Of a DNA stretch of 64,000 nt, positions 1-64,000 are shown one piece after another (positions within the stretch are counted from its first letter, which is position 1; each line of letters begins with the position of its first letter). The stretch covers positions 896,001 to 960,000 of the forward strand of contig CBDDIJ010000005.1 of assembly GCA_965228855.1 (NCBI GenBank), in the 5' to 3' direction. Under the pieces are notes generated by a model that was given only the letters and a program-made list of their open reading frames with translations, ran no database searches and was not told the origin of the DNA. This stretch comes from Candidatus Obscuribacterales bacterium (GTDB lineage: Bacteria > Cyanobacteriota > Vampirovibrionia > Obscuribacterales > Obscuribacteraceae). The translations under genes and the position numbers were made by a program.

Positions 1-2
1 AT

Positions 3-350
3 TTCGACAAACAAGCCAGCCGGGACTTGATCAAATATTTCGAAAGAGAACTAAACCGAAAGATTAGTGTCGAGGTTGAGCTACTTTCAGACGTTCCCTC
101 ACCGACTTTCGGCGGGCTGCCCACCATATACTGCTGGGTCAAGGTCAAGGATGGTCCTCAACTCTTGAAAGAGGGAGTAGCAATCCTGACGACTCAAAAC
201 AAGCATGACGTCCTCGTTCAGTCGTTCTTTACAGGTGCGCAAGTTAAGGCAAATCCCGACCTCGTCCGAAAGAAATTTCCCCACGAGATGGTGCCCGAGA
301 TCCTTTTTCGGGCCGGTCTCCGCGCGATGCCGAAACCAATCACGCGATAA
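3..350 (+). CDS. Hypothetical protein, 5'-truncated by the window edge
   Basis: The frame of ORF 27..350 is open back to position 3 (FDKQASRDLIKYF...), so the real start is probably upstream of the window. Confidence 0.6.
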   Translation, partial: FDKQASRDLIKYFERELNRKISVEVELLSDVPSPTFGGLPTIYCWVKVKDGPQLLKEGVAILTTQNKHDVLVQSFFTGAQVKANPDLVRKKFPHEMVPEILFRAGLRAMPKPITR

Positions 351-430
351 GTTTCGAACATCGGCTCTCTCACATCCAACCATCGGATCTTGTCCACCGA
401 GGTTTCCCCAGCGTGGCGACTAAGGGAAAC

Positions 431-1600
431 CTAAATGGGACGCCAGCCTTGTTTGCGAGACCGAATCGCGTCAGCCTCCTCATCACACTTTAACGCCTCG
501 GTGTGGCGCTGCATTTTTCGCAGAAGCTTTGCGTATTGCTCAAGTACATCAGCGACGCGCACATTGGTTTCACCGAAGACGCGTCGCCGAATTAAGATGG
601 CGCGCTCGAATAAAGGCATAGCTCTATCGTAATACCCCTCGAAGTAATACAATCTCGCAAGATTTTTCAGACTGGTTGCCACCATGTGATGGTGCAGCCC
701 GAAACGTTTTTCTCTGATGTTGAGCGCTTCTTGCAGTATCGGTTCCATCTCAGAATAGCGACGGCATCTGCAAAGCAGATCTGCCAGACGAGTCAAACAA
801 TCTGCGAGTTGCGCGGCATCGCCGCCGGTGAGTTGGCGAACCAGATCCACTTCCAGGCGCGCTTCTTTGATCGCATCTTGAAGCGCTTCAGCGTTGCTGG
901 TCAGATGCAAATGATCCGGTATCGCATCAAGAACCGTCGAGGAATCGTGTGGGTGAAAAGAACTCCATCCATCTTTCGTAGCAGTGAAGCCGTCACCCGC
1001 GGTGCCAGGACTGGCATCGATCGGCTTGTGTTTACCGGAACTGAACCAGCTCTCCATCTCCTGACGAGTCGGTACGTGACCGTCCTTGTCGGGCGACAGA
1101 TCATACATTCGTCTTCCATAGTTCTGGTCACCATTCGGAGGTTGCGTTCGAGCAACCGGCGAACCTAATGGTGGCACTTTGGGAGTCGCAGTGCTGCTGG
1201 CGATTTGTCGTTGTTGTCCCGATTGCGTGGTTGGACTTTTTATTGAGTGGCTACCGATAGGATTGGCTACTCTTGGTGGGCCTTGACCGGCTTTAAAATC
1301 ACTCTGACTCGCGGCTCGCATTTCGTTGCTCACTCGTTCGAGTCGATCGCCTTTCAAAGCAAGAACTTTGTTCAGGCTCTTTCTGCTATCTTCCATTTCG
1401 GAACGATGAACACCATTGAGTCGTTCACGAATGGACAGAGCTCGCCTGTAGAGAGCTTCGGCATCATCCAGCATTCCTCTATCGAGATAGAGATCGGCCA
1501 ATTTCGAGACCGTGCTGGCAACTTCCGGGCTTCCGGAGCCGAGAGCCTGTTCTTGAATGGTCAAAAACCTTTTCAATTCAGGTATAGTTTCGCATTTCAT
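431..1600 (-). CDS. Tetratricopeptide-repeat protein (kinesin-light-chain-like TPRs flanking a disordered linker)
   Basis: Repeats such as VASTVSKLADLYLDRGMLDDAEALYRRALSIRE and VATSLKNLARLYYFEGYYDRAMPLFERAILIR. Confidence 0.85.
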   Translation of the reverse strand: MKCETIPELKRFLTIQEQALGSGSPEVASTVSKLADLYLDRGMLDDAEALYRRALSIRERLNGVHRSEMEDSRKSLNKVLALKGDRLERVSNEMRAASQSDFKAGQGPPRVANPIGSHSIKSPTTQSGQQRQIASSTATPKVPPLGSPVARTQPPNGDQNYGRRMYDLSPDKDGHVPTRQEMESWFSSGKHKPIDASPGTAGDGFTATKDGWSSFHPHDSSTVLDAIPDHLHLTSNAEALQDAIKEARLEVDLVRQLTGGDAAQLADCLTRLADLLCRCRRYSEMEPILQEALNIREKRFGLHHHMVATSLKNLARLYYFEGYYDRAMPLFERAILIRRRVFGETNVRVADVLEQYAKLLRKMQRHTEALKCDEEADAIRSRKQGWRPI

Positions 1601-2030
1601 AGGAAGATTCCCGTTCGGTTCGCAAATCGTTGATGCGGAGATGTTTGGGCCCTATTCCAAACAGACGCGCGTTGGTATCGCATTCGATATCAACTATGTT
1701 CGACGATTGCGAACAAAGATACAGCAAATGTCAATTAGCTACTTTTCAAAGGAACTTGGGGTAAGTGATTCAAAAAATTCAAACTAAAGAGAGAACGAAT
1801 AAGCAGGCTCCAGGGACCTCTCTCTCTGAGAGCTGACCGTCCAATTACCTCCCGTAGTTACTAACCGTCCATATACATTCTTGCTCACCGGATTCAAGGC
1901 CGGTGATCCCTAATCCTATAAAGTTGTATAGGAACCGGTATCTAAGTCACCGATTTTCAGCATTTTTTCGATCGAAAGTGAGACATTCCCATGTTCATTA
2001 CGACTGAAAACAATCCGCTGGTGAGCTTGT

Positions 2031-2918
2031 TTAGCTTGCAAGATCCGCAAAATGCTTATCGAGGTCCTTTTGCTCTTGTGTTTGATTTTTGTAGAAGGAA
2101 TCGGTTGAAGCATAGATGTCGCTCAACGATATGCCTAAATTATTGAAACGACCGTCATCAAAATTGTCTTTGATCTTGTCGTAGTTCTCTCTCAGTTCGA
2201 GCGCGGCTAAGGCTCTGCTCAAGCCAGTTAAGAAGTCTTTGTCATCTGGAACATTTGAATTATCCAATTCCTTTCCAGACAAAAAACCATCTCCATCGCT
2301 ATCCATCTCATCGAAAACAGCAGGCAAATAGTCAGTTACTCTTGAGGCACTCTCCGCGTCATGCCGGTTGCTCATCCAATTATTGAAAGCTGCCTTGATG
2401 TCGTCCCTCGTGGCGCCGTCATCTTCTTTGCCCCACTCGTCGTTGCTTTGATTTTGAATGAGATCGCCACCACCTTTAATAAGGTCTTGAATGACTTTCT
2501 CTCGACCGTTAAGAAACGCACCATTAGCCTCTTTCTCAGTCACGTGCCCATCACCGTCGGCATCCATCTTCCGGAAATAGGTATTGATGGTCTTGTTCAG
2601 CAGCTTCGGATCTCTCATAAGTTCGTCTAAGAATTTTGACGAGGTTTCGTCCTGTCCAGGGGAAACCATCTCTGAATTTTTCTGTGAGTCCTCACCAGCC
2701 TGTCCTGATTCTGCTTCAGGGGCGGATTTTGACTTGGCTGTGGAACCGGCTTCTGCTGCAGGGCCAGGTTTAGTTGTGGCCGCGGGACCGGATTCAGTTT
2801 CAGTTGCCGGCACGAGCGGGCGAGCTTGACTCTGCTCGATCTCTTGCAGAAAATCTGGTGACGGCGGTCTGTTTGCATTTTCTTTTGAAGGTTTATCCGA
2901 AGTTTGTTTATCGAGCAT
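2031..2918 (-). CDS. EF-hand calcium-binding protein with a disordered N-terminus
   Basis: EF-hand loops DADGDGHVTEKE and DSDGDGFLSGKE. ATG at 2918 preferred over TTG 2951. No Sec signal peptide. Confidence 0.8.
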   Translation of the reverse strand: MLDKQTSDKPSKENANRPPSPDFLQEIEQSQARPLVPATETESGPAATTKPGPAAEAGSTAKSKSAPEAESGQAGEDSQKNSEMVSPGQDETSSKFLDELMRDPKLLNKTINTYFRKMDADGDGHVTEKEANGAFLNGREKVIQDLIKGGGDLIQNQSNDEWGKEDDGATRDDIKAAFNNWMSNRHDAESASRVTDYLPAVFDEMDSDGDGFLSGKELDNSNVPDDKDFLTGLSRALAALELRENYDKIKDNFDDGRFNNLGISLSDIYASTDSFYKNQTQEQKDLDKHFADLAS

Positions 2919-3124
2919 AGTAAAAACCTCAATTCGCAACGCCTTCCTCAATCACGGAGATTGGGGAAAGAACTGTTTGTAAGTAATGAAAAAAGTGAGT
3001 GAGCGATAGTGCGGCGAATTGCTCTTTAAACTGCTGTGAGTTGCAGTGAAAGTAGTGTGCCACATGGTCACTATCTGTTCGCTACGGATTTACGCAAACA
3101 TTCGTGCGGGCTCGATAAACCGAC

Positions 3125-3931
3125 TTAATCAGCAATCTGCTGAAGCTTCTCATAGTCGGAGCCAGAAAGTTGAAGTCTTGCACACTCCAGAAGGTCGGGA
3201 ATTTTATCCTCACGGTCCGCTCGAACCGCAGCATCAATAAGCATCTTTGCGGAGTCAAAATTCTTGCAATTCGCAATTACTCGCTTCGCAATCTCGTCAG
3301 CCTGGAAATCTTTCCTCAGACCGAGAGCCAATTCGAACAGATCAGTTCCATAACCGGATATTTTGTCTAGTACAAGCCACTCAGCAATCGAAGAGACGCC
3401 GACCGAGAACAGCTTTTCATATTCATACATGAGTATCGAGTGGAGAAACCTTCCGCCAAAACGATCGAAATGACTAGAGAGCGCGTCGTAATCCTTTTTC
3501 CGAAGATAGTAGTGATAACAAGCGGAGACAATTCCGTCGCGGGTGGAATCATCGGCGATTCCGCGCTCCTCAAGCTCATGAAGCACCTCAAGTAGGCGCT
3601 CAGATTCTCCAATACTAGTTGTTATATACTGCCATTCAGCCACTCTTTTTGAATCGAACTCGCCCTTCAAAATCAAGCTCTCAGCCTTGTCACGCCTGTC
3701 CCTGAGAAAAGCTAGTGCGGGTGGATAGGATCTGCCGAGCGAAACAATCTCATGCAAGATCAAAATTCGCGTCGAATTAGGACCTCTAGTAATACTGTCG
3801 TAAGCCACGAGAAAACGCTCGAGGCCGTCGGCAAAATTCCCAGAGTCAACAAGCTTTCTACCCTCTGCGACTATATCTTTCATTTGCTGAGCGAACTTGA
3901 GCCTGTCATCATCGCAGCTGCTAATAGGCAT
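3125..3931 (-). CDS. Hypothetical all-helical protein, paralog of 3979..4852
   Basis: 268-aa ORF that aligns by eye with the divergent neighbour (IVSLGRSYPPA vs ISALVRNYAPA; LFELALGL vs TYEVALAL; LIDAAVR vs LIRAAIR). Confidence 0.75.
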   Translation of the reverse strand: MPISSCDDDRLKFAQQMKDIVAEGRKLVDSGNFADGLERFLVAYDSITRGPNSTRILILHEIVSLGRSYPPALAFLRDRRDKAESLILKGEFDSKRVAEWQYITTSIGESERLLEVLHELEERGIADDSTRDGIVSACYHYYLRKKDYDALSSHFDRFGGRFLHSILMYEYEKLFSVGVSSIAEWLVLDKISGYGTDLFELALGLRKDFQADEIAKRVIANCKNFDSAKMLIDAAVRADREDKIPDLLECARLQLSGSDYEKLQQIAD

Positions 3932-3978
3932 TTGCCAGCACTCCAGTCAGATAGTTCACCAGGCTCTATAATAAACCA

Positions 3979-4852
3979 ATGGAGAATTTCACCCCAGAAA
4001 CATCAGCCAGGCGTCCCTCTGCAAAAGAGAAATTAGCGCTCAGAGTTAGCCAGGAGCTTGATATCGTAGAAACGCTGGTGAAGAACAAACAATACACCCT
4101 TGCAATGAAAAAGTTAAAGTGTGTTCGCCAACAGTGACGACAGCTTCGTATTGACACTTGCTCTCGATCCAATTTCTGCTCTGGTAAGAAATTATGCGCC
4201 CGCGAAGGTGGCAGTACGAAGATGGCGCAACGACAAAGAAAAACTGATTATCTCTCGCAGAGCGGACCGGCAGGTTATCCGCGAATGGATAACCCTTAAC
4301 CAGATTCTGAAAGAGCGCAAACGCACCTTCGAGGTGCTGGTTAAGCAATCCGAAGAGGCTGATTCCGACGACTGTCGACAATTGTTCACTTATTTTATTT
4401 GGAAACAGCTTGTCCGACAGCGAAGATACTCTTTACTAGAAAGCAACCTGCGGAGCCTTGGACTCAGCCTGTTGAGCTACGCGATGGAATCGGAGTGCGA
4501 TAGATTGTTTCCAAACCACTGCGGTGTAGACATGTCCAGGTGGACGCGGAATTGGAACAAGAGATTTCACTTGGAATTCATGCGTGAAGATGGTTGCCTA
4601 ACTTACGAAGTCGCGCTTGCACTGGGTGAGAAAAAAGCTGCCGCTGTTTTTGCCAAGAAGATTTTGAGTGTGGAAACCAATGATGCAATGTTCGCAAGGC
4701 TTATCAGAGCTGCGATTCGCACGAGAGATTACGAGGAAGCTGTCAGTATTTATCGAACCGCACTAGAGACGTTTAGCAAGCGTCGGCTCTCAAAGTCCAC
4801 CAAGATGCTCAAGACAATGCCGAAGACAAAGCTGGCAAAGTTCGCTCTCTGA
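3979..4852 (+). pseudogene. Frameshifted paralog of 3125..3931 (pseudogene or sequencing error)
   Basis: ATG 3979 opens MENFTPE...LAMKKLKCV and stops at TGA 4135-4137. The homologous remainder continues in the +1 frame from 4121 to 4852, with the break at AAGTGTGTTC. Confidence 0.6.
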
Positions 4853-5201
4853 AGGATTGAAATTGCTGAAAACCGCGCCCGTACAGCTGGATTATAGTGA
4901 CAACCAATAACAGTAGCGAATACTGGTACGACGAAACCGGCTACCTGTACGGGTCTCCAAAGACCGTACCTGCATAAGATTTGTGGATCAGGTTAGGGTA
5001 GCCTATACAAAATTACGGTCGTATTGATAACACGTGCACGGGTGCATCGTTTAGTATCGCTATAAGGCACTCTTTGTTGAGGATTTCATTTCACCACCTT
5101 TTCGACACACCATCACCGGTGCCACGCCTAAGCTCGGTGACACGCTCTAGAATTTCACCACCAAAAATTTTCGACATAACCCATAAATAGGTAGTCACCT
5201 A

Positions 5202-6254
5202 GTGATGAGTGATGAAAAAGAGGAGCGCCTGAAGTTAGTTCAGGCGGAGCTCTCAAAATACATTAAGAACGGTACGCCAACAGAAAAAGACAGAGGGAAA
5301 GAGAGTCAGGCGTCGCAAGCGTTTGACCAGGAAGATACTGTGGACGACCTGGATAACAATATGGCGCCTGAAGAGCACGGTCGCAAACCGTGGACTACTC
5401 GTCTTGCAGATGAATGGCATTTAGCCGGCGAAAGCGCGCCGCTAGCCAATCGAAGGATTGGTCAGCATTCCAGCGAGGTAGAGATGGATATCACAGCAGA
5501 CTTTCCGACGTCGCCGAATCCATTCAGCGCATCGACAAATCACGCGCTTGCCGAAATAGCCAAAGCGAAGTCCACGCCTGTGTCGACTCTTACGTGGCTC
5601 TCCGACAATCCGAACATCGAAGTTCGCAAAGCCACCGCTGGTAATACCAATACACCAGGCGCTGTTTTGAGAAAGCTCGGCAAAGATTGGGATGCATCAG
5701 TGCGCCTGGCGGTTTTGGACAATTCGAAGGTGCCGATTGACGTCATTACCGAGCTATCAAACGATACCAATCCGCTGGTTTCATTGAGGGCTTGCTACGC
5801 TCTGGATGAGCGCAGGAAGAGTGTCGAGAATATTCTGGCGAAAACACCGCCGCCCGCACAAACTATTAAGGACATACCGAATCTTCAGGCGTATAACAAA
5901 TACATGCAGCCGGGAGCCGCTCAAAATCTGTCTCTTCAGACGACTCCAGAGGCGATTGAGTTTTTAAAACTTGTGGCGGAACGGCAATCGACACCACCTC
6001 AACGGCTCGCTGAACTTTCCAATCATCCTGCTGGTGAAGTGCGCGCGGCAATCGCCTCGAACTGCAACACGCCTCTGAATATTCTGTGGCGGCTATCGCT
6101 GGACATGGATCCGGTTGTGAAAAGCGCTTTGACCAAAAACGAAGGCTGTCCGATAGAATTACTCCGCGAACTCATGCGGGACAACGACCGAGCCGTCAGA
6201 CGGCAGGCACAGAACGAAGTCAGCCGATTGGAGTCGATGGATAGCAACGCCTAG
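5202..6254 (+). CDS. Leucine-rich-repeat-variant (LRV)/HEAT-like repeat protein
   Basis: Repeats like LSDNPNIEVRKATAGNTNTP, LGKDWDASVRLAVLDNSKVP, LSNHPAGEVRAAIASNCNTP; acidic disordered N-terminus. Confidence 0.8.
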   Translation: MMSDEKEERLKLVQAELSKYIKNGTPTEKDRGKESQASQAFDQEDTVDDLDNNMAPEEHGRKPWTTRLADEWHLAGESAPLANRRIGQHSSEVEMDITADFPTSPNPFSASTNHALAEIAKAKSTPVSTLTWLSDNPNIEVRKATAGNTNTPGAVLRKLGKDWDASVRLAVLDNSKVPIDVITELSNDTNPLVSLRACYALDERRKSVENILAKTPPPAQTIKDIPNLQAYNKYMQPGAAQNLSLQTTPEAIEFLKLVAERQSTPPQRLAELSNHPAGEVRAAIASNCNTPLNILWRLSLDMDPVVKSALTKNEGCPIELLRELMRDNDRAVRRQAQNEVSRLESMDSNA

Positions 6255-6311
6255 GCTGTGGTAGAAGGCTATTAGAGAGAAGCAGAGAAAATAGCCTTTT
6301 GTCGGTTTTGC

Positions 6312-8237
6312 ATGTCAACGGAACTGCCCTCCGATTTCCCCAAGGATCTGCTCAGCAGATACGACGAGATTCGCTACATTACTCGTGGCGGAATGGGCGT
6401 TCTGTTTCGCGCGCACGACAAGACACTCGATAAACTGGTCGCAATCAAAGCATTGCCATCGGGCAACTTGCTGGGCAATGAAAAGGTTGTTCGCTTTCAA
6501 AAGGAAGCGAAGGCAGCTGGCATTCTCGACCACACCAACATCGTCAAAGTTTTGGACTTCGGCGTCACGCCCTCCGGAGATCCTTATCTCATAATGGATT
6601 TCGTCGATGGTCCGTCTCTAGCCGACGAAATCACTAACAACGGTCCAATGGAACTGACTACAGCGCTCCGCTATTTCGTAGAGATAGCAGATGGACTGGC
6701 TCACGCACACAGGCACGGAGTAATTCACCGCGACGTAAAGCCGAGCAACGTCATGCTGGCACATGCGGATGAGTTTGAGAAAGAAGCAAGAATTGTAGAT
6801 TTCGGCGTAGCGCACATGCGTCGAGTCGATTCTGATGACCCGGGTTTTGAAAGCACCGGCAGCAATATCATCGGTTCACCAGGCTATATTAGCCCAGAAG
6901 TGGTATCAGGTGGAAAAGCAGACCAGCGCTCGGATGTTTATTCATTGGGATGTTTGATGTTTGAGACGCTAAGCGGTCAATTGCCGTTTGTCACTGACAC
7001 GGCCATGCAGACAATGGCAGCCCACGTTAACAACGCCCCTCCCGAGATCTCCGACTTCCTTCACGATGAAGCCAACCAGGAACTGGCTTCAGCGATGTCT
7101 GAAATTGTGATGAAGTGTTTAAGCAAAAACCCGGCAATGCGATTCAAAACTGCTGAGGACTTGAAGCTCGCACTCATCGAATGCGCTGGTTTTATCGAAG
7201 AAGAGCACCGCGCCGCAATTACCGAACACGTCACCGCGCCTGGTGGCATATTCAAATCGTGGTCGTTTTATTCTCCGGCCCATACAAAAACGCCAATGCT
7301 CTTTGCGGGCATTGCGATTTTAATTCCGATCGGCCTGATGTTCTGGATAGGACCTTCTATGCTCGCCGAACTCCGCGGCGAGCGTAATGTAAAACAAACA
7401 AAGATGGGAACCGAACTGAAGTTTAAGGACGGGAAATCCACTACATACTCGCAATTTCTAGGTGCCTTAAATCCAGACGGCGACATTGGAAGCATGATGG
7501 AGATCAACTCGCGGAATCTTCCGAAGTTTTGGAACCCTCGCAGAAAACTAGCAAAGCTGAACTATGCAACCATCACGGATGACGCAATGAAAAAACTCGA
7601 AACATATCCCGTCTATCACCTTGAAATAAGGCAATCAAGAATCTCGCCGAAGGCTTTGCAGAGTATAGGCAAATTGCAAAATCTCAATGATTTGAAACTC
7701 GAACTAATCGATGAACTCACTGATGATGACCTTCGATTTCTGCCGCGATTGAAGGATGTTTCCTCGCTGAGTTTAAAAGGAACAAAGATCACGGATAAGA
7801 CTCTCGAGACTGTCTCGAAAATGACTAGCTTGCAAGAATTGTCGCTCGAGGGATGTCAGAAAATCACAGCAAGCGGTATCGAGCTTTTGAAAACTAACGT
7901 CCAGCTGAAGAACCTGTCCATTGGTGCTACCAAGATTCCCGTCACGGCATTGAAGGGCTTTGATGATTTACACGAAGTAAGCGTGCAGTTTAAGAAGCTG
8001 ACACCAGCTGAGGTTGACGTATTAGCATCTCTGAAAGAACTTCGAGGCTTGACGGTAACCGGTTGCAACTTCGGCAAAGCCGATCTCTATAAATTTCTGG
8101 ATGCTAAATTTTTGCAGGACGTAAAAGCGGCGACAACCGCATTGACGGAAGAAGAAGCAAATGCGTTCGAAAAGGACTATTTACAGCGGCAACGCAGATC
8201 TACAAGAGTTCAAACAAGCTATCCGTATACCTATTGA
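6312..8237 (+). CDS. Hanks-type Ser/Thr kinase with one TM helix and C-terminal leucine-rich repeats
   Basis: RGGMG, VAIK, HRDVKPSN, DFG, GSPGYISPE motifs; TM segment LFAGIAILIPIGLMFWIG; LRRs (LQELSLEGCQKIT). Confidence 0.93.
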   Translation: MSTELPSDFPKDLLSRYDEIRYITRGGMGVLFRAHDKTLDKLVAIKALPSGNLLGNEKVVRFQKEAKAAGILDHTNIVKVLDFGVTPSGDPYLIMDFVDGPSLADEITNNGPMELTTALRYFVEIADGLAHAHRHGVIHRDVKPSNVMLAHADEFEKEARIVDFGVAHMRRVDSDDPGFESTGSNIIGSPGYISPEVVSGGKADQRSDVYSLGCLMFETLSGQLPFVTDTAMQTMAAHVNNAPPEISDFLHDEANQELASAMSEIVMKCLSKNPAMRFKTAEDLKLALIECAGFIEEEHRAAITEHVTAPGGIFKSWSFYSPAHTKTPMLFAGIAILIPIGLMFWIGPSMLAELRGERNVKQTKMGTELKFKDGKSTTYSQFLGALNPDGDIGSMMEINSRNLPKFWNPRRKLAKLNYATITDDAMKKLETYPVYHLEIRQSRISPKALQSIGKLQNLNDLKLELIDELTDDDLRFLPRLKDVSSLSLKGTKITDKTLETVSKMTSLQELSLEGCQKITASGIELLKTNVQLKNLSIGATKIPVTALKGFDDLHEVSVQFKKLTPAEVDVLASLKELRGLTVTGCNFGKADLYKFLDAKFLQDVKAATTALTEEEANAFEKDYLQRQRRSTRVQTSYPYTY

Positions 8238-8244
8238 TTGGACT

Positions 8245-9567
8245 TCACTCAAACCGAACGACCTTCCACTGCTTGCCGTGCTTCGCCATAATCAGGTTTT
8301 CGTGCAGCAAATCTGAAGTCGTCAGCTTTCTATCAGCGCTTACCTTATCGCCGTTGATTGAGAGACCGTTGGATTCGAGCTTCCGTTTCGCATCGCCTTT
8401 GCTCGACGCAAGACCGGACTGAACCAGAAACTCGATGATCGACACTCCCTCACCATCAATTACCGATCGGCCCAGCACCGCAGACGGTGCCTCATTAAAG
8501 AAGTCATTGATAACAGACGGGTCGATTGAACGAATATCACCGCTAAACAACGCAGCCGAAATCGCTTGTGCCTTCTTGCATTCCTCGGTCCCATGAACGA
8601 GAGTCGTTACCTCTTCGGCGATATGTTTTTGCAGCGCCCGTTTCTCCGGCGCATCATTCATCTGCTGGAACAATCCATCGAGAACTTCCTTCGATTCCAG
8701 CGAAAACTTCAGAGCGAAATTCTTCACCTCTTCGTCCGCCAGATTCAAGAGAAACTGATAGAACTGATACGGAGAAGTTCTATCCGCCGATAGCCAGATT
8801 GCACCGGACTCGGATTTGCCGAACTTTGTTCCATCCGCGCGCAAAAGCAGCGGACAGGTCAGACCGTGCACCGGCTCTCGCAAAACGCGACGCACGTAAT
8901 CAATGCCGGCAACGATATTTCCCCATTGATCGGAAGCGCCCATTTGCATCGTCACGCCGTGATCCTGGCAAAGGCGCATGAAGTCATACGATTGCAACAA
9001 CGAATAAGCAAATTCAGTGTAGCTCAAGCCCTGGTTCGGATCGTTCAACCGACGCGCAACAGAATCACGGCGCATCATTTCAGAAACCGAAAAATGCTTT
9101 CCAACATCTCGCAAAAATTCAATGATCGTCAGCTTGCCGAGCCACTCGTAGTTGTCCACGAATTGCGGAATTTTATCGCTGGTAACGGCACGCTCGATAA
9201 TCGTCGTAATCATCTTGCGATGACGTTCTACGTTCGCCTGCGCTTCTTCGACTGGAAGCAACGAGCGCTCAACAGATTTGCCGGACGGATCGCCGATCAA
9301 ACCGGTGCCACCACCAAGCAAGACGACACCGGACAAGCCGGCTCTAATGCCGCGGACCACCATCATCACGGCAAGCAAGTTTCCAATCGTCAACGACGGC
9401 GCAGAGGGATCGAAGCCGATATAAAAGCGACGCTGTTTTTCATTCAAATGGGCATTGAGCTCTTCAAGCGGGGTGCTGTCATGAAGCAGACCGCGCCATT
9501 GAAGTTCTTCAATGAACGGATGATTCTGTGTCGCTTCTCCGGTATTTTGCTGAATTGTCTGTGTCAT
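8245..9567 (-). CDS. tyrS: Tyrosine--tRNA ligase
   Basis: YIGFDPSAPSLTIGNL (HIGH-like), GLIGDPSG, GASDQWGNI, KFGKS, C-terminal S4 domain. Confidence 0.97.
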   Translation of the reverse strand: MTQTIQQNTGEATQNHPFIEELQWRGLLHDSTPLEELNAHLNEKQRRFYIGFDPSAPSLTIGNLLAVMMVVRGIRAGLSGVVLLGGGTGLIGDPSGKSVERSLLPVEEAQANVERHRKMITTIIERAVTSDKIPQFVDNYEWLGKLTIIEFLRDVGKHFSVSEMMRRDSVARRLNDPNQGLSYTEFAYSLLQSYDFMRLCQDHGVTMQMGASDQWGNIVAGIDYVRRVLREPVHGLTCPLLLRADGTKFGKSESGAIWLSADRTSPYQFYQFLLNLADEEVKNFALKFSLESKEVLDGLFQQMNDAPEKRALQKHIAEEVTTLVHGTEECKKAQAISAALFSGDIRSIDPSVINDFFNEAPSAVLGRSVIDGEGVSIIEFLVQSGLASSKGDAKRKLESNGLSINGDKVSADRKLTTSDLLHENLIMAKHGKQWKVVRFE

Positions 9568-9681
9568 CGGACTGTGCCCTGAGTGGAAACCACAGCCAGT
9601 TTAACAGCCCAATTCCGTCCCTGTCATCGAAACAGCCGCGACTCTTTACTTCAAAATACATCCCTGTTCGATCCGGAGACT

Positions 9682-11202
9682 CTATTTTTTGCGGATTGGA
9701 CCTGGAGCAGGAGGCGACACAGTGTCGGGAGTCGGTCGCCATTTGATTGTGTCGAGCCCCTTCTTGACTGCTGGGAAGTCAGCCTTATTGCCATCGAATG
9801 TGATTGCATACAAGAACTGACCCTTGTCAGACGGAACGAGGATAGTTTGTGCAACCAGGTTCTGCTGCGGATCTTCATCGGTCAAAATCAACGCATCTTT
9901 ACCGTTGAACTTGCCGACCGAAACTTGCGGATCATTCACGAACGTATGATAGCCCGCTCCCATCAGCATGTTCGCTTCATCATAGGCACGCGTGTCGGGT
10001 TGTAATTTTCCTTGTTTCGCCAGAAGCGCTTTCAACGACTTCTGCTCATCCGCCAGCAGTTCCCGTCCCTCATACATAGTGACGTGACTGCGCGATCCTT
10101 TCGCCTGAAATTCGCGTTGAATCGGGTTCGCCCCACCAACCATATTAGGATCTTGCTGAACTTCCTTGAAGTTGCCCGGCAGCTGAATCTCCTTGATTAC
10201 ACCAGTTTCATTCTTAGCGAGAAATTCGTGTTTTTGCAGCGGTTCATTCTTAGCCGGCGGTTGCTCGCCGCGCGGATCTCCGCCGCGCTGGTCGCCACCG
10301 CGGAAAAGTCCGCCTCGTCCGAAGAGGCGCTGGCGAGGCTGTTCTTGAGGTGCACCCGGCGGCACATCCGGACGCTGGGCAACCTGCTGTGGCTGAAACT
10401 CTCCGCGTCTTTGACGCAATCCATTGAAAATTTGCTGCGCGACAATATCCTGCGGGCGCATTCCAGGACCCATGTCCTGCGGTCGCATGCCACGCGGTAT
10501 ATCTTGAGGACGCATTCCCGGCGGAAAGCCCTGCCCTCCCATGCCGCGGTCCTGTCCATCTTGCGCCATCATCATCGCGCGACTCATGCTGCGATACGTC
10601 ATGTCGCGACCCGGCTGCGGTCCATATGGAGCACCACCCATTTCACCTTGCGGTTGAAAATATTGAGGAGGCGCAAAGGTTTGCGGCGGGCCATACGAAC
10701 GCTGCCCATATTCCGACTGATTCGGCTCACCCTGCGCATAGTCATAATTTGTGTTTCCACGCGGTCCGTAGACCGGCGCAAACCCTTCTTGACCGTATGT
10801 TGCTTGCGGCGCGGAGAACGTCATCGGCGCGTCCATAGTTCTTGGAGATGCCGAGAAGGTCAACGGTGCTTCACCGGTTGTTTGCGGTGCGGAGAACGTC
10901 AATGGAGCTTCCATTGTTCTTGGCACTGCTGAGGTTTCAGCAGAAGGTATTCGTTGCGGAGAGGCAATCGCGCCGGCTGTTTCGCGCGGAGGTGCTGCGA
11001 TTGGCGAACTGCCGACTGGTGTCGCCTCTGGTGCCTGCGACTTCACAGTTGCGGCATCGCTCGGCAAGAGGAAATCTTTTATGAATAAGGAATGCAGATT
11101 ATCATTACTGCTTCCTGCAGGTTTGATCGCCTGCTGTTCTACAGTTTTATTCGAACCGTTCGTTCCGTTTTGTGATTGATCAGAAACTTGATCCCAATCC
11201 AT
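9682..11202 (-). CDS. Hypothetical protein: long P/Q/G/M low-complexity region with tandem peptide repeats plus a globular (PsbP/DcrB-like?) C-terminal domain
   Basis: APLTFSA/APMTFSA x3 and GMRPQD x3; the C-terminal ~170 aa is globular. The fold assignment is a guess. Confidence 0.75.
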   Translation of the reverse strand: MDWDQVSDQSQNGTNGSNKTVEQQAIKPAGSSNDNLHSLFIKDFLLPSDAATVKSQAPEATPVGSSPIAAPPRETAGAIASPQRIPSAETSAVPRTMEAPLTFSAPQTTGEAPLTFSASPRTMDAPMTFSAPQATYGQEGFAPVYGPRGNTNYDYAQGEPNQSEYGQRSYGPPQTFAPPQYFQPQGEMGGAPYGPQPGRDMTYRSMSRAMMMAQDGQDRGMGGQGFPPGMRPQDIPRGMRPQDMGPGMRPQDIVAQQIFNGLRQRRGEFQPQQVAQRPDVPPGAPQEQPRQRLFGRGGLFRGGDQRGGDPRGEQPPAKNEPLQKHEFLAKNETGVIKEIQLPGNFKEVQQDPNMVGGANPIQREFQAKGSRSHVTMYEGRELLADEQKSLKALLAKQGKLQPDTRAYDEANMLMGAGYHTFVNDPQVSVGKFNGKDALILTDEDPQQNLVAQTILVPSDKGQFLYAITFDGNKADFPAVKKGLDTIKWRPTPDTVSPPAPGPIRKK

Positions 11203-11718
11203 TCTAAATCCCTCGTGCGTGCGTCTAAAGTAGGTTTGCTAAACACCGTCCAACTGCTGCAACGATACGTTTTCGCGAAACGGATCGTCCATGTGGAAAT
11301 TACGTTGGCGATTTTTGCGAAACTGGAAACCTACAGCCCTTAAGCGTTTCGCGCATGAAGATATTTGGCGCTTCTCTTTGCAACTTTTGATATTGCAAAA
11401 TTTGGACACGAAAAGTTCACAAATCCACCCGCCGAAAACGCCCTTGAACTGCCGGAAGTCGGCGGTCGGCCAATCCTAAATTCGGAGAGCATTTAGCATC
11501 CGAAAAAAATGCAAATCAGCGTTCGCTCATAACGATGAATCGGCGCGAAAGGTTTTCAAAAATTCCAGGTGTACGAATCTTAGTATGCCGCTTAGTTTGC
11601 TTGTTCTGTGGGTCACTCTACTATAAGATCAAAAGTTCCTTGCAATTGATTTTGCTGCGGTTCGATACCGAAGTTGAATCAAGAGCGCAGTTTGCTGTCA
11701 GAGAGGTATTTCGAGTCC

Positions 11719-14331
11719 ATGGCAAGCCAATACAACCCGCAAGATATCGAAGAAAAGTGGCAGGAGCACTGGGAAGGCCTCGGTGTTTATCGCGCCCATG
11801 ACAAAAGCGAGAAGCCGAAATTCTACTCGCTGGTCATGTTTCCGTATCCTTCGGGTGACCTGCACATGGGACACATGCGGGTTTACACAATCTCCGACGT
11901 AATTTCTCGCCGGATGCGCATGCTGGGTTACAACGTGCTCAATCCGATGGGCTGGGACGCATTCGGCTTGCCAGCAGAAAACGCGGCAATCAAGCATCAA
12001 AAACATCCGCAAAACTGGACCAAAGAAAACATTCGCTTCATGCGCGACGAACAGCTCAAGAAGCTCGGCACCAGCTACGATTGGCAGCGTGAAGTAACGA
12101 CATGCGACGCCGATTACTACGGCTGGACGCAATGGCTGTTCTTGAAGTTTTACGAGAAAGGGCTCGCCGTGCGAAAAGAAGCACCGGTTAACTGGTGCCC
12201 GGATTGCCACACGGTACTTGCCAACGAACAGGTCGTCGACGGAGCCTGCTGGCGGCATATGGAAACGCGCGTCGAACAGAAGAAAATGAGTCAGTGGTTC
12301 CTCCGAATCACCGCATACGCAGACGAGCTTCTCGACGACCTCGAAAAACTCACAGGCTGGCCGGAGCCCGTTCGCATAATGCAGCAAAACTGGATCGGCA
12401 AATCGGTGGGAGCCGAATTGCGTTTCACAGTAGAAAGCAAACCGAACGTGCAAATAAGCGTTTTCACAACCAGACCAGACACCGTATTTGGTGTCAGCTA
12501 TGTTGTGCTCGCTCCGGAGAATCCACTAGTCGAAGAATTGACGACTGACGAACAACGAGAAGCCGTGCGCAAGTACGTCGACGAGGCGAAACATAAAACC
12601 GAACTCGATCGGATGGCGACCGAGAAATCGAAAACGGGAATTCCCCTCGGCACGCATGTCATCAATCCATATAACGGTGATGTTGTCCCAATCCTCGTTG
12701 CGGACTATGTACTCATGACGTATGGAACAGGAGCCGTCATGGGCGTTCCCGCTCACGACGAACGCGACTTCCAGTTCGCCAAGAATTTGAATCTTCCAGT
12801 CAAAGAAGTAATCTCGCCCAACGGCGAAGCCACTGGCGAACTCGAAGCGGCTTACATCGAGCCGGGAGTGCTCATCAACTCAGGCGAATTCAACGGTTTG
12901 AAAAACGAGGACGCCAAAGAAAAAATTACCGAATGGGCCGTCGATCAAGCTTGTGGAAGCAAGCGCGTCAACTGGCGCCTGCGCGATTGGTTGATAAGCC
13001 GTCAGCGTTACTGGGGCTGCCCGATCCCGCTCGTTCACTGCGATGCTTGCGGGATTGTACCTGTCAAAGAAGCAGACTTGCCGGTCGTGCTTCCGGTGGA
13101 AGGCATTGAAATAACCGGTCAGGGCGGCTCGCCGCTTACACGCATGGACAGTTTCTTAAATGTGAAATGTCCGGCTTGCGGCAAAGACGCTAAGCGCGAA
13201 ACAGACACGATGGACACTTTCATAGACTCAAGCTGGTACTTCCTCCGCTATGCGGATGCGACCAATAAAAAAGAAGCGTTTGCAAAAGCAAACGTAGATT
13301 ACTGGATGCCTGTCGACCAGTACGTCGGCGGCATCGAGCACGCGATTCTGCACCTTCTCTACTCGCGCTTCTTCACCAAAGCCTGTCGCGACGTAGGTCT
13401 TGTGACCTGCGATGAGCCGTTCGAGAACCTCCTCTCGCAGGGCATGGTCACCAAGTTTTCATCAATATCCGGACGCATCGAAAAGATGTCGAAGTCGCGC
13501 GGCAACGTCGTCGGCACCACAGACTTCTTCAAGAAGTACGGAGCGGATTCAGCTCGTCTTTTCACCCTGTTCGCCGCACCGCCCGAACAAGAATTGGAGT
13601 GGTCTGAAGAAGGAGCAATCGGGCAGTATCGGTTTCTCGGAAGAGTTTGGCGCATAGTGACCGAACTTATTGAAACAGGGGCCGTGACCGCGTTTCACGG
13701 AGAAGTGGTTCACGACAAATTGGACGAGTCCGGACAAAATTTCCACAAGCTCGTGCACAAAACAATCAAAGCTGTTTCAAACGACCTCGAACGCGGGCGC
13801 TACATCTTCAACACAGCCATTGCGCGCTGCATGGAACTCGTCAACGGTCTCTACAAATACGCGCAAGAACTCAATGCGCGTTCGACCAACGGCAACGGCA
13901 AACCTGCCAAGTCCGCAGACGGAGCCGCGCTCCTGGCACCACAAGGACACGACTTGTCGACCGATGAGTTGGAATTGCTATCATTTGCAATTCGCAATTT
14001 GCTCTTGCTGCTCGCGCCGATGGCACCACACATCTCGGAAGAACTCTGGAAGCAAGCCGGCTACATCGTCAAAGACGATGATTCAATTCACGTCACCGCG
14101 TGGCCGACCTTCAAAGAAGAGCTCACTGTCGACAATCAGATCGAACTGGTTCTTCAGGTCAACGGCAAAATCGTGAACAAAGTTCCAGCCCCGCGCGGTC
14201 TCGAGAAGAAGGCGGCCGAAGAGCTGGCGCTCGCCGATGACAAGATGAAATCCAAGATAGAAGGGCAGGCGGTCAAGAAAGTGATTGTCGTACCCGACAA
14301 ACTCGTCAATGTCGTAGTGGCGCCTCAATAG
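11719..14331 (+). CDS. leuS: Leucine--tRNA ligase
   Basis: [20 protein letters not shown] editing domain, [19 protein letters not shown] 11719 preferred over TTG 11674. Confidence 0.98.
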
Positions 14332-14501
14332 ACCGTCTGATTATCGGACAAAATCCAACTTCAACAAATTCCACAAAAGCCCAATTTACGGTGCCGTTCG
14401 CACTTTTGCGGGTATAGGTTTCTATACAGATATATTGTGGAACGGAGTTAATGTATCCTTGGTTTCATTCAAGTCTTAGCTTTTTATAGACGGGTGCGAG
14501 C

Positions 14502-15416
14502 ATGCAACAGCCACAACAGGTCCACATCGAAACGCAAGGTGTCGTACCAATCGCGACATTGCTTCTAATTTTTTGCATGGTCGTGGTGTTCGCGATGTCC
14601 TGCCAGCATCGAATGGAGTTCTGGTCGGCTCATCCATCGCAAATGAGCTGGGTGCAAAACAGCGCCGCAGTTCAGGCGGTCAACATCGCAACCTGGATGC
14701 GCGACGGCAACTTTCAACGACTGCTTTCGCAACTGGCAATGGCAAGCGTTGCAGCTCTGACCGGTTGGCAACTCGTCGCGAACTGCTATTTCACCTGGGT
14801 TTTCGGCAGCACGGTTGAGCAAAAGCTTGGAGCCGGGCGGTACTTTCTGTTGGTTTTGCTGGCGATGTTTGTTCCATACGCAATAATCGCCTGGAACGGA
14901 ATCCGGACCGGCGATCTCAGCACCTACTATTTTGGTCCGCTCTTCGTCCTGGCAGCGCTGATGGGCGCTGGCATGGTCTTCCCGGAAGAGAAGGAAGTCA
15001 AAATCTGGTTTAAGAAGACCCGCGGCGAAATTTTCAACAGAGGTCAGGCAGCGAGCGCCTCGTCGAAATTCAAGGTCAACACTCAACTGCTTTCATGTAT
15101 TTTCATTCTTTACGAAGCTGGTCTCTGGTTCTATTGCACGAAGTTCACCCCTGAGTTCCAGTCGTTTGAACTGTTCGGCGCGATCGCAGGCGTCATACTC
15201 GGTTATGGCGTCGCCTTCTTCCTGGTCTGGAGCGCAACCGGCGACCTCCGCGAGGGTCCTGTTAAGCTCATGTGTATTCGTAAATATAACGACACACTCA
15301 AGCTCGACGTCGGCCATGATGCCGCTGTAAGAACGACAGCAATGGCGCTGGGCTTGCCTGAAGACCGCGTGAAGCAGTGGGTCCAAAAGCAGAAAGGCAA
15401 GATGAGAATTAGTTAG
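14502..15416 (+). CDS. Rhomboid-family intramembrane protein, probably catalytically inactive
   Basis: Rhomboid-like segment QLVANCYFTWVFGSTVEQKLGAGRYF and multiple TM helices. The GxSG position reads GPLF and the AHxGG position reads ELFGAIAG. Confidence 0.7.
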   Translation: MQQPQQVHIETQGVVPIATLLLIFCMVVVFAMSCQHRMEFWSAHPSQMSWVQNSAAVQAVNIATWMRDGNFQRLLSQLAMASVAALTGWQLVANCYFTWVFGSTVEQKLGAGRYFLLVLLAMFVPYAIIAWNGIRTGDLSTYYFGPLFVLAALMGAGMVFPEEKEVKIWFKKTRGEIFNRGQAASASSKFKVNTQLLSCIFILYEAGLWFYCTKFTPEFQSFELFGAIAGVILGYGVAFFLVWSATGDLREGPVKLMCIRKYNDTLKLDVGHDAAVRTTAMALGLPEDRVKQWVQKQKGKMRIS

Positions 15417-15581
15417 GGCGCCGAACTACTTTTCATGTGAATTTGGAATAACTTGGAATGCTCCTGACTAGTGCTAGAATCAGGCGCCGAGTTAGATTGC
15501 TCGGCAGATTTGAGGTTTTCAAATCAACCTGGACACCCTGCCTGGTACAAAACATTGACCAGCACCAAGACGCCTCCCAAA

Positions 15582-17546
15582 ATGACCATGTCCGCGGAAC
15601 CGTCGCAAGTGAGTCTAAACGACGACGATCAATTGAACGCCGTGGATAAGCTCGAATCCAGCCTTGAAAGCGAATCGGGGTTCGGCATCTTTCTGGCGCG
15701 CATCCGCTGGAAGCGCATCATGCAAGTCATTCTGGACAGCGCGCTCGTAGCTCTGGGTTTCACGCTCGCTTATTTGATTCGGTTCGACGGTCACGTAACG
15801 CCGCTTTACTTGCACCAGCTCAGCACCCTGGTACCGCTGGTAGTGGCGATTCAATTGTCGGCAAACTGGACATTCGGTGTTTATAAACGGTTATGGCGCT
15901 ACACTGGATTGACCGAGGTCATGGAACTCGGCGTCTCTGTCATGGTCGGGCTTCTGGTTATTCTGACCATGCGAAAGTTGGGACTGCTATCGGTCGAAAA
16001 CAATCAACTCTCATATGGAATTATCTTCGTTAACTCATGCGTTTGCTTCCTCGCACTTGTAGGACCGCGCGTGCTCAGACGATTGATGACCGAGCACAGC
16101 CAGCGCAAACACTGGAGACAGCCGGTCAGAAAGCGCGTGCTCGTAGTCGGCGCCGGTGACGCAGGCATGATGGTTCTTCGCGAACTGAACATGCGGTCCA
16201 ATGGAGTGGATGTTGTCGGTTTAATAGATGACGATCCGGCTAAAGTTCGCAAACGGATCGGCGCTATCACCGTATTTGGTACCACGGCAGAATTGCCCAA
16301 GTACATCGAGAACCTATTTATAGATCAAGTTATCATCGCGATGCCTTCCGCACCTCCGTCGGAAACCAGACGTATAGTGGAAATGTGCCGCCAGGCGGAA
16401 GTTGAAACGAGAATTCTTCCCGGTCTGTTCGAGCTGATTGACGGAAAGGTTTCCATCAACCAGTTGCGAGAAGTATCGCTCGAAGATCTGCTCGGACGCG
16501 ATCCTGTCAAGCTGGACCAGGAGTCGATCGCCGGTTACATAGCCGGTCGCAGCGTGCTCGTCACCGGCGCAGGCGGCTCGATCGGCAGCGAACTGTGCAG
16601 ACAGATTATGCGGTTTAATCCGCATCGCCTTATATTGTTAGGCAAAGGCGAGAATTCGATTTTCACGATTCAACAAGAATTGAACCGCAAGCTCGACGGC
16701 GTGGAGCTGATTCCCGTAATCGCGGACGTTCGCGATCAAGTGCGAATGAAAGCAATATTCGAGCAGTTTAAACCGAATGTGGTGTTTCACGCGGCTGCGC
16801 ACAAACACGTTCCTCTCATGGAAGCGAACGTCGCAGAGGCAGTAGCCAACAATGTTTTCGGGACCAAGTGCGTAGCGGAATTGTCAGCGGCACACGGCGT
16901 TGAGACATTTGTTTTGGTTTCCTCCGACAAAGCCGTCAACCCTACGTCGGTCATGGGAGCGACGAAACGGACTGCCGAACTGGTTATTCAAGATCTGGCA
17001 GCAATTACGGACACGAAGTACGTTGCGGTCCGTTTTGGAAACGTCCTCGCCAGCCGCGGCAGCGTCATCCCGCTCTGGAAACAGCAGATATCCCAGGGCG
17101 GTCCGGTCACGGTCACGCACCCGGAAGCAACTCGATACTTCATGCTCATCCCTGAGGCCGTTCAACTAATCCTGCAAGCCGGCGCATTGGGCAATGGCGG
17201 CGAGATTTTCGTCCTGGACATGGGCAAACCTGTCAAAATTCTGGACCTCGCCAACGACCTTATCCGCTTCTCAGGGCTCAGCCCGGGCACGGATATAGAG
17301 GTACAGTTCATCGGAATGCGCCCCGGTGAGAAGCTTTATGAAGAACTGTTGACGCAAGAAGAGGGCTTGACCAAGACCTCTTACGAAAAAATCTTTGTTG
17401 GCAAACCGCAGCCTATAGATCGCGAGGGTCTGCAAAAGGTTGTGGACAGGCTGCGTACAGGTGCGGCAGACGGCAACGACCCAGCTCTCAGGTCGGAATT
17501 GAACCAATTGGTCGGTGGCACCCTCAACCAGAAACAGAATGTGTAG
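15582..17546 (+). CDS. Membrane-bound nucleoside-diphosphate-sugar 4,6-dehydratase (CapD/PglF/WbpM family)
   Basis: Four N-terminal TMs, VVGAG CoA-binding-like domain, TGAGGSIGSEL, HAAAHKHVP, SSDKAV, MGATKR, VRFGNV, GMRPGEKLYEEL. ATG 15582 preferred as start. Confidence 0.95.
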   Translation: MTMSAEPSQVSLNDDDQLNAVDKLESSLESESGFGIFLARIRWKRIMQVILDSALVALGFTLAYLIRFDGHVTPLYLHQLSTLVPLVVAIQLSANWTFGVYKRLWRYTGLTEVMELGVSVMVGLLVILTMRKLGLLSVENNQLSYGIIFVNSCVCFLALVGPRVLRRLMTEHSQRKHWRQPVRKRVLVVGAGDAGMMVLRELNMRSNGVDVVGLIDDDPAKVRKRIGAITVFGTTAELPKYIENLFIDQVIIAMPSAPPSETRRIVEMCRQAEVETRILPGLFELIDGKVSINQLREVSLEDLLGRDPVKLDQESIAGYIAGRSVLVTGAGGSIGSELCRQIMRFNPHRLILLGKGENSIFTIQQELNRKLDGVELIPVIADVRDQVRMKAIFEQFKPNVVFHAAAHKHVPLMEANVAEAVANNVFGTKCVAELSAAHGVETFVLVSSDKAVNPTSVMGATKRTAELVIQDLAAITDTKYVAVRFGNVLASRGSVIPLWKQQISQGGPVTVTHPEATRYFMLIPEAVQLILQAGALGNGGEIFVLDMGKPVKILDLANDLIRFSGLSPGTDIEVQFIGMRPGEKLYEELLTQEEGLTKTSYEKIFVGKPQPIDREGLQKVVDRLRTGAADGNDPALRSELNQLVGGTLNQKQNV

Positions 17547-17652
17547 AACTTTGACACACGTTTGAGCAAAAAAGAGTTAGAATCATCAATCGGAAATTAG
17601 AGAAAGTGGATGGGATCCGACTGGATATACGGATTCCGTAGGTCAGGAAACA

Positions 17653-18528
17653 ATGTTTAGCACGATAGATGGAATCATTAGCGATCTCATCGCTACAAAA
17701 GAACAGAAGTTAGTCGAAAGAATTCAAAGTCTTAATAGCTCGATCGTCGCGTACTCCGGTGGAGTAGACAGCGCCTTGCTGGCATATTACGTCAAGGAAG
17801 TGCTCGGCGACAAGGCGAAAGTAGTGATAGCTGTATCACCAAGCCTCGCAGAAGATGACCTGGACGCCGCCAGAGCACAGGCTTCGATGTTCGACTGGAA
17901 TCTCGTTGAGATCAATACAGATGAATTCGAAAACGAAAGCTATCAGCGCAATGATGACATGCGCTGCTTTCACTGCAAAGCCACACTTTTCGAAGAGCTT
18001 GCAGCGATGGCAAAAGCGGAAGGATTCGATAGTATCGTATACGGTGCCAACGCGGACGACGTAAGCGACTTCAGACCGGGCCGTCTGGCAGCTCAACAGT
18101 TCAATGTGGTTGCGCCATTAGAAGAAGTCGGTTTAACGAAAACCGAAGTGCGAAACCTCGCGCGCAAAAACGGCTTACCAAGCTGGGATCGACCGGCAAA
18201 CGCCTGCCTGTCCTCGAGAATCCCGCGCGATATTCCGGTGACCATCGACAGTATTTCGCAGGTCGAATTGTCTGAGCGGTTTATCAAAACTCTGGGATTT
18301 GAAGTCGTTAGAGTTCGGCACCACGGTGGAAAAGCCGTTGTCGAAATCGGACAAGAGGAGCTTGGTCGATTAAAAGTCGAACCTTGCCTCGTCAATAAGA
18401 TTGAGAATGCATTGGTCGATATCGGTTTCGACGAGATTATTATCGACCCGCGTGGATATAGAATGGGTTCCGCCAACAGCAGAACGCACGAACATGCGAT
18501 ACCTGCAGTGAGCGTAGCGATACGATAG
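17653..18528 (+). CDS. larE: ATP-dependent sulfur transferase LarE family
   Basis: PP-loop AYSGGVDS, RCFHCK, DFRPG, ACLSSRIP, VRVRHHG, GYRMGS. Confidence 0.92.
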   Translation: MFSTIDGIISDLIATKEQKLVERIQSLNSSIVAYSGGVDSALLAYYVKEVLGDKAKVVIAVSPSLAEDDLDAARAQASMFDWNLVEINTDEFENESYQRNDDMRCFHCKATLFEELAAMAKAEGFDSIVYGANADDVSDFRPGRLAAQQFNVVAPLEEVGLTKTEVRNLARKNGLPSWDRPANACLSSRIPRDIPVTIDSISQVELSERFIKTLGFEVVRVRHHGGKAVVEIGQEELGRLKVEPCLVNKIENALVDIGFDEIIIDPRGYRMGSANSRTHEHAIPAVSVAIR

Positions 18529-18694
18529 GCATCTCTGTTTGCTTGATTTGACACTGCCGAGGCTTTCGGTTAAAACAGGCACTGACCGTGACTATTTTCT
18601 CCGTTCGACATCGACCAGGCGGTGTTTAGCGTGGAAAACTCTGCGGGTACAAGCAGGATAATGATGCTCCTCACACGACCCGAAAGGTTAAAAC

Positions 18695-19468
18695 ATGGAC
18701 GCTAAACGCCTGGAAGAACTTCTGTCTTCAATTGCGGACGGGCAGACGACCATAACTGATGCCATGGAGCGTTTGAAGGCTTTGCCTTACGCGGAGTTGG
18801 GCATGGCTAGACCCGACATGCACAGATCGTTGCGGCAGGGAGTTCCCGAAACTATTTTCTGCCAGGGCAAAACAGCAAAACAGGTGGCAGCAATTGCAGG
18901 TTCACTTCTGGAAGAACACGAGTCAGTAATTGCCACCAGATGTGATGCCGAGCACATGGCCGGTTTGGAATACAATTTTTCGGCGTTGGTTAAGTATCAC
19001 CCGGAAGCGCGCGTTGCAGTAATTGGGAACGCGACAATTCCAGTTGATGGACGATCGATGTTTGACACCTTTGTGGTGACGGCGGGAACGGCCGACCTTC
19101 CCGTCGCCGAAGAAGCGGCTGTGATTCTGGACCATCTAGGCTTCCCTGTGAAGCGTTTGTTCGACGTCGGGGTTGCCGGTCTGCATCGAATTTTGAAAGA
19201 AGTACCGGCGTTGCAATCCGCGTCTGCGGTGATCGCAGTGGCTGGAATGGACGGCGCACTTCCAAGCGTGATCGGCGGACTGGTTGCATGCCCTGTAATC
19301 GCAGTGCCGACATCCGTCGGTTACGGCGCGAGTTTCAATGGCATAGCCGCGCTCCTCACGATGTTGAACAGCTGCGCGCATGGTTTGACAGTCGTCAATA
19401 TCGACAACGGTTTCGGCGCAGCGATGGCGGTGCATCGAATCTTTTCGTCGGCGCGGTCAGGCTTGTAA
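18695..19468 (+). CDS. larB: Nickel-pincer cofactor biosynthesis protein LarB (AIR-carboxylase-like)
   Basis: VTAGTADLPVAEEA, DVGVAGLHR, AGMDGALPSV, PTSVGYG, VVNIDNGFGAA. Confidence 0.95.
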   Translation: MDAKRLEELLSSIADGQTTITDAMERLKALPYAELGMARPDMHRSLRQGVPETIFCQGKTAKQVAAIAGSLLEEHESVIATRCDAEHMAGLEYNFSALVKYHPEARVAVIGNATIPVDGRSMFDTFVVTAGTADLPVAEEAAVILDHLGFPVKRLFDVGVAGLHRILKEVPALQSASAVIAVAGMDGALPSVIGGLVACPVIAVPTSVGYGASFNGIAALLTMLNSCAHGLTVVNIDNGFGAAMAVHRIFSSARSGL

Positions 19469-19471
19469 CGC

Positions 19472-20959
19472 ATGAGAAGACAGATTGTCACAACGGCGAT
19501 TATTCTGGGCTGTTTATTTTCAATGACTCCCAACCGCGCACTCGCCTCCGACAAAGAAGACGTTATCGCTGAATTTTTCAAATTCAACACGAAAATACTG
19601 GACGCTAAACGAATTGAAGACCTTCCAAAAGCAACTCCACAAGATTTGCTGAAAATACCAGAGGAGATTCGACCGGTTTTTCTTTCACAGGCAAAATCAA
19701 AAGCGTTAAAGTCCGTCTACAATGTCCATGTTCTTGAGCTGGAGGGTCACTACGCGATGGTCGAAGGATCCGGAATGGTTACTATCGACGGCAAGGAGCA
19801 AGAATCGCAATTGCTTTTGACGCTCAGAAAGCTGAAGGATGGCTGGGATGTTTTGGATTTCAAAACGACGCCGTTGGATATAGCACCCATTGAAACCGAC
19901 CAATCGCCAGATTTAATGGCATCAACGAAAATCATGAAATTTTTCAACGCACCAATTGGCCATTTCATCATCGAAACGTTGTTTACAGTTAAAGAAGATG
20001 GCACTATATATGATATCAAGTCTACAAGCTATCCCAAAAGTACCGATGCGGAATCAGCAGCTAGCGCCGCCGTAAAAATGGCGTCTCCGCTGTTCACGAG
20101 CTCAATTAAACTCAAAAACCCGACGGGTGACTGCTTGAATTTGCCGGTGATCGCGCGCCTATTCCTACAGACCACCCGAGAATGTTCAGGGAACGGTAGC
20201 ATGACCACTTTGGACTTTTACAATCCTGATGAACACACGGAACTCAGCACAGTAAAAGAACTGGCAGCATTAAATGTCGACAAACATCACTACAAAAAAC
20301 CTTCCAGAGCTACGAATGAAGAACTTTTGAGAACTCTAAAAAACCTAAATTTGCGAGGGCGGTTCTCGAAAGCCGTTGCATACGCGCTTGAAGTCTATCG
20401 CAGAGTTGAATCACAGAATGACAAGCAGCTGGATGAGAGCCTGGAGATGGCGCTCTCTTGTACGAATAATCTTACTCGTGAGCTACTTCTACTGAAAGAC
20501 TACGAGAGCGCAGAGCGCAGCGCTGAGGCACGGTTAAAACTCGCAGAAACAAGGAGTCCGGATCCAACACTTTCAAGAGGCCTTGCAGAACTTGCAGAGG
20601 TTTATATCCTGATGGGCAAAGTCGACGAAGCAAACGAGACGGTTGCAAAATTCTTGGCAGAACTGCGAGCGCAGGCTAAAGAAATTGAGTCGATTGAATT
20701 GACCAGAGTCAAGCCAGATTCTGAACAAGAGTACCTCAAGCAAATTATCACTTTGAAGTATGGACTAGACCCAGAGGGAACGGCAAAGGACAAGTCGGAC
20801 CCGGATCTGAAAAAGCAGGCTGCCAACCACCTTCGGGTCAGCAACTTTTTACTTATATTCGAGAAGAGCTGCAATAACATCAGCGTTGCTTACTTGAAAA
20901 AGTGCGAGGATCAAAAATTTGATGCATTCACAGAGGAGACGAATAGACTCAAAAACTAA
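19472..20959 (+). CDS. Secreted multidomain protein (signal peptide, possible TonB-C-like domain, TPR-like C-terminus)
   Basis: Signal peptide ending ALA; FTVKEDGTI...AASAAVKMASPL resembles TonB_C; LAELAEVYILMGKVDEA is TPR-like. Confidence 0.65.
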   Translation: MRRQIVTTAIILGCLFSMTPNRALASDKEDVIAEFFKFNTKILDAKRIEDLPKATPQDLLKIPEEIRPVFLSQAKSKALKSVYNVHVLELEGHYAMVEGSGMVTIDGKEQESQLLLTLRKLKDGWDVLDFKTTPLDIAPIETDQSPDLMASTKIMKFFNAPIGHFIIETLFTVKEDGTIYDIKSTSYPKSTDAESAASAAVKMASPLFTSSIKLKNPTGDCLNLPVIARLFLQTTRECSGNGSMTTLDFYNPDEHTELSTVKELAALNVDKHHYKKPSRATNEELLRTLKNLNLRGRFSKAVAYALEVYRRVESQNDKQLDESLEMALSCTNNLTRELLLLKDYESAERSAEARLKLAETRSPDPTLSRGLAELAEVYILMGKVDEANETVAKFLAELRAQAKEIESIELTRVKPDSEQEYLKQIITLKYGLDPEGTAKDKSDPDLKKQAANHLRVSNFLLIFEKSCNNISVAYLKKCEDQKFDAFTEETNRLKN

Positions 20960-20972
20960 ATAAAATGGAATG

Positions 20973-21413
20973 TTAATGAGTAACTTCGCTCTGTTTGTCT
21001 TCATCCAAGACTCTTAGAAAGAGTTCCGGGTTTACAATCTGCGTGCCGCGATGGTGTTTTAGAGGAAGTAGATGCTTTGCGTCAAGTGACACCAGGTAAT
21101 CCGCTGCACCTTCCTGAGCCGCGGCTAACAGCATGTTATCGTCCGGATCCACATCGTCCAGTCGATAAACCACGTGGGCGCCAGGGATATTCAATGCGAT
21201 TCTTCCAACAACTTCTACAAACTCTAGAATTAGACTGTCAGCTATTCCTCTCTGAACAAGCTTCGCCGCAATTTCTTCAACAATTTGCCTGGACATGATG
21301 AGCTTAAATTCCCCAGCTCGCCATCGTGAAATGATCTGAGAAGACGGTCCCCTACCAGTCCGCGACAGATAGCCCGCCACGAAAACAGAAGTATCTACGA
21401 CAACTTTAAGCAC
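20973..21413 (-). CDS. PIN-domain toxin (VapC-like)
   Basis: VVVDTSVFVA, DPDDNMLLAAA, ADYLVSLDAKHLL, QIVNPELF. Confidence 0.92.
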   Translation of the reverse strand: MLKVVVDTSVFVAGYLSRTGRGPSSQIISRWRAGEFKLIMSRQIVEEIAAKLVQRGIADSLILEFVEVVGRIALNIPGAHVVYRLDDVDPDDNMLLAAAQEGAADYLVSLDAKHLLPLKHHRGTQIVNPELFLRVLDEDKQSEVTH

Positions 21414-21436
21414 TTTCAGACAGCCGTTGTTTTTTG

Positions 21437-21823
21437 CTATCGCATCTGATTTCTGTTCGCGTCATTTTGTATTCGGACTCTCACAGCATCGAACTCGTCC
21501 CAAATTTTCTCCGGGTCAGCGGACGCTGCACCTAATGCGGACTGCAAACCACGCGCGACCAAAAGGCTGGCCTTCTGCCGAGCGTCCGCTGATGGCGGCT
21601 GCTCGGCTACGTCCTCCTCAATTATGAATAGGTCGTTTGGGGTGCAGCGAAAAAAGGCGCAGAGTTTAACTACGGTATTGAACTCGATACCTTTGCTAGC
21701 CCCAGTTTCCAGAGCACTCAGCGTTTTCTGACCAATTCCGGTGGATTCCGAAACCGCTTTTTGACTGAGCCTGCCGTTGATAAATCGCAGGTACGCGAGG
21801 TTGATTTTTAATTGACGTGCCAT
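21437..21823 (-). CDS. XRE/Cro-C1 helix-turn-helix protein, putative antitoxin
   Basis: LSQKAVSESTGIGQKTLSALETG...KLCAFFRCTPNDLF; GGGAG upstream of ATG 21823; directly upstream of the PIN gene. Confidence 0.88.
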   Translation of the reverse strand: MARQLKINLAYLRFINGRLSQKAVSESTGIGQKTLSALETGASKGIEFNTVVKLCAFFRCTPNDLFIIEEDVAEQPPSADARQKASLLVARGLQSALGAASADPEKIWDEFDAVRVRIQNDANRNQMR

Positions 21824-21856
21824 TGTTAAACCACTCCCTATATTCAAATTGTAACA

Positions 21857-21911
21857 CCCAATCAGGTATCAACCAAGCCCCAATAGGGTTCATTTACCCG
21901 CCCAACAGAAA
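21857..21911. promoter_or_regulatory. Three CCCAA(T/C) motifs at a 22-bp period, candidate autoregulatory operators of the TA operon
   Basis: CCCAATCAGGT (21857), CCCAATAGGGT (21879), CCCAACAGAAA (21901), just upstream of the antitoxin start. Confidence 0.4.
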
Positions 21912-22033
21912 CAAATGCGCTGTAGATTCACCTCGTACCCGAACACACGATTTGAGCCACTAGAGTGACAGAGCAGAGCGCGAAAACACTTTCAGATTAG
22001 TAATACAAGGGCTCGTGCTAAAGTGACACTATT

Positions 22034-22732
22034 ATGGTCAAGCACTCTTCGATTTTGATCTTAGCTATGTTCCTCGTTGGATGCTTCTTCTTTCTTGGAC
22101 TGGAGCAAACGCAAAGCCCCCCCAAGAATGAGAAGAGGTGCGCCTTATCTTTTGCCGTCGTCTGCGCGGAGGATGTGCAGCAAGGTAACATTATAAGGGC
22201 TGATCAATTGGATGAACGCGGATTTTCGACTTCCGCTGTTCCAGTCGGCAGCTTGCAGCGAATTGATGAGGTTGCTGGTTCACGGGCACGTCGAAACCTG
22301 CAGCGAAATAGCTTTGTTAGTTTTCGCGACGTTGATCCCGGAACTCAAAGACAGCCTGTTTCCGCCTATCGCGCCATTTCAGACATCCGAGAAGGAGAAG
22401 AACTCTCGATAGCCAACTCAGAGCTCATCAAATCTCAAACAGTTAATCTTCCGCAAACCTATCTGCGTCCATCTTACATTGGCATTCGGACTGTGCACGC
22501 TATTCGCGCCATCAAATGCGGTGCCTTTCTGAGTTTTGACGATACGGACCTTCCCGAAGGTTCTTTGGCCGGTTCACCCCAAAAGCAAATTCAGGTTTCA
22601 GCCAAACCAGTAAAAACAATTTCGGAGGAAGATAAGCTGCGTTTGTCGCGAGAATACCTGCGAACCATACCTCGCAATACCCAGAATCGATCGACAAAAA
22701 ATCTTGACCATGGACAAATCGAAGGCATTTAA
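22034..22732 (+). CDS. Membrane-anchored protein with tandem SAF (beta-clip) domains
   Basis: N-terminal hydrophobic helix; VVCAEDVQQGNIIRADQL...GSRARRNLQRN and RAISDIREGEELS...AIRAIKCG. Confidence 0.7.
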   Translation: MVKHSSILILAMFLVGCFFFLGLEQTQSPPKNEKRCALSFAVVCAEDVQQGNIIRADQLDERGFSTSAVPVGSLQRIDEVAGSRARRNLQRNSFVSFRDVDPGTQRQPVSAYRAISDIREGEELSIANSELIKSQTVNLPQTYLRPSYIGIRTVHAIRAIKCGAFLSFDDTDLPEGSLAGSPQKQIQVSAKPVKTISEEDKLRLSREYLRTIPRNTQNRSTKNLDHGQIEGI

Positions 22733-22831
22733 GAGGGGTTGGTGATCGTCAGCGAAGATTTGGGATACAGATTTCCGCTAGAATAGAACCCAGGCATCGA
22801 CTTCGCGCAGTGAAACTAAACGAAGAAAACC

Positions 22832-23500
22832 ATGATTAGAGCGACGACAACGGTCAAACGATCACATTGGCGACGACACATCGATATCGGTGTGCTTGTT
22901 CTCGCCGCATTGCTCATCGGAGCTCCACCAGCGAGTTCGGGCAGTTCCGACTGGACGATTTCAATTTCCACGAAGCACATTGAAAAATGCCTGGACTATC
23001 CGGATTCAAAACTGCAACCGCTCATAAGAGCACGAATTCAGTTTGAGCAAGGTCTGGCAAAATTGTCCCCTGAAGAAAACGTTCTTGCCGAAGCCGGGTA
23101 CATTTCGGAAAAGCAGGTTCCCGATACGGTTTACGAGGACATTTTCTACGCTCAGACACGAGCGCTCGGACTGCATAGATATAACGAACTTGGAATCAGG
23201 CCAGGCACTCCAGGTGTGATTAAGATTACATCGATTGGCGAAGGACATTTGCGCGACCAAGAGGCATTCGCTGCAGCTAATGCAACGGCAAGAGTCTTCC
23301 TGGACGCAGCTCTCAAGAAATCGGCCCTGCGCTCAATATTCGTGCCGCGCGACAATTTTGATTTGTATACGCAAGGGCTTCAGCGCTATGGATTTCGCCC
23401 GGTGACGGTAAGTATGGACGCACCACTTTCGGTATCATTTATGGTAAGCGTTCAGTCTAACCCGGCAGGACGTAAACTATATTTGGGCTACGGATTTTGA
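22832..23500 (+). CDS. Hypothetical exported protein
   Basis: 222-aa ORF with a signal-like hydrophobic stretch; its stop overlaps the next start (TTGA). Confidence 0.7.
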   Translation: MIRATTTVKRSHWRRHIDIGVLVLAALLIGAPPASSGSSDWTISISTKHIEKCLDYPDSKLQPLIRARIQFEQGLAKLSPEENVLAEAGYISEKQVPDTVYEDIFYAQTRALGLHRYNELGIRPGTPGVIKITSIGEGHLRDQEAFAAANATARVFLDAALKKSALRSIFVPRDNFDLYTQGLQRYGFRPVTVSMDAPLSVSFMVSVQSNPAGRKLYLGYGF

Positions 23501-24426
23501 GGTACGTCTCAGTGAACTTGCTTGCTAGACGCTTGAAGAATCGCAGAGCCGGAGCTATTCTCCTGTTAATCGTTGCCGTTGGGTTTATGGTGCTCGCAAC
23601 AGGTTTTATCGTAATTTGTTTTTATATGGTGCTCAGCCAGCAAGGACGTGACAGCAGTCAAACTGATGCGCACGCACTGCGTTTCGCCTCAGAGATCAAC
23701 GGTCAAGACTGGGTGGGCGAGATTAATAACATGACCGGTTTTGCTCGTGAACTGGTCTTTACTTCACGCCAGGAATGCCAACAGGTCAGTAGAGAGTGTC
23801 CGCAGTTCAACGGACTGGCGAAACAACTTCTTGACGAAGCCAGACTCTCTTCCATGCAAGTCGAGGCCGACAAACGCACACTGTTGAAAGACATCGACGC
23901 ATCAGTGAAAGTCGCGCTCAGGAACGCGGAGCAAGAGCAAAAGAGAAAGCGCGGACTAGCGCTTGCTTGGTTTTCGACGGAGCCGTCTCAATTGGAAAGC
24001 GTCGAGCTTGGCTTCATGGATGGAGTGTCAAGCAACGTTATAGCACCAGTAGCGATACCAGAGCTAAAGGCGTTCGATATCGCCTCGAAGTCACTGGACG
24101 AAAAAAGCGGTTTTTACAACGGCAATATTAACGCGAAGCTGCCTGAACCGGACAACGATTTAGATTTCCGAATCTGCTCACTTCCAGCATGTGTTAAGAC
24201 GACTGTATCGCCGGCCCGGCTTGCAAGCAACGATGAGTTTCGAACGCTACTCACGTTGCAGGCGGGCAAGACAACAGATTTTTCGAAATGCGAACAGCTG
24301 CCTTCAGCTGTCAGAGTTCATTCAGCAATGAATGTTTCCACCACCGCCGGAGGCAAGACTGCAGCAGGCCGAGTTAGAATATCATCAACCGTCGCAGCGG
24401 CCGGTGGTACAATGAAGTTACCCTGA
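23497..24426 (+). CDS. TadG/TadE-like pseudopilin-type protein
   Basis: Basic leader then G|AILLLIVAVGFMV hydrophobic helix (NRRAG-AI), followed by a QTDAHALRFA helix. The family call is inference. Confidence 0.55.
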   Translation: MRYVSVNLLARRLKNRRAGAILLLIVAVGFMVLATGFIVICFYMVLSQQGRDSSQTDAHALRFASEINGQDWVGEINNMTGFARELVFTSRQECQQVSRECPQFNGLAKQLLDEARLSSMQVEADKRTLLKDIDASVKVALRNAEQEQKRKRGLALAWFSTEPSQLESVELGFMDGVSSNVIAPVAIPELKAFDIASKSLDEKSGFYNGNINAKLPEPDNDLDFRICSLPACVKTTVSPARLASNDEFRTLLTLQAGKTTDFSKCEQLPSAVRVHSAMNVSTTAGGKTAAGRVRISSTVAAAGGTMKLP

Positions 24427-24436
24427 CGGTGATTCT

Positions 24437-25786
24437 TTGTCGACGCCCCGTGAACGTCAAAAAACTCTTCAAATTGATGGTCGAAGGATGAGATCTGGCA
24501 TGGCATCAGGAAAGCTTGTGAAAACATTTTGGTTCGGCTTTAAACGCCCTCAAGGCGCGTTGATCGCACTTTCGGTTGTTCTGACAGGAGCAGTAGTCGT
24601 TCCCCAATCAGCGGCAGCAAAGAAGATACCCCCTGGGCAGAGTGTTCTCGTCGTGAGCCGACCGCAGTGCGACATTGAAAAGTTCAAAGAGCGCCTAAAG
24701 AAACGCGGTTTGATCATAGTTAACGAAATCAGATCCGAGACGGAAGGCTTTGGTATTTTTGAAGTTCAATCGCAGAAAGCCTCACCGCAAGCTACTCTAG
24801 CTAACGTAAGAAATTCCGGCGATGTCGATTTAGAAGGGGCCGAAATTAAGTTCGCATCGAAGTTTCTTCAATGCACACCGTCGATCAACGATCCGGAATT
24901 CGCGTCGCAATTGCATTTGCAACAACTGAATTTTTCAGAGATGCGATGCTTGCTTGATGCAATGAGTATTTCTCAAGTCGTTCAGCCTAGAATCACTGTT
25001 CTTGATTCTGGTGTAGCTCCGATCACAAACGAGATGACGAATATTCAGCAATTCAATTTTGTCGGTGGACTAAACGGAGTTTCCGAGTCGCCATTCGACA
25101 CAGGAATTCATGGAACGGCTGTAACGGCAATTGCGGCAACTGCGACAAACAATGCGATTTTGTACACTGGCTTAGCGTCGCACTCCAACCCATCAGTAAA
25201 AGTAGTCTCATGCCGTGTAGGTGACGCAACTACCGGCGTCATAGACACGCTGGATGTTCTCAGAGCACTAACCTGGTGCGTCGACAATCAGGCTGCCCGA
25301 GGCGGAATGGGTGTGATCAACCTCAGTATCAATAATCCGGCTCCACCGTTTTTTAATGGATCACCCGCGGTGCAAGCCATTGCTAAGGCGCTTGCGAAGC
25401 ACAAAGACTTCCTCGTCAATGGTGCAGGCAACAATCCGGTTTTGGATCCGAGCAAGAATCTCAAATACATAAGAAGAGTCGGCGGAATTGATGAAAACGA
25501 TCTGTATTGGTCGAATTCTACCTTTGGTACATTCAAATCAGTTTGTCCATCAGTAAACATTCGCATCCATAACACCTCCACAGGCTCTCCTATGGTGACC
25601 TCCGGCACATCTCTTGCTGCGCCAATGTGGTCGGGCACCATCGCGCTATTGATGAGCCTCAACCCGAAACTTACCCCTGCAAATGCGGACAAACTCATCT
25701 ACAAGACAGGCAGAGAAACATCGCAAAAATATATTGTTCCGGACCTTCGAGCCGCGGTGATTAAAGCGTTAAAGCTGAGACCGTAG
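24437..25786 (+). CDS. Subtilisin-like S8 serine peptidase
   Basis: Catalytic motifs ITVLDSGV, HGTAVTAIA, GAGN, SGTSLAAP. The true start may be a later ATG. Confidence 0.9.
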   Translation: MSTPRERQKTLQIDGRRMRSGMASGKLVKTFWFGFKRPQGALIALSVVLTGAVVVPQSAAAKKIPPGQSVLVVSRPQCDIEKFKERLKKRGLIIVNEIRSETEGFGIFEVQSQKASPQATLANVRNSGDVDLEGAEIKFASKFLQCTPSINDPEFASQLHLQQLNFSEMRCLLDAMSISQVVQPRITVLDSGVAPITNEMTNIQQFNFVGGLNGVSESPFDTGIHGTAVTAIAATATNNAILYTGLASHSNPSVKVVSCRVGDATTGVIDTLDVLRALTWCVDNQAARGGMGVINLSINNPAPPFFNGSPAVQAIAKALAKHKDFLVNGAGNNPVLDPSKNLKYIRRVGGIDENDLYWSNSTFGTFKSVCPSVNIRIHNTSTGSPMVTSGTSLAAPMWSGTIALLMSLNPKLTPANADKLIYKTGRETSQKYIVPDLRAAVIKALKLRP

Positions 25787-26053
25787 CAGCAAGAGATTTT
25801 CGTTAAAAATTTTAGAGAATCCTCGAAGTGATCTAGAAGGAAATAATTCCCTTTGTCTTCTACACCTGCAATTTTTTATCACCCTAACGGCGGATTGTGT
25901 TTAGCAAACGTACGATGCTAAAACAAAAACAGGTCATCTCAACCAATGCCCTCTCAAACACGCCATGCTCAAAGGCGTGCTGGGCAGATCACGCAGTTAT
26001 ACGAAGACTTAGCCCACCTGGCCGAAGATTCCCAATCCGCTTGGAGCAGATGT

Positions 26054-27415
26054 ATGAACACACCTACAACATCAACTCAGGAAACTAATTTACCGGACCT
26101 CAAGGTTGCACAACTGTGGGCAGATACTACGTTTAACCGTCTCCTGTCACTTTGGGACGAGGGACTCAACGATGCTGCGAATAATCGTGGTTGGCTGTGG
26201 GATGATTTCTGGAAGGCCGGTAATACGCTCGATTGCGTATTGAATTATCTGGTTGTTCGACAACCAGATAACACGAAAGTCATCGCTCCGGATCTATTGA
26301 ACCGAAGCTTAACCAATCTCTTCGATAAGTTGCATTATCCGAGCAATCCATACCATTGGCGAGACGATTATGGATGGTGGGGCAATGCCTTGATGACCGC
26401 ATATACTAACGCAGACGCGTTGGGAATCGAAGCGAAACCCGAGCTAAAGGAACGTTGTCTGAAAGCAGCAATCGATGAATGTTGGAACAAGTTGAAAGAA
26501 AATGCCGAAGACAATCGGGATTATAAATCTCCCTTCGGTCGTTCGATGTTTGGAGAAGGTTATGCGGCTTGGAACGACCATAATGCTCACGATTACGAGT
26601 ACAACGAAAGCGGTTCGCCTCGCCAGAAGCCCGAAGAGACTTACATGCCGGTACCCAATTCGGTAACAAATTTCGGATTCTGGGCGCTCTCGATTAAACT
26701 GTTCGAGGAACTCGACAAGAACGATTCCCATAGCAAATACCTCCAGTCCATGCGTGACACAACCGATTGGTTGAATACCTACGATTCACGCAACATGATG
26801 TTCAATCACTGCGATCTTATAAACGAGACTCCGAATCCCGAGGCGCACAAATACTGGTGTGCCGTCGATAACGGTAGACGGGATAGAGCATGGACAGCGG
26901 ACCAGGGCGCTTTCTTGTACTGCGTTCTTAAAACCCTGCAGAATGAGCCACCTAATTCGCCTCGCCGAAAAATCCTAGGAGGATGGCTCGAACGATTTGC
27001 TATCGGTTTCTTGAAGGGATCCAATACCTTGATTGACAAAAACAAGGTATTACGTGAATACGATTTCAATCCTCCAGTGAGGAACGATGACAATTCAAGC
27101 AACTTTAACGACAACTATTGCACTGGACCTGGCGTGTTGATGCGCTACCTCGGCTACGCAATGCCGATGCTTACTGTCACTGAGCTGAAGCCGTATTTCA
27201 CCGAAGTAATCAGTGCCAGCGCTGAAAGCGCTTGGAACTGCAAATTGGCCGAAGATCAAATTCGCTGCTGGTGGGATAAGTATTTAGAGAATACCAATTA
27301 CTTTTCATACTTCACTCAGAGTTCGGGGGGCAAACGAACTTTGTGGGATTTTGCATTTCAAACCGCCGCACTAGATCTATTTGTAGCGCAGCTCCGGTTG
27401 TATCAGCTTCGCTGA
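26054..27415 (+). CDS. Glycoside hydrolase family 76-like (alpha/alpha)6-barrel protein
   Basis: FWKAGNTLD, WRDDYGWWG (DD pair), NSVTN, WTADQG, GPGVLMRYL. GGAG precedes ATG 26054; the ORF is open from 25946. Confidence 0.7.
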   Translation: MNTPTTSTQETNLPDLKVAQLWADTTFNRLLSLWDEGLNDAANNRGWLWDDFWKAGNTLDCVLNYLVVRQPDNTKVIAPDLLNRSLTNLFDKLHYPSNPYHWRDDYGWWGNALMTAYTNADALGIEAKPELKERCLKAAIDECWNKLKENAEDNRDYKSPFGRSMFGEGYAAWNDHNAHDYEYNESGSPRQKPEETYMPVPNSVTNFGFWALSIKLFEELDKNDSHSKYLQSMRDTTDWLNTYDSRNMMFNHCDLINETPNPEAHKYWCAVDNGRRDRAWTADQGAFLYCVLKTLQNEPPNSPRRKILGGWLERFAIGFLKGSNTLIDKNKVLREYDFNPPVRNDDNSSNFNDNYCTGPGVLMRYLGYAMPMLTVTELKPYFTEVISASAESAWNCKLAEDQIRCWWDKYLENTNYFSYFTQSSGGKRTLWDFAFQTAALDLFVAQLRLYQLR

Positions 27416-27705
27416 GTTGAGATCGAATTCTTTCCTCAGCTCGATTCGACTTATATTCCCTAGGAGACATCGGCGAATCGGTCGGACCCTACTCTCGCGC
27501 CAACGGTGCATTAAGGAAAATCACCAGCGAAAGCAAGACGACTACAACCCGAATCAGTCACGATGAGGTCACAAGCGCGTCATATGCTTACCGCATCGAA
27601 CGCTCACTCTTCATTCCTATAAACAAACATTTTAAACTCACTCGTTTCATCGACCAGGCACGCAATGAGTGCTGGTGCGGATGACGTTACTTTTGGAGCA
27701 ATACT

Positions 27706-28434
27706 ATGGGACAAAACCACTTCGATGCGGACATAAAGTCCGCAGGTCTTACGACGGAACAATCAAGAAAGGTTCTCGATAATCATCGTGTTGAATCGCG
27801 GGACAAGTTTGTTTCGGATGCACTTGCTCCCACCGCAGACTCGCTTGGACAACGCCTACTGACTGTGACTAGAGAGGCCGCAAATCAGGTTCCCCAAGCT
27901 TTTGTAAATTCCCTTGATGCAAAAAATATTCTGCCGAACGTCGCAATCGGTTTCGGCTTAGGTGCGATATCAAAGACTGTTTTACCGGAAACCGGACCGG
28001 TTGGAAAGGCTGCTGGAGCTGCGCTTGGGGCTTGGTTTGTAGGCAAACCGGTCGTCGAATCCTATTACATGGCGGCCACGGCTAGAACGAACGCAGACAT
28101 GGCCAAAGCATCACATCACCTTGCTGAAACCATTGGTGGTGCGCCGGTCGCAATAGCTGAAGGTGCTCTAGGCGCAAAGCTTGGAGCCATGGCTACCGGG
28201 AAGGTATTGGGAACCGCAGCTGCTGATTCGTTTATGTTATGGAAAGGCAAACAGTGGGGAACGCGGGATGTAGTAGCAGGCAAAGACATAGCGAGCAAGT
28301 GGGAAATTACTTCGCGCGACAACGCATATGGCGGGAAGCCCTTTGATCTCGATGTGCATTTGCAAACCGAGCGTGGGCACGGTCCGAACTATTTCCTTTT
28401 CCAGGCGAACCCAAAGAATACAGGAATCCGGTGA
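27706..28434 (+). CDS. Hypothetical protein with Gly/Ala-rich hydrophobic hairpins
   Basis: GGAG before the ATG; NVAIGFGLGAISKTVLPETGPVGKAAGAALGAWFV glycine-zipper-like region. Confidence 0.7.
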   Translation: MGQNHFDADIKSAGLTTEQSRKVLDNHRVESRDKFVSDALAPTADSLGQRLLTVTREAANQVPQAFVNSLDAKNILPNVAIGFGLGAISKTVLPETGPVGKAAGAALGAWFVGKPVVESYYMAATARTNADMAKASHHLAETIGGAPVAIAEGALGAKLGAMATGKVLGTAAADSFMLWKGKQWGTRDVVAGKDIASKWEITSRDNAYGGKPFDLDVHLQTERGHGPNYFLFQANPKNTGIR

Positions 28435-28473
28435 CATCAAAGAGAAAACGCGGACTAGCGCTCGTCCAAAGAA

Positions 28474-29385
28474 TCAGCGCTTGCTGACCGTCGATAACTC
28501 TTGTGCCGCTTCAGTCAGGGCCGCATTATGTTCTTTGCTTTCTGCCCCGGAAGATTCCGGAAGCGATTCGCTGACTGCCACCGCCTGCGGTGACATCTCA
28601 GACTGAACTTCATCTCCGTCTACGCCAGTCTCGGCAGGTACGGGATCTTTCGGAAGGCGGATGTTTTTGACCAGCCCCAGCGGTTTCAAAACAGAAAGAA
28701 CACACCATGAAAAATCGAATTCGAGAGGCTTGAGCCCGTGTCTGGCCGATTGTGGAAATTTGTGGTGGTTGTTATGCCAGCCTTCGCCGAATGATGCCAT
28801 TGCTACAAACCATACATTCCGACTGAGCTCCGGAGTGTCATAGTTACGGTAGCCGAATTGCGGCAGGTGGCAGATGGAATTGACCAGGAGCGGGCCGATA
28901 AAGGCACCGAGCGATCCGAGCAGATTGCCTGCGAATGCCCAGGGACCAAAGATGGCGAGGATAGCTAGACGAAAGACGACATTGATTGCGAGGCAAAGAT
29001 AGCCGTCTCGACCGCCTCCTCCGGCATGCAAGAAGCGATAGTATGGATCTCTAAACAGGTCGGGGCATACAACCTTGTACTGGTCTTCATCGATGATTAC
29101 GACCGGCTTGGACATCCAGCCAAGAATAGAATGCCATAGCCCGTCTCTGGGCGTATGGGGATCTTTCCCCGGAACGTCAGAATAGCGGTGATGCAGACGG
29201 TGAGAGGCCACCCAGAATATGGGACCACCCTCAAAAACCAGGTATCCACCAGTTACGAAGAAGTATTCGAGCAGACGGGGAAGCTTGAACGAGCGATGCG
29301 AGAGTCCCCGGTGATAGCCTATAGAAATGCCAAGCAAGCCCCACGTATAGGACAAGATGAGAGAGACCAGAAATATTTCCATCAT
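28474..29385 (-). CDS. Fatty acid (delta-9-type, DesC/Ole1-like) membrane desaturase
   Basis: Three His boxes: YHRGLSH, HRLHH, GEGWHNNHH. Confidence 0.93.
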   Translation of the reverse strand: MMEIFLVSLILSYTWGLLGISIGYHRGLSHRSFKLPRLLEYFFVTGGYLVFEGGPIFWVASHRLHHRYSDVPGKDPHTPRDGLWHSILGWMSKPVVIIDEDQYKVVCPDLFRDPYYRFLHAGGGGRDGYLCLAINVVFRLAILAIFGPWAFAGNLLGSLGAFIGPLLVNSICHLPQFGYRNYDTPELSRNVWFVAMASFGEGWHNNHHKFPQSARHGLKPLEFDFSWCVLSVLKPLGLVKNIRLPKDPVPAETGVDGDEVQSEMSPQAVAVSESLPESSGAESKEHNAALTEAAQELSTVSKR

Positions 29386-29698
29386 GCGAACCCCATGTGC
29401 TTGCGCTTGGAATCATACCAGTTAGAGGCTTGTTCGAGGCCTTGGTGGCGGTGACAAGTAGCTTTTCTTATCTGCAGTGTAACCCAGCAATCAACCGGAG
29501 TGCTCACCGGCTCCCGTCATTAGACAAATGCCCCGGCACATTTACTCGGTTTAACCTCTTAACAGTAGTCATCATTGATGTTTAATCACAATCTGTAGGA
29601 CTAAACACTTTGATGCGATGGACTTGAAACCCGTCTACATCCGCCTGTTCGTGAAATGACACCTGCATAAAACTCAAGATAAGTTCCGTGGATAGAGC

Positions 29699-29725
29699 GG
29701 GGGTGGGGGTGGGGGTGGGGGTGGG
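29699..29725 (+). repeat. (GGGGGT)4GGG tandem repeat / G-quadruplex motif
   Basis: Four G5 runs and one G3 run separated by single T; intergenic. Confidence 0.9.
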
Positions 29726-29915
29726 CGCTGGCAATTCAAGAACCAGTGCCTACAGCGTTTTTCAACATCGTTCCGTTCGGAAGTATAGGAAATTGAACGG
29801 TCCCAGCGGCACACGTCAACTAGCGTTCTGCATCGCGGTAATAATAAGGAATCGGCAGGAAGAAGACTTCTAGACAGCCATCTCCTTTTCGATGCTTTCC
29901 CATATCATCAGCTAA

Positions 29916-30455
29916 TCAACCGGGCTGGTGATAGTCCTCAGCAATAAGCAGTTCAAATGATGGGGCTAGGGTCTTAATCGCCTTTATCTTCGAGCGCTGC
30001 AATAGCAATTCGTGATCAAGCCTGACGATTTCAAAGTCGTTCGCAGAGGTTCGTTTGTTCGTGTTAAAACAAACCGGATCATAACGGTCATACGCGAAAG
30101 CAAATTGTATGTAACCATTCTGAAGGCAGGGAGTAACAAGATTCTCGTCCTTAAAAATCTCGCCCAAAAACCCAGAAAGATCTGGTTTATCGTCCGTGCT
30201 GTCTAAAAGCCGAAACCCGCCGTAGAGCCAGAGGGAAGACCACCGATAGTTCAGCAATAGTTTCTCGAAGAGGACTGGAAACTTGGCTGGAAGTCGAGAA
30301 TAGATTTCGCGCAGCGATTCCCTCTCCGTCAGATGACGGACAATAATAGATTCCTCATCGTCCTCGAAGCAGGAAATAAAGTAATCAATTTTTTGATCGT
30401 CCGAGAGCACTTTACCTCGCAATTCTTCGGTGTTTCGATGGTTCGGTTCTATCAT
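29916..30455 (-). CDS. SMI1/KNR4 (SUKH)-like protein
   Basis: RLPAKFPVLFEKLLLNY, GYIQFA...YDPVCFNT, EIVRLDHE, LAPSFELLI. Confidence 0.7.
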   Translation of the reverse strand: MIEPNHRNTEELRGKVLSDDQKIDYFISCFEDDEESIIVRHLTERESLREIYSRLPAKFPVLFEKLLLNYRWSSLWLYGGFRLLDSTDDKPDLSGFLGEIFKDENLVTPCLQNGYIQFAFAYDRYDPVCFNTNKRTSANDFEIVRLDHELLLQRSKIKAIKTLAPSFELLIAEDYHQPG

Positions 30456-30522
30456 TCATCCATGCGAGTGAACTATTCTCGCTTTTAGATCTCCAGCTAA
30501 AGTTGCTACTGATCGGTCAGAT

Positions 30523-30706
30523 TTAACTCTTCGGTCCTCGCTTGATCACTGTCACAAAGACACCCCAAACAACTAAAGCCATAAGCGAACAAATCACGAG
30601 TACTATACTCTGGACAATCAGATAATCAATTTTTTGATTACTCGTAATCCAGAGGACTCCAGTCAGAATGTGAAAATCCAATGACTAATAGCGCGATTCT
30701 AATCAC
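30523..30706 (-). pseudogene. Possible remnant of a small membrane-protein gene
   Basis: Hydrophobic segments VIRIALLVIG, ILTGVLWITS and ILVICSLMALVVWGVFVTVIKR lie in successive different frames. Confidence 0.3.
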
Positions 30707-30830
30707 GTGTTTCCTCGAACAACTGCGGAGTTTCCATTCGATTCTATCATCAACCTGAATAGTCCCGGACCAGAACCGTGCTGGTTTCGCCAATCTGTAG
30801 TGCGGGGTCTCCTCGCACTATCGTGAATGA

Positions 30831-31565
30831 GTGAGCGTGCATGCTAATATCGATGGAAGAGATGCTACGCCCACAGGTTTGCTAATGAGTGTTGAAAGTA
30901 ATCTGTATATTTTCAACGAGTCGGAATGTTTCGACGAGATTCATGGCGTAGCATTGTCCGATCCATCTCTTCCGTTAAAACTTTATGCAGACCGAAAAGC
31001 CGTCGCGACAATGCACGATCAAGTTTATGCAGTATCCGTCGGCGCACTGCTGACTATATGGGTGATTGATGGTGTCATTTGTCAAATGCTGGCAGTCGCG
31101 CCGGCGTTTTTCATTTCATCGGCGTTTATATCCTTTCTCTTGTTGATAATATCGAGAGACTATCGAGCAGTGCAAAAAGACTCGGGTTCCTCTTCGGCTG
31201 TTCTGGAAATAACCAAAGATTTCCTGACCTGGCGAACCTACACGGGACAGCGCATTGTGGCCTTTCCTTGGTCGCTTGTGGAAACAGTCAAAGCATCTAA
31301 TGATAGACGAGACTCCATTCTCTCATTTGAATTCACGGATAGTGAGCTGCTAACTCAGTACGCAGCTGATGCAACGCATCGAGAACATCTGATCAAGAAG
31401 TTGAAAACGTATGATGGGCGACTTCAGGTTTCAACGTTCGGTCTTCCGTTGACGGCTGTAGAGCTTGAAGACGTTTTGAGGCTGCGACTCTCAGCCACCA
31501 CACCCAGAGCGTCACGAGCGGCAGATTTACCAGTCCTCAAGATTTCAACCAGTTCACCATTTTAA
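30831..31565 (+). CDS. Hypothetical membrane protein (two TMs plus a PH-like soluble domain)
   Basis: Two hydrophobic helices followed by a [10 protein letters not shown]...FPWSLVETV pattern. Confidence 0.6.
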
Positions 31566-32114
31566 TAATGCTCTTATTAGTTCTCTCGCAGCTCTGTAAA
31601 CTTGACTGAGACCATCGGTCTGAAGGTCTTCTCCGCTCCAATCCCCATTGTTAATGGGCACCTCATACTCATCGAAGGATTTTCCTAATTCAGTCAGAAT
31701 GCGCTCACGGAGGCGAGTGTTCTGAACGCCGAGGGTTTCCATCACCCGGTTGGCAACACCTTCGCCCTCATCGAGCAATCCGAGCAAGAGGTGCTCGGTT
31801 CCAATGTGCTTGTGACCAAGTTGCCTCGCCGCAGCCCACGATAGCTCTAGCACGCGTTTTGCGCGAGGTGTAAATGGAATTTCGACGGCTACATAGCCCG
31901 AGCCTCTTCCAATGACCTTCTCGACCTCCATTCGCGCGGTCTTCAGCGTGATACCCTCAGACTCGAGAACACGCGAGGCCACGGCAGAGGGTTTTAAAGC
32001 AATCAGCCCCAGGAAGATCTGCTCGGTACCAACATAGTTGTGTCCTAATCTGCGCGCCTCTTCTTGAGCGAGCATAATTGCTTTGATTGCATCGATGGTG
32101 AATCGCTCGAACAT
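31554..32114 (-). CDS. Stand-alone Clp N-terminal (Clp repeat) domain protein
   Basis: [32 protein letters not shown] and [14 protein letters not shown]...[12 protein letters not shown]; no AAA+ domain. Confidence 0.9.
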
Positions 32115-32188
32115 TATGGGCGTTCCAAAGTAGTTAGAGACTATTCTATCGGCAGGGAATAAATTATGTCGGGTAACGCGAGGATTTC

Positions 32189-33115
32189 ATGTCAAACGAA
32201 GCAGCTGCAGAACCAACCTTCCTGTTGTTGGGAAAGTCCGCGAAGAGTGCGTGGTGGCGATACATTCTCGGGATATTGATCATCGTAGGTGGCTACTTTG
32301 TTTTCGGTTCTATCGCATACTGTGTAGTTCTGGTTTTACTGTGCGGAAAAATTCCAAATCTCGACAAAGTAACCGGACGAGTCACAGACGTGGACCCGAT
32401 ATTTCAATACATCGCACTCAACTCAACTTTTTTGACTCTGCTTCTATTCACATTTCTGGTGGTCCGCTTTCTGCACGGACGTGGCTTTAAAACACTCATC
32501 ACGCCATCAGACAAAATCAACTTCGGTCGAATCGGAATCGGATTTTTGCTCTGGTGTTGTTTAGCTGCTTCAGTCGAGGGAATAGGAGCAATCATTTTTC
32601 CAGGCGACTATCATTATGTGCTGGAGTCGCCGGCGTTTTTTAACTATGCACCAATAGTGCTGCTGTTTACACCAATGCAATGTTTCGTCGAAGAGATAGC
32701 ATTTCGTGGATATCTTCTGCAGATGCTGAGTAAGATAACGACTTCACGATGGTGGCTATGTGGTATCAACGGTTTTCTTTTCATGCTGCCGCACATCTCG
32801 AATCCGGAAGTTGCTGTCAGCGAAAATCTCATGTCATTGATTCCGACCTTGCTCCTCTATTTCGGAATTGGATTTCTGCTGACTCTTGCGACAATTCGAA
32901 GCAACAGTCTTGAACTCGCAATTGGTGCTCATATTGGAAATAATCTTTTCGACGGGTTGATCGTAAATTACAGCGATTCCGCGTTGCAGACAAAGTCTGT
33001 GTTTCTTTGCACGAAACTGCATCCGTGGTATGAGCTGATAATGCTGGTTATTTTTGGAGCAGTTTTCTACTTCGCTATTGATCGTTATTTGAAGTCGTCT
33101 CAGAAAACGAGTTGA
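32189..33115 (+). CDS. CPBP (CAAX/Abi) intramembrane metalloprotease
   Basis: EEIAFRGY, FMLPH and HIGNN motifs; multiple TMs. Confidence 0.92.
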   Translation: MSNEAAAEPTFLLLGKSAKSAWWRYILGILIIVGGYFVFGSIAYCVVLVLLCGKIPNLDKVTGRVTDVDPIFQYIALNSTFLTLLLFTFLVVRFLHGRGFKTLITPSDKINFGRIGIGFLLWCCLAASVEGIGAIIFPGDYHYVLESPAFFNYAPIVLLFTPMQCFVEEIAFRGYLLQMLSKITTSRWWLCGINGFLFMLPHISNPEVAVSENLMSLIPTLLLYFGIGFLLTLATIRSNSLELAIGAHIGNNLFDGLIVNYSDSALQTKSVFLCTKLHPWYELIMLVIFGAVFYFAIDRYLKSSQKTS

Positions 33116-33286
33116 GTTGGGGAAAGAAGTACGGACGCGCCACCACATAGAGTGCCTCTGCTCTATCCGCATTCCTCGTAAACGCACCGCGACTGGCGGC
33201 GCAATCGATCTTCAGTCCCAGAACGACACAGAATATAAGCGCCGAGTTAAGTAGTCCTGGGATGGTTACGGAGGCGACATCGGGGT

Positions 33287-33985
33287 ATGATGGGACACAT
33301 GCTCAGTAACGTTCCCAATGTCGGACACTCTCAGTCGAACCTAAACAGTCGATGGTTCGTTTGTCTTGCGTGCACAATCATCATTTTGTGCGCAGGTCCC
33401 GGAATCGGCTATGACTTTTCAAAAACAAGGTTTGGTTTCCTAACAACAGGATCTATCTCCGCAGATGGGACGAGGTGCCAGATAAACCACGATACCGATG
33501 TATCCCTCAGTCCCGACCAGGTACGCGTTACGACGCACCGCTTACCTGGAGCGGGGTATGTGATACCTCCTGTTCTTTTTGATGTCGAGGTCGAGATAGA
33601 AAACAAGGAAGGAAACGTTCGTCTAGTTGAGTTATTTGTTTCAGAACCTTTCTGGAATTCGAATAAATCAAACACGTTTTTCTACGATTTTCAAAAGCCT
33701 GCTGAGGAAAGTGCTTACTCGTTCAAGAGAATTGTGGGAGTTAGGCAGGCTAGACTAAATCCTGACTCCAACTCATTGCCTAGTTTTCTAGAAGATTTAG
33801 TCTATCATCTACCCGGGAATGCACCTGTCAGTTATATTGGAAATCGTTTTGGCGGATTCAAGCTTGGCGAGAGTGGCGATACGACTGAATGTTGGTTCTA
33901 CAAGCGAAGAAGGATTGGCAAGCAGGACGCAGCCGGTCAGTGCCTTTACGATTGGAAGGAGTGTTTTGCGTTCAGAAACAATTGA
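33287..33985 (+). CDS. Hypothetical exported/membrane-anchored protein
   Basis: 232-aa ORF, GGAGG upstream, N-terminal hydrophobic stretch. Confidence 0.6.
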   Translation: MMGHMLSNVPNVGHSQSNLNSRWFVCLACTIIILCAGPGIGYDFSKTRFGFLTTGSISADGTRCQINHDTDVSLSPDQVRVTTHRLPGAGYVIPPVLFDVEVEIENKEGNVRLVELFVSEPFWNSNKSNTFFYDFQKPAEESAYSFKRIVGVRQARLNPDSNSLPSFLEDLVYHLPGNAPVSYIGNRFGGFKLGESGDTTECWFYKRRRIGKQDAAGQCLYDWKECFAFRNN

Positions 33986-34097
33986 TCTAACGACAATTAG
34001 AACTGCGCCTAGCTTCGCCACGACCAGCAGTGTCTACTACAAGTCATTTCAGTCGACTCCAGCAGCCATATCGCTTCGCAAGTGTTAAAGTAGACGT

Positions 34098-34658
34098 ATG
34101 TTCAGGGTCGGAATACTGATGGTTGCTATCAGCGCCCTCTTGGGAGCGGTTTTCTTTTGCTTTAGTGAATCTCGAAAGGACGCAGCAGTTTCCGAGCTGA
34201 GCACGACGACGCCGATTATATTGCCGCTCACACGAGCTCGTGGGTATGAAAAGCTGGTCTACGCTGCCACCGATATTAGAAGGGGCGTTGAGATTCGCGA
34301 AGAAATGTTGGTCGAGAAACCACCTCCAGTCGACGGTTTCTCCATTGCGGCAATCGGCGCTAAGCGCTTCGTCGTAGGTAATAGACCTATTAAAGATATT
34401 ACAGCGGGCGAAGTCGTGACCACGCACAAATTCGATAAGTGTATCAGAGGCGACGCGATTCCAGTTGTTTTCGCGGAGAGGGACATTCCTGCAGGAAACA
34501 TCATTCAACGGTCTGACCTCAACCCTAAACCGTGGAATTGCATATTTTACGAGGATGTGGCGAAGGGACCAACGACTGTCGAATCAGTCGTTGGAAAAAA
34601 AGCACGACTGAACATTCTCAGCGGTCGCCGAATTGCTGATGATGACCTTGCTCAATGA
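34098..34658 (+). CDS. Membrane-anchored tandem SAF-domain protein
   Basis: VYAATDIRRGVEIREEML...KDITAGEVV and VVFAERDIPAGNIIQRSDL...VVGKKARLNILSG. Confidence 0.8.
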   Translation: MFRVGILMVAISALLGAVFFCFSESRKDAAVSELSTTTPIILPLTRARGYEKLVYAATDIRRGVEIREEMLVEKPPPVDGFSIAAIGAKRFVVGNRPIKDITAGEVVTTHKFDKCIRGDAIPVVFAERDIPAGNIIQRSDLNPKPWNCIFYEDVAKGPTTVESVVGKKARLNILSGRRIADDDLAQ

Positions 34659-34690
34659 GTTTAGGTAGAGATGCTTTGAGTGCTGCGACT

Positions 34691-34983
34691 AGCAGCGCTT
34701 GGCGTAATCGCGCGGAAAATATCTTCAGGACGCTTTGCAGTCGTCTCGTTCTGGACAGGTAAGTGGCAGCGGTAACTAGACCGTCGTTGGATAAGTGAAC
34801 TCTGGGCGTTCGACGGAAACCGAATCGCCGTGCGATTCTCGTACGAGTGGCAAGGAGATTGGGGAAACTGCTTTCGTGCTTATGGTAAGGAGAATTGGAG
34901 TTCGACAGTGCGGCTACATGACTCTTCGTCACGCGTCGATTAACGACCTTCCAATTCTTGAAATGGAACTCAGATTCCGCTAG
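34691..34983 (+). pseudogene. Decayed DUF1348/NTF2-family gene, paralog of 53587..54054
   Basis: Reads SAWRNRAE / [47 protein letters not shown] / [15 protein letters not shown], with a TAA at 34773 and several frameshifts. Confidence 0.88.
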
Positions 34984-35069
34984 TCGACTGCGACGCGTCC
35001 GGCAGTCCATCTAGGTCTCAGTAAACTAGGTCTTAAGTAATTATCTCGAATCGAGCTTCTCGATTTCCT

Positions 35070-35551
35070 TTAAAAGGCACCACTACTTAGACCACCGTAA
35101 CTGTTTCGAATGAAGCTGGCAGCCAGGTAGACCGCGAGCGGAAACCCAATAAGGCGAACACCACTCAACACAGTTAGCGAACTCCGGTGGCATATTCCGA
35201 AATCTAGTGATGCAAATGCTGCCAATCCTGTCGCAACAAACACAAACCAAGGCAAGACGCTTTCCTGTGAACCATTTATGTTGGTTGTTGCGATTTGATA
35301 TTCAAGGAACAGCACACTACAAACAGCTAGCATCGAATACCAACTATGAACTTCTGCGTTTGGAAAACTCGAGGTTTGAGCGTACATAGAAAGCACCTGC
35401 TGCAAGTACTAATCCAATTGTTGCCAGAGCGGTTGAATTAGGCAATGGTAAAAATGCGTAGCGAAGCACGCCATCTCGCAAAACGCGCAAACCATTCACG
35501 AATCTTCGGCAAGTTCCGTGTGTTTAGCTCTAACATCAACAGTCAAATCCA
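35070..35551 (-). pseudogene. Probably decayed multi-TM membrane protein gene (3' part is ORF 35070..35405)
   Basis: An upstream hydrophobic segment (STALATIGLVLAAGAFYVR) is in a different frame, with stops, from the downstream TM segments. Confidence 0.35.
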
Positions 35552-35561
35552 CGCACCGAAC

Positions 35562-36614
35562 CTATCCCATCCCACAGCGACCGTCGCTTCGGTAGCCGGG
35601 TTTCATCCACCAAGCTGGATGTCCGCACGCACCAGATTGCGGATAGAGAATGGAATCGTTTTCGATACCGACAAGGCTGAATAATATCAACTTTTGCTCC
35701 TCAGCCTGCGGCATCATTCCAACCTGCCTATACCACAAGACCATATCCCGATGCGCTTTTCGCCTGTTGTGATCGGAAGAAGGCAGCCGGTCCACTAACT
35801 TCAAACCGCGGACTAAAAGCGCCTCGCTATCGTGAATTGCCTCTGCAGAGGGACTCGCGAGCGGTGCCAGAGGCTGCTCTCCAAAACTTCCGGCGACAAA
35901 AGTCGGAATTTGCACGGGGAGGATTGCTTTTGCAAGTAAACCGAAGATTGCGTTGGCTGCACCTACTAGCTCAGGTTTTGGCTCATCAGAGCTTTCTGCG
36001 TCTCGAATCATATCGTTGAATGCATCCTCACACCTCTTGGAACCGGCTAAATCACCTTTCTTTTGCAAAATCTTTGATGCGGCGAAGTATAGATTCAATT
36101 TCCTCGGTTCATTTGATGACTGTTTAAGTTCCTTGAGGGCAGCCTGAATAGCATCGTCCGCCAGAGCCATGTTGCTGGCTGCAGCCTCATCATTAGCAAG
36201 CGAGTTGCTTTCAGCCTTGTCGCTAGTTTTCTTTGCAAGTGATTGCGTAAGTAAGTATTTTGCGTAGCTGTAACTCACGTCCTCGTAAAATCCTTCCGCA
36301 CCTACGAAGCCGAAGTACTGCAAAGGGTTTCGAGTCCCAGCTTTCATTTCCAACGAAACGGACTTTGCTCGGCCATCGCCCTCGATATAAGAGTCTGCCA
36401 ATCGAAGCAGGTAGTAGGCGCGTAATTCGTTCGACAAGTCTGTGTTAGATACTAAATACTGAAGAGTGCTACCATCCGGCGCCGGTTGCTTTGCTGTTAC
36501 ATCCGGCGTCGAAAATAGACTGCCGCTAGCAAACATTATCGCAATCGCGACTTGCCGCTTACGCTTAATTGACGACTCTTTTGATGACATCACGCTGTGC
36601 CTCACCATCAACAT
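35562..36614 (-). CDS. Secreted helical protein with a C-terminal ACGH...WW...CGMG motif
   Basis: Signal-peptide-like KRKRQVAIAIMFASG...; ends QSGACGHPAWWMKPGYRSDGRCGMG. Confidence 0.75.
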   Translation of the reverse strand: MLMVRHSVMSSKESSIKRKRQVAIAIMFASGSLFSTPDVTAKQPAPDGSTLQYLVSNTDLSNELRAYYLLRLADSYIEGDGRAKSVSLEMKAGTRNPLQYFGFVGAEGFYEDVSYSYAKYLLTQSLAKKTSDKAESNSLANDEAAASNMALADDAIQAALKELKQSSNEPRKLNLYFAASKILQKKGDLAGSKRCEDAFNDMIRDAESSDEPKPELVGAANAIFGLLAKAILPVQIPTFVAGSFGEQPLAPLASPSAEAIHDSEALLVRGLKLVDRLPSSDHNRRKAHRDMVLWYRQVGMMPQAEEQKLILFSLVGIENDSILYPQSGACGHPAWWMKPGYRSDGRCGMG

Positions 36615-36807
36615 TCGCTCGTTCGGAAGGAAGTCTTTTCCATAGTGAGCTCAACCAGATCGCACTTCCAAATCATCATACGGCAAATAGTTTCAAATCG
36701 CTTAGCACAGCCGCGAAACGCAGAGCGCACTAATGTGTGGTCTCTTGGTTCATCGCTACGATGCCCGAGTCATCCGAGGAAATGAATCTGGTTGCTTTTT
36801 CTATTCA

Positions 36808-37524
36808 TCAAACACCAAAAATCTTCTGTATAAAACTGAGTTTTCTTCGCTGTCTAGCAAAAATTCGCTCGCTGTCGTGTCGCTTAGTAATTGAATCTGA
36901 TCCATACTTACCATCGGCGAAACCTTGTCCAACTTCTGCATGTCGCATATCCCCAAATTCATAGTCTAGACCAAGACTGTGAGCGAATTGGCTCAATGTC
37001 GAATCACGTTGAATACAATCTTGATAGGTCAGGGCACCTGGGTCGTTTTTCCAGATATTAGCAGTATATTCGTCTATTGCCGTTATTCGATTATCTGGCT
37101 CTCTTCTACCGTACGCGATTACTTCAGCAATAAATGCAGTAATTGATCTAGCCTGCAAAACTATAACCGGAGGATCGTGGCAGCCGAAAAATACGGGAAT
37201 TTCATCGGTTGGTTCTCCTGCAACCAGGTCCAGGAGCCAAACATTACCGACACCGTCCCGAGCGATCGGTAAACCGTGTGGAAACAGGTCCTCTCTAATC
37301 GTGTACCCTGGGTAAAAGTCGACAAAACCGATCGCAGATTCGAAGCCACCACAAAAGGCTAACAAGCTTTCATACTCAAGAGGAAGAGGCGAAGTCAGTT
37401 CGTCACTTAATTTACGAATCTCTTCGGACGATATCGGGGCTTCAAGCTCGATAATCCCCCTCTCACCAAACGCTGAAGTGAACGGGGTTCCTTTTGCATC
37501 TTGAAGAATGGCTTGGGCGTCCAA
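36808..37524 (-). CDS. SMI1/KNR4 family protein
   Basis: PISSEEI...PLPLEYESLLAFCGG, GLPIARDGVGNVWLLD, ARSITAFI. Confidence 0.85.
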   Translation of the reverse strand: MDAQAILQDAKGTPFTSAFGERGIIELEAPISSEEIRKLSDELTSPLPLEYESLLAFCGGFESAIGFVDFYPGYTIREDLFPHGLPIARDGVGNVWLLDLVAGEPTDEIPVFFGCHDPPVIVLQARSITAFIAEVIAYGRREPDNRITAIDEYTANIWKNDPGALTYQDCIQRDSTLSQFAHSLGLDYEFGDMRHAEVGQGFADGKYGSDSITKRHDSERIFARQRRKLSFIQKIFGV

Positions 37525-37619
37525 TGTTTAGTATCCCCAAAAGTCATGAATTGTTCTAAGAGTTTTGCACACGCCCAGCATGAGGGCAAGTCGAATTTCC
37601 TCAAGTAGCACATATGATT

Positions 37620-38234
37620 TCAAAGTATACGATGATATCGTAGGTGGTATCGTCTGGGATGATCAATTTTGGAAAGACACTGACGGTCAACTGCACATGG
37701 CTCATCCGCTATTAGTGTTTCAATCTCATCCGGTTCTTCAAACAGACTTATGCGAACATGAGAGAGACTCTCTTCTCCAGCGTCAAAAAAGAACTCGATA
37801 CTGTAGCGTCCCCAAAGGTAACCGTCAACTATAAACTCTGGCGACTGCACATTAGGTTGACTTAGATACCGTCGCCAGTCATCTTTAGAGTTCGTCTCTG
37901 GCTGAGGGACTCCAGGAAATCGTAAGCACCTAGAACGTGGAGCTCCGAGTCTGTCACGAACTTCACTTCTGCTGTCGGTCAAAAATATGGAATCCATAAT
38001 TGTTGATTTGAACGACGCAAAATTTGGCTCGCCACTTCCGTAAAACCAAAGTTCAGAAACCACCTCATCCATAAGAATGATGCGAATACCTTCCGCCCTG
38101 TATGAATACTGGGTTAATTCCGGTCCTAGCTGTTCAACAACAGAACTGGAGCAAGAAGTCTGTAGTTGGTGCCATTCATTGCTACTAGTCCCTTCTCCCA
38201 AGAGTGAGAGCAATCGAGAAAAATCTTGAATCAT
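37620..38234 (-). CDS. Hypothetical protein, immunity-protein-like
   Basis: LLSLLG...YSYRAEGIRI...DSRSEVRDRLGAP pattern; co-oriented upstream of the SMI1/KNR4 gene. Confidence 0.55.
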   Translation of the reverse strand: MIQDFSRLLSLLGEGTSSNEWHQLQTSCSSSVVEQLGPELTQYSYRAEGIRIILMDEVVSELWFYGSGEPNFASFKSTIMDSIFLTDSRSEVRDRLGAPRSRCLRFPGVPQPETNSKDDWRRYLSQPNVQSPEFIVDGYLWGRYSIEFFFDAGEESLSHVRISLFEEPDEIETLIADEPCAVDRQCLSKIDHPRRYHLRYHRIL

Positions 38235-38267
38235 ACGTTTTTGCTTTGGGTAAACCGACTTGCGCCG

Positions 38268-39380
38268 CTATCCACTCCCTGCAATCTTTTTAATGGCATC
38301 CTCTGCAGCTCTCCGGCTCCAAATATTTTCCTTGCCTGGCATAGCCGCCATTCTTCTTAGCGTAGGTAACGCAACTGCGGATGCCGAGCCGAATGAGCCC
38401 AGCGCCTCAGCGGCTTTGTCGCGAACACGATCATCATGATGGTGCAAAAGTGGCACCATCAGCGGTATCGTAGAGCGTGCGGGTGCTCCCATTTTTGAAA
38501 GTGCCCATGCGCAACTTCCAGAACTCAAATCTTTGCGTTTTAGGCCTTCCGTCAACGCTGGAATAGCCCCACTTGCTTTGGGACCGATGCAGCCGATTGC
38601 ATACGCAGCGGCGCTTGACGCGTGATCTTTGGCTTTCAGCAATACAATTAGCTGAGGCAATGCCGGCAAACCTTTTTCGCCCAAATGAGAAATTCCGTAA
38701 ATGGCGTTGTTGCGAAGTGCAGGATCATTCAGTGCCGCAATCAGCGTTGGCAGTGTGGTTGACTGTTGACTCGGATCGAGATAGCCCAATGCGCGCGTTG
38801 ACTCTTTGCAGACATCCTCATTTGTATCGCGCATTCCTTTCTGAATATCGGCAAGAGCCGGCGCGGCTTTTTTGCCAATATCACCTAGCGCTTTAGCCGC
38901 TCTTTCCCGCACCCGAGCACTCGCATTGTGAGTCAAGATAAAACCTAACAGTTGAGCGGTCCGCTGAGACGCTGCTTTGGATTCTTTCTCAGCCATTTTG
39001 CCGAGAGCTCCGACTGCATCTTCGCGAACCCGCATGTTTGTATCGGCCGACGCAACTCTTGCAAGAAGTTCTTTCACTTGAGGATCGTTGTTCTCAACCT
39101 CACCTAAAGCGCTTGCACACGCAGCGCGCACATGTTCGTCTCGATCTTTCTCAGCGTAAAACTTGAGAGTCGGCACGGTCTGATCGGGCAAGACCTCTCG
39201 TCGGCTTCCTCCATGTTGTCGAAGCTCGCGTGCTGCTTGCGCGCGAGCCTTCACATCAGTCGACGTCCGCAATGTGTTCAGCAGGACGTCTGGTCTCTGT
39301 AGATCTGCACTGGCTGCTCCGATTGCGCAGAAGCTTACTGCAACCGCCAGCAACGAAGTTGCATGACACCGTTGTCGCAT
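38268..39380 (-). CDS. Secreted HEAT-repeat protein
   Basis: Signal peptide ending ASA; repeats VRAACASALGEV, VREDAVGALGKM, VRERAAKALGDIG, VRDKAAEALGSFG. Confidence 0.9.
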   Translation of the reverse strand: MRQRCHATSLLAVAVSFCAIGAASADLQRPDVLLNTLRTSTDVKARAQAARELRQHGGSRREVLPDQTVPTLKFYAEKDRDEHVRAACASALGEVENNDPQVKELLARVASADTNMRVREDAVGALGKMAEKESKAASQRTAQLLGFILTHNASARVRERAAKALGDIGKKAAPALADIQKGMRDTNEDVCKESTRALGYLDPSQQSTTLPTLIAALNDPALRNNAIYGISHLGEKGLPALPQLIVLLKAKDHASSAAAYAIGCIGPKASGAIPALTEGLKRKDLSSGSCAWALSKMGAPARSTIPLMVPLLHHHDDRVRDKAAEALGSFGSASAVALPTLRRMAAMPGKENIWSRRAAEDAIKKIAGSG

Positions 39381-39595
39381 ACCAGAACCCCCGGATAGCT
39401 ATATGACTGTTTGGGATACCTGCTTAGCTAGTGCTTTGTTCACGATTTGTGGGAGTTTGAAACCCTTTCAAACACTTGCGCCTGCGGGCCTGAACCGAAC
39501 CTTGCGAGATTTTTAACTTTCGCTATAGAGCGCAAACTATGTTTAGCCGTAGCTCTCGAACCGCAGCTCAGGTGACCAAGATCTGTTTTCGCCTG

Positions 39596-42163
39596 TTACT
39601 CCGCGCTTCGCTCTTTTCGATCAGTCTGTTTAACATCAAGATGCAGCCTTCGAAGCGTCTCGTCATTTGGCAAAAGCCGCTGCATCATCGACTTAATTTC
39701 ATCAGTGAAATCGTCAACATCATAGAGGTATTGAAGGTCATCTATTCTGTCAGCAGGCGTAATGCTTGCTAAGCATTTCCGTGAATTCTTCGTATCTCCA
39801 AGTCGCTCATACACCACGGCTCTTAGGAGCTTTCGGACAAATTTGTCATACTCTCCGTCCAGCTGCCCGACTTGGAGTAGATCCTTCTTCGCTTCGGCAT
39901 TCCGTCCGAGCTTCTCTAACAGAGTGGATCGAAGAAGAAGACTGTATGGTGTTCGACCATTTTGAAGAGCGATCCTTCTATCCACGCAATCCAACGCTGA
40001 TTGAACTTTATTTAGACTCAGTAAAATTTTGATCTCCAGATAATACGCTGTTGACTCAAGTGGATTGAGGACATGAACCCTTCGAAGATCGCTCAAAGCG
40101 GCGAAAGGACGCCCCACTTTCACAAAACAATCTGCTCTTCTCAGAAGCGTCCAAATCTCATCTGGATCAAGATCAGAATCCCGTGAGTAGCTTGCTATCG
40201 CCTCCTCAAACTTGTTCAATCGCTCGTATGCGTCGCCCTGCCGATAGAAGAGACACGATAGATCATCTTTATCTTTCGGGTCAGTCTTTCTTATCGAAAG
40301 AGTGGTGAGCTCAATTACCTTCTGATAATCCTTTATGTCGCGATAGCCATTTAAGCAAGCCCTGAGATACGGCTTATCTACGGGAGTTCTCGATACAAGA
40401 TTTTCGAGAAGAGTCTTTCGCAAAGCTGTTCCGAAGCCAATTGGAAGGTCCGAGGTCCTTCTCAGCACCGCAGGGATAAAAATATAATCTCCTACGATGG
40501 GGCACGATAGAAGCACGACGACCACGGCAAGTGAAGTCGCAAGGGATGACCAGACCATTAGACCTAGATTACTAAAGCGATCTTTCCGCTTTTTGTCGAA
40601 CAGTCCTTGGCCAGCGCTAACCAAAGCGACGACACTGCATACTGTGCTAAATAAGAATCCCAGGATAATTGTCGGTTCAACAAAAGTAGCCTGAATATTT
40701 GCTTTCTCAATATCAAACCTATGCTCAAGCGTAAAAGCTGGTGCTATCACCAGTGGTATCAAGCTAAGAAACCCAAGCGAGCAAAATAACAACGAGTTTA
40801 TAGTCCACGCACTTTCTCGTTCCATTTTTGCCCGCAGCGCAGCCTTTAAGAACAGTGCAAATCCTGCGCAGAATGCGCTGAATATAGTAAGCACTTGGGC
40901 TAGGGCTATCATCAAGGTGTCCGACTTTGAATCGACGGAAAACAAGGCTATGCTTGTCGCAAGCGGCATAATGAGAGCCATGGCGACCAACGCAAAGCGC
41001 CCCGATTTCTTAAGACTGGAAGTCTTAACTTGGACTATGTAGTTGGTCTGCGGATGCTTCTCGGTCTTTACCGACGTCAGTGCCTTCAATATCTCGGTCA
41101 CTGCCTGCGGACGATCAATTTGTTGTTTTTCTAAACAGCTCAAAGCGATTGCTTCAAGCGCTTTCATCGTGGAGGAACTATCAAGTCTTGTAAATCCGGT
41201 AGGCTCACTATTCATGTGGTTAATCACCAACTGAATTGCGTTGGCGTCCACGAAAGGCGGTCTACCGCTTAGAGTCTCGTACATCAAGCAGCCCAAAGAA
41301 TAGATGTCGGAACGTTGATCAAGCAAAAAACCGAGACATTGTTCCGGACTCATATACTGGGGACTTCCAAAGACTTCGCCAGTTTTAGTTAGGTCGCACG
41401 TCTCGCGTTTATCCGAAGCAATCGTTTTAGCAATGCCAAAATCCACGACACGCACGACTTCATCCTCTCCGTTAAGCGCTCTCGATATGAGTATGTTGGA
41501 GGGTTTGATGTCGCGATGAATTATGTCGTGTTCGTGCGCATGAGAAAGCGCTTCGCAGATTTGAGTAAAAATATTTATAGCACGTCGCTCTAAAAGCGAG
41601 CCTTCACGCTCGATGATATCGGCGAGACTCTCGCCATCAACGTAGTCCATCAACAGATAAGGGCAGCCGGATTCGGTTGTGCCGTGCGAATAAACAGGTA
41701 CCAAATTCGGATGGTTAAGCTTAGCCGCGGCCGCCGCTTCCTGCTCGAAACGTTTCAGTGCCGCTGCATCTTCGCTCAGTGGTCGATGAAGGAGTTTTAG
41801 TGCGAAAATAGTTTTGGTTTCTTCGTCGACAACTTTGTAGACGGTTCCCATTCCACCCTTGCCCAGCAGTTTAAGAACTTTGAAACGATTCGCAATTTTC
41901 TCCCCAGGAAGTGGGGAAAGCGTGTCTCGGGGTTCTTGTGGAGGGCTTTGTACATCCGGTTGCTCGCTGTCCGCATCGACAGTTTGCGAAGAAGAAGAAG
42001 AAGAAGAAGAAGAACACTCATCTGCACAATCCGAAACAGAGCATCGACAGTCTCCAAGTTTAAAAATCCATCCAGATTCTTCATCACCAGTCTTTGAAAG
42101 ACGTGCCTGAGTCGAGCACTTCTTGCAGTTGGTTTTGGATCTTAAGCTGTGACGTTTGAACAC
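39596..42163 (-). CDS. Ser/Thr kinase with a Cys-rich N-terminus, about five TM helices and C-terminal TPRs
   Basis: CKKC...CRC; GKGGMG, ALK, HRDIKPSN, DFG, GSPQYMSPE; TM block; TPRs (YRQGDAYERLNKFEEAIASY). Confidence 0.92.
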   Translation of the reverse strand: MFKRHSLRSKTNCKKCSTQARLSKTGDEESGWIFKLGDCRCSVSDCADECSSSSSSSSSQTVDADSEQPDVQSPPQEPRDTLSPLPGEKIANRFKVLKLLGKGGMGTVYKVVDEETKTIFALKLLHRPLSEDAAALKRFEQEAAAAAKLNHPNLVPVYSHGTTESGCPYLLMDYVDGESLADIIEREGSLLERRAINIFTQICEALSHAHEHDIIHRDIKPSNILISRALNGEDEVVRVVDFGIAKTIASDKRETCDLTKTGEVFGSPQYMSPEQCLGFLLDQRSDIYSLGCLMYETLSGRPPFVDANAIQLVINHMNSEPTGFTRLDSSSTMKALEAIALSCLEKQQIDRPQAVTEILKALTSVKTEKHPQTNYIVQVKTSSLKKSGRFALVAMALIMPLATSIALFSVDSKSDTLMIALAQVLTIFSAFCAGFALFLKAALRAKMERESAWTINSLLFCSLGFLSLIPLVIAPAFTLEHRFDIEKANIQATFVEPTIILGFLFSTVCSVVALVSAGQGLFDKKRKDRFSNLGLMVWSSLATSLAVVVVLLSCPIVGDYIFIPAVLRRTSDLPIGFGTALRKTLLENLVSRTPVDKPYLRACLNGYRDIKDYQKVIELTTLSIRKTDPKDKDDLSCLFYRQGDAYERLNKFEEAIASYSRDSDLDPDEIWTLLRRADCFVKVGRPFAALSDLRRVHVLNPLESTAYYLEIKILLSLNKVQSALDCVDRRIALQNGRTPYSLLLRSTLLEKLGRNAEAKKDLLQVGQLDGEYDKFVRKLLRAVVYERLGDTKNSRKCLASITPADRIDDLQYLYDVDDFTDEIKSMMQRLLPNDETLRRLHLDVKQTDRKERSAE
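41988..42014 (+). repeat. (GAA)9 microsatellite encoding poly-Ser in the kinase
   Basis: Direct count of GAA units. Confidence 0.9.
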
Positions 42164-42262
42164 GCTTCTGAACTGGTCGCATATGGATACTAATCTAGAC
42201 TATCATCCCAGTCCCAGTACAGCCTGGTTTCAGCCGTACAAACACCATAGTCAACACGATAA

Positions 42263-42290
42263 TGACATCGAGCTGACAGCCATTTGACAG
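42263..42290 (-). promoter_or_regulatory. Three TGTCA half-sites at an 11-bp period (Pho-box-like) upstream of the kinase
   Basis: TGACA at 42263, 42274, 42285; the minus strand reads CTGTCAAATGG-CTGTCAGCTCG-ATGTCAT. Confidence 0.5.
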
Positions 42291-42363
42291 ACTCTAGTAA
42301 AACGTCTTGACTGTCCGATACTATCATGATCGCGGACTCAACGAAGTTATAAAGCCCGCATCC

Positions 42364-43386
42364 TCAGTCAAGCTTTATGCTGCTGCGATGAAATCGTCCA
42401 ACGACGTTGGGGTCAGGATATAGTCTTATCTTCGTGCTCTTGCCAGGGTACTCGAACAAACTCAAAACATATCGAATACTTTCGAGACGCGCCATTTTTT
42501 TATCGTTGGCTCTCACAATGATCCATGGGCTGAAGGACGTATGCGTCTTACTGAACATGTCTTCTTTGTATTCGGTGTACTCGTCCCATAGTTCCTGTGC
42601 GGTATCATCGATAGGACTGAGCTTCCACTGTTTAAGCGGATTGGATCGCCGCGATTCGAATCTCTTTTCCTGCTCGTCTCTGGAGATAGAAAACCAGAAT
42701 TTGATGATTCGCATTCCGTCTTCGTTCAGCATGTGTTCGAACTCGGGAACTTGCTGCATAAATCGTTTGTATTCAGCGTTTGTGCAAAAACCATTTACCG
42801 GCTCGACAACTGCGCGGTTGTACCAGCTGCGATCGAAGAAAACAATTTCTCCTTTATTCGGCAATTGTTTCGCGTATCGCTGGAAATACCACTGTCCGCG
42901 TTCTTCGTCGGTTGGCTTAGGAAGCGCCACAACGCGCATTGCTCTTGGATTTAGGTGCTCAATGAATCGTCGAATAGTCCCGCCCTTGCCAGCGGCATCA
43001 CGCCCCTCCGTGAGAATGGCTATTCTCTCACCGGATTCCTGAACCCAGCGCTGAAGTTTAACTAGCTCAACCTGAAGTTGAACGAGTTCATTCTCATAGC
43101 GCAGAGTCGACATAACATCTTTCAGTTTGATGTTTTTCTGCCGAAGCAACTCAACCAATCCACGATTGTTATTGATCAGGAGCAAGTCTTCGTGGGTCAG
43201 CTTATCCTCTGAGCGTTGAATAGATTGCTTGATTTTAGGTTTTGGAGTCCTTCCATTCGATTCCGCAAGTGCAAGAGGGCTACTCTTCATCTCTGGTGCA
43301 TCGCCATTGGAATCAACAGGTTGAGCCACCTTCACCATTCGCTTTCGAGGAGTCTTAGCTTTCATAGAATCGTTCCGTTTTGCCAT
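42364..43386 (-). CDS. ppk2: Polyphosphate kinase 2
   Basis: EGRDAAGKGG, QWYFQRY, FDRSWYNR, LKQWKLSP. Confidence 0.97.
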   Translation of the reverse strand: MAKRNDSMKAKTPRKRMVKVAQPVDSNGDAPEMKSSPLALAESNGRTPKPKIKQSIQRSEDKLTHEDLLLINNNRGLVELLRQKNIKLKDVMSTLRYENELVQLQVELVKLQRWVQESGERIAILTEGRDAAGKGGTIRRFIEHLNPRAMRVVALPKPTDEERGQWYFQRYAKQLPNKGEIVFFDRSWYNRAVVEPVNGFCTNAEYKRFMQQVPEFEHMLNEDGMRIIKFWFSISRDEQEKRFESRRSNPLKQWKLSPIDDTAQELWDEYTEYKEDMFSKTHTSFSPWIIVRANDKKMARLESIRYVLSLFEYPGKSTKIRLYPDPNVVGRFHRSSIKLD

Positions 43387-43566
43387 ATATTGAAATTACA
43401 ATATTCCACGCCTGGCAGATTTTGTTGCACTCTCGTCGCGTAGTTACGTAGATCGTCGTTTATTTACGCTTTGTAGCGACGTATAATGGCAATTGGCGCT
43501 GCCAGAAATCATTAATGAAACCGCTGATAATGATTCTGTGAGCAGGACAGCGTTACTGAGGCGAAA

Positions 43567-44238
43567 ATGGTCAAGATCTTATTGGCAGAGGATGACAGAG
43601 CTCTGGGTGAAACCATTGTCGATGTTCTGCAGCGTGAGAATCATTTTGTGGATTGGGAAACCGACGGCAGTTCCGCGTTAGAATTTCTAAAATCCTATCA
43701 GTACGAACTAATAATTCTCGATTGGGAAATGCCGAGCATGACAGGCATTGAAGTTTGCAATGCTTATCGGAATGAAGGCGGCAAATCTCCAGTTCTGTTT
43801 CTCACCCAACGCAGCTCGATCGCTGATAAAGTCACCGGATTTGGTGTCGGCGCCGATGACTATCTTCCAAAGCCTTTCGTAATGAAAGAATTGATACTGC
43901 GCGTCCAGGCACTTTTGCGCAGACCACAAAATCTCGTTAACACGGTGATTGCATCAGGCGACCTCAGTTTAAATTTGGAAACTCGCGAATTCACACGCAA
44001 CGGTAATCCAATTAAATTGTCGCCGATCGAATTCTCGCTCATGGAATTGTTTCTCAAAAATCCAGGCGTAGTTTTCAGTAATGATGCGCTTCTCGATCGT
44101 GTATGGCCGAGTTCCTCCGATCGCTCGCCGTACACTTTGAGAAACTATATGAGAAGACTACGACTGAAGATTTACGCTGAATCAGAAGACCCCAAGATTC
44201 GCACCGTCCATGGTGTCGGTTACAAATTCGACCAATAA
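43567..44238 (+). CDS. OmpR/PhoB-family response regulator
   Basis: LLAEDD, ILDWEMP, GADDYLPKPF, winged-helix IRTVHGVGY. Confidence 0.96.
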   Translation: MVKILLAEDDRALGETIVDVLQRENHFVDWETDGSSALEFLKSYQYELIILDWEMPSMTGIEVCNAYRNEGGKSPVLFLTQRSSIADKVTGFGVGADDYLPKPFVMKELILRVQALLRRPQNLVNTVIASGDLSLNLETREFTRNGNPIKLSPIEFSLMELFLKNPGVVFSNDALLDRVWPSSSDRSPYTLRNYMRRLRLKIYAESEDPKIRTVHGVGYKFDQ

Positions 44239-44246
44239 AAAGCTCA

Positions 44247-44272
44247 TCGGGGTCCTCTAATGAGAACCCCGA
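44247..44272. terminator. Hairpin between convergent genes
   Basis: TCGGGGT-C-CTC-TAAT-GAG-A-ACCCCGA. Confidence 0.55.
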
Positions 44273-44295
44273 CAAACACACTCAGTCAGGTAAAT

Positions 44296-44802
44296 TTAAC
44301 GAGGATTTCGACGCCCTGCCGGACCTTGACGTTCGTGATCGATCAATTCGAGATCAGGCAACAAGGGTGACAGTTCCTTGCCGGATCTGGACTCATGCTC
44401 TTGCAATGTGTTTCTGATTGCTGTGTTTCCTCTTTCGCGACCGGCTTTGCCTTCACGTCCTTCGAGACCTTGCCCGTGAGGCGTTCCCCAGGCGGCATCT
44501 ACCGGCGGCTGTTTTTCCGCGGCACTCTCTTTCCCGCCCTCAGCCTTCGGCTCTTTGTTATTATCTTTTGGCGGGTCTAGCGGATTTTTACCCGGACCTT
44601 CGCATCCTTTCTGCAAGGGGTTTTCTCCACAATCAAGGAAATTAGGTGCGCGCGACTCGCCCTTGCCACCAGGGGTTGGAAATTGTTTTGCCCACAGTTC
44701 CTGGACCTCGAGTGTCAGGTTCTCGATAGCAGGCGTCGTGTTATAGGCGTTGTCAGGTCTGGCTGTTTGGCTCTCGAAGGCATCGAATCTATTATTTGTC
44801 AT
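44296..44802 (-). CDS. Hypothetical disordered protein
   Basis: 168-aa ORF, AAGGA upstream of the ATG, preceded by a copy of the conserved promoter box. Confidence 0.7.
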   Translation of the reverse strand: MTNNRFDAFESQTARPDNAYNTTPAIENLTLEVQELWAKQFPTPGGKGESRAPNFLDCGENPLQKGCEGPGKNPLDPPKDNNKEPKAEGGKESAAEKQPPVDAAWGTPHGQGLEGREGKAGRERGNTAIRNTLQEHESRSGKELSPLLPDLELIDHERQGPAGRRNPR

Positions 44803-44882
44803 TTGCGAAATTCCTTAGTGAGGGGATGGTAAATGCGGTCAATTGCGAGTGTGGTGCGGTGCGTCAATTGCCGAACGTTTTC

Positions 44883-44914
44883 ATCTTAGGCGTCACTTAT
44901 AACAAATTTGCACC
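44883..44914 (-). promoter_or_regulatory. Conserved box plus -10 element (copy 4)
   Basis: Minus strand GGTGCAAATTTGTTAT-AAGTGACGCC-TAAGAT; 15/18 match to the 58549 box with identical spacing. Confidence 0.6.
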
Positions 44915-44968
44915 ACCCAGATTCTTGCCCCGAAGTGGCATAATAATCTAGCTCCTGGGGGTTTTCCG

Positions 44969-47140
44969 GTGCCAAATCGATCTTCGATGGCTCAAAAAGG
45001 ATTTCTGGCCGTTCTCATACTTGTAGTATCGGAACTCTGCTTCGTATCGGTCCTCACCTTCGAATTACACTCGCTGCAAGACCAGCTTGAGAAGGAGCGC
45101 CACGCGCGTCAGATAGTAGAACATCTCAATCGATTTACGAGCGCCGCCCAGAAAACCGTTGCAGAGATTTTGAAAGCACTGCCTGTGGCGCAGCAGGTGC
45201 GTGAGGACCTTGGACTGGGGATGTTCAAAGATCAGCTTGCCCTTATGAGGCAGGAGATGCGTGTCCTGAACACACTGCTAAAAGACGATGCCAATTCGCT
45301 GCGATTATTGAGACAACTTGAGGTGGCTACGGCAGAGGAAGAGAGCTCATTCGAATTCCTGCTCAGCGTACCGCACGGGAGCATTGACCAAGCGATGCTC
45401 GCGCCCATGAACTCGTCAGGTGAAAAGCTCACGAGTGTTTGCGACAAGCTGCTACAAAAGTATCAGCGAAGAGACGACGTCACCTCAGTTACCGAGCAAT
45501 CGCTGCAACGGGTCAAGATCACGCTTGCGGTGGGGATTTTGATCGGGCTCGTGGCGAACTTGCTGGCAATTATGTTTTTCATGAGAAAGGTAGCAAGAAG
45601 AGTTTCTCTCATTGCAGACAATATGTCGCGTTTTGCACGCAAGGAAGAACTGCTGCCAGTGCAGCAAGACAACGACGAAATTGGAGATATCGATAAAGCC
45701 TTTCATCGACTTGCAGAGGCGCTCGCAACCGCAGCCGAGCAGGAGCGAATGTTGATAGAGAATGCTACCGATGTTGTTTGTTCAATTGATACGAGAGGAG
45801 TTTTCTTGACCGTAAGCCAGGCTGCCAGCCTGCAATGGGGATATTCGCCGGAAAGATTGATTGGTGAGAACATTGAGGTTTTGCTTCCAGAGGGCTTGAG
45901 TGATCAATTTGAAAAACTGAATGCGCGTATCGCTGAAGAGTCTGACTTGAGTTTTGAAGCGCGGTTAACGAGAAAAGATAATGTCGTTATAGATACTCTG
46001 TGGTCAGCGCACTGGTCCCCGTCGGATGGCTCGCTTTTTTGTTGCGTTCGGGACATAACTGAGACGAAACAGATGGACAATATTGTCGCAGCGCGCGAGA
46101 CGCAGTTGCGCACCGCGATTGAGAATATGCCGGTGGGTATCGTCACTGTAGATACGGAAGGGATGATCAAATCCGCCAACAAAATTGGACAAGCGCTTCT
46201 GAGTTTAGAGACTTCATCGCGCAGTCGAACAGTGGCAGACTTTCTAACGCCACTGGACCAGACTACGAAAGTCGAAAACGATTCGCTCCTTCACATAGAG
46301 AGTTCCAGCCCACTACGGTATGCCATTACCGATGGTAGCGAGGGCAAAAAAATATTTGTCGATATAACCTCGGTTCGCTCGCTATATAGATCGGATGAGA
46401 CGTTCATTCTGCTCGATGACGTGACTGAGCGCCATGTACTGGAAATAATGAAAACGAATCTGGTGACCCTGCTTGGCACTACGTTACACAAGCCACTCAT
46501 TGAGGTTCAAACCATCGTTAATGGTCTGATTGACAGGCAAGCATTCGACGAGTCTAGAAGAGCGCGTTTGAAACGCATTGCTAGCAACACTGTTCGTCTG
46601 CTTGGTCTAATCGAACAAATGCTCAATATAGAAAGCCTAGGTGTCGGAAAGCTGATGGGTGCGATGAGTCCCTGTCAGCTTGAAGACGTTGTTTCAGACT
46701 CGGTCGAGTCCACTAGAGATTACTCCGAACAGCAGCGAATCCAACTTGTATGGGATAAGAACGACTGTCATGCCACCGTGCTTGGTGACGCTCAGCGGCT
46801 AGTGCAAGTAGTAATAAATCTAATCAGTAACGCAATTAAGTATTCACCGGCAGATACGACGGTATCGATAACGGTGGTTGATAATTTTCCTGATCTGGAA
46901 ATTAGAATCTCCGATCAGGGAAGGGGCGTGCCAGAAGAGATGCGCGAAGCAATTTTCCAACCTTTCCTACAAACACAATCAAGCGACGGCAGGCGTGGGG
47001 CTGGAACTGGTCTCGGGCTCTCAATTTGCAAGCAGATCGTCGAAGGACACGGCGGCAGAATCGGCGTCGATGGAAAACCGGAAGGAGGGAGCGTCTTCTG
47101 GATTAAGCTACCGAGGCTCAACGGTGGAGTCTCGACATGA
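44969..47140 (+). CDS. Membrane PAS sensor histidine kinase with intact HATPase and an H-box lacking the canonical His
   Basis: TM-sensor-TM-HAMP-PAS-PAS; N box NLISNAIKYS, G1 SDQGRG, G2 GTGLGLSIC; the H box reads LLGTTLHKPL. Confidence 0.9.
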   Translation: MPNRSSMAQKGFLAVLILVVSELCFVSVLTFELHSLQDQLEKERHARQIVEHLNRFTSAAQKTVAEILKALPVAQQVREDLGLGMFKDQLALMRQEMRVLNTLLKDDANSLRLLRQLEVATAEEESSFEFLLSVPHGSIDQAMLAPMNSSGEKLTSVCDKLLQKYQRRDDVTSVTEQSLQRVKITLAVGILIGLVANLLAIMFFMRKVARRVSLIADNMSRFARKEELLPVQQDNDEIGDIDKAFHRLAEALATAAEQERMLIENATDVVCSIDTRGVFLTVSQAASLQWGYSPERLIGENIEVLLPEGLSDQFEKLNARIAEESDLSFEARLTRKDNVVIDTLWSAHWSPSDGSLFCCVRDITETKQMDNIVAARETQLRTAIENMPVGIVTVDTEGMIKSANKIGQALLSLETSSRSRTVADFLTPLDQTTKVENDSLLHIESSSPLRYAITDGSEGKKIFVDITSVRSLYRSDETFILLDDVTERHVLEIMKTNLVTLLGTTLHKPLIEVQTIVNGLIDRQAFDESRRARLKRIASNTVRLLGLIEQMLNIESLGVGKLMGAMSPCQLEDVVSDSVESTRDYSEQQRIQLVWDKNDCHATVLGDAQRLVQVVINLISNAIKYSPADTTVSITVVDNFPDLEIRISDQGRGVPEEMREAIFQPFLQTQSSDGRRGAGTGLGLSICKQIVEGHGGRIGVDGKPEGGSVFWIKLPRLNGGVST

Positions 47141-49416
47141 CATCGAATGCGATACCACCTAAATCTAGCTTGATCAGAAGAGCACTGCTTCTGTTCGTTG
47201 GCATGATTACATTGCAAATCATATATGTCGCAACCGTTTTTACAATGGTCGAGCAGACCAGCTTGCAAGTGGCGGAGCAGCAGCAGGCGAGACGAGCGCT
47301 CAGCAGCATTGGACGCTTAATGCGAAGCGTGCAGGATTTGATCATCTGCATGGGCAGGGGAGAGATACTTGGCGCCGAGGGGAGCGAAGTTCAGTACCTT
47401 GGACTTCTCGAATCCTTAAATAGAGAGCTTCGCTCGTTAAAAACCACCCTCGCAAACAAATCTCAATATGCCCACACAATCGCCGAGATCGAAACGACGT
47501 GTCAAGCAATTCCCGAAATCTACGAGGAACTGCACGGAAAGAAAAATGGACACGGACACGAGCGAGGGCGAAAAAAACGGCGCAGGAAAAGGCTCCGAGA
47601 ATCACTCAGATTTCACATGGAAGACAAGGTCATGATTATGGGCAAGTCTGACATAGAGTGGTTACGCGTTTATATGTCGGCGAGCGAGGTACTTGCTCGA
47701 TTGGAAGCAATTCAGGCAGACTACAGACAAGTCGAGAAAGAAGCGCAGGAGCATCTGAAGTTTCAATCGAGCTTGCTGTTCAATGCCGCTTTGTTTATGG
47801 GTTTCGCTGCAACAGTATTGGTCGCGTTTCTTCTCTACCACATCTTTATCTCTGGAATCGTTGCGCGACTTCGCATGATTACCAATTCTCTGGATGACAT
47901 TGCCGACGGAAAGACTTTGCAAGACAGGTCATCTGTTGAAGCAGACAGCGCTTCTGATGAGGTCGGACACCTGGCGTTTGAACTGCAGTCGATGGAACGA
48001 GCTCTGCGCAACATCCGAAGTAAGGAAAAGACATTGCTCGAGAATGCCGCAAGTTGTATTTGTTCGATCGACGAACATGGCAAATTTGTGAAGGTCAGCC
48101 AGGCGAGTACGATTCTATGGGGTGTTGCTCCGGATGAATTGCTCGGCTCAGCGTTGATTGATTTGGTAGAAAAGGATGATGTTGATTATGTGGATGAGAA
48201 ACTGAATGAACTCTTTCGCACCCGGCGGCCGGTGACGTTCGAATGTCGAGTACGGCAGTCCGAAGGCGCGGGCGTTGAGTTCGCATGGACTGCCAGTCTT
48301 GCAACAGATCAGAATCTCGCTGTCTGTGTCGCACACGATGTCACTAACCGCAACGAAATACTTCGCCAGATCAAGCAAAGGGAAACTGAATTCCGAGCCA
48401 TGGTTGATTGCATGCCAATTGCGCTTATCACCTGCGATCAACTGAATGCGATTTCTTCAATCAATCCAGCCACGCAGAGGATGCTTAAATACAGCCCTCA
48501 GGATTTACTAGGGAAGAAGCTGAGTACACTTCTGTTCGGTGGCACCAAATCCGGTGTGGCTACAAATGAGCAGATGAACGAGGTGCTAGCGACGGCAGAG
48601 AAGCACACGATCGAATTGCTGGTTTCCAAAGCAGATGGAAGCCGGCTGCCCGTTGAGTTCTCCTCTAGCCAGTACGAACTGCACGATTCGCGCGTGCGCC
48701 TGGCGACTTTCAAAGACGTCTCTGCCAGATTCGAAATCGAGACGGGCAAGAAGGAACTCGTAGCCATGATCAGTCACGACTTGCGATCGCCATTGACCGC
48801 AATTCACTGCACGCTAGAGCTACTCGGGTGCGATAGGAAGAGAACTTCCGACGAGGACCTGAAGAACGCTGAGGATGTTTCACGAGCTGAAAAGATTGTC
48901 TTCTCAATAGTGAATGTTTTGAACGATTTTCTGGACCTTGAAAAATTTCAGGCCGGACTGGTTGCGCTGGAGCTGGATGAACTAGCGATATCTGAGTTGA
49001 TGAGTGAGCTACAAGAGGAACTCGGTTCCAGGGATAAACCGGTGCATTTCTCATTCGACCAAGATGCTGAGGTTTTAGAAACTCGTGTGAAAGTTGATTT
49101 TTCACGGGTGTTATTCGCGCTGTCGACAATCATTCCTGTCATCGACTGCTTTAGCGAAAAAACTCTCGAACTCGAAATTGCGCGGTCTGGCGATCAAATT
49201 CATATGGTGATCAAAAATGGCAACATCCCAGAACACATCGAGAACGCGTTCCAGTCGCCTTACGTGTTTCTTTCGGACGCGGAGCTGAATGGCGTTGTCT
49301 CAAGCGGTCTTAGTCTGAGTCTGTCTCGTGCGATCATCGGAGCCCACACAGGTTTGATGCGCATCGACCGAAAGAATCGGGATTGTCGGCTCGAAGTTTC
49401 TCTACCGATAGCTTGA
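47137..49416 (+). CDS. Membrane PAS sensor kinase-like protein with intact H-box and degenerate HATPase
   Basis: Same architecture; MISHDLRSPL intact; the N/G1/G2 positions read ALSTIIPVID, IKNGNI, SSGLSLSLS; ATGA overlap with the upstream kinase. Confidence 0.88.
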   Translation: MTSNAIPPKSSLIRRALLLFVGMITLQIIYVATVFTMVEQTSLQVAEQQQARRALSSIGRLMRSVQDLIICMGRGEILGAEGSEVQYLGLLESLNRELRSLKTTLANKSQYAHTIAEIETTCQAIPEIYEELHGKKNGHGHERGRKKRRRKRLRESLRFHMEDKVMIMGKSDIEWLRVYMSASEVLARLEAIQADYRQVEKEAQEHLKFQSSLLFNAALFMGFAATVLVAFLLYHIFISGIVARLRMITNSLDDIADGKTLQDRSSVEADSASDEVGHLAFELQSMERALRNIRSKEKTLLENAASCICSIDEHGKFVKVSQASTILWGVAPDELLGSALIDLVEKDDVDYVDEKLNELFRTRRPVTFECRVRQSEGAGVEFAWTASLATDQNLAVCVAHDVTNRNEILRQIKQRETEFRAMVDCMPIALITCDQLNAISSINPATQRMLKYSPQDLLGKKLSTLLFGGTKSGVATNEQMNEVLATAEKHTIELLVSKADGSRLPVEFSSSQYELHDSRVRLATFKDVSARFEIETGKKELVAMISHDLRSPLTAIHCTLELLGCDRKRTSDEDLKNAEDVSRAEKIVFSIVNVLNDFLDLEKFQAGLVALELDELAISELMSELQEELGSRDKPVHFSFDQDAEVLETRVKVDFSRVLFALSTIIPVIDCFSEKTLELEIARSGDQIHMVIKNGNIPEHIENAFQSPYVFLSDAELNGVVSSGLSLSLSRAIIGAHTGLMRIDRKNRDCRLEVSLPIA

Positions 49417-49584
49417 CCACCGCATTCAAAGTGCCTACAGGCGACCGCGCAGTGCGCTCTATTCGGTTTTGATAGCATATTTTTTTGTTCGTAATGTAGC
49501 GCAGGGATATCCATTACGTTCCAATGGGTCCTACAGGGCTACGAGCTTGCCGCATTGAATCTCTAATGCTGACGACCTGGGATA

Positions 49585-50901
49585 TTAATCGCGCGAGGTT
49601 TGAGGGATAAGTACTTCGTCCTCTTTGAGCCTCCAGCATTTCTTCCAGAGTTCAACATGCGTTGGAAAATCTTTTCTAAACCGTAGATCAAAATCACCGA
49701 AGACCGGGTCGTTGTTGTTGCTATAAACAGATAGCAGGAAGTTGATCATTCGTCGATGACCGACTGCAGTACCGATCTCGAATAGTGCTACAGGCGCCTG
49801 GTAGTAGGCTTTATGGAAATCGGCACCACTACGAAGCGGCGAGCGAGGAATCGGTCCTTCGGGTCCTTTCTCAGCCATCTTTCGGAAGAACTCCAGTAAG
49901 ACCTTCCCTCTCTCAGTTTGGGCGCCCGTTGCTGTTGCCACAAATGCAATATATTGCGGAATTCCTTCTACCATCCAGCCATCCTGTCCTTTAAGGTGCG
50001 CACCAAACCAGAAGTGAGATATCTCATGCGCTATAACCGCCCGGCATATCGCTTCTGAAGGATCGGCAGACAGATGAAGCGGTTCCAAACCAGATAAGGA
50101 AAGCTTGCCTCCGAAAGCAGTTCGCGAAAACAAGATCAGATTCCCACTCGGATTGCCGTTGACCGAAGATGTCCCTCCTCTGCGAATCACGCCCACTTTG
50201 ACCCGTCGGTGAGGCAGCTTACCAAATAGCTTCTGCTGCCAGGTCAGCTGGTCAGTAAACCAGGAGAGGTACTGTGGATCTGCCTGAAATCCTTCTGGAA
50301 AGATAAATTCAACTTCTAAGTTTCCACAACGCTTTACGACAGGCTCGGCAAAATGTGCCACCTGAAATTCCAACCCGTTAAACTGGATAACGTCTGTATC
50401 GGAAGTAAGTGCCGAATATCCAGCGGGCAGTTCAAAGCTTGCTTGATAAAGGGCACCGTCGGATTCAACCTCAGGATTAACCAAGGCTTTATTCAGGCAA
50501 TAAATTTCATCGTCTGATGCGGCGCACTTCTCACTGCTAATAGAGGTCTCTCCGACGAAGTCAACTTCTTCACCTCCTGGATCGACATCTATGGTGGAGC
50601 CGTTTTTAACATCAATCACTGAGAGTTTTTTCGAAAAGGTATAGTTTTGCTGTGGGGTGATAACGAATTTCAGCGAGCGATGCCCCTTCCACTTTACCGA
50701 TCCGATTGTCTGGAACTTTGTTTTGTCCATTGCCACTGGTTGGATCTTTAGTTGAAAAATCGGGACATCAGGAGTTTCGGCAGAGGCTGTCGACGTATTA
50801 GCTATTAATGCGGACATTAACGTACCCAATCTCACCAGGGCGCTTGTTCTCATCCACATTTCTCCAGAGTGGTTGTTATGAAACGTGGCGGGAAAAGCCA
50901 C
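49585..50901 (-). CDS. Secreted M1/gluzincin-like metallopeptidase
   Basis: IAHEISHFWFG...WMVEGIPQY zinc motif and AYYQAPVAL. A signal peptide after MWMRTS suggests a slightly later start. Confidence 0.8.
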   Translation of the reverse strand: MAFPATFHNNHSGEMWMRTSALVRLGTLMSALIANTSTASAETPDVPIFQLKIQPVAMDKTKFQTIGSVKWKGHRSLKFVITPQQNYTFSKKLSVIDVKNGSTIDVDPGGEEVDFVGETSISSEKCAASDDEIYCLNKALVNPEVESDGALYQASFELPAGYSALTSDTDVIQFNGLEFQVAHFAEPVVKRCGNLEVEFIFPEGFQADPQYLSWFTDQLTWQQKLFGKLPHRRVKVGVIRRGGTSSVNGNPSGNLILFSRTAFGGKLSLSGLEPLHLSADPSEAICRAVIAHEISHFWFGAHLKGQDGWMVEGIPQYIAFVATATGAQTERGKVLLEFFRKMAEKGPEGPIPRSPLRSGADFHKAYYQAPVALFEIGTAVGHRRMINFLLSVYSNNNDPVFGDFDLRFRKDFPTHVELWKKCWRLKEDEVLIPQTSRD

Positions 50902-51135
50902 GTTCTACAATAGGTGCCTTTGTTCCTGCCATAGCGGTTGCAGGTTCGCATGGAAGCATCTCGAATGTCAAGCAAGGACGAGTTTGATTTGCTGGACGAA
51001 GTCTAATCGGAAAACAGTGCTCGGGACGAATGAAGCTAATTTGAAGTTTTAGTAGTATCATATATGGTGCTACCGGCTTATTCCAATGTCGCGCTGCTGG
51101 TGCAGACAGCTGACACTTGGAGTGAACTCAAGCCT

Positions 51136-52833
51136 TCACTTCCTTCGAATGTCGAAGGTGTTTATCTCAGCAAAGTGTTTCTGAAACTCCTCAAAACTGA
51201 TTTTAAACTTTCCGTCGAGCTTCCCATCACGAGCGTCGCCGCCAAGTTTCAGGGGCTCAATTTCTCCGCCGAAATCGCCCTTGTGCGGATTCGACAATTC
51301 CACTTCGCCTGTCTTTTGATCGAATCCGCTTACCTGATAAACGTGCTTATGCATTAACCCGGTGCCTTGCGGAAGCTCCTGATGCGTCCCCGCGGTGACG
51401 CCCTTGTTAGCGTCGTTCACCAGATTGAGCTCAGCTCGAACTTTCTCCTCGACATCTTGAGGTGAGGTACGAATTGACTTGTTGCCAGTCATAGAACTGA
51501 TAGCCTTATGTTCGTTACCGCCCGTGCGAATCTGTTCTTGGACCGCCTGAGTACTGTTGTCATCCATCAGTGTTTTAAGGTGCTGGCTAAACGCTTTCTC
51601 TACAATCGCAGCGGTTTCGCCGCCTCCGAAGCGGGCACGCTCCGCATCAGTTGGTTTTGAAATAACAGTATCAACGTTTCCATAGCGACCTTCGTTGTCG
51701 GGCAGCTTAACTTGGAGCTTTCCGTCACCGAGATCCTTTATCTTGTCGTCGAAAAACGTTGGTTCCTTCTCTAAGATTGCAGCAACTGGAGCAAGAACAA
51801 AACAACTGCCGGTCTGTCCCTGCGACACGGGCAAATCGCTGGCCAGGTGCTTGGTATGGCTCTCCAGTGATTTTTGCAGAGAAACCGCATTGCTGCCTTG
51901 CCGATCTTTCAACTCTTTAGAATCGAATTTCCCGAGGTTGTCGCGAACGGCTTTGAGTCCGTCGCGGGTTATGCCAACATTCGGATCGGTCTCTCCCAGC
52001 TTACCCTTACCCGACTGGGCCGCTCCCCCGGTTTGCAATCCCTTTCCGCCAAGCTCATCCGCCACGTTCTTCCAGTTATCTGCAGCACCATATGCGGTGG
52101 CTAAATAAACCCCGCCTTCGCCGTTTGCTAATGCTGAATTCTCCATTTGCTGACCAAGCTCTTCACGAGTGACCGTACCATTTTGGTCCGCATCGATTTT
52201 CTCGAAATTGGAATCCAGCCAGCCTGTCATTTTTTCCATCGATGTCGCGAATTTTGTGTTGTGCGACGCGTCCGGTTTATAGTCCGGCAAATCCGCAAAT
52301 TTTTCCTTCGCAGCATCATCGGCTTTTGATTTGTCTGACGAAACCGACTTCGCTGCGCCAGACGAGTCACCAGCGACAATCTTCTTCGGGAAGGGAGCTT
52401 TCAGGACATCAAAGTCTGGTTCATCGCCACCACCGGAAGCTTCTTTCTTCGGCGGAAATTGCGATTTTTTGAGAATGGCGAAATCTTCGCCCTCATCTAA
52501 TTCTTCAGCGGTCCCCTCCTGCGAGGAAACCTTTTGCTCTGCCGGTTTTGAAGCTTTCGCAGGCGGAGCGCCGTCCTCCAGACCTGCAAGTGCTCGTGGC
52601 GCGTTGCCGACAATTTCACCGGTTTGCATATCGAGAAACTGCGCATCCTTTTCGGCAACGGTTTTATCATTGCCGCGAGCGACAGAACTTCCGCTGCCAA
52701 CGTCCGTCCCGCGCGTCGATGGCTGACCGTAGACCTCGCGAAGCAGATCATCAAATGGCGAACTCTGCGACGAATCGCGTCCGGAGAAATCGCCAGTATC
52801 TCGCTTTATCGGTTTTTGCTCTATTTCTGGCAT
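51136..52833 (-). CDS. EF-hand plus calpain-like (C2) cysteine peptidase
   Basis: EF hand DADQNGTVTREE; QGQTGSCFVLA (Cys), EKAF, HVYQV (His), LSNPH (Asn); long disordered N-terminus. Confidence 0.82.
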   Translation of the reverse strand: MPEIEQKPIKRDTGDFSGRDSSQSSPFDDLLREVYGQPSTRGTDVGSGSSVARGNDKTVAEKDAQFLDMQTGEIVGNAPRALAGLEDGAPPAKASKPAEQKVSSQEGTAEELDEGEDFAILKKSQFPPKKEASGGGDEPDFDVLKAPFPKKIVAGDSSGAAKSVSSDKSKADDAAKEKFADLPDYKPDASHNTKFATSMEKMTGWLDSNFEKIDADQNGTVTREELGQQMENSALANGEGGVYLATAYGAADNWKNVADELGGKGLQTGGAAQSGKGKLGETDPNVGITRDGLKAVRDNLGKFDSKELKDRQGSNAVSLQKSLESHTKHLASDLPVSQGQTGSCFVLAPVAAILEKEPTFFDDKIKDLGDGKLQVKLPDNEGRYGNVDTVISKPTDAERARFGGGETAAIVEKAFSQHLKTLMDDNSTQAVQEQIRTGGNEHKAISSMTGNKSIRTSPQDVEEKVRAELNLVNDANKGVTAGTHQELPQGTGLMHKHVYQVSGFDQKTGEVELSNPHKGDFGGEIEPLKLGGDARDGKLDGKFKISFEEFQKHFAEINTFDIRRK

Positions 52834-53073
52834 CAGGCACACGAATGAAACCGGGGTTGAGGTCCGGTTTTGATATTGGAGCGTGCACCCATGTTATTCA
52901 GTAATTGTGGCTAAAATGTGCCCGTTTTAGCAGGTGCGGCTCAATACCCATCCAGGTGATCTTTGGGTGAACATTTACCGTTGCTCAGATGTTTTTAACC
53001 AGAGCGAATTTATGGCATAGATCGCGCCTTTTTACGCTAATAATCTTTCTCGGCAGAGATATCGAACGCGTCA

Positions 53074-53586
53074 ATGAGTAAACGCGATCGCTCCTACAAT
53101 AAAGGCACCCACATGATCAATCAGGACCGCATCACGGACGATGTGCTAGATAACGTGCCAGTTATTTGTGTTTTGAAGGACGCTTATGGCGCGTTTGTCT
53201 ATTGGAACGAGGCGCTCAACCGTGCTTTCGAACTTCCCGCTGATGGTATGCGAGGGAAAACCGAATATCACTTCATGCCGGACGATGACGCGGCTGCAAT
53301 TCGCAACAACGACCGCAGGGTTCTGGCGACTGGTGAGGCTCTTAGCGCAATTGAATTCACACAATTCGCGGACGGCACTAGAGCCGCCTGGTTGGTAAAG
53401 AAGTTCCGAGTCGTTGTGAATGAGCAGAAATTTTTAGGCGTTATTGGTTGCCGCGTAGCAAACTATCCCGCCGACGCAAATACTTCTGAGAATATTCTGG
53501 CTCCGCATCTAGAACTTTGCACCAGCCGCCTGGCAGAGGTCGCTAAATCCATACGCCCACGTGACTATCTGCCGCCCGAATTATAG
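53074..53586 (+). CDS. Stand-alone PAS-domain protein
   Basis: LDNVPVICVLKDAYGAFVYWN...GKTEYHFMP...NDRRVLATG (PAS_4-like). Confidence 0.85.
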   Translation: MSKRDRSYNKGTHMINQDRITDDVLDNVPVICVLKDAYGAFVYWNEALNRAFELPADGMRGKTEYHFMPDDDAAAIRNNDRRVLATGEALSAIEFTQFADGTRAAWLVKKFRVVVNEQKFLGVIGCRVANYPADANTSENILAPHLELCTSRLAEVAKSIRPRDYLPPEL

Positions 53587-54054
53587 TTACAACCCAAGCT
53601 CGCTCAAACCTGCATGGTCAGCGGGACGCGTTGGTGTGGTCCAGCGATATTTGCGCTCGTCTTCGCGAATCGGCAGATCATTGATCGACGCGTACCGGTG
53701 TGTCATAAAACCGTCCGCATCGAACTCCCAATTCTCATTTCCGTAAGAGCGAAACCAGTTTCCTGAGTCGTCTCGCCACTCGTATGCAAACCGCACAGCA
53801 ATTCGGTTTCCATCGAATGCCCAGAGTTCCTTTATTAAACGGTAGTCTATTTCTTTACTCCACTTCCGGCTCAAAAATTCAACGATTGCCTCGCGACCGG
53901 AAAATATCTCAGCACGGTTACGCCAGGCGCTATCAATGGAATATGCTTGAGCAACGAGTTCTGGATTTCTTGAGTTCCAAGCGTCTTCGGCCGCTCGAAC
54001 TTTAGCAATTGCGGTCTCTCTCGTGAACGGAGGAACTGGCGGTCGCGGTGCCAT
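53587..54054 (-). CDS. DUF1348 / NTF2-like (SnoaL-fold) protein
   Basis: [46 protein letters not shown]. Confidence 0.93.
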
Positions 54055-54167
54055 TTAAACTTCCTTCTAGCTGGCGTCGATCGTCGCACAGGATAACACA
54101 AATGCGTGCCGGAGCATGAATTTGCCTAGGCAACTTAAGTCAGACACTCTTGGACGAACGCTTGTTG

Positions 54168-56030
54168 CTACTTCTTGAAGCTGCCTCCCTCATCAAGTGA
54201 AAATGCATGAGAGAAGACGTTGGGATCGAAGTACTCTCGAAACAGCTTTATTTTTCCATCCACTACGCGGAATAGCCCACCATAGCGCTGATCATAGATA
54301 CGTCCAGTGGTTTTGATCTCGCAGACTCCATGATATTCAACAAACACTACCTGCGGGTCCAGGGTTGGGTAGAACACCAATTCTTTGGTAAAACTGGCTT
54401 CACCACTGTTTTCCGGCCAAGCGGAATAATGCGCTACCAAGTTAGCTTTGCCTTCTATTCGCTTTGGAAAATTCTGAGGAGAGTATGGCATTTCCTGAAC
54501 TGCATCATCAGCCCAGACCGATGCAAACTTCTCCATGTCCTTCTCTTCCAAGCTCTTCAAAAACTCTCGCACCACCTGCATGGTTTGCACTCGCTGCAGG
54601 TAGGAGACTGGCTTTATAGAAGCAGCGCTAATAGCACGCGATAGGACGTCTCTAGAACCAGCCTCACCGGTCAGGTGAAAGGTCATGCCGCGCACGACCC
54701 ACTTTTCTGAATCGACTTTATCGATAACGTAATCATATGTCCCTTTGACTTGCCACTGCTCGCCACCAATATGATGATCTGCGATTACATCAGCGGTAGC
54801 AGTAGAGTGTGTAGCATCGAGCAACTTTACGGATATATTGCTGAGTTGATGGCGCGTCACATCGAAACCAGGTAAAAGGGCAGCCCATGCTGACATTAGC
54901 GCCTGTTTCTGTTTGAGCTCAGGTTCTCCACCGAAAGCCGAAGTGTAATCGACATCCACTTCATTAGCAAAACAAGATTCCAGAGACTCAAAATTCCTGT
55001 TATCGGCTAGATTAGCCACACTCTCAATCAAATTCTCAATCAGCGCAACATTTATGGCATTTGATGATTCGGAAGTTAGATTCATAGCATCCTCACACGA
55101 CTTCTCGCTCCGTCTAAAAAAATCTGTCGCCACCACACTAACCAAATTCACAATTCGGGGACGATCGTAAAAATCGAATTGAGATACCTTCTCTAGCCAA
55201 ACCTCCTCCTTCAGTCCTCTCAATCGAGAATAAAATAACCGTGCTCCGTCTGGAATAGCAGCATCAGAAGAATGAATAATGAGCACGGGTACGCGAATAT
55301 CAGGCGCTACAGATTGCGCATCAAATTTTAACCACGGTCTCCAGGAGCAGGTGTTGAATTTGTTGTCCCACTCTGGAATCATCCCGCGTGCGGGTTCAGT
55401 ATAATACGGTACGTCAAACATAACAGCCGAGTGGTCGGTCGCACTTGCAGCCAAAACTATTTTTGACACATCACTCTGAAGTTCGAGTTCACGAACCGCT
55501 TGCTTGCCACCATATGCTTCCTCAACAATCTGACTATCGTGCAACCATGGCGCTATAAGAGAAATGGCTGATATGTGATTACTTTCCGCCGCAGCCCGAG
55601 CCATATAGCCAGCACTAGCGCAAATTCCAACTCCGTTGATTCGGTCTGGATCTATCTCCGGTCTAGTAGATAGAAATTCCGCTGCTGCTTTTATATCCGA
55701 AATCTTTTCAGACGGATCTTCGATAAAGTTTCTCGTCTCATCGATTCTTTTACTTCGTCCCCACCCCCGAAAATCAAATGTAAGCGCGGCAAATCCCTTA
55801 CCAGCCATAGCAAGTGCATAAGTTCCAGGCATCTGCTCCTGCACCGTCATCCAGGCTCCGGTAACTATCACTCCGCGCAGTTTGTTGACATTTCCTTTTG
55901 GCAAATACAACCGGCCTACAATTTTCTCAGCACCATTTTCAAAAGAAACATCATGTACTGATACCGCGGCATGAGATGTTTGAGCAGTCAATGCCACTGT
56001 AAGGGCTGAGGCAGCTAGCTTCCGAACCAT
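54168..56030 (-). CDS. Fusion: signal peptide + alpha/beta hydrolase + SnoaL-like + PhzA/B-like SnoaL domain
   Basis: FDFRGWGRS, GICASAG; FANEVDVDYTS...TRHQLSN; WADDAVQEMPY...FREYFDP. Confidence 0.85.
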   Translation of the reverse strand: MVRKLAASALTVALTAQTSHAAVSVHDVSFENGAEKIVGRLYLPKGNVNKLRGVIVTGAWMTVQEQMPGTYALAMAGKGFAALTFDFRGWGRSKRIDETRNFIEDPSEKISDIKAAAEFLSTRPEIDPDRINGVGICASAGYMARAAAESNHISAISLIAPWLHDSQIVEEAYGGKQAVRELELQSDVSKIVLAASATDHSAVMFDVPYYTEPARGMIPEWDNKFNTCSWRPWLKFDAQSVAPDIRVPVLIIHSSDAAIPDGARLFYSRLRGLKEEVWLEKVSQFDFYDRPRIVNLVSVVATDFFRRSEKSCEDAMNLTSESSNAINVALIENLIESVANLADNRNFESLESCFANEVDVDYTSAFGGEPELKQKQALMSAWAALLPGFDVTRHQLSNISVKLLDATHSTATADVIADHHIGGEQWQVKGTYDYVIDKVDSEKWVVRGMTFHLTGEAGSRDVLSRAISAASIKPVSYLQRVQTMQVVREFLKSLEEKDMEKFASVWADDAVQEMPYSPQNFPKRIEGKANLVAHYSAWPENSGEASFTKELVFYPTLDPQVVFVEYHGVCEIKTTGRIYDQRYGGLFRVVDGKIKLFREYFDPNVFSHAFSLDEGGSFKK

Positions 56031-56105
56031 AGAACCTCTCAGAAAAATGGAGTCTTGGATTTGAAATTGTCTGGCCGGATCAATATTTTTTCTTGAACAA
56101 TCTTG

Positions 56106-56984
56106 CTACTGTAAAACATTTGTTCTAAAAACGCTTGGAGTCACGCCTGTTAAGTGCTTAAAGGTTCTGGAGAAATGCGCTTGATCTGCAAAACCACAGG
56201 CGAGAGCGACCTCAACGAGCGTGCAAGTCGAATCGCGGAGAAGTCTTTTACTATGCTCGATTCTGCGCGCAAGCAGTGCTTGATGCGGTGTCTGGCCGGT
56301 AGTCGACTTAAACAGGCGAGCGAAGTGAAACAAACTCACACCTGCTTGCTTGGCTAAATCATCTATGAAAACCTCATTGCCAAAATTCTCTCGCATGTAA
56401 TCCATCACGGTATTTAATTGTCGTGCTGACAAAACACGTATATGGCGACTGTCGTCTTGCGGAATAGCATATGACCTCAAAAGCTCCACGAGAAATGCTT
56501 GAGTGATTGCTCTATACGAAGTAACTGAGCAGCTTGCCGAGCTCAGTTCACCTAGTGCAAGAACACCTAAGCCTATCAATTCGGAATTGCGCACTTTTAC
56601 ACCGTCAAGCAGCTGCTTCTCAGTCAATTCAACTCCGAATTGCGCAGACGCGAATCTGGCTAAACCTTCAGGACGCAACGTGACTATTATGCACTTGGAG
56701 CGGTCGTACCAGTACCAGCTGGAGCGCACACCTCTGGGAGTTATGACGATATCGTCCTTGATGAACGTGAAGTCGTGCAAATCCCCGGCTCTTCTATTCT
56801 GAACTCTATGGGGCTTATCGCAGAGATTCAATACAACGTGATGCTGCTCAAAAACTTCACTCCGCATTCCAGCCGGATCTGCCTCAAAGTACTCAAGAGT
56901 CAAGATATCGTCTGTAAATGGCGAAACGACATCACTCGACCTGAGCAATGCAGGCGTGGGATAAACGTCTTGATACAGTGCCAT
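56106..56984 (-). CDS. AraC-family transcriptional regulator
   Basis: LAKQAGVSLFHFARLFK, VALACGFADQAHFSRTFK...GVTPSVFR. Confidence 0.95.
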   Translation of the reverse strand: MALYQDVYPTPALLRSSDVVSPFTDDILTLEYFEADPAGMRSEVFEQHHVVLNLCDKPHRVQNRRAGDLHDFTFIKDDIVITPRGVRSSWYWYDRSKCIIVTLRPEGLARFASAQFGVELTEKQLLDGVKVRNSELIGLGVLALGELSSASCSVTSYRAITQAFLVELLRSYAIPQDDSRHIRVLSARQLNTVMDYMRENFGNEVFIDDLAKQAGVSLFHFARLFKSTTGQTPHQALLARRIEHSKRLLRDSTCTLVEVALACGFADQAHFSRTFKHLTGVTPSVFRTNVLQ

Positions 56985-57059
56985 GGAGACATTCTAATCA
57001 GCCTATGTCATTTTGGCAAACAAACATTGTAGCGAAGATTTACAGGACAGGTAACAGCG

Positions 57060-57320
57060 CTAATGACCGGAGGTACCGCCGAGCGATGAGCCACCGCCCA
57101 GGGAATGATGCGCTCCAGCACCGCCCGTTAACACCGGGACGAGTTCGCCGTCCGAGTAGTTAGACTTGGTTTGGGTGACGGTCGGTGATTTTGTTTCAAC
57201 GGAAAGCGATGATTTGTTCGCCGCTGAATTAAAATAGGCAAGAACGGCCAGCGAGACAATTAAAAGACCGGCGAGCAAAAACTTCAGGGACACTCCCGAG
57301 AGTCCAAGTTTCCTAGTCAT
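57060..57320 (-). CDS. Small membrane-anchored protein with a Gly/His-rich tail
   Basis: GGAGG RBS, one TM helix, C-terminus GGAGAHHSLGGGSSLGGTSGH. Confidence 0.6.
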   Translation of the reverse strand: MTRKLGLSGVSLKFLLAGLLIVSLAVLAYFNSAANKSSLSVETKSPTVTQTKSNYSDGELVPVLTGGAGAHHSLGGGSSLGGTSGH

Positions 57321-57564
57321 GTTACCTCCAGGCTTAGCGCGGCGGCAAAGACACGAAATTCAGCTACCGAATACGGTGGCGGTCGCTCCTCGTTGTTCGT
57401 CCGTTCCTTCTCCTCCCAAGAGTAACATGTTTGTTGCCAGCAGGCACATTAAGCACGAAGTTATTTGATTTTATCCGGCGAAACGCCCGTCGTTTCCTTG
57501 CCATCCAAACAGAATCGCGCGTTCGATGTATTAATGATTTCACCTTCCGATCGCAGCAATCAAG

Positions 57565-58335
57565 CTATCTCAATTGCTGATACATGATGATATCGTTGTC
57601 AATCAAACCGCGCCCCGGGACGAATTTCAACGAATGGCGTTGTTCGCCGTCGATATTGACGATATAGGTTTGGGTTTCTTCGTCAAAAATTTCCCAATCG
57701 CCGGAAGCACCGGATGTGGTGACAACCTTTCCGTCTGAAGTGAATTTGCAGTCGCCGAGTGGTTTCGTATAACCTGCCAATTGTTTGTAAACGCCGACAA
57801 TCGGCGTTGTCGGAGCGCTTGACGGCAGAAATGAAACAGCGCCAGTCACCTCGATTTCATAATTTCCACCGACGCGCACTAGTGCGTTTGTAGGTGGCGC
57901 CACGGTGACGATCATCTTCGTCGGCTTTTTGAGCGTTCCATCGAATGTCGCGTCAATAGGCGTTCCTTGCGATGTGACGACCTTACTCGTGTGCCACGTG
58001 TTGCCCGGGTCTGACATAGTGAACGTAACAGACGTGCGTGGAGCGGTTCCATAAATTCCCATCGCTGAAAACGTGACGTGCACTTTATTCGCCCCGGGCC
58101 GCGCCATGAAAGTCCAGTATTGCGGTCCAACCAGAGCGTCGACCAGTCCACGATTGATTCCCGGTTTTAATGGCGTTGGCGCATCCGGTTTTAAAGATTG
58201 CGCATCAGCGCTGTGACATCCAAGCAAAGGTGCAACCATTGATAGAAGAACCAGAATTTTGCGACGAGCCGTTCGTTTCAGCAAACTGACCGGCCAGAAA
58301 CTTGCACCAGTGACGATCAGTTTCTTCGTATCCAT
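57565..58335 (-). CDS. Hypothetical secreted beta-rich protein
   Basis: Signal-like RRKILVLLSMVAPLLGCHSADA; ATG 58335 with AAGG upstream. Confidence 0.75.
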   Translation of the reverse strand: MDTKKLIVTGASFWPVSLLKRTARRKILVLLSMVAPLLGCHSADAQSLKPDAPTPLKPGINRGLVDALVGPQYWTFMARPGANKVHVTFSAMGIYGTAPRTSVTFTMSDPGNTWHTSKVVTSQGTPIDATFDGTLKKPTKMIVTVAPPTNALVRVGGNYEIEVTGAVSFLPSSAPTTPIVGVYKQLAGYTKPLGDCKFTSDGKVVTTSGASGDWEIFDEETQTYIVNIDGEQRHSLKFVPGRGLIDNDIIMYQQLR

Positions 58336-58548
58336 TTTAATTACCTTTTCCCTTTTCAAGTTCTAATTTCGAACTTTCCGATTACTGGGACCAGCGCTCA
58401 ACGCCGACATTCATAACAATAGAGGTCGTCTGTCCCAGTCTTGTCTTTGAAATGTCCCCAAAGTGTCTCCAACGTCAAAAAGCTGTCAACGGTTGCCGAT
58501 CCCGCTAATTAAGCACCAACCGGCCGCCTTTCACACGGCAAGAAAATT

Positions 58549-58580
58549 GGTTCAAAATTGTCATAATTGACGGCTAAAGT
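58549..58580 (+). promoter_or_regulatory. Conserved box plus -10 element (copy 1)
   Basis: GGTTCAAAATTGTCAT-AATTGACGGC-TAAAGT. Confidence 0.7.
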
Positions 58581-58586
58581 GTTTTT

Positions 58587-58737
58587 GTTGCGCAAGGGAA
58601 CGCAACACCGGTAAGCAAATAGTGATGGGAACGCCAAGCCACTTGTACCAAGGGGAGCGCGGTACAGGTGGCTTAGCTCATCGTTTCAGATTTCATCCAA
58701 CCCAAGTACTAAACGGTCCTCGCAAGAGGACCTTTTA
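58587..58737 (+). ncRNA. Candidate ~150-nt structured small RNA with GGA-containing loops
   Basis: Promoter upstream; hairpins at 58586-58607 and 58636-58674; ends in a terminator-like hairpin. Confidence 0.5.
58715..58736 (+). terminator. Intrinsic terminator-like hairpin
   Basis: GGTCCTC-GCAA-GAGGACC followed by TTTT. Confidence 0.65.
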
Positions 58738-58740
58738 GTT

Positions 58741-58772
58741 AGTTCAAAAATGTCATAAGTAGTCGCTACATT
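58741..58772 (+). promoter_or_regulatory. Conserved box plus -10 element (copy 2)
   Basis: AGTTCAAAAATGTCAT-AAGTAGTCGC-TACATT, upstream of gene 58806. Confidence 0.7.
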
Positions 58773-58805
58773 GGACTCATTCGTTCCTATTAAGGTTATT
58801 GCTCC

Positions 58806-59570
58806 ATGTTTGAATCTCACGATAGTGCAAATTCACAAACCTCCGGCACCGCAGAAGATACCAGCTTATACTTGTCCGACTTCGTAATGAATACAATAAA
58901 GGAATCCGGTTCCTCGTTTAACCCTGATTTACGGACCAGCAACACACAAGAAACAGCTAATAGTAACGACTCACAATTTCTAGAGTTCGGTCCAATCCCT
59001 GGAGTCGTAGCACTTAAGCCGGGCGAAATACCGCCGTCGCCCATCGTGCGCGATCAACTGGAAGCAGAGCTTCGTCTCAACGCCATCACTCCGCCCGGCG
59101 ACGGCGAATTCGACGCGCTATCCAGAGATTTAAATCACGCCTTTGTATCAGGCGATTTGAGTGAATTTCAACGAGTTCTGCAATCTACTAATGACCTCGA
59201 TATGAGAAACAGTCTGGTAGATAAACTAGATGAGCGGCTGGACGCTCTGGAGCAGGGATTGCCGAACGAGACGCAAATGTACGCAAACGGCAACTCGATG
59301 GAGTTTTTCCCCGAGGACGAGCAGCGCGTCTACGGATTCACGATGGATCTCAACACGAATGAAACAAACGCGATACTCGCCGACGTCACAAAAGTCAACG
59401 TCAACGGCAATTGGTATCCGGCAATGGTGCCGGTTTTGGACGAAAACAAGCAGCCTGTCCAGGTAGATACTGATACAGCAAAACTATTTCAAACACTGAC
59501 CCAGAATGAAGTGCGCTCAATCGCCTCAAGCAACGAACCTCTAGGAACAATTGAGCCGGTTGAACGCTAA
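58806..59570 (+). CDS. Hypothetical acidic protein, tandem paralog 1 of 3
   Basis: MFES start; LNHAFVSGDLSEFQRVL...LDERLDALE core. Confidence 0.85.
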   Translation: MFESHDSANSQTSGTAEDTSLYLSDFVMNTIKESGSSFNPDLRTSNTQETANSNDSQFLEFGPIPGVVALKPGEIPPSPIVRDQLEAELRLNAITPPGDGEFDALSRDLNHAFVSGDLSEFQRVLQSTNDLDMRNSLVDKLDERLDALEQGLPNETQMYANGNSMEFFPEDEQRVYGFTMDLNTNETNAILADVTKVNVNGNWYPAMVPVLDENKQPVQVDTDTAKLFQTLTQNEVRSIASSNEPLGTIEPVER

Positions 59571-59573
59571 TCT

Positions 59574-59605
59574 GGTTCAAAATTGTCATAACCATTCGAT
59601 AAATT
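59574..59605 (+). promoter_or_regulatory. Conserved box plus -10 element (copy 3)
   Basis: GGTTCAAAATTGTCAT-AACCATTCGA-TAAATT; 18/18 identical to copy 1 over the box. Confidence 0.7.
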
Positions 59606-59753
59606 AGAAGCATCGAAAAACGAGTGGCTCTCGAACGCAAGAATGCAACGAATCCATCGGCTTGATGGTCTGAACTCTCGGTTTTAAATCAGTTCTATCA
59701 CGGTCTCGAAGACGCAATCAACTTCAATCGTTTCTATTAAAGGAATAATTACT

Positions 59754-60647
59754 ATGTTTGAATCAAGCGATGCCGCAAACGGTTCGGCCAATAGCACCAC
59801 TGATAATACCAGTGCAGCGCTCTCTAGTTTCGCATTCGATTCAATGAAGGAAATGCGACCGTATCCGAAGCCGGATTTCAAGGCGATGAGCGAGCAGTCG
59901 AATCCAGTCGTCGAGTTCGGTCCAAAGGCCGTAGGTACGGTGGGAGCAGTCGGAGACAAAGGTCATGGCTGCGCATTACCCTCATTCACCGAACTTGAAC
60001 TTCCCAGCGATGCCGACCTCAACTCACCTGCAGATGCTGGCAGCGGGAAGACAGGCGATAAATCTAAGTGCGCAACACCTGAGGTCAAGGAGCCAGGTGT
60101 GAGCCACGATAATCCGAATCCGAGAAGCAGCGATGAATTAACCCAGGAAGCTCTAGACCGGATGGAAACCGAGATACGCCTCTACAATCTAACCCCCAAA
60201 GACGATTCGCCTTATGCGGAGCTGTCTAGAGAACTCAACCACGCATTCGTCTCCGGCGACCTGAAAGATTTTACAGATGTTTTGAAGAAAACCGACGACG
60301 TCCAACTTCGAGAAAAGTTAGTCAATGACCTGGATTCACGCCTTCAAAAGCTAGAGATGGATCTGCCCGGCGAAACGGAGATGAACTCATTTCTGGGAGA
60401 GTTCAATCTCTACGGCGAGGCACCGGGCAAATCGGCGGCGCTGGTTATCGACATGAGCACAACAGATGCAAAAACTGTAGACGCCAATGTTGACCGCTGG
60501 AAGCTTAACGACAATCTCTCGATTTCAACGATGAAGCCAATTGCTGACCTGGACATGAATCCGGAAGACCTGTTCCGCTCTTTGACCCGGGGTGAGGTCC
60601 ATTCGATCGCTAGAAGCAACGCGCCGATTGCCAGCCCGCTTTCCTGA
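59754..60647 (+). CDS. Hypothetical acidic protein, tandem paralog 2 of 3
   Basis: MFES start; LNHAFVSGDLKDFTDVL...LDSRLQKLE core. Confidence 0.85.
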   Translation: MFESSDAANGSANSTTDNTSAALSSFAFDSMKEMRPYPKPDFKAMSEQSNPVVEFGPKAVGTVGAVGDKGHGCALPSFTELELPSDADLNSPADAGSGKTGDKSKCATPEVKEPGVSHDNPNPRSSDELTQEALDRMETEIRLYNLTPKDDSPYAELSRELNHAFVSGDLKDFTDVLKKTDDVQLREKLVNDLDSRLQKLEMDLPGETEMNSFLGEFNLYGEAPGKSAALVIDMSTTDAKTVDANVDRWKLNDNLSISTMKPIADLDMNPEDLFRSLTRGEVHSIARSNAPIASPLS

Positions 60648-60694
60648 AGTCACGAAACGTCGCATCACCACATTACATCACAAGGACCCAACTC

Positions 60695-61381
60695 ATGTTT
60701 GAAACACACGATGCTGTCGGCAATCAGCCTGTTAACACCACTGATAGTACCAGCTCGATTTTATCCGGCTGCGCATTCGATTCGATGAAACAACTGGCTG
60801 GCTGCGCGCGACCATCCTTTGAAAACAAAGGCCCCTCCGAAAATCCAATCTCGGAAATTGGACCAAAGGTCGCTAAAGGGGTGGCGGAGACAATCGAAGC
60901 TGGACCGACAGACTCATCGAGTTTTGACGATCAGATCAAAATGTTGAATTCGTTTATCAAGGCAAACAGCCCGGAGGACCGCAAGCTAGCAGAAAACTTG
61001 AACAGTGCGTTCATTTCCGGTAACATCAACTCGTTTGCCGATGTTTTGCAATCAGCGTCCGGCGACCCGATGGAGCTAAGAAAAGCTGTCATGGCGCTAG
61101 ATGCTCGGCTAAACCTTCTCGAAGGTTCAAAGCCGGACAACGCACTAGACATGAAAATGTTGAATGGATTTGTATTCGTGTGGCCCGAGCGCGGCGGTCT
61201 ATCGAAGGCTCTTCAAATTGATACCAGGGATGGCGAGGTAAAAGCGTTTCCTTCAGTGGTGACTCGAGAGGGGACACCCCACATAAACGTCGAGCAAGAG
61301 CTCAACCTTGATTCGGCTTCGTTGTTTAGCTCTATGGTGCGAGACGAACTTGGAACACTGCGATATCCAACTCGCCGATAG
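60695..61381 (+). CDS. Hypothetical protein, tandem paralog 3 of 3
   Basis: MFET start; LNSAFISGNINSFADVL...LDARLNLLE core. Confidence 0.85.
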   Translation: MFETHDAVGNQPVNTTDSTSSILSGCAFDSMKQLAGCARPSFENKGPSENPISEIGPKVAKGVAETIEAGPTDSSSFDDQIKMLNSFIKANSPEDRKLAENLNSAFISGNINSFADVLQSASGDPMELRKAVMALDARLNLLEGSKPDNALDMKMLNGFVFVWPERGGLSKALQIDTRDGEVKAFPSVVTREGTPHINVEQELNLDSASLFSSMVRDELGTLRYPTRR

Positions 61382-61388
61382 ATACAAT

Positions 61389-62066
61389 CTACTGTGTCAG
61401 TTCAAACTTGTAACCGACACCATGGACGGTGCGGATTGCTGAATCTTCGTTCTCTTTATAGATCTTATTTCTGAGGCGCCTCATGCACGTTCTCAACGTG
61501 TCTGGTGAACGCTCCGAAGTTGCCGGCCAAACTCGGTCGAGTATAGCGTCATTGCTGAAAACCACGTTCTGGTTTTTCAAAAAGAATTCCATTAGGGCGA
61601 ATTCAATCGGAGACAATTTGATTTTCTCGCCACCTCGGTAGAATTCATGGGTCTTTGGATGAAGCTCCATGTCGCCGGCGCGGAGAACGTTCTCGACTAT
61701 CGCTTTGGGACGTTTCAACAACGCGCGAATGCGAGCAGATAGTTCTTTCATCGCGAATGGTTTGGGCAAGTAATCATCGGCGCCGACATCAAAACCGGCG
61801 AGCTTATCTTCGATAGCCGCTCGCGATGTTAGAAAGAGAATTGGCGTCTGACCGCCCCTGCTACGAAATTGGGTGCAGACTTCAATGCCTGTCATCTCCG
61901 GCATTTCCCAATCAAGAATCACGGCGTCATACTCAAACGCTTTCAAATGCTCCAGTGCATCAGCGCCGTTGTTCTTCCAATCAACGAAATAGTTTTCGTT
62001 CTCGAGCCAATCTACGATTGTCTCACCCAGTCCATGATCATCTTCGGCTAACAGAATCTTTGCCAT
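61389..62066 (-). CDS. OmpR/PhoB-family response regulator, close paralog of 43567..44238
   Basis: Shares ILDWEMP, GADDYLPKPF, IKLSPIEF, VVFSNDA, IRTVHGVGYKF. Confidence 0.96.
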   Translation of the reverse strand: MAKILLAEDDHGLGETIVDWLENENYFVDWKNNGADALEHLKAFEYDAVILDWEMPEMTGIEVCTQFRSRGGQTPILFLTSRAAIEDKLAGFDVGADDYLPKPFAMKELSARIRALLKRPKAIVENVLRAGDMELHPKTHEFYRGGEKIKLSPIEFALMEFFLKNQNVVFSNDAILDRVWPATSERSPDTLRTCMRRLRNKIYKENEDSAIRTVHGVGYKFELTQ

Positions 62067-62204
62067 ATGCTCAGCGAGTCGATATCGTTATTTGTAGGGA
62101 TTCCCAGGTTGCCTGATCCGGTGGATTCACACTAACGATTTGAAGATGGTCAAGACCGGATAAACTCGATGCAAAAATGATATCAGAAATCCGCCAGATA
62201 CAGT

Positions 62205-62237
62205 GAGAGCGTTTGTGCCGTAACATCAAACGCTCTC
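62205..62237 (-). terminator. Hairpin downstream of ftsH
   Basis: GAGAGCGTTTG / CAAACGCTCTC 11-bp inverted repeat just after the ftsH stop; no clear U tract. Confidence 0.5.
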
Positions 62238-62244
62238 TGAGATT

Positions 62245-63999
62245 CTAAGCGAAACTCGGTTTTAATTCCGGCGGCGGACCGTCGTCTTCCGGTTTTACAT
62301 TTGGAATTTTGATTTTGATTTCCTCTTCGACTGGCACCGATGATGGTGGCGCGGTCGGCGGGTCATCCATCGGCGAAGGATCGAGCGGCTCGTTGTTGGC
62401 GAGCTTGCGATTAACTTCAGCCATGATTGCGTCGACTTCGGCTCTCTCAAGCGTTTCCTTCTCGAGCAGCACACGTACGATGGCGTCCATGTGCGGTCTG
62501 TGCGTAGCGAGCAAATCTTTCACGCGAGTGTATTGCTCACTGACGATTTGGGAAACTTCGTCGTCGATAATCGAAGCGACGTTCTCACTGTAGTCACGCT
62601 CGTGACCGAAGTCACGTCCGAGGAAAACATGCTCATTGCGCTTACCGAAGGTTTGCGGTCCGAGTTTGTCACTCATACCGAACTCGGTCACCATGCGGCG
62701 AGCCAGCTTCGTGCTCTTCTCGAGGTCGTTCTGCGCGCCGGTCGTAACGTCACCGTAGACAAGTTCTTCAGCGACGCGGCCACCGAGTGCGACACCGATG
62801 AAGTCGATGAGCTGGCGCTTAGTTCTCGACAGCGCATCTTCATCAGGCAAGTACATCGTGACACCAAGGGCGAAACCACGAGGAATAATCGTAACCTTGT
62901 GAAGCGGGTCTGAGTGCGGCAGAAGGATGCCCATAAGAGCGTGACCGACTTCATGATACGCCGTCATCTTCTTCTCTTTTTCGGAGATGATGCGTGACTT
63001 CTTCTCAGGTCCGAGACTTACTTTGTCGATCGCCAGTTCAAGATCGCGCATGTCGATTTCGCGCTTGTCCTTGCGAGCCGCCTGGAGTGCGGCTTCGTTC
63101 AACAAATTAGACAGATCGGCACCGGTAAATCCTGGTGTTCTCTTTGCTAGTATTTTTACGTCAACGTCCTTCGCGAGCGGCTTGCCGCGACCATGCACGG
63201 AAAGAATCTGTTCGCGACCGAGCACATCAGGCGGATCGATTACGACCTGTCTGTCGAAACGACCTGGTCTCAAAAGCGCCGAGTCAAGGATGTCCGGTCT
63301 GTTGGTCGCAGCGACCACGATGATACCGGTAGAGCCTTCGAAACCATCCATCTCAACAAGCAATTGGTTGAGAGTCTGTTCGCGCTCGTCGTGACCGCCA
63401 CCGAGACCGGCGCCACGCTGGCGACCGACTGCGTCGATTTCGTCCACGAAGACGATACAAGGAGCATGTTTCTTAGCCTGGTCAAAGAGGTCTCTAACGC
63501 GCGATGCGCCGACCCCGACGAACATCTCTACGAAGTCGGAACCGGAGATGCTGAAGAAAGGCACGCCCGCTTCGCCGGCGACGGCTTTCGCGAGCAGCGT
63601 CTTACCGGTACCAGGAGCACCGACGAGCAGCACGCCGCGCGGTATGCGCGCCCCCAGCGCCTGGAACTTCTCAGGATTCTTCAGGAAATCGACAATCTCT
63701 TGAAGCTCTTGTTTGGCTTCGTCGATACCTGCAACGTCGCTGAAACTGACTTTGACTTTGTTGTCGACCATGAGTTTGGCGCGACTGCGCCCGAAGCTCA
63801 TAGCCTGATTGCCGCCCGACTGAGCGCTGCGGAACATGAACAGCAATCCGATGATAACGAGCACCGGCAAGAAGAATGAACTCAGCATGCCAAACCACAT
63901 GCCGGTTTTGTCTACATCTTTTGCGATAACCGTTATGCCGGCTTCATTGAGTTCCTTGATGAGCGACTCCTTCGCTTCAGTGGGAACGATAACCGGTTT
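62245..63999 (-). CDS. ftsH: ATP-dependent zinc metalloprotease FtsH, 5'-truncated by the window edge
   Basis: GAPGTGKT Walker [21 protein letters not shown]; the frame is open to the window end. Confidence 0.98.
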
Positions 64000-64000
64000 G

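Follow-up and report, generated by a model that had tools for sequence, protein, structure and literature searches.

Within the window analysed here, a 64,000-nucleotide stretch of a Candidatus Obscuribacterales genome, two overlapping genes, K1 and K2, encode membrane sensor kinases with complementary defects, and we consider it likely that their products are obligate partners in a heterodimer, with His547 of K2 phosphorylated by K1. Since eight complementary pairs occur in this genome and fused relatives display the same split, the two halves probably work only together, as one enzyme. The gene pair is arranged as follows:

44969..47140, + strand: K1 gene, 723 aa, TM-sensor-TM-HAMP-PAS-PAS-DHp (no His)-CA (intact); predicted ATP-binding, catalytic subunit
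47137..49416, + strand: K2 gene, 759 aa, K1-like architecture, DHp with His547, degenerate CA; predicted phospho-acceptor/donor subunit
47137..47140, + strand: ATGA stop/start overlap of K1 and K2, seen in the sequence; putative translational coupling

Each protein exhibits two TM segments and two PAS domains, together with a weak HAMP match that lies below the Pfam cut-off in both; the shared architecture and the overlap described in an earlier sequence-only reading were borne out by coordinates, Pfam and TM prediction, and every coordinate and motif it quoted was verified. A Pfam search with the K1 or K2 sensor by itself gave no match, and as CHASE3 was matched at E≤0.05 in few sensors (4 of 11 K1-type and 1 of 12 K2-type proteins), the term CHASE3-like serves as a hint for the sensor fold. 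Promoter and terminator scanning returned signals at chance level.

The HMM alignment that had been proposed as a check separates the two proteins: K1 passes HATPase_c alone (106.5 bits, cut-off 26.4; HisKA 12.3 bits, below the cut-off of 26.9) and K2 passes HisKA alone (42.6 bits; HATPase_c 13.3 bits, below cut-off). The residues concerned are:

46478..46480, + strand: codon ACT for Thr504, at the phospho-His position of K1; the acidic residue at H+1 is gone too (Thr505)
46487..46489, + strand: His507 (H+3) of K1, proposed substitute site, assessed by ortholog and paralog comparison
46817..47023, + strand: intact N, G1, F and G2 boxes of K1 (Asn621, Asp649, Gly651/653, Gly679/681/683)
48775..48777, + strand: codon CAC for His547 of K2, inside MISHDLRSPL
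49117..49326, + strand: degenerate CA motifs of K2, without the N-box Asn and without DxGxG, G2 reduced to SSGLSL

Compared with the canonical HisKA pattern, K1 retains the N, G1, F and G2 boxes and has neither phospho-His nor acidic H+1, while K2 retains both of the latter (His547-Asp548) and has a CA domain without the N-box Asn, the G1 Asp and two glycines of the G2 box; His and ATP site reside on different, co-encoded proteins, as expected of a split kinase. Profile alignment of both families (probability 100, 722 columns) places Thr504 of K1 opposite His547 of K2 without gaps, as had been claimed for the H-boxes, and Asn621 opposite Val668. The motifs read previously as intact in K1 (NLISNAIKYS, SDQGRG, IFQPF, GTGLGLS) and as defective in K2 beside a retained His (ALSTIIPVID, IKNGNI, SSGLSLSLS) are all present. 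The box residues of K1 are invariant in all 11 aligned K1-type proteins (Asn621, Asp649, Gly651/653, Gly679/681/683), as is His547 in all 12 aligned K2-type proteins, and K2 retains an H-D-x-x-S motif and the regulator-docking helix. As a point against the split, one K1-type paralog, L035, carries His at the canonical site (CAC versus CGC in its sister), followed by Asn. An assembly or sequencing error was ruled out by 0 differences in the two public contigs that cover the stretch, which may be the source of this DNA, together with losses identical to those of K1 and K2 in orthologs of 76–97% identity.

A census of the genome revealed 104 HisKA-like genes and, among 14 same-strand adjacent kinase gene pairs, 8 reciprocal ones; none of 100,000 label shuffles reached 8, and the reciprocal pairing is therefore not due to chance. 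All 8 genes with His and a dead CA domain lie next to a His-less gene with intact CA, and of the 9 His-less, CA-intact genes 8 have such a partner beside them; as counter-evidence, five further kinases of this genome with an atypical G1 box stand next to no His-less gene. Related genomes, suggested as a place to search, yielded the same reciprocal losses both as pairs and as fusions: over the loci fetched, a His-less neighbour was seen for 59 of 67 ATP-dead kinases and an ATP-dead neighbour for 59 of 64 His-less kinases, which contradicts the possibility, raised at the outset, that the losses are sporadic and unlinked. When 64 paired proteins of each kind were compared, H, D/E, R, T/S, P and L at positions H to H+6 were found in 64/64 ATP-dead subunits, the N-box Asn in 64/64 and the G1 Asp in 63/64 His-less subunits, with the hydrophobic bundle core retained in both. 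A search for the K2 type in 400 further genomes of the phylum, scoring 7 candidates in each, gave one weak match, to an intact kinase; a literature search covering mainly the main text of open-access papers returned nothing on the pairs of this lineage.

Selection, measured as dN/dS against the G002 ortholog, mirrors the functional split: in K1 the CA domain is the most constrained (CA 0.06, DHp 0.20, sensor 0.17), in K2 the DHp domain (DHp 0.07, CA 0.20, sensor 0.13), and both sensor domains are under purifying selection. Trees built from the TM2-HAMP-PAS-PAS region only resolve a K1 and a K2 clade of 12 rows each (SH-aLRT 100) with matching subgroups, indicating that the pairs duplicate as units; K1 and K2 may stem directly, as sisters, from a single tandem duplication or may go back to the intact tandem pairs L040–L043. 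Mean DHp net charge in this clade is +1.6 for K1-type and −4.8 for K2-type proteins (intact kinases −1.9 ± 2.4), opposite values that are no more than suggestive.

Relatives also contain 28 fused two-module kinases, of which 18 are intact, 8 reciprocal and 2 affected by His loss only. All 8 doubly damaged chains are damaged crosswise: no chain has lost both parts in the same module, a distribution that implies phosphorylation in trans as well as repeated origins. These chains belong to a shorter, HAMP-only family outside the K1/K2 clade, and thus back the mechanism as an analogy drawn from the same lineage; a fused form of the K1/K2 clade itself was found in 0 of 1321 candidates of 1330–3795 aa, which is weak evidence. 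For the two-gene pairs alone (40 rows), in whose clades 5–8 changes are inferred on the tree, a single origin of the His-less partners was not rejected (AU p=0.164); with fused modules added it was rejected (p=0.0005) in a post hoc set of 28 rows that was picked after a tree had been seen, a result that rests mainly on L294.

Linked reciprocal losses, mirror-image selection, matching trees and crosswise fused relatives thus argue, at the level of sequence comparison, for the heterodimeric, trans-phosphorylating enzyme that had been proposed. His547 of K2 would be phosphorylated in trans by the ATP domain of K1, and K2 would then serve as phosphate donor to the OmpR-family regulator at 43567 and perhaps to that at 61389; homodimers of K1 or of K2 would each be kinase-dead, although a K2 homodimer might act as a phosphatase given the retained H-D-x-x-S motif. 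Coupled translation would supply the subunits near 1:1, and the two maintained outside sensors could perceive either two signals or contribute to one composite binding site. The pair has probably arisen from intact, trans-acting paralogs that already heterodimerised: decay of one of two redundant cross reactions would have removed the His from one subunit and the ATP site from the other, making the partnership obligatory. The neighbouring genes of interest are:

43567..44238, + strand: OmpR-family response regulator with intact phospho-Asp (REC + Trans_reg_C), likely cognate partner
44296..44802, − strand: 168-aa ORF between this regulator and K1, position kept in G007 and G002
61389..62066, − strand: orphan OmpR-family regulator, 66% identical to that at 43567, possible second output

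A dedicated OmpR clade accompanies the pairs: the regulator at 43567 lies at the corresponding place in G007 and G002, its clade adjoins sister pairs in two other genera, and the regulator at 61389 is the only other member in this genome, where 3 of the 4 pairs of this K1/K2 clade are without a regulator within 3.5 kb. The 168-aa ORF has no Pfam match. In the complex modelling suggested previously, the heterodimer received weak support, with a score of 0.58 versus 0.00 for the best control (controls without homodimers), at least 82% of contacts agreeing between runs and partner pLDDT of at least 74. Of 157 solved complexes 116 attain the passing mark, as do 2 of 215 mismatches; just 18 of the 157 pass at ≤0.60, yet both mismatches do, and as kinase dimers have already been solved the pass may reflect structures known to the predictor. 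Physical binding of K1 and K2 is therefore weakly supported by the model.

Could K1 act by itself? The caveat that His507 might substitute for the missing phospho-site, leaving K2 as an accessory, has been largely removed: His507 lies on the same helix only three residues off the canonical site, and His is found there in G000, G007 and one G006 paralog (L038), but the G002 and G006 orthologs and one G021 paralog have Gln at this place, most paralogs have Arg, and no acidic residue follows it, so that we judge the stand-in role unlikely and an autonomous K1 very improbable. Neutral decay of two redundant paralogs would be in keeping with the large kinase expansion in the lineage (104 genes) and with one G006 pair that has an internal TAA in its K2-type gene; against this stand whole-gene dN/dS values of 0.10–0.17 for the pair and 0.04–0.09 for three sister pairs, reading frames that stay open across four genera and losses that are strictly complementary, and we find such decay scarcely credible.

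Two further explanations retain the division of motifs and assign it a different meaning. One is a split kinase lacking a stable heterodimer, in which K1 and K2 homodimers meet transiently and His547 is phosphorylated from dimer to dimer; this predicts the identical reciprocal pattern and linkage, would suit the weak complex score, and has a counterpart in CheA3/CheA4, described as operating by transient binding (PMC3591291, available text). We nevertheless regard it as unlikely, given that the TM-sensor-HAMP-PAS-PAS-DHp stalk is complete and collinear in both proteins, which fits one register-matched dimer, that crosswise loss occurs inside single polypeptides, and that the DHp charges in this clade are opposite. 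The other, which we rate as quite improbable, views the pair as two non-catalytic regulators: K2 would be a His-phosphotransfer or phosphatase protein, modelled on ChpT and Spo0B and charged by a different kinase or through reverse transfer, and K1 a DivL-like pseudokinase that binds ATP or a regulator allosterically. Phosphotransferases of the ChpT/Spo0B kind consist of a soluble DHp and a degenerate CA with no sensor, and K2, which has two TM segments and whose sensor, HAMP and paired PAS domains evolve under purifying selection, was set aside as a member. His-less pseudokinases such as DivL and PsmA do exist (PMC12963549, PMC12189002, in the text available), K2 has its docking helix and H-D-x-x-S motif, and the genome has some 80 intact kinases as potential phosphate donors, but such a scheme gives no account of the near-constant co-occurrence of the two types, of the invariant catalytic motifs of K1 with a CA dN/dS of 0.06, or of the crosswise pattern in fused chains. 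The obligate heterodimer accordingly remains our preferred reading.

The general concept of a split kinase has precedent in FasB/FasC and CheA3/CheA4. In the HK1/HK2-TcrA system, ATP domain and His domain are found on two proteins with one regulator, and HK1 and HK2 are two small complementary fragments of one gene, unlike the two full-length sensor paralogs here. HK1/HK2-TcrA is named as a system of Mycobacterium tuberculosis in the available part of PMC9321153. According to the accessible text of PMC12675982, FasB and FasC of group A Streptococcus (FasBCAX), likewise two co-encoded membrane kinase-like proteins, heterodimerise but do not self-associate in a two-hybrid assay, with FasC His246 required and the FasC kinase domain dispensable, and the model invokes trans phosphorylation followed by transfer to the regulator. 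The same text describes FasB as retaining histidines, cis phosphorylation as not excluded, the membrane part of FasB as dispensable and the regulator as ComE-like. In the present pair the losses are strictly reciprocal, purifying selection acts on both sensors, HisKA/HAMP/PAS kinases accompany an OmpR regulator and, unlike FasB/FasC as described there, eight pairs occur in one genome. Membership of the FasB/FasC family proper was rejected on the OmpR-type regulator (REC + Trans_reg_C). In case of CheA3/CheA4 from Rhodobacter sphaeroides, neither protein autophosphorylates alone, one providing the ATP domain and the other the His, but these are class II proteins with whole domains missing, a transient complex and no membrane sensors (PMC3591291, as far as available), whereas K1 and K2 are full-length class I paralogs that keep all domains and have lost motifs alone; a CheA-type split kinase was also dismissed on finding no HPt or CheW-like Pfam match in K1 or K2. 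DivL and PsmA are similarly kinase-like without His and RetS-GacS is similarly a heterodimer of different kinases, but in the available text they are allosteric or inhibitory and lack a complementary ATP-dead partner (PMC12963549, PMC12189002). Against the trans reading, some histidine kinases phosphorylate in cis (PMC5956149, in part).

Sensor kinases are usually treated as homodimers, and genes of the K1/K2 type would be annotated as broken or ordinary; with 16 of 104 kinase genes being half-enzymes in complementary pairs, this design is a regular part of signalling in the lineage. A wider and tentative view, which we hold as possible rather than probable, is that Obscuribacterales repeatedly convert homodimeric sensor kinases into obligate heterodimers by a ratchet, combined here with a combinatorial two-input code of partner swapping. 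Tandem or fused trans-acting paralogs would lose one His and then the idle ATP site of the partner, and intact, His-only loss, reciprocal, fused and unfused stages would all coexist today; four pairs of one clade with two regulators only and near-identical His helices could permit the swapping. The fused relatives range from intact to reciprocally degenerate, a natural series that makes it testable in general how homomers turn into obligate heteromers by complementary loss, and the crosswise pattern allows trans phosphorylation to be read from the sequence by itself. If the two sensors bind separate ligands, the pair would be a ready-made asymmetric or AND-type sensor in which the signalling share of each subunit may be dissected separately.

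The two kinase genes K1 (44969-47140, plus strand) and K2 (47137-49416, plus strand) were proposed from sequence alone to have complementary defects, and the gene positions, the ATGA overlap and every motif quoted for them were borne out. With Pfam, K1 scores 106.5 bits for the ATP-binding domain (CA; HATPase_c, cut-off 26.4) and 12.3 bits for the His-bearing domain (DHp; HisKA, cut-off 26.9), and K2 is its mirror image, with 42.6 bits for HisKA and 13.3 bits for HATPase_c. In a profile alignment of both families (722 columns, first TM segment to end), Thr504 of K1 falls on His547, the phospho-His of K2, and Asn621 of K1 pairs with Val668 of K2. There are 0 differences between this stretch and the two public contigs that span it, which may themselves be its source. 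The outside sensor domain of K2 carries a strongly basic insertion (residues about 135-158, window about 47540-47610), kept in three orthologs and missing from paralogs.

Such pairs are frequent in this genome (8.2 Mb, 6 contigs). Searching with a profile of 16 local kinases retrieved 104 HisKA-like genes: 80 intact, 8 with the His but a dead CA domain (CA-dead), 9 His-less but with the CA intact, 5 with an atypical G1 box, 1 lacking both elements and 1 in which no H-box could be aligned. Every CA-dead gene (8/8) has a His-less neighbour, and all but one of the 9 His-less genes have a CA-dead one; the exception is an unrelated gene. Reciprocal pairs account for 8 of the 14 adjacent same-strand kinase pairs, an outcome reached in 0 of 100,000 shuffles, whether labels were permuted over all kinases or only among members of adjacent pairs. 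Half of them (4/8), K1/K2 included, form a kinase-pair clade, clade A; the four others have fewer PAS domains, two of these with reversed gene order. In the five atypical-G1 kinases (C2:1976308, C2:2405335, C3:365948, C3:2960282, C5:1260321) Asn replaces the G1 Asp, and none has a His-less neighbour.

Reciprocally damaged pairs and fusions were also sought in related genomes, and both linked pairs and two-module chains with crosswise loss were found. Five CA-dead queries were run against 107 genomes of the order, and the loci fetched held 289 distinct complete DHp-CA units; as only the top loci per search were fetched, this set is a sample, and related units do not count as independent cases. 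Within it, 59 of 67 CA-dead units stand beside a His-less unit; the other eight comprise one internal-stop pair, one whose partner has a His and then Asn (L035), two at contig edges with no visible neighbour, three beside a truncated partner and one whose partner has an atypical G1 box. Conversely, 59 of the 64 His-less units adjoin a CA-dead unit and two a partly damaged one, the remaining three being the same internal-stop pair, the unrelated gene of this genome and L105, whose complement lies within the same chain. A degenerate neighbour was seen for only 1 of 153 intact units (L035). Counted from locus labels, complete pairs are spread over 33 genomes from 11 genus codes; for clade A the figures are 9 genomes and 4 genus codes. 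The 63 junctions include 36 with a 4-nt and 14 with an 8-nt overlap, counts biased towards 4 nt by a script that takes the start nearest -4.

Several loci merit separate mention. The K1-type protein at L035:7731-9923 (genome G002) has a canonical-site His (CAC; sister CGC) with Asn as the next residue; this change is probably secondary. One clade A pair (L038/L030, G006:C4) carries an internal TAA in its K2-type gene, which may be a recent loss or an assembly error. At L241/L242 (G050:C11, about 95-102 kb) a four-gene array consists of two reciprocal pairs in tandem. His-less subunits of one genus in a non-A clade (L272, L274, L275, L277, L278, L280-L282) have a conserved His one residue before the phospho-His position (MVHSELKEP), and in yet another clade a His is common at seven residues before it. 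Closely coupled tandem pairs with both kinases fully intact (L040-L043, L046, L071, L120, L125, L160, L161) are a candidate ancestral state of the reciprocal pairs; their sisterhood to clade A was not recovered.

Relative to the G002 ortholog, whole-gene dN/dS (Nei-Gojobori; dS about 0.8-0.9) is 0.155 for K1 and 0.152 for K2, and by domain it is 0.06 (CA), 0.20 (DHp) and 0.17 (sensor) in K1 and 0.07 (DHp), 0.20 (dead CA) and 0.13 (sensor) in K2. Among 64 paired proteins per subunit type, CA-dead subunits have H, D/E, R, T/S, P and L in 64/64 and the docking Thr seven residues after the His in 52/64, and His-less subunits retain all ATP motifs; the helix 2 Arg is present in 62/64 His-less subunits and lost from CA-dead ones, and both types retain the hydrophobic core of the four-helix bundle. 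Through this mirror-image retention, each subunit appears to keep its share of what a trans-acting heterodimer would need. In a tree built from TM2-HAMP-PAS-PAS columns alone, leaving out the trait regions, the 12 K1-type and the 12 K2-type proteins separate into two clades (SH-aLRT 100) whose subgroups match, so the two genes duplicate together; L044, a thirteenth pair with the same architecture, falls outside both.

A fused clade A protein was not found in a weak search of relatives. In a shorter, HAMP-only family, single chains of about 1000-1270 aa carry two complete kinase modules (TM-sensor-TM-HAMP-DHp-CA twice; L288-L301, L326-L340, L105), with up to 10 matches per genome within one genus. 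Of 28 chains (L331, with a stop between two intact modules, was left out), 18 have both modules intact, 2 have lost one His only and 8 are damaged crosswise, one module missing its His and its companion missing at least 2 of the 8 key CA residues; these proportions are biased by the degenerate queries used to recover the chains. Loss of His and CA from the same module occurs in 0/28. The eight reciprocal chains represent about five groups: four lie in one clade (support 99), L339 and L337, of opposite polarity, each nest on their own among intact chains, and L292 and L105 are distantly placed. Given five independent events, the probability of a crosswise pattern by chance alone is about 0.03. 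Crosswise loss is what would be expected if phosphorylation runs in trans within an intramolecular pseudo-dimer; under cis phosphorylation, His and CA should be lost from the same module. In L294 the His of module 1 has become Gln and the Asn-Ala of module 2 has become Thr-Arg, and this chain groups within a clade of intact modules that has full support. The hypothesis that all His-less partners share one origin was rejected once L294 and the fused modules were included (AU p=0.0005, for a group picked after a tree had been seen), and was not rejected when fused modules were left out (p=0.164).

Complementary motif loss, linkage, selection and co-duplication are thus established for the pair, as is crosswise loss in fused relatives. 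We consider it likely that K1 and K2 form a stable heterodimer in which K1 would bind ATP and phosphorylate K2-His547 in trans; phosphate would then pass from K2 to the regulator at 43567, and K2 may also act as a phosphatase. The two sensors may either bind separate ligands or make up a single site. A DHp-CA complex model of K1/K2 supports binding weakly, scoring 0.58 against 0.00 for the best control, a score at which both calibration mismatches also passed, with contacts agreeing by at least 82% between runs and partner pLDDT of at least 74. Since both mismatches passed, kinase dimers had already been solved and no homodimer was among the controls, the model shifts the odds of K1:K2 binding little. 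Mean DHp net charge in clade A is +1.6 for K1-type and -4.8 for K2-type proteins (intact kinases -1.9), a contrast stemming in part from the motif changes themselves.

Transfer between separate dimers, set beside the crosswise loss within single chains, seems unlikely, and it is less likely still that K1 and K2 are two non-catalytic regulators. The sequence-only reading had raised His507 of K1, three residues after the phospho-His position, as a possible substitute site. It is not a conserved one: G007 and one G006 paralog share the His with this genome, while the orthologs of G002 and G006 have Gln and most paralogs Arg. Use of His507 by K1 is very improbable. Decay of both kinases, to be read beside the dN/dS values, is the least probable of these alternatives.

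The pair's likely cognate regulator, judging from its kept position and its grouping with clade A-linked regulators, is the OmpR-family protein at 43567 (plus strand). Its ortholog holds the same position in G007 and G002, and in a tree of 51 OmpR-type proteins, of which 39 come from this genome and 12 were chosen from loci, it clusters (support 99) with the regulator at 61389 (minus strand) and with regulators adjoining clade A pairs of two other genera. Against four clade A pairs, the genome holds two regulators of the matching clade, and three of the pairs lack a nearby regulator, which suggests that several pairs may converge on shared regulators. Neighbouring genes are:

42364-43386, minus strand: polyphosphate kinase 2, divergent from regulator 43567
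49585-50901, minus strand: M1-like metallopeptidase (weak match), convergent with K2
51136-52842, minus strand: 568-aa protein with weak, below cut-off EF-hand and calpain-like (Peptidase_C2) matches
53074-53586, plus strand: stand-alone PAS protein, neighbour of the pair

Beside the orphan regulator 61389, three adjoining ORFs (58806-61381) share similar acidic Ser/Thr-rich starts, gave 0 matches in a Pfam search and are possibly a regulated or secreted family.

The closest experimentally tested system is FasB/FasC, whose authors describe kinase heterodimers as rare (PMC12675982); there the ATP-supplying subunit retains histidines, whereas K1 lacks the phospho-His. In CheA3/CheA4 a class II kinase is split and domains are missing (PMC3591291), and HK1/HK2-TcrA is listed in a table of PMC9321153. 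A literature search of accessible main texts found nothing on the kinase pairs of this lineage. The K1/K2 split is real and conserved, and its basic design already known; what this lineage adds is the density of eight pairs in one genome, a matched regulator clade and a series of fused intermediates.
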